DNA from: a virus
Lineage: Duplodnaviria; Caudoviricetes
Virus record (IMG/VR): IMGVR_UViG_3300042346_000140
Coordinates: 1 to 24,921 of that record
Strand: one strand, 5' to 3'
Length of the DNA stretch: 24,921 nt
Below, one piece after another: positions 1 through 24,921 of the stretch; positions within the stretch are counted from its first letter, which is position 1; each line of letters begins with the position of its first letter. A program made the translations under genes and the position numbers. The notes under the pieces were generated by a model, which was not told the origin of the DNA, made no database searches, and saw only the letters and a list, made by a program, of their open reading frames with translations.

Positions 1-2
1 GG

Positions 3-416
3 TATAACCCACCAGATTTAAACGAACAAATCCTTGCCTCAATTCAGGGCAAAGAATACAACGGAGAAGTTGTTACCTTAGATACGCTTAAGAAAAAAGG
101 TATGGCTTTGGCTAAAGCAGCACACTTTCAATTGGCTCCACAATTGGATGCTGGCTTAACTCTTGCTGAGATCTTTAGTTCTTACAAAGATACAGCTGCC
201 AGGACACTAGAGCTATCTCCAGAATCTATTTCGTTTAATGATCCAAAGTTTAGAACGGCATTTGGTGGACCCAACACACCTCCACCTACGTTGGGTGAAT
301 GGGAAACCATGCTGCGCACGGACCCCAAGTACGGTTTTGAAAACACAAAGAAAGCAAAGCGTGATGCTATGACGCTAGCTACAACCATAGCTAAAACGTT
401 TGGAGAGGTACTCTAA
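3..416 (+). CDS. 5'-truncated putative internal virion/ejection protein
   Basis: The frame of ORF 102..416 is open back to the window edge (YNPPDLNEQILASIQGKEY...). The stop overlaps the next start (TAATG). It lies upstream of scaffold/capsid; function is inferred from position. Confidence 0.6.
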   Translation, partial: YNPPDLNEQILASIQGKEYNGEVVTLDTLKKKGMALAKAAHFQLAPQLDAGLTLAEIFSSYKDTAARTLELSPESISFNDPKFRTAFGGPNTPPPTLGEWETMLRTDPKYGFENTKKAKRDAMTLATTIAKTFGEVL

Positions 417-1600
417 TGTCAATGTCGGAAGAAGATCTTCGGGCGCTATCTGAAGCTCGTGGTCGTCAGGTAACTCGCCCTACTTCTCAGACCCTGGATC
501 CAGGTCTTGTTAGTGAAGCTCGTGGTTTTTACGGTGATGAAACCTACATTAACGAACTTGTAGCTAATACTGGAGTTGGGTCAGGCACTTTAGAGCAAAG
601 ACAAAATGCTCTCAACACTCTTATTCAGCAAGGCAAAGATCGCAATCTTGCAGAACGTGGATCGGTAGATGCTTTTCCAGGCGCCCCTATTATTAGCGGT
701 AATACTGGTGAAGGGGGTAACGGTGGTGGAGAAGAATTTGTTCCAGCTGCTGGAGCAAAAGCAATACTGCGCAACGTGCTAGCCAGTTATGGTTTAGAGG
801 GTTTGTATGAATATGCGTATTCTCTTTACGCTAAGGATGAAATAGATGTTAATGACGGCGACTCTCTTATCTTTGCGTTAAAAGAACAAGAAGCATACAA
901 GAAACGATTTGCTGCAAACGAACGACGCAAGTCTTTGGGATTCAAAGAGTTGTCGCCAGCTACTTATCTTTCTTTGGAAAAATCATACAAAGATACTTTG
1001 GCTGCCAACGGTTTACCACAGGGATTTTACGATTCACCAGATGATTTTGAAAAACTTATTGGTGGTGATGTATCTGTAGCAGAACTTAACAACCGTCTTA
1101 AAGACGCTTATACGGTAGTGCGTGATGCTTCTCCAGAAGTAAAGAACAAGATGGCAGAAATGTATGGCGTTACCGACGGAGATCTTCTTGCATACGTAAT
1201 TGACCCTGATCGAGCACGTCCTCTTATGTCCCCAGATTACAAACGTCAAGCGCAAGCAGCCTTAATTGCGGAAAGCGCTCAAAGACTTTCAGCACTCAAC
1301 TTGAATAAAGATGTGGCTGAACAGTTTGTACGACAAGGTGTTAGCCAAACTGAAGCCGAAACAGCTTTTGCAACAATTGGTCAGATGGGTGAACTGCGAC
1401 GTGGTGGGTTTGGTGAACAACAAATTACCGATCTTCAGTTTGCTCAGGCTGCTTTAGGTACAGATGCTGAAGCTAAACGGTTGGTGGAAGAACGCAAGAA
1501 GCGTCGTATCGGTGAGGTAACTGCTAGTGGTGGTTCAGCAACTCTTGCTCAGGGTGATAGTGGTTCTTACAAATCTGGGTACGGTCAGGCAAATCTCTAA
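416..1600 (+). CDS. putative internal virion protein (alpha-helical, 394 aa)
   Basis: Long ORF translationally coupled to the upstream gene, Ala/Gln/Gly-rich and helical, immediately upstream of the scaffold gene. Confidence 0.6.
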   Translation: MSMSEEDLRALSEARGRQVTRPTSQTLDPGLVSEARGFYGDETYINELVANTGVGSGTLEQRQNALNTLIQQGKDRNLAERGSVDAFPGAPIISGNTGEGGNGGGEEFVPAAGAKAILRNVLASYGLEGLYEYAYSLYAKDEIDVNDGDSLIFALKEQEAYKKRFAANERRKSLGFKELSPATYLSLEKSYKDTLAANGLPQGFYDSPDDFEKLIGGDVSVAELNNRLKDAYTVVRDASPEVKNKMAEMYGVTDGDLLAYVIDPDRARPLMSPDYKRQAQAALIAESAQRLSALNLNKDVAEQFVRQGVSQTEAETAFATIGQMGELRRGGFGEQQITDLQFAQAALGTDAEAKRLVEERKKRRIGEVTASGGSATLAQGDSGSYKSGYGQANL

Positions 1601-1616
1601 TATAGATAGTCAACCC

Positions 1617-1644
1617 TTGACAATCATTAATTGTGATGTAAGAT
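1617..1644 (+). promoter_or_regulatory. sigma70/SigA-type promoter for scaffold-capsid operon
   Basis: TTGACA (1617-1622), 16 nt spacer, TAAGAT (1639-1644). The spacer contains an ATCA-N7-TGAT inverted repeat. Confidence 0.65.
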
Positions 1645-1648
1645 AGTT

Positions 1649-1759
1649 ATATCCCATCAGGGATAACCATTGGAAATCCCCCCGATTTCAATGTGCTAAT
1701 AGGGGTGAGATATGCAGCCACTTGGCCCCTCCAGCCAGGTGTGGGCGGAGGAGTGGGTC
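1649..1759 (+). promoter_or_regulatory. structured 5' leader (three hairpins, possible SD-sequestering pseudoknot)
   Basis: Hairpins TATCCC/GGGATA (1649-1664), CATTGGAAATC/GATTTCAATG (1668-1693) and CACTTGGC/GCCAGGTG (1719-1741). The third loop, CCCTCCA, is complementary to the SD GGAGG (1747-1751). Confidence 0.6.
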
Positions 1760-2221
1760 ATGCAAGAACAAGACTTCTATGAAGAGGACAGCGTTCAGGA
1801 AGACCAGGCAACAAAGAATCCAGTTCGTGCAAGGATGCGTGAGTTGGAGTCAGAGGTTAAGAGCTTGCGTCAGCAAGCAGAGGAAGCTAAGTCAGCTCAA
1901 CGAGAGTTGGCATTTGTGAAGGCAGGCGTAGACCTATCTTCAGGGATGTCCAAGTATTTCGTAAAGGCTTATGATGGCGAACTCACACCCGAGGCAATCC
2001 GAGTTGCAGCCGCAGAAGCAAATCTCATTAAGCCCCAAGAAACTGTGCAAGCAGCCCCGATACAGGAGAAGCAAGCATGGGATCGAGTTAGCAACGCATC
2101 ACGCGTTGGAGACACAACTGAAGCGACGGTTGACTACAGCACTAGAATTGCAAACGCTAAATCCGAAAGAGAAGTAATGGAATTGTTGGCTCAAGCAAGA
2201 ATGAATCAAATCAACAATTAA
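1760..2221 (+). CDS. capsid scaffolding protein
   Basis: Start moved to ATG 1760 because of the SD GGAGGAG at 1747-1753. Acidic N-terminus and coiled coil, directly upstream of the major capsid gene. Confidence 0.8.
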   Translation: MQEQDFYEEDSVQEDQATKNPVRARMRELESEVKSLRQQAEEAKSAQRELAFVKAGVDLSSGMSKYFVKAYDGELTPEAIRVAAAEANLIKPQETVQAAPIQEKQAWDRVSNASRVGDTTEATVDYSTRIANAKSEREVMELLAQARMNQINN

Positions 2222-2246
2222 CCAATTCTTTAAGGAGAATTAAAAC

Positions 2247-3218
2247 ATGGCAGGCGAAACAACAACCTCGTCCTTGTCTATCGACCAGGTGGCGTTTGAC
2301 CGTCTTGCGTATTTCGCATTGCGTTCAGAACTTCTTTTCGATCAGGCAGCGGACGTACAACCAGTAGCACAGGCAATGCCTGGTACTGGAGTTACATTCA
2401 CAATCTTCGCAGACATCGCAGCAGCGACATCTACGTTGAACGAAGTAACTGACGTAACCCCAACAGCGCTCTCGGACAGTCAGGTAACAGTTACCTTGGC
2501 TGAATACGGCAACGCAGTTGTTACAACAGCAAAACTCCGTGGCACAGCATTCTTGGATGTTGACTCGGCAGCAGCAAACATCATCGGATACAACGCTGGC
2601 GATTCAATCGACCAAGTTGTCCGTGAAGTTCTTGCCGCAGGAACCAACGTAGCTTACGCAACTGGTGGCGCATCAGCTCCATCAAGCCGTGTAACTATGG
2701 CTGTTGACGACATCTTGGTAGCAAACGACATCCGTAAGCAGGTAGCTGCTTTGCGTGGTGCAAACGTTGCAACCTTCAATGGTTCGTACATTGGCTTTAT
2801 TCACCCAGACGTGTCGTACGACTTCCGTTCGAACACAGACGTAGCAGCATGGCGTACACCAGCCAACTACGTGGATCCAACTGGTATCTACAATGGCGAG
2901 ATCGGCTTGTTTGAGTCGGTACGTTTCATTGAGACACCACGTGCCAAGGTATTCACTAACGCTTTCAACGGCGCAGGTGCAACTGGTACGGGAGACTCGT
3001 ATGCAACTCTTATCATGGGTCGTCAGGCTCTTGCTAAGGCGTTCAGCACACAAGATGGCAATGGCGCAGTACCGAAGATCGTCCGTGGCAATGTCACAGA
3101 CATCTTGATGCGTTTGCAACCACTTGGTTGGTACTGGCTCGGCGGCTATGGTCGCTTCCGCGAGGCTTCGCTTCGTCGAATCGAGTCATCGTCAAGCATT
3201 GGTGCTAACAGCGTCTAA
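2247..3218 (+). CDS. major capsid protein, N4-gp56-like family (HK97 fold)
   Basis: 323 aa with TLAEYGNAV, YIGFIHPDVSYD, NGEIGLFESVRFIET and GWYWLGGYGRFRE motifs. Strong SD AAGGAG and biased codon usage. Confidence 0.92.
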   Translation: MAGETTTSSLSIDQVAFDRLAYFALRSELLFDQAADVQPVAQAMPGTGVTFTIFADIAAATSTLNEVTDVTPTALSDSQVTVTLAEYGNAVVTTAKLRGTAFLDVDSAAANIIGYNAGDSIDQVVREVLAAGTNVAYATGGASAPSSRVTMAVDDILVANDIRKQVAALRGANVATFNGSYIGFIHPDVSYDFRSNTDVAAWRTPANYVDPTGIYNGEIGLFESVRFIETPRAKVFTNAFNGAGATGTGDSYATLIMGRQALAKAFSTQDGNGAVPKIVRGNVTDILMRLQPLGWYWLGGYGRFREASLRRIESSSSIGANSV

Positions 3219-3230
3219 TAATTAATTAGT

Positions 3231-3264
3231 AGGGCCTCCCCGTCATGAAAGGCGGGGGGGCTTT
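3231..3264 (+). terminator. intrinsic terminator after capsid gene
   Basis: AGGGCCTCCCCGTC-atgaaa-GGCGGGGGGGCTTT stem-loop with G-U pairs on the + strand, followed by T-rich sequence. Confidence 0.75.
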
Positions 3265-3272
3265 GCTATACT
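3264..3272 (+). promoter_or_regulatory. extended -10 promoter element
   Basis: TG-C-TATACT directly after the terminator, about 20 nt upstream of ATG 3293 (SD GAAAGG). Confidence 0.5.
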
Positions 3273-3292
3273 TTTACTAACGAAAGGTTTGT

Positions 3293-3661
3293 ATGTCAAT
3301 TTCTAATTATGCTGAACTGAAAATCTTAGAGCACACCACAGGTAAAACTGCTTGGACTATGCCAACGAATGTGTATGTCAAGTTGCATCTTGGTGATCCT
3401 GGTGAGGCTGCTACTTCTAATGCTGCTGTTGAAGCAACTCGTAAAGTTTCTGCTTGGGCTACAGCGGCTTCGGGCGCTATTGCAACAAGCTCAACTATTG
3501 AGTGGACTAACGTTTCTACTACAGAAACTTATACACATTGGTCGTTGTGGGATGCGTCAACTGGTGGTAATGCTTTGTGGACTGGTGCATTGTCAGCATC
3601 GGCTGCTGTAACTGCTGGCGATACTTTCCAAATTACTACACTAACCCTGTCTCTCGATTAG
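3293..3661 (+). CDS. small beta-sandwich virion protein (head decoration / fibre-base type)
   Basis: MSISNYAE..., YVKLHLGDPGE, THWSLWDASTGGNAL and VTAGDTFQI pattern typical of phage minor structural proteins; follows the capsid gene. Confidence 0.7.
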   Translation: MSISNYAELKILEHTTGKTAWTMPTNVYVKLHLGDPGEAATSNAAVEATRKVSAWATAASGAIATSSTIEWTNVSTTETYTHWSLWDASTGGNALWTGALSASAAVTAGDTFQITTLTLSLD

Positions 3662-3679
3662 TCGTAGGGGGTAAACCCT

Positions 3680-5038
3680 ATGGCTGCTTTTCAGGGCACA
3701 CTTACAAAATATTCATCACCGTATAGACCTGCAACGGGTCTATATATTGGTGCGTTAATATTTCAATTAACTGCTACTGGTTCTGGTGTTGGTACAGAGA
3801 CTGCAAGTAAACTTGTAATAAGAGCAAAGTCTGGTACTGGGTCGGGAACTGGAACTGAATTAGCTTATGGTGTACGTGTAGTACTACGTACCGCTACAGG
3901 GTCTGGTGTTGGTACCGAAGTAACTGTTTCGGGACCTACTCAACTACGTATTGGTAAATTAACCGACTATTCGTTCCCATATTTAACTGGTGGTGCTTAT
4001 TATGTAGGTGCACCTATAACACAAACAGCTGCTACTGGTTCTGGTCTTGGTACGGAAACCGCAATTGCGTTTACAACAAAAGCAAAACTTGGTACTGGTT
4101 CAGGAACTGGAACTGAGTCGGCTTCTGGGGTACGAATAGTATTACGTACAGCTACGGGGTCTGGTGTTGGCGCTGATAGCGCAATAACTTCTGGTTCTAA
4201 CCAGTTACGTCTTACTGGGTTAACTGACTATTCGTTCCCATATTTAACTGGTGGTCGTTACTACTTAGGTCCTGCAGTATATGCAAGGACTGCTACTGGT
4301 TCTGGTGTTGGCACAGAAACAGCAACTGGATTACTTATAGTTATTCGTACTGCTACAGGTAGTGGTACAGCAGGTGAATCAACAAGCACAACCAAAGAAG
4401 TTTTGGCTCGCACCGCCACAGGATCTGGCACGGGTTCTGGTGACGCAGACCCATTTTTGTTCCTTATCAGATCAGCAACGGGTAGCGGTACTGGAACTTC
4501 TTCAACAGTATTTATTCGTGGTTTAGTAAGGAACGCTACAGGTAGTGGACTTGGTACTGAAACAGCTACAGCGATAGAACTCCTACCAAGAACAGCAACA
4601 GGGTCTGGTCTTGGCACCGAGACTGCCACCAGAATTGTTGTAGCGCTCCGTACGGCGACAGGATCAGGTGTTGGTACCGAGACAGCCAGCGGTATCGAAT
4701 CGCTTCCTAGAACAGCTACAGGCTCTGGTGTGGGTTCCGTAAGTGAGAACGCTACATGGGTTAAGTCTCGTATGTTTAGGGTTCCACAAACTACAAACTT
4801 TGCTTTTGTTCAATCGTATCCAGATGTTACGTATCAAGCAAAACAAAGATTGTTTGCTCGTCTACCTAACGGGGTGCGAGTAGAAAATCTCTTTGAATTA
4901 CAAGATGGTTCATATACAATTAATGATCCAAGAGACGGTACCGTAGTTAGGGTTTATCTTGGGTCGCATGTAATTCCATTAACGGATGAAGAAGTGGCAG
5001 ATCTAACAGCAGCTGGATATGGAGCGTACATAACGTGA
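3680..5038 (+). CDS. repeat-rich virion fibre/decoration protein
   Basis: About 17 copies of a (R)TATGSG(V/L/T)GTETA-type unit at ~19-20 aa period, three LTxYSxPY modules and a globular C-terminal domain. Confidence 0.7.
   Translation: MAAFQGTLTKYSSPYRPATGLYIGALIFQLTATGSGVGTETASKLVIRAKSGTGSGTGTELAYGVRVVLRTATGSGVGTEVTVSGPTQLRIGKLTDYSFPYLTGGAYYVGAPITQTAATGSGLGTETAIAFTTKAKLGTGSGTGTESASGVRIVLRTATGSGVGADSAITSGSNQLRLTGLTDYSFPYLTGGRYYLGPAVYARTATGSGVGTETATGLLIVIRTATGSGTAGESTSTTKEVLARTATGSGTGSGDADPFLFLIRSATGSGTGTSSTVFIRGLVRNATGSGLGTETATAIELLPRTATGSGLGTETATRIVVALRTATGSGVGTETASGIESLPRTATGSGVGSVSENATWVKSRMFRVPQTTNFAFVQSYPDVTYQAKQRLFARLPNGVRVENLFELQDGSYTINDPRDGTVVRVYLGSHVIPLTDEEVADLTAAGYGAYIT
3965..4255 (+). 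repeat. 30-bp exact direct repeat marking a 261-bp (87-codon) internal duplication
   Basis: GACTATTCGTTCCCATATTTAACTGGTGGT at 3965-3994 and 4226-4255. Confidence 0.9.
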
Positions 5039-5307
5039 AGCATGCAGAAACCCATCCCGATTTAGATGTTGATGGTTGCTTTGGTTGTCGCATTGCGAAT
5101 ATTCGCATGGGCACTAATAGCACCACAACTCGTGGGAAGCAAGTAGAGCAAACAAATAAGGTAGAACGAAACTGGCAGAAAGATATGCCAGCTTATAAGC
5201 GTTTAAGGAAGGAAGGTTTGCAACCAAAACGAATTGATGGTTCAGCCGAAGTTGAAAAAAAAGCAGAACATAAATGGCAAGTCGAGACAGGGATAGGTAT
5301 TAAATGA
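5035..5307 (+). CDS. small putative Zn-binding protein
   Basis: HxxxH...CxxC (HAETH...CFGC) at the N-terminus; GTGA overlap with the upstream gene. Confidence 0.7.
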   Translation: MKHAETHPDLDVDGCFGCRIANIRMGTNSTTTRGKQVEQTNKVERNWQKDMPAYKRLRKEGLQPKRIDGSAEVEKKAEHKWQVETGIGIK

Positions 5308-5480
5308 AAAGCAAATCTAAGGTAAATGCTGCTGGTAACTACACAAAACCAGCAATGCGCAAAAGATTGTTTAACAAAATTAAAGCTGGTTCTAAAGGTG
5401 GGGACCCTGGTGAATGGTCTGCACGTAAAGCACAATTGCTTGCAAGTGAATACAAAAAAGCTGGTGGGGGATACAAGTAG
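5304..5480 (+). CDS. small basic protein, 58 aa (resembles N-terminal half of DUF5872-type proteins)
   Basis: Not in the ORF track. Translates to MKSKSKVNAAGNYTKPAMRKRLFNKIKAGSKGGDPGEWSARKAQLLASEYKKAGGGYK and fills the gap exactly, overlapping both neighbours. Confidence 0.8.
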   Translation: MKSKSKVNAAGNYTKPAMRKRLFNKIKAGSKGGDPGEWSARKAQLLASEYKKAGGGYK

Positions 5481-5722
5481 TGGCGCTTGCTAAATCCCAA
5501 CAATCTTTAAAGAAGTGGACCCAAGAAAAATGGAGAACTTCTGACGGTAAACCTTCTAAGGGAAAGAAACGTTACCTACCTTCAGCAGCTTGGAATGCTT
5601 TAACACCCGCAGAAAAAGCAGCAACAAATAAAGCCAAAGCTGCTGGCAATGCAAAGGGCAAACAGTTTGTTAAACAACCTAAAAACATCGCAAAAAAAAC
5701 AGCAAAGTACAGAGGAAAATAA
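5480..5722 (+). CDS. small basic protein (resembles C-terminal half of DUF5872-type proteins)
   Basis: SLKKWTQEKW...RYLPSAAW...EKAATN...KGKQFV; TAGTG overlap with the upstream gene. Confidence 0.75.
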   Translation: MALAKSQQSLKKWTQEKWRTSDGKPSKGKKRYLPSAAWNALTPAEKAATNKAKAAGNAKGKQFVKQPKNIAKKTAKYRGK

Positions 5723-6025
5723 ATGGCTAAATCACCAGCATGGCAACGCAAAGAAGGAAAGAATCCTGCGGGCGGACTCAATGCAAAAGGTCGTGCATCA
5801 TACAAAGGTGGGACATTGAAAGCACCTGTTAAAGCAGGAGACAATCCACGTCGAGCATCATTCCTCGCACGCATGGGAAACATGCCAGGACCTGAACGAG
5901 ATGAAAAAGGTAGACCAACAAGACTGCTATTATCTTTACAGGCTTGGGGTGCTTCGTCTAAAGCGGATGCACGGTCTAAGGCTAAAGCAATATCCGCACG
6001 AAACAAGAACAAGAAAGGCAAGTAA
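5723..6025 (+). CDS. small basic protein, DUF6321-like
   Basis: AWQRKEGKNPAGGLNAKGRAS...RRASFLARM...SLQAW motif; SD GAGG. Confidence 0.75.
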   Translation: MAKSPAWQRKEGKNPAGGLNAKGRASYKGGTLKAPVKAGDNPRRASFLARMGNMPGPERDEKGRPTRLLLSLQAWGASSKADARSKAKAISARNKNKKGK

Positions 6026-6129
6026 TGCCAAAAGTAGGAAAAAAGGAATTCGCTTACACCCCAAAAGGTATGGCGATGGCTAAGAAAGAAAAGATGAAGA
6101 TGAAGATGAAAGCTAAGAAAAAGAAGTAA
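6025..6129 (+). CDS. 34-aa Lys/Met-rich peptide
   Basis: Not in the ORF track. MPKVGKKEFAYTPKGMAMAKKEKMKMKMKAKKKK, with TAATG overlaps at both ends. Confidence 0.75.
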   Translation: MPKVGKKEFAYTPKGMAMAKKEKMKMKMKAKKKK

Positions 6130-7016
6130 TGACAACAGCAGCAACGGTAATTAATAAAACGTTGCGGCAACTTCTATCTGGAACGGTGGAGGCCCGCAAC
6201 AAGTTGGCCTCTACCGTAAACAGTTCTGCCACTAGTATTGTTTGCACTTATGCCCTTGAGGGGTTGCGTGCTGGACAAATTTTTGAAATTGAATCTGAAG
6301 TATTTTATATTTGGGCTGTAGATGTACCTACAAAAACTCTAACCGTAGAGCGCGGGTTTAATGGAACTACTGCAGCTGCACATACTGCTGGCGCAATAGT
6401 CACGGTAAACCCTAGGTTCCCTAGAGCTCAAGTTCTTGAGGCCATCAACGATGAAGTCTTGGATCTATCGTCACCAGTTAATGGATTGTTCCAAGTTAAA
6501 ACTTTTAACCAAACATACAACGGTACAGACAGAATGGTTAACTTAACATCAGCTACTGATGTCATAGATGTTCTCAATGTATCTGTTCGTTATCTTACCG
6601 ACGATTACCCAGTAGCTCGCAAGGTAAAACTTGTTCGAGATCTACCAACCGATGACTTTGCTTCTTCCTTTGCTCTTAAGTTTGACCAAGCTGTATACCC
6701 TGGCAGACTTCGTGTTGTCTACAAAGCGCCATACACTTCAGTTACTACTGAAGCAACCAACCTTAATACAGATTGCGGCATACAAGAATCAGTAGAAGAT
6801 ATTGTTGTTGTGGGTACGCAACTTAGATTGATGGCACCACGGGAAATTAAACGCAACTTTATTGAATCACAAGGTGATACTCGTAGAGCAGAAGAAGTTG
6901 CATCAGGCGCAATTACCAACTCCGCAACAGCACTAAGACAATTACGGAGAGACAGAATCATTGCGGAGGCTGCTCGCTTAATGCGGTCATACCCAACATT
7001 CTTGACAAGGGAATGA
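6129..7016 (+). CDS. putative head-tail adaptor / tail tubular protein A
   Basis: Helical N- and C-termini with inserted beta domain (TVERGFNGTTAAAHTAGA); precedes a propeller-type tail gene. Confidence 0.6.
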   Translation: MTTAATVINKTLRQLLSGTVEARNKLASTVNSSATSIVCTYALEGLRAGQIFEIESEVFYIWAVDVPTKTLTVERGFNGTTAAAHTAGAIVTVNPRFPRAQVLEAINDEVLDLSSPVNGLFQVKTFNQTYNGTDRMVNLTSATDVIDVLNVSVRYLTDDYPVARKVKLVRDLPTDDFASSFALKFDQAVYPGRLRVVYKAPYTSVTTEATNLNTDCGIQESVEDIVVVGTQLRLMAPREIKRNFIESQGDTRRAEEVASGAITNSATALRQLRRDRIIAEAARLMRSYPTFLTRE

Positions 7017-7019
7017 TCC

Positions 7020-8870
7020 GTGTCTTTAGTACTACGGTATACGGATGCCTACTATCCAGCCGTTCCTTACTTTGCAGGAAAGGAAAGTAGTTCTTTGGTT
7101 CCAGATATTTTTCCTGTTGCAATTGACTCAAGGCCATTTCTTGTAGATTCCAAATCAAATATGTTCTCGCGTGGGTTTGAACCTAGGGTTCGAGATTCGG
7201 TTGACCAATCAACGACACCTGGCGAAGCAGCAATTAACCCACAGGGTTTGTGGCGTCGCGGTGAATCATCATGGCATCTTGGTGCTGGGCAGAAGTATGC
7301 CGATACAGCAGAAGCACAAGACTATAGGTTTTACACAAGTCAAGGAATTGATCCATGGACCAAAGGTCAGATTTCATTGTTGAAGACTGTGGCTTTGTCA
7401 AAGTCAGCTACTGGCACCAACTTAAAAATTGCTACAACTGACACAGAAGTTTATTTCTTGGATGGTACAAGTCTTTACTATTCAACGAATCCGTATGCAT
7501 CAAGTCCAACATGGACAGCTGTAACTGGGCTACCTACTGGCACACCACGTGACATGGTTAGCGATGGATCATCTATTTATTTAACCTATCCAGGCACAAC
7601 TAATTCGTATGGATTATGGAAAGTACCTTCAAGTCACACACCAGTCAACGTTGCTTATGGTCAAGAGTTTGGCTACGTGGATTTGTCAAAAGGATTTTTT
7701 ATTGTTACTGGCGGTAATAGTGCAAACCATCACAAGCTTTACTACAATCCTAAAGGCAACGTAGGAGCTGCGGACTACACACATCCACTAACTGACTGGG
7801 GTTGGTTAGGTTCATCATCTGGCCCTAACGCTATTTACGCAGCTGGATCTACAGGCAACCGTGGGGCAATTTACAAGATTACAATTTCTAGTGCTGCAGT
7901 ACTGGACACACCTGTGGTCGCACTTGATTTACCGATTGGAGAAATCCCAACACATCTTGGCTCGTATCTTAACGGCGTATTGATTGGTACAAACAAAGGT
8001 GTGCGGTTTGCAACTGCAGATAACAACGGAGACTTAACTACTGGTGCTCTTATTTCGACTAGTGGGAACATAAATCAATTTACTGCTGAAGGTAATTTTG
8101 TTTGGTTTACTTGGTCAGACTTTGCTGCTTCAACATCAGGGCTTGGACGGTTAGATCTTTCAACCTTTACCGCGGTTAACGTCCCAGCTTACGCTTCCGA
8201 CTTAATGGCTAGCGTTGGCGGTACGGTTCAGGCTGCGGGAACATTTAACTCAAAACGATTGTTTGCTATTTCTGGTGTAGGACTTTACGCCGAATCAACA
8301 GACCTTGTTGCATCTGGTTCGATTACTACTGGCATTTATAGGTGGGGTATTCCAGATAGAAAGTTTGTAGCTAAGTTTGATATCCGCAGCACCCCACTAG
8401 CTGGTACGGTAACTCCGTATATCTCTAGTGATACTGGAACGTATACAGCAATGACAGCACACAATGTTGCGTCAGCTACTGAGTCTGTTGCTACTGGTCC
8501 GCAAGCTAAATTTATCGAAGCTTCTTTTAGGCTGGACTTTACTAGGGGTACTACCACTACTGGACCAACCGTGACACGTTGGATGGCTCGAGCCTACGCT
8601 TCCCCAGCCCGCAGCCAGGTGTTTAAAGTACCCCTACTTATGCATCACCAACAGGTAATTAATGGCATTGAATACTACTTAGATGTAGAAAGTGAACTAA
8701 GTCTGTTAAGGAACCTAGTTACGAATCCCCGTGTGGTAAACTATCAAGAAAATACGGAGACCTTTTCGGTAGTCGTAGAGGACTTGGAGTTTCAAGTTCT
8801 TGATGGCGTCCAGGGTAAATGGAACCTTGAGGGTGTCTGTGTTGTTACAATGAGATCAGTACAGGATTAG
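7020..8870 (+). CDS. putative tail nozzle / tail tubular protein B (beta-propeller)
   Basis: 616 aa, beta-rich; WRRGESSWHLGAGQ and SQGIDPWTKGQISLL N-terminal motifs; podovirus-like gene order. Confidence 0.6.
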   Translation: MSLVLRYTDAYYPAVPYFAGKESSSLVPDIFPVAIDSRPFLVDSKSNMFSRGFEPRVRDSVDQSTTPGEAAINPQGLWRRGESSWHLGAGQKYADTAEAQDYRFYTSQGIDPWTKGQISLLKTVALSKSATGTNLKIATTDTEVYFLDGTSLYYSTNPYASSPTWTAVTGLPTGTPRDMVSDGSSIYLTYPGTTNSYGLWKVPSSHTPVNVAYGQEFGYVDLSKGFFIVTGGNSANHHKLYYNPKGNVGAADYTHPLTDWGWLGSSSGPNAIYAAGSTGNRGAIYKITISSAAVLDTPVVALDLPIGEIPTHLGSYLNGVLIGTNKGVRFATADNNGDLTTGALISTSGNINQFTAEGNFVWFTWSDFAASTSGLGRLDLSTFTAVNVPAYASDLMASVGGTVQAAGTFNSKRLFAISGVGLYAESTDLVASGSITTGIYRWGIPDRKFVAKFDIRSTPLAGTVTPYISSDTGTYTAMTAHNVASATESVATGPQAKFIEASFRLDFTRGTTTTGPTVTRWMARAYASPARSQVFKVPLLMHHQQVINGIEYYLDVESELSLLRNLVTNPRVVNYQENTETFSVVVEDLEFQVLDGVQGKWNLEGVCVVTMRSVQD

Positions 8871-8878
8871 GAGAATAA

Positions 8879-9457
8879 ATGGCAGCAGTAACTAGGAGAT
8901 CTTATGCAGGTGCAGCACCAGCGTGCACTCTTACTAGCTCCATAACTTCTGGCGACACTACTGCTTCGCTTACTGGTACGGTAACTGCTTGGCCTACTAC
9001 TGCTGGTGGACCATTTCATATGGTTATTGATCCAGGTCTTTCAACAGAAGAAAAAATTCTTGTTGGTTCACGATCAACTGGATCGCTTTCGTCTATTACT
9101 CGTGGTGTAGACGGCACTACTGCTGTTTCGCATTCTGCTGGCGCTACTTGTTACCCTGTTTTTACAGCGAGTGACGCTGATGAGGCGAATACTCTTGCTT
9201 CAACAATGACTACTCGTGGCGATTTGTTGACGATGGGTTCTGGTCCTACGGTTGCCCGTATTGCTTTAGGTGCTTCGGGTACGGTGTTAAAGTCGGATGG
9301 TACGGATGCTTCGTGGGCGACTATTGTTGCGGCGAACATCGCTACTGATGCTGTAACTACCGTAAAGATTCAAGATACAGCAGTAACATTTTCTAAACTT
9401 GAATCTAGTATCACACAAAACGATCAATTTATTTTAAGCAATTTAATATTCGGATAA
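8879..9457 (+). CDS. tail fibre proximal/adaptor protein
   Basis: TRGVDGTTAVSHSAGA motif, TTRGDLL...ARIALGASGTVLKSDGT fibre repeat and IATDAVTTVKI repeats; SD AGGAG. Confidence 0.7.
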   Translation: MAAVTRRSYAGAAPACTLTSSITSGDTTASLTGTVTAWPTTAGGPFHMVIDPGLSTEEKILVGSRSTGSLSSITRGVDGTTAVSHSAGATCYPVFTASDADEANTLASTMTTRGDLLTMGSGPTVARIALGASGTVLKSDGTDASWATIVAANIATDAVTTVKIQDTAVTFSKLESSITQNDQFILSNLIFG

Positions 9458-9472
9458 CACAGGAGATAACAC

Positions 9473-9832
9473 ATGGCAACATTCAGCAAATCTATTCTAA
9501 GTGGTTCAACTGATGGCAAAGGTATTAAGGTTGTTCAGACCGCTACGGCTGGTACAACGATTCATACTGGTTCATCTACGGCTGCGACTTTGCATGAGGT
9601 TTGGTTGTATGCGGTAAACAGTTCTGCATCAGATGTAAAATTGACGATTGAGTGGGGCGAGGCTACTGCACCTGATGGCAATATCGAATACACAGTTAAG
9701 GCCGAGAACGGTTTGTATTTAATTGTTCCTGGTTTAATTCTTAAAGGTAACGCTACGCCTTTGGTTGTTAAAGCGTTTGCTGCTACTGCAAACGTTATCG
9801 TAATTCACGGGTACGTTAACGTAATAGCGTAA
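9473..9832 (+). CDS. small beta-rich tail/fibre-associated virion protein
   Basis: 119 aa with strong SD AGGAG, within the fibre module. Confidence 0.6.
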   Translation: MATFSKSILSGSTDGKGIKVVQTATAGTTIHTGSSTAATLHEVWLYAVNSSASDVKLTIEWGEATAPDGNIEYTVKAENGLYLIVPGLILKGNATPLVVKAFAATANVIVIHGYVNVIA

Positions 9833-9841
9833 GGTCTAGCA

Positions 9842-10705
9842 ATGTCTAGGATTCTTAGAAACACATTAGGCGGTAAAGCTGTTAGTGGTGGTGCGTTGGC
9901 TCCACGTACTAACAAAACAAATACAACCAATCAAGCTAATGATTTACGACTTGGCGGCAGTAGTGGTAATCCTCCCGTGTCTGTTGATTTCCTTATTGTT
10001 GCAGGTGGTGGTGCAGCAAGTTTCCCTGGAGGTGGCGGTGGTGGGTATCGCACAAGTGTTGGGACATCAGGAGGAGGGGCATCAGCAGAACCAAAAATAA
10101 CTATTAGTGCAGGTACACAATATACAGCAACTGTCGGTGCGGCAAGTGGTAATAATTCTAGTTTTGCTGGTTCTGGATTAACAACAATTACATCTATTGG
10201 CGGTGGTGGTGGCGGATACGCAGTCTCTGGTGGTAGCGGTGGTGGCGGTGTTGGCGGAACTAGAGGTTTGGGTACTGCTGGGCAAGGCACTAATGGCGGT
10301 TTTGGTGAAGATGGTGTTGTGCAATACACATCTGGTGGTGGCGGTGGTGGTGCGGCTGGCGGTGGCAGTAATTCGTTTGGCGGCGGTTGCGGTTTGGGTA
10401 CTGCTGGAAGTGGCGGTAGTGGGCAAACGAGCAGTATTTCTGGGTCGAGCATAACGTACGCTGGCGGAGGCGGAGGAATTAGTAATCAAGGCAGTCCTGG
10501 GGGACAGGGTGCTGGGTCTGGCACAACAGCCAATCGTGGTGGTGGTAGTGGTGGTGGTTCAGGTGCGGGCGGTAGCGGGGTGGTTATTTTACGCTATGCA
10601 GATTCTTTTGATTTAGCATCAGCAACTACTGGTTCGCCAACAGTAACTACTGCTGGTGGTTATCGTATTTATGTTTTCACGGGAACAGGAACTATAACTT
10701 TCTAA
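9842..10705 (+). CDS. glycine-rich tail fibre / receptor-binding protein
   Basis: VDFLIVAGGG, poly-Gly tracts, YAGGGGG, GGSGVVILRY and YRIYVFTGTGTITF: a Gly-rich (polyglycine II) domain. Confidence 0.8.
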   Translation: MSRILRNTLGGKAVSGGALAPRTNKTNTTNQANDLRLGGSSGNPPVSVDFLIVAGGGAASFPGGGGGGYRTSVGTSGGGASAEPKITISAGTQYTATVGAASGNNSSFAGSGLTTITSIGGGGGGYAVSGGSGGGGVGGTRGLGTAGQGTNGGFGEDGVVQYTSGGGGGGAAGGGSNSFGGGCGLGTAGSGGSGQTSSISGSSITYAGGGGGISNQGSPGGQGAGSGTTANRGGGSGGGSGAGGSGVVILRYADSFDLASATTGSPTVTTAGGYRIYVFTGTGTITF

Positions 10706-11049
10706 TGGCACATTTTGCAGAAATAGATGATAACAATACGGTTTTAAGAGTTATTTCCGTTCATGACAACGAGGAAGCAAACGGTTCTGAATTTTGTCAT
10801 AACTTATTTGGTGGTCAATGGATTCAAACAAGTTACAATTCAAGGATACGAAAACACTTTGCATTTCCTGGTTGCAAATATGACCCCGTAGAAGATAAGT
10901 TTATTTTGCCGCAACCATATCCTTCATGGACTCTTGATAGTGACGAAAACTGGCAACCACCAACACCAATGCCAAGCGAAGGCGGTTGGTGGTGGAGTGA
11001 AACAGATCAAGTTTGGAAACCTTTAACTAGAGGTATTGAGCAGGTATAA
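10705..11049 (+). CDS. conserved partner of Gly-rich fibre (putative fibre assembly/tip protein)
   Basis: MAHFAEID...WIQTSYN...PQPYPSWTLD...WQPPTPMP; TAATG-coupled to the Gly-rich gene. Confidence 0.7.
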   Translation: MAHFAEIDDNNTVLRVISVHDNEEANGSEFCHNLFGGQWIQTSYNSRIRKHFAFPGCKYDPVEDKFILPQPYPSWTLDSDENWQPPTPMPSEGGWWWSETDQVWKPLTRGIEQV

Positions 11050-11054
11050 ATATA

Positions 11055-11321
11055 ATGGTAATTATAACCGAAGCGGAAAGAGTTTTTGTATATAAAAGTT
11101 TGCAAGTAAGTAAATATGTGCTTAACAAAGGTGAAGGGTTGCCAAAGCACGAGCATAAATTTAACCATTTAACAATGTGTGTATTGGGTTCTTGTGTAGT
11201 AAGAAAAGAAAATGTTGAAATAATTTTACATCCAGAAGATAACGCAATAGATTTGGTTGCAAATCAATGGCACGAAATTGAAGCATTAGAAGATAACACC
11301 GTTCTTGTAAATATAGAGTAA
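11055..11321 (+). CDS. cupin-fold protein
   Basis: PKHEHKFNH...G and WHEIEALEDNTV cupin motifs. Confidence 0.8.
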   Translation: MVIITEAERVFVYKSLQVSKYVLNKGEGLPKHEHKFNHLTMCVLGSCVVRKENVEIILHPEDNAIDLVANQWHEIEALEDNTVLVNIE

Positions 11322-11325
11322 CGAT

Positions 11326-12843
11326 GTGGGTTGCAATTTAACTAGGTGGCTGATACCGCTACCAGCAATCCTGTTTGCAGTTTTCCCACAAACCGCCAAC
11401 GCTGAACCAACACCAGGGTTAGCAACCACCTATTACACAATCGACGAAATACCACCAGTTCAATCCACAACCGAATACCCTGTTTGCGGTACTGAGACAG
11501 AGAACAACATCAACCGTTCCTATGACGGTGAACCGTACGAGAACTGCACAGGCGACCTGTTCATGGTCCACATGACAGGCTACATAAACATCCCTGAACA
11601 CAACACGATTGAGTTTTGGTTGGCATCAGATGACGGCGGTGAGATAACTATTGACGGCAACACGTTCGGTGTTTGGAATGACCAAGGCTGCTCAGCAACT
11701 TTGTCTGGTGAACTGGAACTTGAGGCAGGTAGCCAGCCTTTAGAACTATGGATGTATGAGAACGGTGGCGGAACCTGTCTAATGCTCGCCTGGAACATCA
11801 ACGGTCAAGGCTGGGAAATGATCCCCGACTCTGCGTTTACAACAACGACTTCACCGACGACAACAACGCCCACCATAACAACCACATCATCGACAATAAC
11901 CACAACAACCCTGCCAGAGACCACAACAACATCTTCATCTTCGTCTTCATCTTCCTCCTCGTCTACCACTACATCTAGTACTACAACTACTACAATTCAG
12001 GAGACAACCACTACATCATGGGCCCCAACTACAACATCCACGGAGTCGACGACGACAAGTACTACTACTGTAGTTCAAACGACTGTCCCTGTAACGACAA
12101 CTACGACATTTTTGCCAGTAGCCACGGCAACGACAACGACAACAGAAGTGCCAGAACCCACGGTAACGACCCTTCCTGAAGAAGAAGAAGAGGTGTCAGA
12201 AGATACTCTAGAAACAACTACTTCTACTCCTGAGGAGACTTATCCAGAAGAGACTTATCCTGAGGAGACTTATCCTGAAGATACTTCCGTTGAAGAGATT
12301 GCTCCTGACGAAACAGATGCCCCAACAACAACAGAATCGCCAGAGGAATATACACCAGATACAACAGAAGTAGAAGAACCGTATTCATCATCTACTACCT
12401 TACCTGATATCCCAGTTGATGAGCCAGTTACTGACGAGCAAATAGAGGAGATCTTGGATACTCTTATTGAGGCTGAACCTGAGCAGATCGTTGCTGCTAT
12501 TACCCAGGTGTTGGCTGCAGAGATTACCTCAGATCAAGCTACTGAGATTGCTTCAAGTCCTGAGGTGTTAGCTGCCATTACGGAGGATCAAGCTGAGCAG
12601 TTGTTTGAGCAGATTGAAGTAGAGGAGCTAACTGAGGAACAGTTAGAAGAGTTTACGGAAGCTATTCAAGAAGCCCCTACTAAAGTCAAGAAGGCGTTTG
12701 AGAAAACCATTGATATCTTTGGCTCCCAGTTTGAGGACTACGTGCCTACAGGCTCGAGCATCCCCGTTAAGACACGTAGAACCCTTGTAGCTGCTGGTGC
12801 TTTAATCGCAGCAATGCCATCTACTAGTATTAAACGTAAATGA
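11326..12843 (+). CDS. secreted/membrane-anchored PA14-domain protein with Thr/Ser-rich and acidic stalk
   Basis: Signal peptide ending A-N-A; PA14 motifs TGYINIP, SDDG and YENGGG; mucin-like T/S tract; PEETY repeats; C-terminal hydrophobic then basic tail. Confidence 0.8.
   Translation: MGCNLTRWLIPLPAILFAVFPQTANAEPTPGLATTYYTIDEIPPVQSTTEYPVCGTETENNINRSYDGEPYENCTGDLFMVHMTGYINIPEHNTIEFWLASDDGGEITIDGNTFGVWNDQGCSATLSGELELEAGSQPLELWMYENGGGTCLMLAWNINGQGWEMIPDSAFTTTTSPTTTTPTITTTSSTITTTTLPETTTTSSSSSSSSSSSTTTSSTTTTTIQETTTTSWAPTTTSTESTTTSTTTVVQTTVPVTTTTTFLPVATATTTTTEVPEPTVTTLPEEEEEVSEDTLETTTSTPEETYPEETYPEETYPEDTSVEEIAPDETDAPTTTESPEEYTPDTTEVEEPYSSSTTLPDIPVDEPVTDEQIEEILDTLIEAEPEQIVAAITQVLAAEITSDQATEIASSPEVLAAITEDQAEQLFEQIEVEELTEEQLEEFTEAIQEAPTKVKKAFEKTIDIFGSQFEDYVPTGSSIPVKTRRTLVAAGALIAAMPSTSIKRK
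12229..12288 (+). repeat. 4 x 15-bp tandem repeat (PEETY)
   Basis: CCTGAGGAGACTTAT / CCAGAAGAGACTTAT / CCTGAGGAGACTTAT / CCTGAAGATACTTCC. Confidence 0.9.
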
Positions 12844-13007
12844 AACGGATTGTAACCTACATTATGGAGAACACCTGGACATGGGTGGGAACGGGCATGG
12901 TTTTAATTACTTTGTCTGGTCCAACTTTGCGTCAAGCTCTGTTGCTTACTGGTGTGGGTATTTTAATTCATTCATTAATATCCCTTACACAGAAAGACAC
13001 AGAATGA
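12840..13007 (+). CDS. 55-aa two-TM membrane protein
   Basis: Not in the ORF track. MKRIVTYIMENTWTWVGTGMVLITLSGPTLRQALLLTGVGILIHSLISLTQKDTE, with 4-nt overlaps with both neighbours. Confidence 0.75.
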   Translation: MKRIVTYIMENTWTWVGTGMVLITLSGPTLRQALLLTGVGILIHSLISLTQKDTE

Positions 13008-13249
13008 ACTCAATGATTGCTAAAACTTTGGACCTTTCACAACGACTTGTTTCGTTGTTTATTGCATCGGCTTTGCCGATTATTACTGGTGGTGCAATCC
13101 TTGGAGTAGATGTAGTTAAGTCTGCTGGTGTTGCTGGACTTACAGCTTTGTTTGGTGTGGTACAGAAACTTGCTGCTGCTTCAGTTGATGGTGAACTTAC
13201 ATCAGAAGAAATCTCTGCTGCTTTCGGTACTAAAACTAAGAAGAAGTAA
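13004..13249 (+). CDS. putative holin
   Basis: Start moved to ATG 13004 (ATGA overlap). Two hydrophobic segments and a KTKKK tail, directly before the endolysin. Confidence 0.7.
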   Translation: MNSMIAKTLDLSQRLVSLFIASALPIITGGAILGVDVVKSAGVAGLTALFGVVQKLAAASVDGELTSEEISAAFGTKTKKK

Positions 13250-13797
13250 TGAAAAAGAATTGGCCTATCGTTAAGGTTGTATTGCCTGCGGATCTTAAAG
13301 GTGTAAAACCTGGTGCCCTTCCAGACTCACTTCTCCGAGACATTCAACCTTACGGTAGGCTTCATTGGCGTGCAGCTGATGCATATCATGCGATGCGTGC
13401 AAAGGCGTTAGCTGATGGGATTAAACCGTTTAAGCCTACGTCTGCGGGGGATACATACCGTACGCTTGCTATGCAAACAACAGCATTCTTGCAGCGTTAT
13501 CAGAAAGAACCTATTGCTGGTGCTTCAACTCGTACTTGGGATGGTGTTAAGTGGTACAAGAAGTCTGAGAAGTTAGCGTCGCTTGCGGCGCCAGGTACGT
13601 CTCAACATAATCTTGCTATTGCTGTGGATATCAGCGAGGCAAGTGGTAAACGTTTTGAGTGGATGCTTGCTAACGCACCAGCGTTTGGATTTAGCTGGGA
13701 AGTAGTTCCAGAAGAACCATGGCATTTGCGTTTGGTAACTGGGGATAACCCTACTCCTGCTGTGCAGGCATGGGTTGATGCACAGAAAGCCGTATGA
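13249..13797 (+). CDS. endolysin, peptidase M15 (VanY-like D-Ala-D-Ala carboxypeptidase fold)
   Basis: YR...Q, PGTSQH...D and EPWH Zn-binding/catalytic motifs. Confidence 0.88.
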   Translation: MKKNWPIVKVVLPADLKGVKPGALPDSLLRDIQPYGRLHWRAADAYHAMRAKALADGIKPFKPTSAGDTYRTLAMQTTAFLQRYQKEPIAGASTRTWDGVKWYKKSEKLASLAAPGTSQHNLAIAVDISEASGKRFEWMLANAPAFGFSWEVVPEEPWHLRLVTGDNPTPAVQAWVDAQKAV

Positions 13798-13798
13798 G

Positions 13799-14020
13799 AT
13801 GGACGGGGGCTGGGCGCTAGTACTCTCTGCTGTAGTTACTACGGTAGGTGGAGTGTTGGTTGCTTTAATTGCACAGTTCCGTAAAGAGAACAAAGAAGAT
13901 CACGCTGTAGTTGCGGGGATGCTTTCCCATATATATAGAAGTGTAGGAAGAGTTGAAACGAAGGTGGACAAAGTTGAGAACAAACTCAACGACCACATCA
14001 AGGAACATAACCGCAGTTAG
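13799..14020 (+). CDS. single-TM coiled-coil membrane protein (lysis cassette)
   Basis: Start moved to ATG 13799. N-terminal TM helix, then RVETKVDKVENKLNDHIKEH coiled coil. Confidence 0.7.
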   Translation: MDGGWALVLSAVVTTVGGVLVALIAQFRKENKEDHAVVAGMLSHIYRSVGRVETKVDKVENKLNDHIKEHNRS

Positions 14021-14021
14021 T

Positions 14022-14173
14022 TAGACCTGTCTGTGCCCCCCGTCGGGTTGCCACAGTCCGACTCCCTATTTCAATCACAGCGCCTTGCCACATGACGTGG
14101 CAATCGACCCAGGTTCCCCTGTTTACGTCCCACCCCTTGCGACAGGGGCACAACCATGCGCCTAATAAATTGT
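14022..14173 (-). ncRNA. candidate structured ncRNA, copy 1 (family unassigned)
   Basis: Multiple nested stems, a minus-strand promoter directly upstream and sequence homology to 24831-24912. The strand is inferred. Confidence 0.6.
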
Positions 14174-14179
14174 GTTCAC

Positions 14180-14208
14180 ACAGTAGCGTAATGCTTGCAA
14201 CTTTGCAA
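14180..14208 (-). promoter_or_regulatory. leftward promoter
   Basis: Minus strand TTGCAA (14208-14203), 17 nt, TACTGT (14185-14180). Confidence 0.6.
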
Positions 14209-14223
14209 CATGTGTACTATAGT
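14195..14223 (+). promoter_or_regulatory. rightward promoter
   Basis: TTGCAA (14195-14200), 17 nt, TATAGT (14218-14223). Confidence 0.7.
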
Positions 14224-14230
14224 TTCATCG

Positions 14231-14277
14231 TAGCCCAGAGGGGTTTTGGTTCTTCCCTTCCTTTGCCCTCTGGGTTA
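14231..14277 (+). promoter_or_regulatory. 5' leader hairpin with pyrimidine-rich anti-SD loop
   Basis: 12-bp stem TAGCCCAGAGGG/CCCTCTGGGTTA. Loop TCTTCCC can pair with the SD GGGAGGA (14290-14296). Confidence 0.6.
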
Positions 14278-14299
14278 CACTTAACAAACGGGAGGAAAC

Positions 14300-14500
14300 A
14301 TGAGTAAATTCAAAGAATCGTTGAAAACAAAAATCAAAGTAAATCCACGGGAAGCAATCAAACAATTACTTGATAAAGAATCGTACGCAGATTTTGAAGC
14401 AGCTTTGAAAGATCAATCTGTTTCATCGGCAGCCATTGGATCCACGCTCCGAGAGTTCGGGGTACAAGTATCCAACATGACTATCCAACGCTGGAGATAA
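14300..14500 (+). CDS. small helical, possibly HTH-like protein
   Basis: Strong SD GGGAGG; C-terminal SSAAIGSTLREFGVQVSNMTIQRWR resembles a helix-turn-helix. Confidence 0.6.
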   Translation: MSKFKESLKTKIKVNPREAIKQLLDKESYADFEAALKDQSVSSAAIGSTLREFGVQVSNMTIQRWR

Positions 14501-14501
14501 C

Positions 14502-15491
14502 GTGAGCAAATTCAATGAGGTTATCCAACTCGAAAGTAATCTAATTGAATTAAAGAAAGCATTGTTGCATAGCCAAAGAGCTGAAGCAAAAGCAAAGTTC
14601 AAGACAGCCAACCTAATAGAAGCTGTGTATGAAGCAGCAGCTAACTCGCTGCTATCCACTCCACGCCCAAAGATTATTCCTCCACTCAAGGATGCAAGGA
14701 AAGGTAAACCAGAAGTAGCTCTTGTTCATCTTACCGATTGGCAAGCTGGCAAGAAAACTATTTCATACGACATCCCTGCGTTGTCGTCCCGCATGGAGGC
14801 GATGATCAAAAAGGTGTTGTCTCTTACCGAGATTCAACGAGCACATCATCCAGTTAGGGAATGCGTAGTGATGCTGGGTGGCGACATGGTGGAGGGTGTT
14901 GGAATATTTCCAGGCCAACAATATGAGGTGAGCGCACATCTATACGAACAGTTGTTCGAGGTGGTTCGCATCATTGAGGGATGCATTCGCTCGCTTGCCC
15001 AATCGTTTGAGAAAGTCACAGTCGTGTGTGAGTTTGGCAACCATGGCAGACTAGGTAAAAAAGGTGAGATGCCAGCAGGTGACAACATTGATCGCATGGC
15101 TTACCAAATTGCTGCAAACAACTGCAAAGATATCAAGCACGTCAAGTGGCAGATGTCGGATGATTGGTATCAGATCTTCCATATCGGAAACTACAAAGTG
15201 TTATTGGTGCACGGTGACGAGATCGGTTCATTCGGAAACATCTTGCGCAAAGTATCAGCTTGGTCCACGGGTGTAGTAGAACCATTTGATGATTGCTACA
15301 TGGGGCACTTCCACACCCCAACCGCATTAACTATGGCTAATGGTGGGCGCATCTTTGTTACGGGTTCACCAGAATCACACAACGAATACGCACGCACATT
15401 CATTGCTGCCGTGGGCAAACCATCGCAACGCATCCACTTCATTGACCCAGACAAAGGGCGCGTGACCGCAGAGTACGTGTGCTGGCTATGA
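14502..15491 (+). CDS. calcineurin-like metallophosphoesterase
   Basis: Motifs TDWQ, GGDMVEG, GNHGR, HGD and GHFH; N-terminal coiled coil. Confidence 0.88.
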   Translation: MSKFNEVIQLESNLIELKKALLHSQRAEAKAKFKTANLIEAVYEAAANSLLSTPRPKIIPPLKDARKGKPEVALVHLTDWQAGKKTISYDIPALSSRMEAMIKKVLSLTEIQRAHHPVRECVVMLGGDMVEGVGIFPGQQYEVSAHLYEQLFEVVRIIEGCIRSLAQSFEKVTVVCEFGNHGRLGKKGEMPAGDNIDRMAYQIAANNCKDIKHVKWQMSDDWYQIFHIGNYKVLLVHGDEIGSFGNILRKVSAWSTGVVEPFDDCYMGHFHTPTALTMANGGRIFVTGSPESHNEYARTFIAAVGKPSQRIHFIDPDKGRVTAEYVCWL

Positions 15492-15658
15492 GACTTGTGT
15501 GCCAGAAGTGCAAGGCAATCCTTGAGTATGACGACACAAAGATGGTCTCATGTCTCTGCGACCCAGATGCCCCGACATGGATAGCAATAACCCGCGAGGG
15601 TCGAATCATATCCATGTCTCACGCTAGCTACGAATACCTACCAAGGGCGCAAGCATGA
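15488..15658 (+). CDS. 56-aa Zn-ribbon protein
   Basis: Not in the ORF track. MRLVCQKCKAILEYDDTKMVSCLCDPDAPTWIAITREGRIISMSHASYEYLPRAQA; ATGA overlap; CxxC...CxC. Confidence 0.7.
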   Translation: MRLVCQKCKAILEYDDTKMVSCLCDPDAPTWIAITREGRIISMSHASYEYLPRAQA

Positions 15659-15739
15659 CACATACACGCGCGCGCCTGTGCGCGTGCATAAATAAAGGTG
15701 TGCCCCCGCGCGGCCCAATCTGCGGGGAGAAACCAGACG

Positions 15740-16033
15740 ATGACGAAGAATGAGCTCACCTATATATATGTGACGTGGATCGACGCGCACTCGGGTAGCG
15801 AAACGTGGACCAACATACGCGACCTTGACCAAGAACCCGTGCTCGTGCGCACGGCAGGATTCCTACTACCGCAATCAGATGGTGGCAAGGAAGGGCACAT
15901 CACCATATATCAGAGCATCACCCCGAACGATGATGTAGATCATGTTCTACACATACCGACGGCGATGGTCAAAGAATTCAAGTGCATCCAAATAAATCTT
16001 GAATCAAAGGTTGTGTCCATCCCCCTGACGTGA
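15740..16033 (+). CDS. conserved phage hypothetical protein (VxWxDA motif)
   Basis: Start moved to ATG 15740 (SD GGGGAG). YVTWIDAHS...RTAGFLL...HIPTAMV. Confidence 0.7.
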   Translation: MTKNELTYIYVTWIDAHSGSETWTNIRDLDQEPVLVRTAGFLLPQSDGGKEGHITIYQSITPNDDVDHVLHIPTAMVKEFKCIQINLESKVVSIPLT

Positions 16034-16039
16034 TACGTT
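16011..16039 (+). promoter_or_regulatory. putative promoter of recombination module
   Basis: TTGTGT, 17 nt, TACGTT with extended TG; SD GAAAGGA downstream. Confidence 0.45.
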
Positions 16040-16061
16040 TGTATTACACGAAAGGAAGAGG

Positions 16062-17000
16062 ATGAACAGATACACAATCAACAAGCCAGAACACGGCAGC
16101 CAAGAATGGTTAGAGGTACGTTGGCGCAACGCCGAAGGGCTATCACGAATCGCTGCATCAAGCGCAGCAGCAGTACACAATGAACACGAGTACATGACAC
16201 CAGGAGATCTCGCAGTAGAACTACTTGCTGACGAAGCACCGCAACCCAAGCCAGCCAACGCTGCAATGGAGCGAGGCAACCGACTTGAACCAGTCCTAAT
16301 CCAATGGACATCCGATCTAGAAGACATTGCTTTGCTTACCCCAGACATTATGTATTGCTTTGAGAACGGTGATGCCCGCATGATTGCGACACTTGATGCA
16401 ATGAGTGCGGACGGCATGCCATTTGAAATCAAGACAACCAAGAAGCGCTGGGATGGCGTGCTTCCACGCCAATGGTATTGGCAAGGGGTGCAGCAATCTA
16501 TTTGCGCAGGCACAAATCAGATTGAGTGGCGTATCTTTGACAGCGATCTTGAGTTGCATCAATACACGCAGATCATTACGTCCGATGAACAACAGATACA
16601 CATCAGCGCAGTTGATGAGTTCTTGAATCTAATCGAGCAAGGACTAGTACCTGAGGTAGCCAAGCTTTCCTATGACAACGTATCCAACTTGTACAGCAAA
16701 TCTTCGGATATACAAACCATGCTGCCACCATCAGCAATGGAGATCATCAATCAATTAGAGAAAACCAAGGAAGCAAAAAGAAAACTTGAGGAAGTAGAAA
16801 ACAATCTCAAGGCGGAGCTTGGATTGATGATGAAAAATTCTGAGGAAGGAATACTCAACGGCGATATCGTGGTGACATGGAAAACTCAGACACGCAATGT
16901 GTTTGATTCAGCAAGGTTTGACAAAGAGCATCCAGCTCTGTCAAAAAAATACAGGAAGGACACGAGCTTTCGTGTTCTTAAAACAAAGGTAAGGAGATAA
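16062..17000 (+). CDS. YqaJ-like (lambda-exonuclease family) recombination exonuclease
   Basis: HGSQEWLEVR, IAASSAAA, MERGNRLEP, ATLDA, EIKTT and YWQGVQQ motifs; C-terminal coiled coil. Confidence 0.88.
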   Translation: MNRYTINKPEHGSQEWLEVRWRNAEGLSRIAASSAAAVHNEHEYMTPGDLAVELLADEAPQPKPANAAMERGNRLEPVLIQWTSDLEDIALLTPDIMYCFENGDARMIATLDAMSADGMPFEIKTTKKRWDGVLPRQWYWQGVQQSICAGTNQIEWRIFDSDLELHQYTQIITSDEQQIHISAVDEFLNLIEQGLVPEVAKLSYDNVSNLYSKSSDIQTMLPPSAMEIINQLEKTKEAKRKLEEVENNLKAELGLMMKNSEEGILNGDIVVTWKTQTRNVFDSARFDKEHPALSKKYRKDTSFRVLKTKVRR

Positions 17001-17002
17001 CA

Positions 17003-17638
17003 ATGCCAGGGTTCAACTTAGATAATTACGAAACAGTCGAAGACAGACTTGTAAAGTTTTGGGCTGACCACACAGATGGTCGGGTCATTACATCCATCCA
17101 CTACTACGACGACACACGCATCCTTATACGAGCAGAGGTTTACTTTGACCGTGAAGATGTAAGGCCAGTAGCAAGCGGGTATGCAGAAGAACTACGGGGT
17201 GCAAGCCCAGTAAACCGCACCTCACACGCAGAGAACGCAGAGACCAGCGCCATTGGCAGGGCTCTCGCTAACTGTGGGTACGCAGCCAAGGGTGCACGCC
17301 CTAGTCGTGAAGAGATGCAGAAGGTACAGCGAGCAACCCCTGTGGCTGCCAGCCCAAAGAACAATGTAAACGAAATCATGGATGAGCTGGTCAGTAACGG
17401 TGCTACCTATGTAGAAGATGATGAGCAAGAACAACCACGAAACATCTCTATTAAAAACCCAGGGGAAGCAGCGTCTCCTAAACAACTGGGTATGTTACGT
17501 GCCGTGTTACGCAACCAAGGTATCTCCGACAATAAAGAAGTCGCAGATGTCTGTAGCGCAGCTGTCAATCGCAACATCACAAAGCTTGACGAACTTACCA
17601 AGGGTGAAGCATCAGCGCTTATCACCCAATACAAGTGA
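17003..17638 (+). CDS. ssDNA-annealing recombinase (Rad52/Sak-like)
   Basis: YETVEDRL...ENAETSAIGRAL core; ASPKQ...LTKGEASALI C-terminal domain; follows the exonuclease. Confidence 0.75.
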   Translation: MPGFNLDNYETVEDRLVKFWADHTDGRVITSIHYYDDTRILIRAEVYFDREDVRPVASGYAEELRGASPVNRTSHAENAETSAIGRALANCGYAAKGARPSREEMQKVQRATPVAASPKNNVNEIMDELVSNGATYVEDDEQEQPRNISIKNPGEAASPKQLGMLRAVLRNQGISDNKEVADVCSAAVNRNITKLDELTKGEASALITQYK

Positions 17639-17784
17639 GCAAGATAGCTAAAACTTTAATCGCTGTTCGTTTGGATACCGAGTTGCTCAAGCAGGTCAAC
17701 AAGGTATCCAAACGGATACGCAAGACAAGATCTGAAACGATTAGAGTTTTACTTAACGAAGCACTCGGACAATACAATGGATGA
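17635..17784 (+). CDS. ribbon-helix-helix (CopG/Arc-like) DNA-binding protein, 49 aa
   Basis: Not in the ORF track. MSKIAKTLIAVRLDTELLKQVNKVSKRIRKTRSETIRVLLNEALGQYNG; GTGA overlap. Confidence 0.8.
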   Translation: MSKIAKTLIAVRLDTELLKQVNKVSKRIRKTRSETIRVLLNEALGQYNG

Positions 17785-18220
17785 AAGGAAGGGTTACTGT
17801 GAAGGCAACCAAGATAAGTGCAACGCAACGGGATGTCCCCTATTCGGAACACTCGGGCGCCCCAGTCGTGACGGTGCGCGTAGGATTCGCAACTGTGGCG
17901 ACCCTGCAGCTAGGGGTAAACGTAACAGATCTAAAGGGGATTCAAAAGCACGTCGTGCCCGTAAGAAACTTGGGTTGGGTGGTCATCTTACCCGTCACGA
18001 GGAAAATTGGGGTGGTGCTTTTCGTACCGAGGTCAAAGCGGGCGCGCAAGTTGGTCCGATTTATACACGATTCAGAGACGCGAAAGCACAGAGTGATCAA
18101 GCAAAGGCGTTGGGTGACAATCGCCCATTTGTGATGGTCGCAATGCCAGACGGAACATCAGAAGGTATCGTGTTAATTACTCTTACCGAGTTCACAGAAA
18201 TCATAAGCCTTATTCCATAA
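17777..18220 (+). CDS. putative Holliday-junction resolvase-like PD-(D/E)xK nuclease with Cys-rich N-terminus
   Basis: RNRSKG...HEE...TEVKAG...QSDQ pattern; four N-terminal Cys; located in the recombination module. Confidence 0.55.
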   Translation: MDERKGYCEGNQDKCNATGCPLFGTLGRPSRDGARRIRNCGDPAARGKRNRSKGDSKARRARKKLGLGGHLTRHEENWGGAFRTEVKAGAQVGPIYTRFRDAKAQSDQAKALGDNRPFVMVAMPDGTSEGIVLITLTEFTEIISLIP

Positions 18221-18255
18221 GGACTTCAGGAGTTTTACTATAATGGGAGGGAACA

Positions 18256-18798
18256 ATGAACATACTTATACGGTGCATAGCCGTACCTTTGGTAGGGTTG
18301 ATTACTCTGAGCTCGCAGGCTCAAGCAGCAATCGCACCTTCACCAGATTCAATCTCGATACAAGTATCGGGATCATTGCCAACGACGCTCGTGAAGCACG
18401 AGAGGCTGGACTTGCCAAGACCCGTGACCTTCAAGCACGGGGATATCTCTTGGCTACCGAGCTTGGCAGCTCAGGCTGGGTGGCCTCGCTCGACATGGAA
18501 GAAGCTTGGTCAGATAATCCTGAGGGAATCGGGTGGCTGCCCTAACCGTGCTGGCGGGGATATGGTTGATGGGAACTGCAATATAACTGGGGTTTCCGAG
18601 TGGAACCATAGGTCAGACACAGGGTTGCTGCAGATTAACGGGGTACATTGGAAGCAGGATCATGCCCAATACCACGGACTTATCTGCAAGAGACTTGGGG
18701 TGTGCGAGCAGTCTATACTGTTAGACCCGCTCACTAACCTCATAGCAGGCAAACTCCTTTACGATGTCGCGGGGTGGAGTCCCTGGGATATCGGATAG
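18256..18798 (+). CDS. secreted lytic transglycosylase (SLT/lysozyme-like)
   Basis: Signal peptide (AQA), catalytic RES, DTGLLQIN, LLDPLTNL and GWSPW. TATAAT at 18238 and SD GGGAGG upstream. Confidence 0.85.
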   Translation: MNILIRCIAVPLVGLITLSSQAQAAIAPSPDSISIQVSGSLPTTLVKHERLDLPRPVTFKHGDISWLPSLAAQAGWPRSTWKKLGQIILRESGGCPNRAGGDMVDGNCNITGVSEWNHRSDTGLLQINGVHWKQDHAQYHGLICKRLGVCEQSILLDPLTNLIAGKLLYDVAGWSPWDIG

Positions 18799-18804
18799 AA
18801 ACCA

Positions 18805-19110
18805 ATGAAAGATAGAAAGGAATGGGATATGGAATTAATGAATGAGTTCTCCTTGTTTAACAAGGACTTTAGCTGGGGTGACGAGGCAGCCTGCAAAGGT
18901 ATGCCGACCGACATGTTCTTTCCAGAGCGTGGCAACAGCAGCTCAGAAAGAAAAGCAATCAAAGAGTTATGTGGAGGTTGCAAAGTCCAGCAGCAATGCC
19001 TAGATTTTGCAATCGACAACTTCATTACCTACGGTATTTGGGGTGGCATGACATTGAATGAAAGACGTAGATATAAAGCGAGGGTTGAGTGGGCGAAGAA
19101 ATCATCATGA
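18805..19110 (+). CDS. whiB: WhiB-family Fe-S transcription regulator
   Basis: W...AAC...FFP...C-x2-C-x5-C...GIWGG...ERR. The start could be 18829 or 18838. Confidence 0.93.
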   Translation: MKDRKEWDMELMNEFSLFNKDFSWGDEAACKGMPTDMFFPERGNSSSERKAIKELCGGCKVQQQCLDFAIDNFITYGIWGGMTLNERRRYKARVEWAKKSS

Positions 19111-19265
19111 CAGACGAGATGTTAGTTAGTGTGTCAAAGTTTCTGCGTCGCGCATTCGTTGGCAGAATGGAAGAAGAAGAACTTGTCAATTGTGTATCGG
19201 TAATAGAACACGAACTAATGAGAAGGAGGATTGATGCTGCCAGAAAACATAGATCGATTCGTTGA
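19107..19265 (+). CDS. 52-aa hypothetical protein
   Basis: Not in the ORF track. MTDEMLVSVSKFLRRAFVGRMEEEELVNCVSVIEHELMRRRIDAARKHRSIR; ATGA overlap with whiB. Confidence 0.65.
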   Translation: MTDEMLVSVSKFLRRAFVGRMEEEELVNCVSVIEHELMRRRIDAARKHRSIR

Positions 19266-19611
19266 TAGGTTGTGTGCGCTGTACCCCAACAGGCAGGTAG
19301 CACGCAACACAATCAAGTCTGGCTGGAGAGTGGACAAAGAACTCTTGGCTGCATCGGTACACATGTGTCGCAGGGTTATTGATATTGTGGAAAGAGACGG
19401 AGAGTTTCCATCACTACATAGAATCAAAACCTTACTGAAAGACATGAGACCCAATGATCAGATCACCACATGCACGGTTTGTGATGGGTCGGGTTGGGGT
19501 GAAAGATACACAGCACTATCGGAGACTGGGAAAGAATACACATACGTCAGGCCATGCATATGCAGGGAAGGGATAACACATGAAACGTCATTGGAATTGC
19601 AGCACTTGTAA
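19234..19611 (+). CDS. helical domain plus CxxCxGxG...CxC Zn finger (possible replication helper)
   Basis: SD AAGGAGG; CTVCDGSGW...VRPCIC. Confidence 0.65.
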   Translation: MLPENIDRFVDRLCALYPNRQVARNTIKSGWRVDKELLAASVHMCRRVIDIVERDGEFPSLHRIKTLLKDMRPNDQITTCTVCDGSGWGERYTALSETGKEYTYVRPCICREGITHETSLELQHL

Positions 19612-19729
19612 CAATCAGATAGTTACCTATGTAGAGTTATCTGAACCACCAACGTGCTCGAACCGTCATTCAATTAAACAAATGGAAGAGAAGGGAAAAC
19701 GAAATGAACATTCCGAAGTTCCAAACTGA
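19580..19729 (+). CDS. 49-aa Zn-ribbon protein
   Basis: Not in the ORF track. MKRHWNCSTCNNQIVTYVELSEPPTCSNRHSIKQMEEKGKRNEHSEVPN; SD AAGGGA; CxxC...CxxxH. Confidence 0.65.
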   Translation: MKRHWNCSTCNNQIVTYVELSEPPTCSNRHSIKQMEEKGKRNEHSEVPN

Positions 19730-19919
19730 GGACTTAGAAGTAATGGAGAACCTGTTAGTTGAGTTGTTAGTGGCTGCACTTAGGGCACCTAACCATATCC
19801 GTGGTCCGATAACCGACTTGGCTATTGGCATATCAAATCATTTACCGATAGAAGCGGTAGAACGCAGCAAAGAGTACTCTTTGTACAGAGCTAAGCAAGG
19901 AGAACAACGTGGAGTTTGA
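19704..19919 (+). CDS. hypothetical protein
   Basis: SD AAGGGA; helical, 71 aa. Confidence 0.65.
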   Translation: MNIPKFQTEDLEVMENLLVELLVAALRAPNHIRGPITDLAIGISNHLPIEAVERSKEYSLYRAKQGEQRGV

Positions 19920-20469
19920 AGAGCAGGTAGATAACATTTTGCGTGAGGCGTACGAGAGCATCGTACAAGAAGGACTAGAGCAAGAGCTTGACGACTTCAA
20001 AAAGGTAGAAGATTTCTTTGCATCCAAGGGATCAATTGATGATTCATCAAGCGAGATCTGGTACATGAGTTTGAACGGCGATCTAGATATGGATATCGTC
20101 AACCCAGATGACATGCCTGATGAAGAGTCGGAAGCTTTGGCTATCAAGTACAAGGGAACCTACGGAGATCTATTCGTGGCGTTGCAGGATTCGGACATGA
20201 TCCAAGAATGCAAGGCAGACAAATGCGTGGGCATCATCACCCGATCAGAAGCATGGGCATCCAAGACCGCAGTTGCCTCAAAGAAACAAGCATCAGAGTG
20301 TGACGACAAAGTAACTATGTACATTACAACTCTCACAACTCCACGTGGTGTGCATGTCATCATCCGAAACGGTGATGAAGTAAATTGCGCAACCTATCCT
20401 AAATCTAAAATCAAAACAGGAGAGAATGATTTGATCGACGCATTGTTCAATGCGTGCTTTCATTGGTGA
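19909..20469 (+). CDS. acidic hypothetical protein
   Basis: SD AAGGAG before GTG; D/E-rich N-terminal half. Confidence 0.7.
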   Translation: MEFEEQVDNILREAYESIVQEGLEQELDDFKKVEDFFASKGSIDDSSSEIWYMSLNGDLDMDIVNPDDMPDEESEALAIKYKGTYGDLFVALQDSDMIQECKADKCVGIITRSEAWASKTAVASKKQASECDDKVTMYITTLTTPRGVHVIIRNGDEVNCATYPKSKIKTGENDLIDALFNACFHW

Positions 20470-20471
20470 CC

Positions 20472-20517
20472 GCTACCAATAACGCTGCTACCAGCAACGG
20501 TTGCTACCAACAACGGG
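20472..20517 (+). repeat. 3 x ~15-16-bp iteron-like repeat GCTACCA(A/G)(T/C)AACG
   Basis: GCTACCA at 20472, 20487 and 20503, each followed by xxAACG. Confidence 0.8.
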
Positions 20518-20596
20518 CTTGACCTGCGCAAGCGCGCGCGCGCGTGCGCCTGCACGGGCGAGCGCGCGCGTTCTTTCCACTGCGAAAAATTGCCCC

Positions 20597-20655
20597 CGAT
20601 TTGCGACGGCTTGCGGCGGTGCTAGCATTGACCCGACGCAATTTTTCTATTGCGT
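20597..20655 (+). promoter_or_regulatory. early-type promoter cassette A
   Basis: TTGCGA (20601), 16 nt, TG-C-TAGCAT (20623); then hairpin ACGCAAT/ATTGCGT. Near-identical to 24332-24363. Confidence 0.65.
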
Positions 20656-20684
20656 TTAACTTAAAAGCAAAGGGATATAACGCT

Positions 20685-20858
20685 ATGGACATAGAGCAAG
20701 TGTTACACGCCATTACAAGAGTTCAGGCTGAGAAATTGGTTAAATCAACTAGAAGTTTTAACGATGAGTTGGTCTATAACCAAGTAGAACTGCCTTTGAT
20801 TAAAGAAATTAAACGGGTTATCCGTGAAAGATTTGAGAGTGTAGAACTCTCAAAGTAA
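20685..20858 (+). CDS. 57-aa hypothetical protein
   Basis: Start moved to ATG 20685 (SD AAAGGGA); the upstream extension runs through promoter and CG repeats. Confidence 0.7.
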   Translation: MDIEQVLHAITRVQAEKLVKSTRSFNDELVYNQVELPLIKEIKRVIRERFESVELSK

Positions 20859-20901
20859 TAAGCAATATAAACAACAACAACAAAACAAAAGGGAGAATAA
20901 A

Positions 20902-21648
20902 ATGCTAGAAGGACAGGAAGCAACACAAACTCAAGGCTTTAATAGCCCTTGGGAGAGAGCAAGTTTTGCTCTTGAGAATAACTTAGGGCGAGTATTGCTC
21001 TATGGCGCACCAGGAACAGGTAAGACATACTTCGCTATGAATTACCACACTAACCCCGATAACGCTTATCGGTTAGTTTGCACAGAGGAAATGACTGATG
21101 CAGACTTAATCGGTATGTATAAGCCGACATTGGTTAATGGCTCTAGGGAACTTGTGTTCCACGAGGGCGTTGCTATTAAGGCTTGGCGAACAGGTGGTCG
21201 CTTGGTTGTTGATGAAATTAACAGAGTCAATGGCGATATTGAGAGTCGCCTTATGTCTCTTATCGACACTCACGCTAGTTCCTCTTGGCAGAACCCCGAT
21301 ACAGGCGAAACGATTAAGCCAGCACAAGGCTTTAGCGTTGTAGCCACTATGAACGGTGAGCCTGAGGACTTAGGGCGCGCTATCCAAGACCGTTTGGTTG
21401 TGCAGTTAGAGATAACTGAACCACACCCTGACGCTATTGCTAGTCTGCCTGAATACCTTAGAGACTTAGCGTTCTCTGTGGTATCAAGAACCACACAGTC
21501 AGACCGTTACTCGTTAAGAAACTTCGTGGAGTTTGCCCAACTCTACGCAAAGACTAACGACTTGCACAAGTCAGTTGATGTCTGCTTACCCCGTATAGCA
21601 GAGCAAATCATTGACAGCATTAGCCTTCAGAAAGTAGAGGCACAATAA
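20902..21648 (+). CDS. MoxR/CbbQ/CobS-like AAA+ ATPase
   Basis: Walker A GAPGTGKT, DLIG, Walker B LVVDEINR, sensor ATMN and Arg finger AIQDR. Confidence 0.9.
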   Translation: MLEGQEATQTQGFNSPWERASFALENNLGRVLLYGAPGTGKTYFAMNYHTNPDNAYRLVCTEEMTDADLIGMYKPTLVNGSRELVFHEGVAIKAWRTGGRLVVDEINRVNGDIESRLMSLIDTHASSSWQNPDTGETIKPAQGFSVVATMNGEPEDLGRAIQDRLVVQLEITEPHPDAIASLPEYLRDLAFSVVSRTTQSDRYSLRNFVEFAQLYAKTNDLHKSVDVCLPRIAEQIIDSISLQKVEAQ

Positions 21649-21839
21649 TGGAAGGCGACAAAATAACTTTGTGGATAGACCATCTCATAGTTATTGTTAT
21701 GGTCTGCCTCTTTATCGGCTATCAAGTTGGTGCGTTTATACACACTCTTGATGAACGAGAGAGAGAACGAGAGAACCATTATTGGGCCAAGCGCAAGTCA
21801 ATGCGTAATCACCCAACTTACAAAGGGAGAATACAATGA
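21648..21839 (+). CDS. single-TM membrane protein
   Basis: Hydrophobic LIVIVMVCLFIGYQVGAFI, charged tail ending RNHPTY; overlaps both neighbours. Confidence 0.7.
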   Translation: MEGDKITLWIDHLIVIVMVCLFIGYQVGAFIHTLDERERERENHYWAKRKSMRNHPTYKGRIQ

Positions 21840-23167
21840 CAACTAAGCACAACACCGTAGCCCCTGAAGCATTGGGGCAACGACCAGAGTTAGACCATAA
21901 CCGTTACGAGTCAGGTGGCACGCCATTGGACTTTGACGGGGTGAGCGTTAGTTTCGGAACACCTAGGAAGCCTCATAGTTATCAAGCCCCTACGGGCGAC
22001 GGTCTAACAAGCCGTCGCCTTAGGCGTTTTGCTTTGACGCTTAGCAGGTTTCAGTTACCTAACAGCAAGCAACTTGCAAAGCGTTGGAAAGTAAAGCCAA
22101 GCAGCGTTAAATACGCCGAGCAGATATTTGCTATCAACGCATACAAGGAAGCATTTAATGACGACCCAACTATAGACACTATGTCTACAGATGTGTTGGC
22201 AACAATGCTTAGCGAGCCAAGCCCCAATAGCGAGTTGTTTGGTAAAGCCATAAGTTACTCAAATACGAAAGCGTTTGACAACTTAGTGCTTGAGATAGGC
22301 AACGAGGAAGTTCGGGACTTGTTGGTTAATTTTAACAATCACCTGAAAAGTATCTACGGCACAGGCAGTTGGCGTTGGCGACAAGTTAAAGATATTAACT
22401 CGCCAACTGACTTTCGCCGTCGCCGTGCTAGAACTTCTTATCGGGACTTGGCTAGAGAGATTGACAGACTCTCAATGCTTGGCGAGAAGCACATTAAAGA
22501 CCAAGAGAAACAAGAGAAGCAAGCAGGTGAGTCTTACGAGTATGGCAAAGGCAAGGAATATACAGACGGTTCAGATAGGTGGTATCCGTTGTATGTCTCT
22601 AAGCCTGAGTTGCCATTAACTCATACAGGCAAACTCGGTAGGAAAGTTATGTATACAGATACAGGCAGAGCGATTAAGAATATCGGTCGCTTGTTCTCTG
22701 ACCCTGAGGAACGGATATTTACTCGCAAGACTAGAGCGTTAGGGGCAGTTGTTGTTATTGACTGTTCGGGTTCTATGTCGTTATGCGAGGGCGATATCGA
22801 CGAGATGATTAAAGTCTCGGCAGGTGCTACGGTGCTTTGCTACTCGTCAGACTCTAGACCAAGCCACGATAACCCTAATGCTTATGTCGTTGCCCGTAAG
22901 GGTCGCAGGATACGCAAGTTGCCAGACTTTCACGGTGGTAACGGTTGCGACGCACCAGCGTTGATGTATGGCATTAAGGTTCTTAGAGAGAGTTCTCGTC
23001 AGCCAGTCATTTGGATTAGCGACGAGATGGTTACAGGCCTAAACGATAGTGGTGGCTTGTCTCTAAGAGAGGAAACAAACAGAATAAAACAGCGTTATGG
23101 CGTTATTGTTTGCCGTAATGCTTACTCAGCAATAAAAACACTTAAAAAACTACAAGGAAAGGGATAG
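21836..23167 (+). CDS. vWA (MIDAS) domain protein, AAA+ partner
   Basis: VVVIDCSGSM (DxSxS), GGNGCD and IWISD; downstream of a MoxR-type ATPase. Confidence 0.85.
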   Translation: MTTKHNTVAPEALGQRPELDHNRYESGGTPLDFDGVSVSFGTPRKPHSYQAPTGDGLTSRRLRRFALTLSRFQLPNSKQLAKRWKVKPSSVKYAEQIFAINAYKEAFNDDPTIDTMSTDVLATMLSEPSPNSELFGKAISYSNTKAFDNLVLEIGNEEVRDLLVNFNNHLKSIYGTGSWRWRQVKDINSPTDFRRRRARTSYRDLAREIDRLSMLGEKHIKDQEKQEKQAGESYEYGKGKEYTDGSDRWYPLYVSKPELPLTHTGKLGRKVMYTDTGRAIKNIGRLFSDPEERIFTRKTRALGAVVVIDCSGSMSLCEGDIDEMIKVSAGATVLCYSSDSRPSHDNPNAYVVARKGRRIRKLPDFHGGNGCDAPALMYGIKVLRESSRQPVIWISDEMVTGLNDSGGLSLREETNRIKQRYGVIVCRNAYSAIKTLKKLQGKG

Positions 23168-23171
23168 AACA

Positions 23172-23909
23172 ATGGAAAATCAAGACAATGAGTTAATGGC
23201 AGAACTAGAAAACATAATCGCCATTGAAAGCAAGCGTATTGCCGAACCAACAGACGCACAATCTGAAGGCTTGGCGATATTTAAGAACCTGATAACTGCT
23301 ATGGAACAAGACAATCCACTCGTTGGGACTCAGGTGTATTCAATCAAAGCCGTAGAACCCGACGAAGCAAAGCAAGCACTAGCAGAAGGTGCAGGCAGGT
23401 TAATCAGTAATGGGTTTAGCAAAGAAGAAAACGAAGAAGCATCACAGGCAGGAAGGGTGGAACTGATAGCAGATAGTGTGCCAGTCAGTAAAATCCGTCA
23501 GTTCTTGGGCGACCTAGAGACTGCGTTGGTGCTTAGCCAATGGAAAGAGCCACAAGGCTTACTTGCTAGGGCTAAGCGTAAAGGCGAGTTGGTTCAGGCT
23601 ATGGCGTTGGGCAATATCCTTATATTCCAAAAGGTCTTGGCAAGTGGCGACACTATCACCAAGTCTTGGGACACCAACGAGGAGATAGCACCAGAGCCAG
23701 ACGAGTTTGATAACAAGTGGGACTTTGATTTCCTTAAGAACACTTACACACACTTGAGTCTGCCCCATATGCTTAAAGCGCAAAGCCCAATTATGTATGA
23801 GCATATTCTCGATATGCTTAAGAAAAGTATCGCCAAGCAAGTCCTTAACGACGAGAGACCACCAAACCTAGAAGGAGACTTCGGTGATGGGTCTAGTGAT
23901 GATGACTGA
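23172..23909 (+). CDS. acidic hypothetical protein
   Basis: 245-aa ORF with SD AAGGGA. Confidence 0.75.
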   Translation: MENQDNELMAELENIIAIESKRIAEPTDAQSEGLAIFKNLITAMEQDNPLVGTQVYSIKAVEPDEAKQALAEGAGRLISNGFSKEENEEASQAGRVELIADSVPVSKIRQFLGDLETALVLSQWKEPQGLLARAKRKGELVQAMALGNILIFQKVLASGDTITKSWDTNEEIAPEPDEFDNKWDFDFLKNTYTHLSLPHMLKAQSPIMYEHILDMLKKSIAKQVLNDERPPNLEGDFGDGSSDDD

Positions 23910-24099
23910 TTACAGTTCACTCAAGCACACAGCGCAAAGCCTACAGATTATGTGTCTTAGCATTATCAAAGACATAGAACACGGACACTTTAATACCTAT
24001 ATGGCTAGTGATTACTTAAACGATATGGAGTTAGGTGATTACAGTCTGTATAGTGCGCTTAGTCAGTCAATGGACTTAAACGAAAAGGAAGGAGAGTGA
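23902..24099 (+). CDS. hypothetical protein
   Basis: ATG at 23899 or 23902 overlapping the upstream stop; start uncertain. Confidence 0.6.
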   Translation: MTDYSSLKHTAQSLQIMCLSIIKDIEHGHFNTYMASDYLNDMELGDYSLYSALSQSMDLNEKEGE

Positions 24100-24112
24100 G
24101 GTATATGACATA

Positions 24113-24175
24113 GTGGATAGGTTATTAACCCTAATTGTGTTTATTATTGCTTGGTTACTAATCAGTAACCGTTAG
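24113..24175 (+). CDS. possible 20-aa single-TM peptide
   Basis: GTG...TAG encodes MDRLLTLIVFIIAWLLISNR, coupled by a TAGTG overlap to the 5-codon ORF 24096-24113. Confidence 0.35.
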   Translation: MDRLLTLIVFIIAWLLISNR

Positions 24176-24183
24176 GGTTATTA

Positions 24184-24224
24184 AGCCCCTTAGGGACTTT
24201 AATCCCTTGTGTCCTTAAGGGGCT
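24184..24224 (+). terminator. 14-bp hairpin ending the early operon; loop carries TCCCTTGT
   Basis: AGCCCCTTAGGGAC/GTCCTTAAGGGGCT stem; no U-tract. Confidence 0.55.
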
Positions 24225-24331
24225 ATACCCTACTGCTACCACTACCAACACCGTCTAGGTCTAGCGTAAAGACCTACGGCATACGGCAGGGAGTAGGGGT
24301 GGGGTGCTACTACTAATCGGCGAGATTGCAG

Positions 24332-24391
24332 CCGATTTGCAATCGGCTTGCGGTGGTGGTAGCGTGGTTGATGTTGGCAATTCCGCCAACA
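24332..24391 (+). promoter_or_regulatory. early-type promoter cassette B
   Basis: TTGCAA (24337), 17 nt, TG-G-TAGCGT (24360); palindrome GCCGATT-TGC-AATCGGC over the -35; downstream hairpin TGTTGGC/GCCAACA. Confidence 0.7.
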
Positions 24392-24410
24392 CTAAACAAG
24401 GGAGATAGTC

Positions 24411-24656
24411 ATTACTACTAACCAATATAAATTAGGGTCTTGGGGCATAGTCTCAGGCTCTAAAAAAGATAAGACAGCCGTTTACGGAATCAAAGTCTGG
24501 AACGGTCAGGGCGCTATCAAATCAGGCGAGATAGTGCGAGTCATAAATTGGAAAGGCCAAGAATCACTAGTGGCTCTAGGCGTAAAGATAAAGCCAGTCG
24601 CTGAGACTGTAGAGACTAAAGGATATACGCTCTACGCTCTAGCCAATAAGAAATAG
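24411..24656 (+). CDS. 81-aa basic beta-rich protein with ATT start codon
   Basis: Not in the ORF track. The open frame (I/M)TTNQYKLGSWGIVSGSKKDKTAVYGIKVWNGQGAIKSGEIVRVINWKGQESLVALG...LANKK has SD AAGGGAG 6 nt before ATT and is flanked by a promoter and a hairpin. Confidence 0.7.
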   Translation: MTTNQYKLGSWGIVSGSKKDKTAVYGIKVWNGQGAIKSGEIVRVINWKGQESLVALGVKIKPVAETVETKGYTLYALANKK

Positions 24657-24660
24657 GCTC

Positions 24661-24704
24661 TAGGCTCGGTAAGCCTCTAGGCAACTAGGGGTTTGCCGAG
24701 CCTA
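24661..24704 (+). terminator. 20-bp hairpin with GCAA tetraloop
   Basis: TAGGCTCGGTAAGCCTCTAG-GCAA-CTAGGGGTTTGCCGAGCCTA; three G-U pairs indicate a + strand RNA; begins 4 nt after the stop codon. Confidence 0.75.
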
Positions 24705-24830
24705 TCCCACCCCCCAGGGGGGGTAATACCCGTCCTGTATATGTGTGGATTTGTTACATTTTCTGTGGTTAACGGCGCTAGTTTGTGTGTATACGGTACA
24801 CATACGCTGGTTAACTGTCACGAATCAACC

Positions 24831-24921
24831 TAGAGCTGTCAGCTCCCCCCACGGTTCGCATCCTTTATGGAGCAGGTCGCCGTAGCCAAGCTATTTAGCC
24901 GACACCTTAGTTGATGATGTA
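24831..24921 (-). ncRNA. candidate structured ncRNA, copy 2 (3' part; truncated by window edge)
   Basis: Collinear motifs shared with 14022-14071; minus-strand stems with G-U pairs and a potential pseudoknot. Confidence 0.55.

Follow-up and report, generated by a model that had tools for sequence, protein, structure and literature searches.

What is encoded in the gap between the lysis cassette, which ends at position 14020, and the early operon, which starts at 14300, in the genome of a freshwater phage? The sequence analyzed here, referred to as the window, comprises all 24,921 nucleotides of record IMGVR_UViG_3300042346_000140, an actinophage-like virus record from fresh water that is 64% complete. 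Its genes include those for a capsid protein, a VanY endolysin, a YqaJ exonuclease, an annealing protein, WhiB and an AAA ATPase; the accessible portion of a freshwater virome study (10.1101/670067) treats WhiB as a marker of actinobacterial hosts. A preliminary description of the window had placed in this gap an independently promoted, structured antisense RNA of unassigned family, ending in a run of G. The comparative analysis below supports this proposal, replaces part of the proposed fold, and leads to a tentative assignment of function.

The element is a pseudoknotted RNA on the minus strand

Homologues were collected from viral and metagenome contigs by protein-anchored and pattern scans, which yielded 255 anchors, 157 of them unique, in 61 clusters below 90% identity. 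The upstream loop was present in 105 of 120 pattern matches in the metagenome scan. The resulting family fold consists of a hairpin P2, a GNRA-capped hairpin P3, a variable hairpin P4, a hairpin P6 and a terminal G-tract (Table 1).

Table 1. Features of the RNA element and its surroundings (positions in the window)
Feature	Position	Strand	Remarks
-35 hexamer, leftward RNA promoter	14203..14208	-	Overlaps divergent rightward early promoter
-10 hexamer, TAnnnT	14180..14185	-	26/26 lineage members
5' leader, variable	14155..14173	-	Homologue comparison
P2 hairpin	14127..14154	-	Internal non-canonical pairs; loop UCGC at 14142-14139
J2/3 joiner, A-rich	14122..14126	-	Homologue comparison
P3 hairpin, four pairs, GNRA loop	14110..14121	-	100% of cells paired
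J3/4 conserved joiner, GGUAGA	14104..14109	-	Window copy: C replaces usual A
P4 hairpin	14085..14103	-	Sequence and length highly variable across family
Pseudoknot partner of P2 loop	14080..14083	-	One base past P4
GGGA and P6 hairpin, GGCAA loop (type I 3' domain)	14042..14066	-	P6 itself at 14062-14042
G6 tract	14036..14041	-	Family consensus GGGNGG
Second paralogue, type II 3' domain	24842..24921	-	G6 at 24850-24845; 5' core lost at contig end
VanY-type endolysin and small lysis-cassette gene	13249..14020	+	RNA points head-on at both
Divergent rightward promoter, early operon	14195..14223	+	Promoter scan
Putative G39P-like helicase-loader-like gene	19231..19611	+	Zn ribbon; no initiator adjoining

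The upper helix of P2 is paired in 90.5% of cells, and P3 shows compensatory changes at three of its four pairs; the conservation of P3 is biased, because its letters belonged to many of the search patterns. For P2 and P3 together, 89.2% of cells pair in 42 sequences, versus 67.8 in shuffles, and 85 two-sided changes were counted (0 of 500 shuffles). The first four pairs of P6 are formed in all 53 parsed clusters. The joiners J2/3 and J3/4 together probably constitute a loop-E-like module. In L142, L149 and other miniphage copies, P2 contains an internal loop that may resemble the 11-nt GAAA-tetraloop receptor.

To assess the pseudoknot between the P2 loop and the strand beyond P4, P4 was placed by its own pairing and the partner was read at a fixed offset. 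At pair 2, 41 clusters have C-G and 18 have U-A, both exceptions being mis-parsed P4s; two additional loci have G-C. Pair 4 is C-G in 58 clusters and U-A in one. Pair 1 is loose; it is U-C in 14 clusters, the window among them.

Folding z-scores of 14030-14155 are modest, at -3.29 on the plus strand and -2.68 on the minus strand, and do not discriminate between the two. The minus strand assumed in the preliminary description was settled by the homologues and not by folding energy, because the GNRA loop and the G-U wobble changes work only on that strand. On the RNA strand there is a G-skew averaging +0.22 (n = 54), sequence conservation drops off just past the G-tract, and no U-tract terminator was found after the G-tract in the window sequence. 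We conclude that the element is a real RNA gene, as judged from its homologues, of about 140 bases, pseudoknotted and extending on the minus strand from about 14173 to 14036.

The window does contain, where the preliminary description placed them, the stems that it quoted, the TTGCCACA repeat and the three C-runs, but not all of these belong to the conserved fold. The outer stem, 14032-39 with 14145-52, is strong in the window (-18.5 kcal/mol, versus -15.5 for the local P2), but across the family it is favored over the local P2 in only 10 of the 66 members (permutation p = 0.13). It may represent a local alternative in which the G-tract is hidden, and it may still be relevant to the sub-lineage of the window. 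The duplication of TTGCCACA is a lineage-specific coincidence, because P4 covaries away from TTGCCACA. We therefore do not retain a multi-state switch that relies on the outer stem and on the octamer repeat; the conserved fold is a different pseudoknot. None of the 11-mers of the RNA recurs elsewhere in the genome of the relative G006, where no self-targeting guide was seen.

Promoter and transcript data

In the window, the leftward promoter has a 17-nt spacer; it was not called by a consensus promoter scanner. In all 26 members of the lineage, which are related and not independent, a promoter of the form TTG-16/17-TAnnnT precedes the loop by 36-40 bases; such a promoter was seen in 39 of 497 background windows. 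The promoter proposed earlier is thus conserved at a fixed distance, and its spacing would place the transcription start near 14173.

The metatranscriptome data consist of contigs, from 7 RNA runs of 23 listed, possibly from one campaign. On the lysis side, contigs end at 14151, 14154, 14119, 14062 and 14016, and two end before 13800. These ends are compatible with a minus-strand start or with the end of the late mRNA alike. No metatranscriptome contig covers 14155-14293, which is covered by run X17, whose type is not on record, and no separate contig for the RNA is found among the seven RNA runs.

Selection on one strand would also be seen if the structure acted as single-stranded DNA, e.g., as a lagging-strand or restart signal, and G-T pairs and hairpins can form in single-stranded DNA. 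The upstream promoter at a fixed distance and the GNRA loops point to RNA, however, and we regard a DNA element as very improbable.

Within the early-operon leader, at 14232-14278 on the plus strand, there is a long conserved hairpin whose pyrimidine-rich loop is complementary to a Shine-Dalgarno sequence and whose stem changes are compensatory among relatives. Two small intergenic gaps contain CG-dinucleotide palindromic runs (15660-15690 and 20525-20585).

A paralogous copy and exchangeable domains

The preliminary description had counted two copies of the element. A second one does exist, at 24842-24921, but as a paralogue whose 3' domain differs and which is truncated where the contig ends. 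The region 15680-15880 was also considered as the second copy, and rejected. In G006 the paralogue is full-length, with the same 5' core, the different (type II) 3' domain and the same G6 end, and it is also antisense. Among relatives of 38-41 kb, both copies are found in G006-G012, G050, G051, G058 and G072, whereas G013-G017 keep the type II copy alone; the copy at 14036-14173 is therefore optional. Downstream of the type II copy, 24100-24840 is a long non-coding stretch with many hairpins and short repeats, a possible origin or packaging region.

A covariance model matches 29 of 40 records, including 9 of 11 near-complete ones. G059 and G061, the two complete records that it misses, retain the G-tract and the type II 3' domain behind an unrelated 5' module; G065 has the same swapped form plus one type I copy. 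In place of the pseudoknot core, this module (L582:9640-9780, plus strand; also in G061, and in G065 at L592:4470-4640) has a hairpin capped by GAAA and a GUUCG motif that resembles a T-loop; it is a second candidate RNA family. In G059 and G061 the slot between lysis and early genes is occupied by another foldable non-coding stretch with a G-tract (L583:2480-2760, plus strand).

The replaceability of the 5' core while the G-tract domain persists bears on whether the RNA acts in trans, as a stable decoy or scaffold for a host protein or machine such as polymerase, the ribosome, a nuclease or a defence sensor. Neither this exchange nor the lack of a terminator that would set the 3' end is expected of such an RNA. 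The invariant core nucleotides, the GNRA loop and the dedicated promoter would all suit it, as would the variation in position, orientation and copy number among lineages and the lack of a consistent phage protein partner. On balance, we consider a trans-acting role unlikely.

Comparison with known RNAs

Rfam 15 gave no match for the window and, at 13 homologous loci (4 + 9), only weak off-target matches, in searches that extended to E 5-10. ARAGORN found no tRNA or tmRNA in the window. By blastn, only chance matches were obtained in cultured phages, and one chance match in plasmids; the regions covered of four cultured VRR-NUC relatives, which are partial, do not contain the RNA. In GTDB, searched with one pattern that divergent host copies could escape, seven of seven matches look like chance coding sequence. 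No description of the RNA was found in the literature, where the supplements of two screens, Fremin 2023 and Weinberg 2017, were only partly covered and may hold the motif; the core motif is absent from the searchable part of the Fremin 2023 supplements. With covarying stems in its homologues and no Rfam family, the RNA represents a real class of phage RNAs, apparently not catalogued before, whose covariation is unusually clean.

The raiA motif RNA (RF03072), which seemed to share a loop with the phage RNA, served as a lead only. Both are orphan RNAs in which a hairpin loop is pseudoknotted to a distal linker. The raiA model matched none of five records, and the closing P1 with bulges and the second pseudoknot described in the accessible parts of two reports (PMC12968392, PMC10861870) are absent from the phage RNA, which is on these three grounds not raiA. 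In addition, the partner strand of the phage RNA lies outside P4, and the RNA is phage-borne whereas raiA is chromosomal. The ROOL, GOLLD, ARRPOF and freshwater motifs are likewise structured non-coding RNAs of phages or mobile DNA, of unknown function, but the phage RNA, in the window and at the 13 homologous loci, matched none of them in Rfam 15. The pRNA of phi29 was rejected, given no Rfam match and no phi29-type packaging motor (the miniphages have portal and terminase).

The compact core, short pseudoknot, conserved joiners and GNRA hairpin are reminiscent of a ribozyme, self-cleaving or otherwise, that would process its own transcript or the early mRNA, and in miniphages the RNA would be co-transcribed right behind a stop codon. 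Yet Rfam ribozyme models matched neither the window nor the 13 homologous loci, and in the window lineage the promoter already sets the 5' end. A ribozyme is accordingly an improbable reading.

Gene context in other lineages

The 15-kb miniphages have one copy of the RNA, in sense orientation, between the stop codon of a VRR-NUC resolvase gene and an HNH-terminase gene. It directly follows VRR-NUC in 70 of 80 miniphage relatives by HMM and in 6 more by eye; the remaining 4 are cut short. Miniphages of 13.5-15 kb are also reported in the accessible portion of the freshwater virome study (10.1101/670067). HNH and large terminase form a single ORF in the miniphages (L461:5540-7300), within which many contigs end.

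This position immediately upstream of the HNH-terminase fusion, with no separate small terminase shown, and that of the type II copy just ahead of the terminase block would fit an RNA that helps terminase to find or cut the genome end. The window copy and those of a 33-kb lineage are far from terminase, though, and no phi29-type motor genes were seen, so that a packaging role seems quite remote.

In the 33-kb lineage, the RNA directly follows a homologue of the loader-like gene of the window. The evidence that the product of this gene is G39P-like is modest: one of 61 relatives matched Inhibitor_G39P (E 1.5e-6), a G40P-loader model ranked 28th (E 0.52), and Foldseek against the PDB with a model of the protein gave no match. 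No large initiator-sized gene lies directly upstream at any of 80 loci of this family, where the two nearest ORFs were inspected. A similar Zn ribbon ends the window protein and the L612 initiator (L612:238-999), which suggests that the gene in the window may be what is left of an initiator-loader module.

In a small sub-lineage, the RNA lies 0.5-2.6 kb after a true initiator gene (phrog_270, E 3e-45); RNA and intact initiator occur together in L612, L721, G046, G047 and G082. Thus, the RNA is not a strict replacement for an initiator.

Every one of these contexts is a boundary between early and late genes, and both window copies face the end of a plus-strand operon, with a divergent promoter or a block of genes behind them. 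Control of transcription at operon boundaries would therefore be conceivable, by antitermination where the RNA is sense, and as a roadblock or antisense brake where it faces an operon end. The brake on lysis envisaged in the preliminary description fails as a family function, as most members are sense and far from lysis genes. More generally, one fold would need to do opposite jobs in sense and antisense lineages, and it is rare for antisense RNAs to maintain an invariant tertiary core; we hold transcription control to be about as improbable as a ribozyme.

Replication genes in carriers

HTH_36, DnaB_C, Prim-Pol, Toprim_2 and phrog_270 were sought in 38 records at least 90% complete, i.e., 36 carriers and two with the 3' domain only, and matched none of them; in particular, the 36 near-complete carriers have no detectable initiator, DnaB, primase or Prim-Pol. 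ORF-level Pfam scans of the part of G006 outside the window and of the miniphage G024 likewise gave no replication-family match, and the sole Prim-Pol match is in G018, which is RNA-negative. This absence is weak evidence, because the same replication-family searches all came up empty for the four cultured-phage controls as well; most records were chosen for carrying the RNA, and remote initiators could be missed. GC skew at fourfold sites is -0.26 in sense miniphages, +0.12 in the sense 33-kb lineage and -0.09 in the antisense lineage, and does not track the orientation of the RNA.

Proposed function as a replication-origin RNA

Because of the genes that surround it, and because replication proteins were not detected in its carriers, we rank highest the idea that the RNA is an R-loop primer or cis-acting replication-origin RNA that works through its G-rich 3' end, a role also raised in the preliminary description. 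We propose it tentatively, as a plausible role and the most likely one when set against decoy, ribozyme, transcription control, packaging and single-stranded DNA signal. It builds on what was observed of the RNA: its fold and strand, its conserved promoter, its terminal G-tract, where it occurs and which genes lie beside it. Host RNA polymerase would transcribe the RNA, and the pseudoknotted core would fold co-transcriptionally. The RNA 3' end would then be held on the template by a hairpin and, in place of the U's of a terminator, the rG:dC pairs behind it. The persistent RNA-DNA hybrid could serve as a primer or open the origin through host enzymes, much as PMC4412123 and PMC5043065 describe for ColE1 and T4, and host RNase H, Pol I and restart proteins, together with the loader-like, annealing and resolvase proteins of the phage, would establish a fork. 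In the 38-kb lineage, the copy at 14036-14173 would be a second, optional origin.

Retention of the G-tract where the entire 5' domain has been exchanged (G059, G061, G065) counts in favor of an origin role, as do the three contexts (VRR-NUC, G39P-like loader, initiator), the single copy per miniphage, the G-skew of the RNA strand and the drop in conservation past the tract. The co-occurring initiator, the GC skew without signal and the fact that no antisense copy-control RNA was identified count against it. So do the observations that regulatory RNAs and packaging sites may equally sit at the end of an early operon, and that the invariant, ribozyme-like core seems to exceed the obvious needs of a primer.

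The closest parallel is RNA II of ColE1/pMB1, which forms a protein-free, rG/dC-dependent hybrid according to the accessible parts of two reports (PMC4412123, PMC5043065). Both are promoter-driven structured non-coding RNAs, if the phage RNA is transcribed as its promoter implies, with an rG tract over a dC template, in replicons most of which, for the phages on the weak evidence above, lack a detectable initiator. In contrast to RNA II, the phage RNA is about 140-210 nt long, not about 550 nt, and has no sequence or Rfam similarity to RNA II or RNA I. It is found in tailed phages, not plasmids; no RNA I counterpart was found, some carriers keep an initiator, and the hybrid, known for ColE1, is predicted only. 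The T4 origins oriF and oriG similarly combine a promoter with a transcript that would remain hybridized, but they rely on an unwinding element and a self-encoded replisome, whereas the phages considered here have a conserved RNA fold, and no replisome was detected in them. SPP1, which has two origins and an initiator-loader pair according to the accessible part of one source (PMC6316719), shares with the window lineage a G39P-like loader (G38P/G39P/G40P system), an annealing protein, an exonuclease, a resolvase and two candidate origins per genome. It differs in that complete carriers of the RNA have no detectable G38P-like initiator or DnaB helicase, and that the RNA often abuts the loader-like gene.

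Implications

A new, strongly covarying RNA class is carried by common freshwater phages. As a more speculative and rather doubtful extension, it may represent a widespread modular class of origin RNAs, in which an exchangeable pseudoknotted 5' domain and a G-tract 3' domain prime replication, so that abundant freshwater tailed phages down to 15 kb could drop initiator, primase and helicase. Were the RNA a ribozyme or decoy instead, it would still be a new functional RNA. If priming is true, it would explain how many small tailed phages replicate without recognizable replication genes and would provide a marker for phage origins; mechanistically a variant of the ColE1 type, it would extend RNA-primed initiation from ColE1 plasmids to lytic phages.
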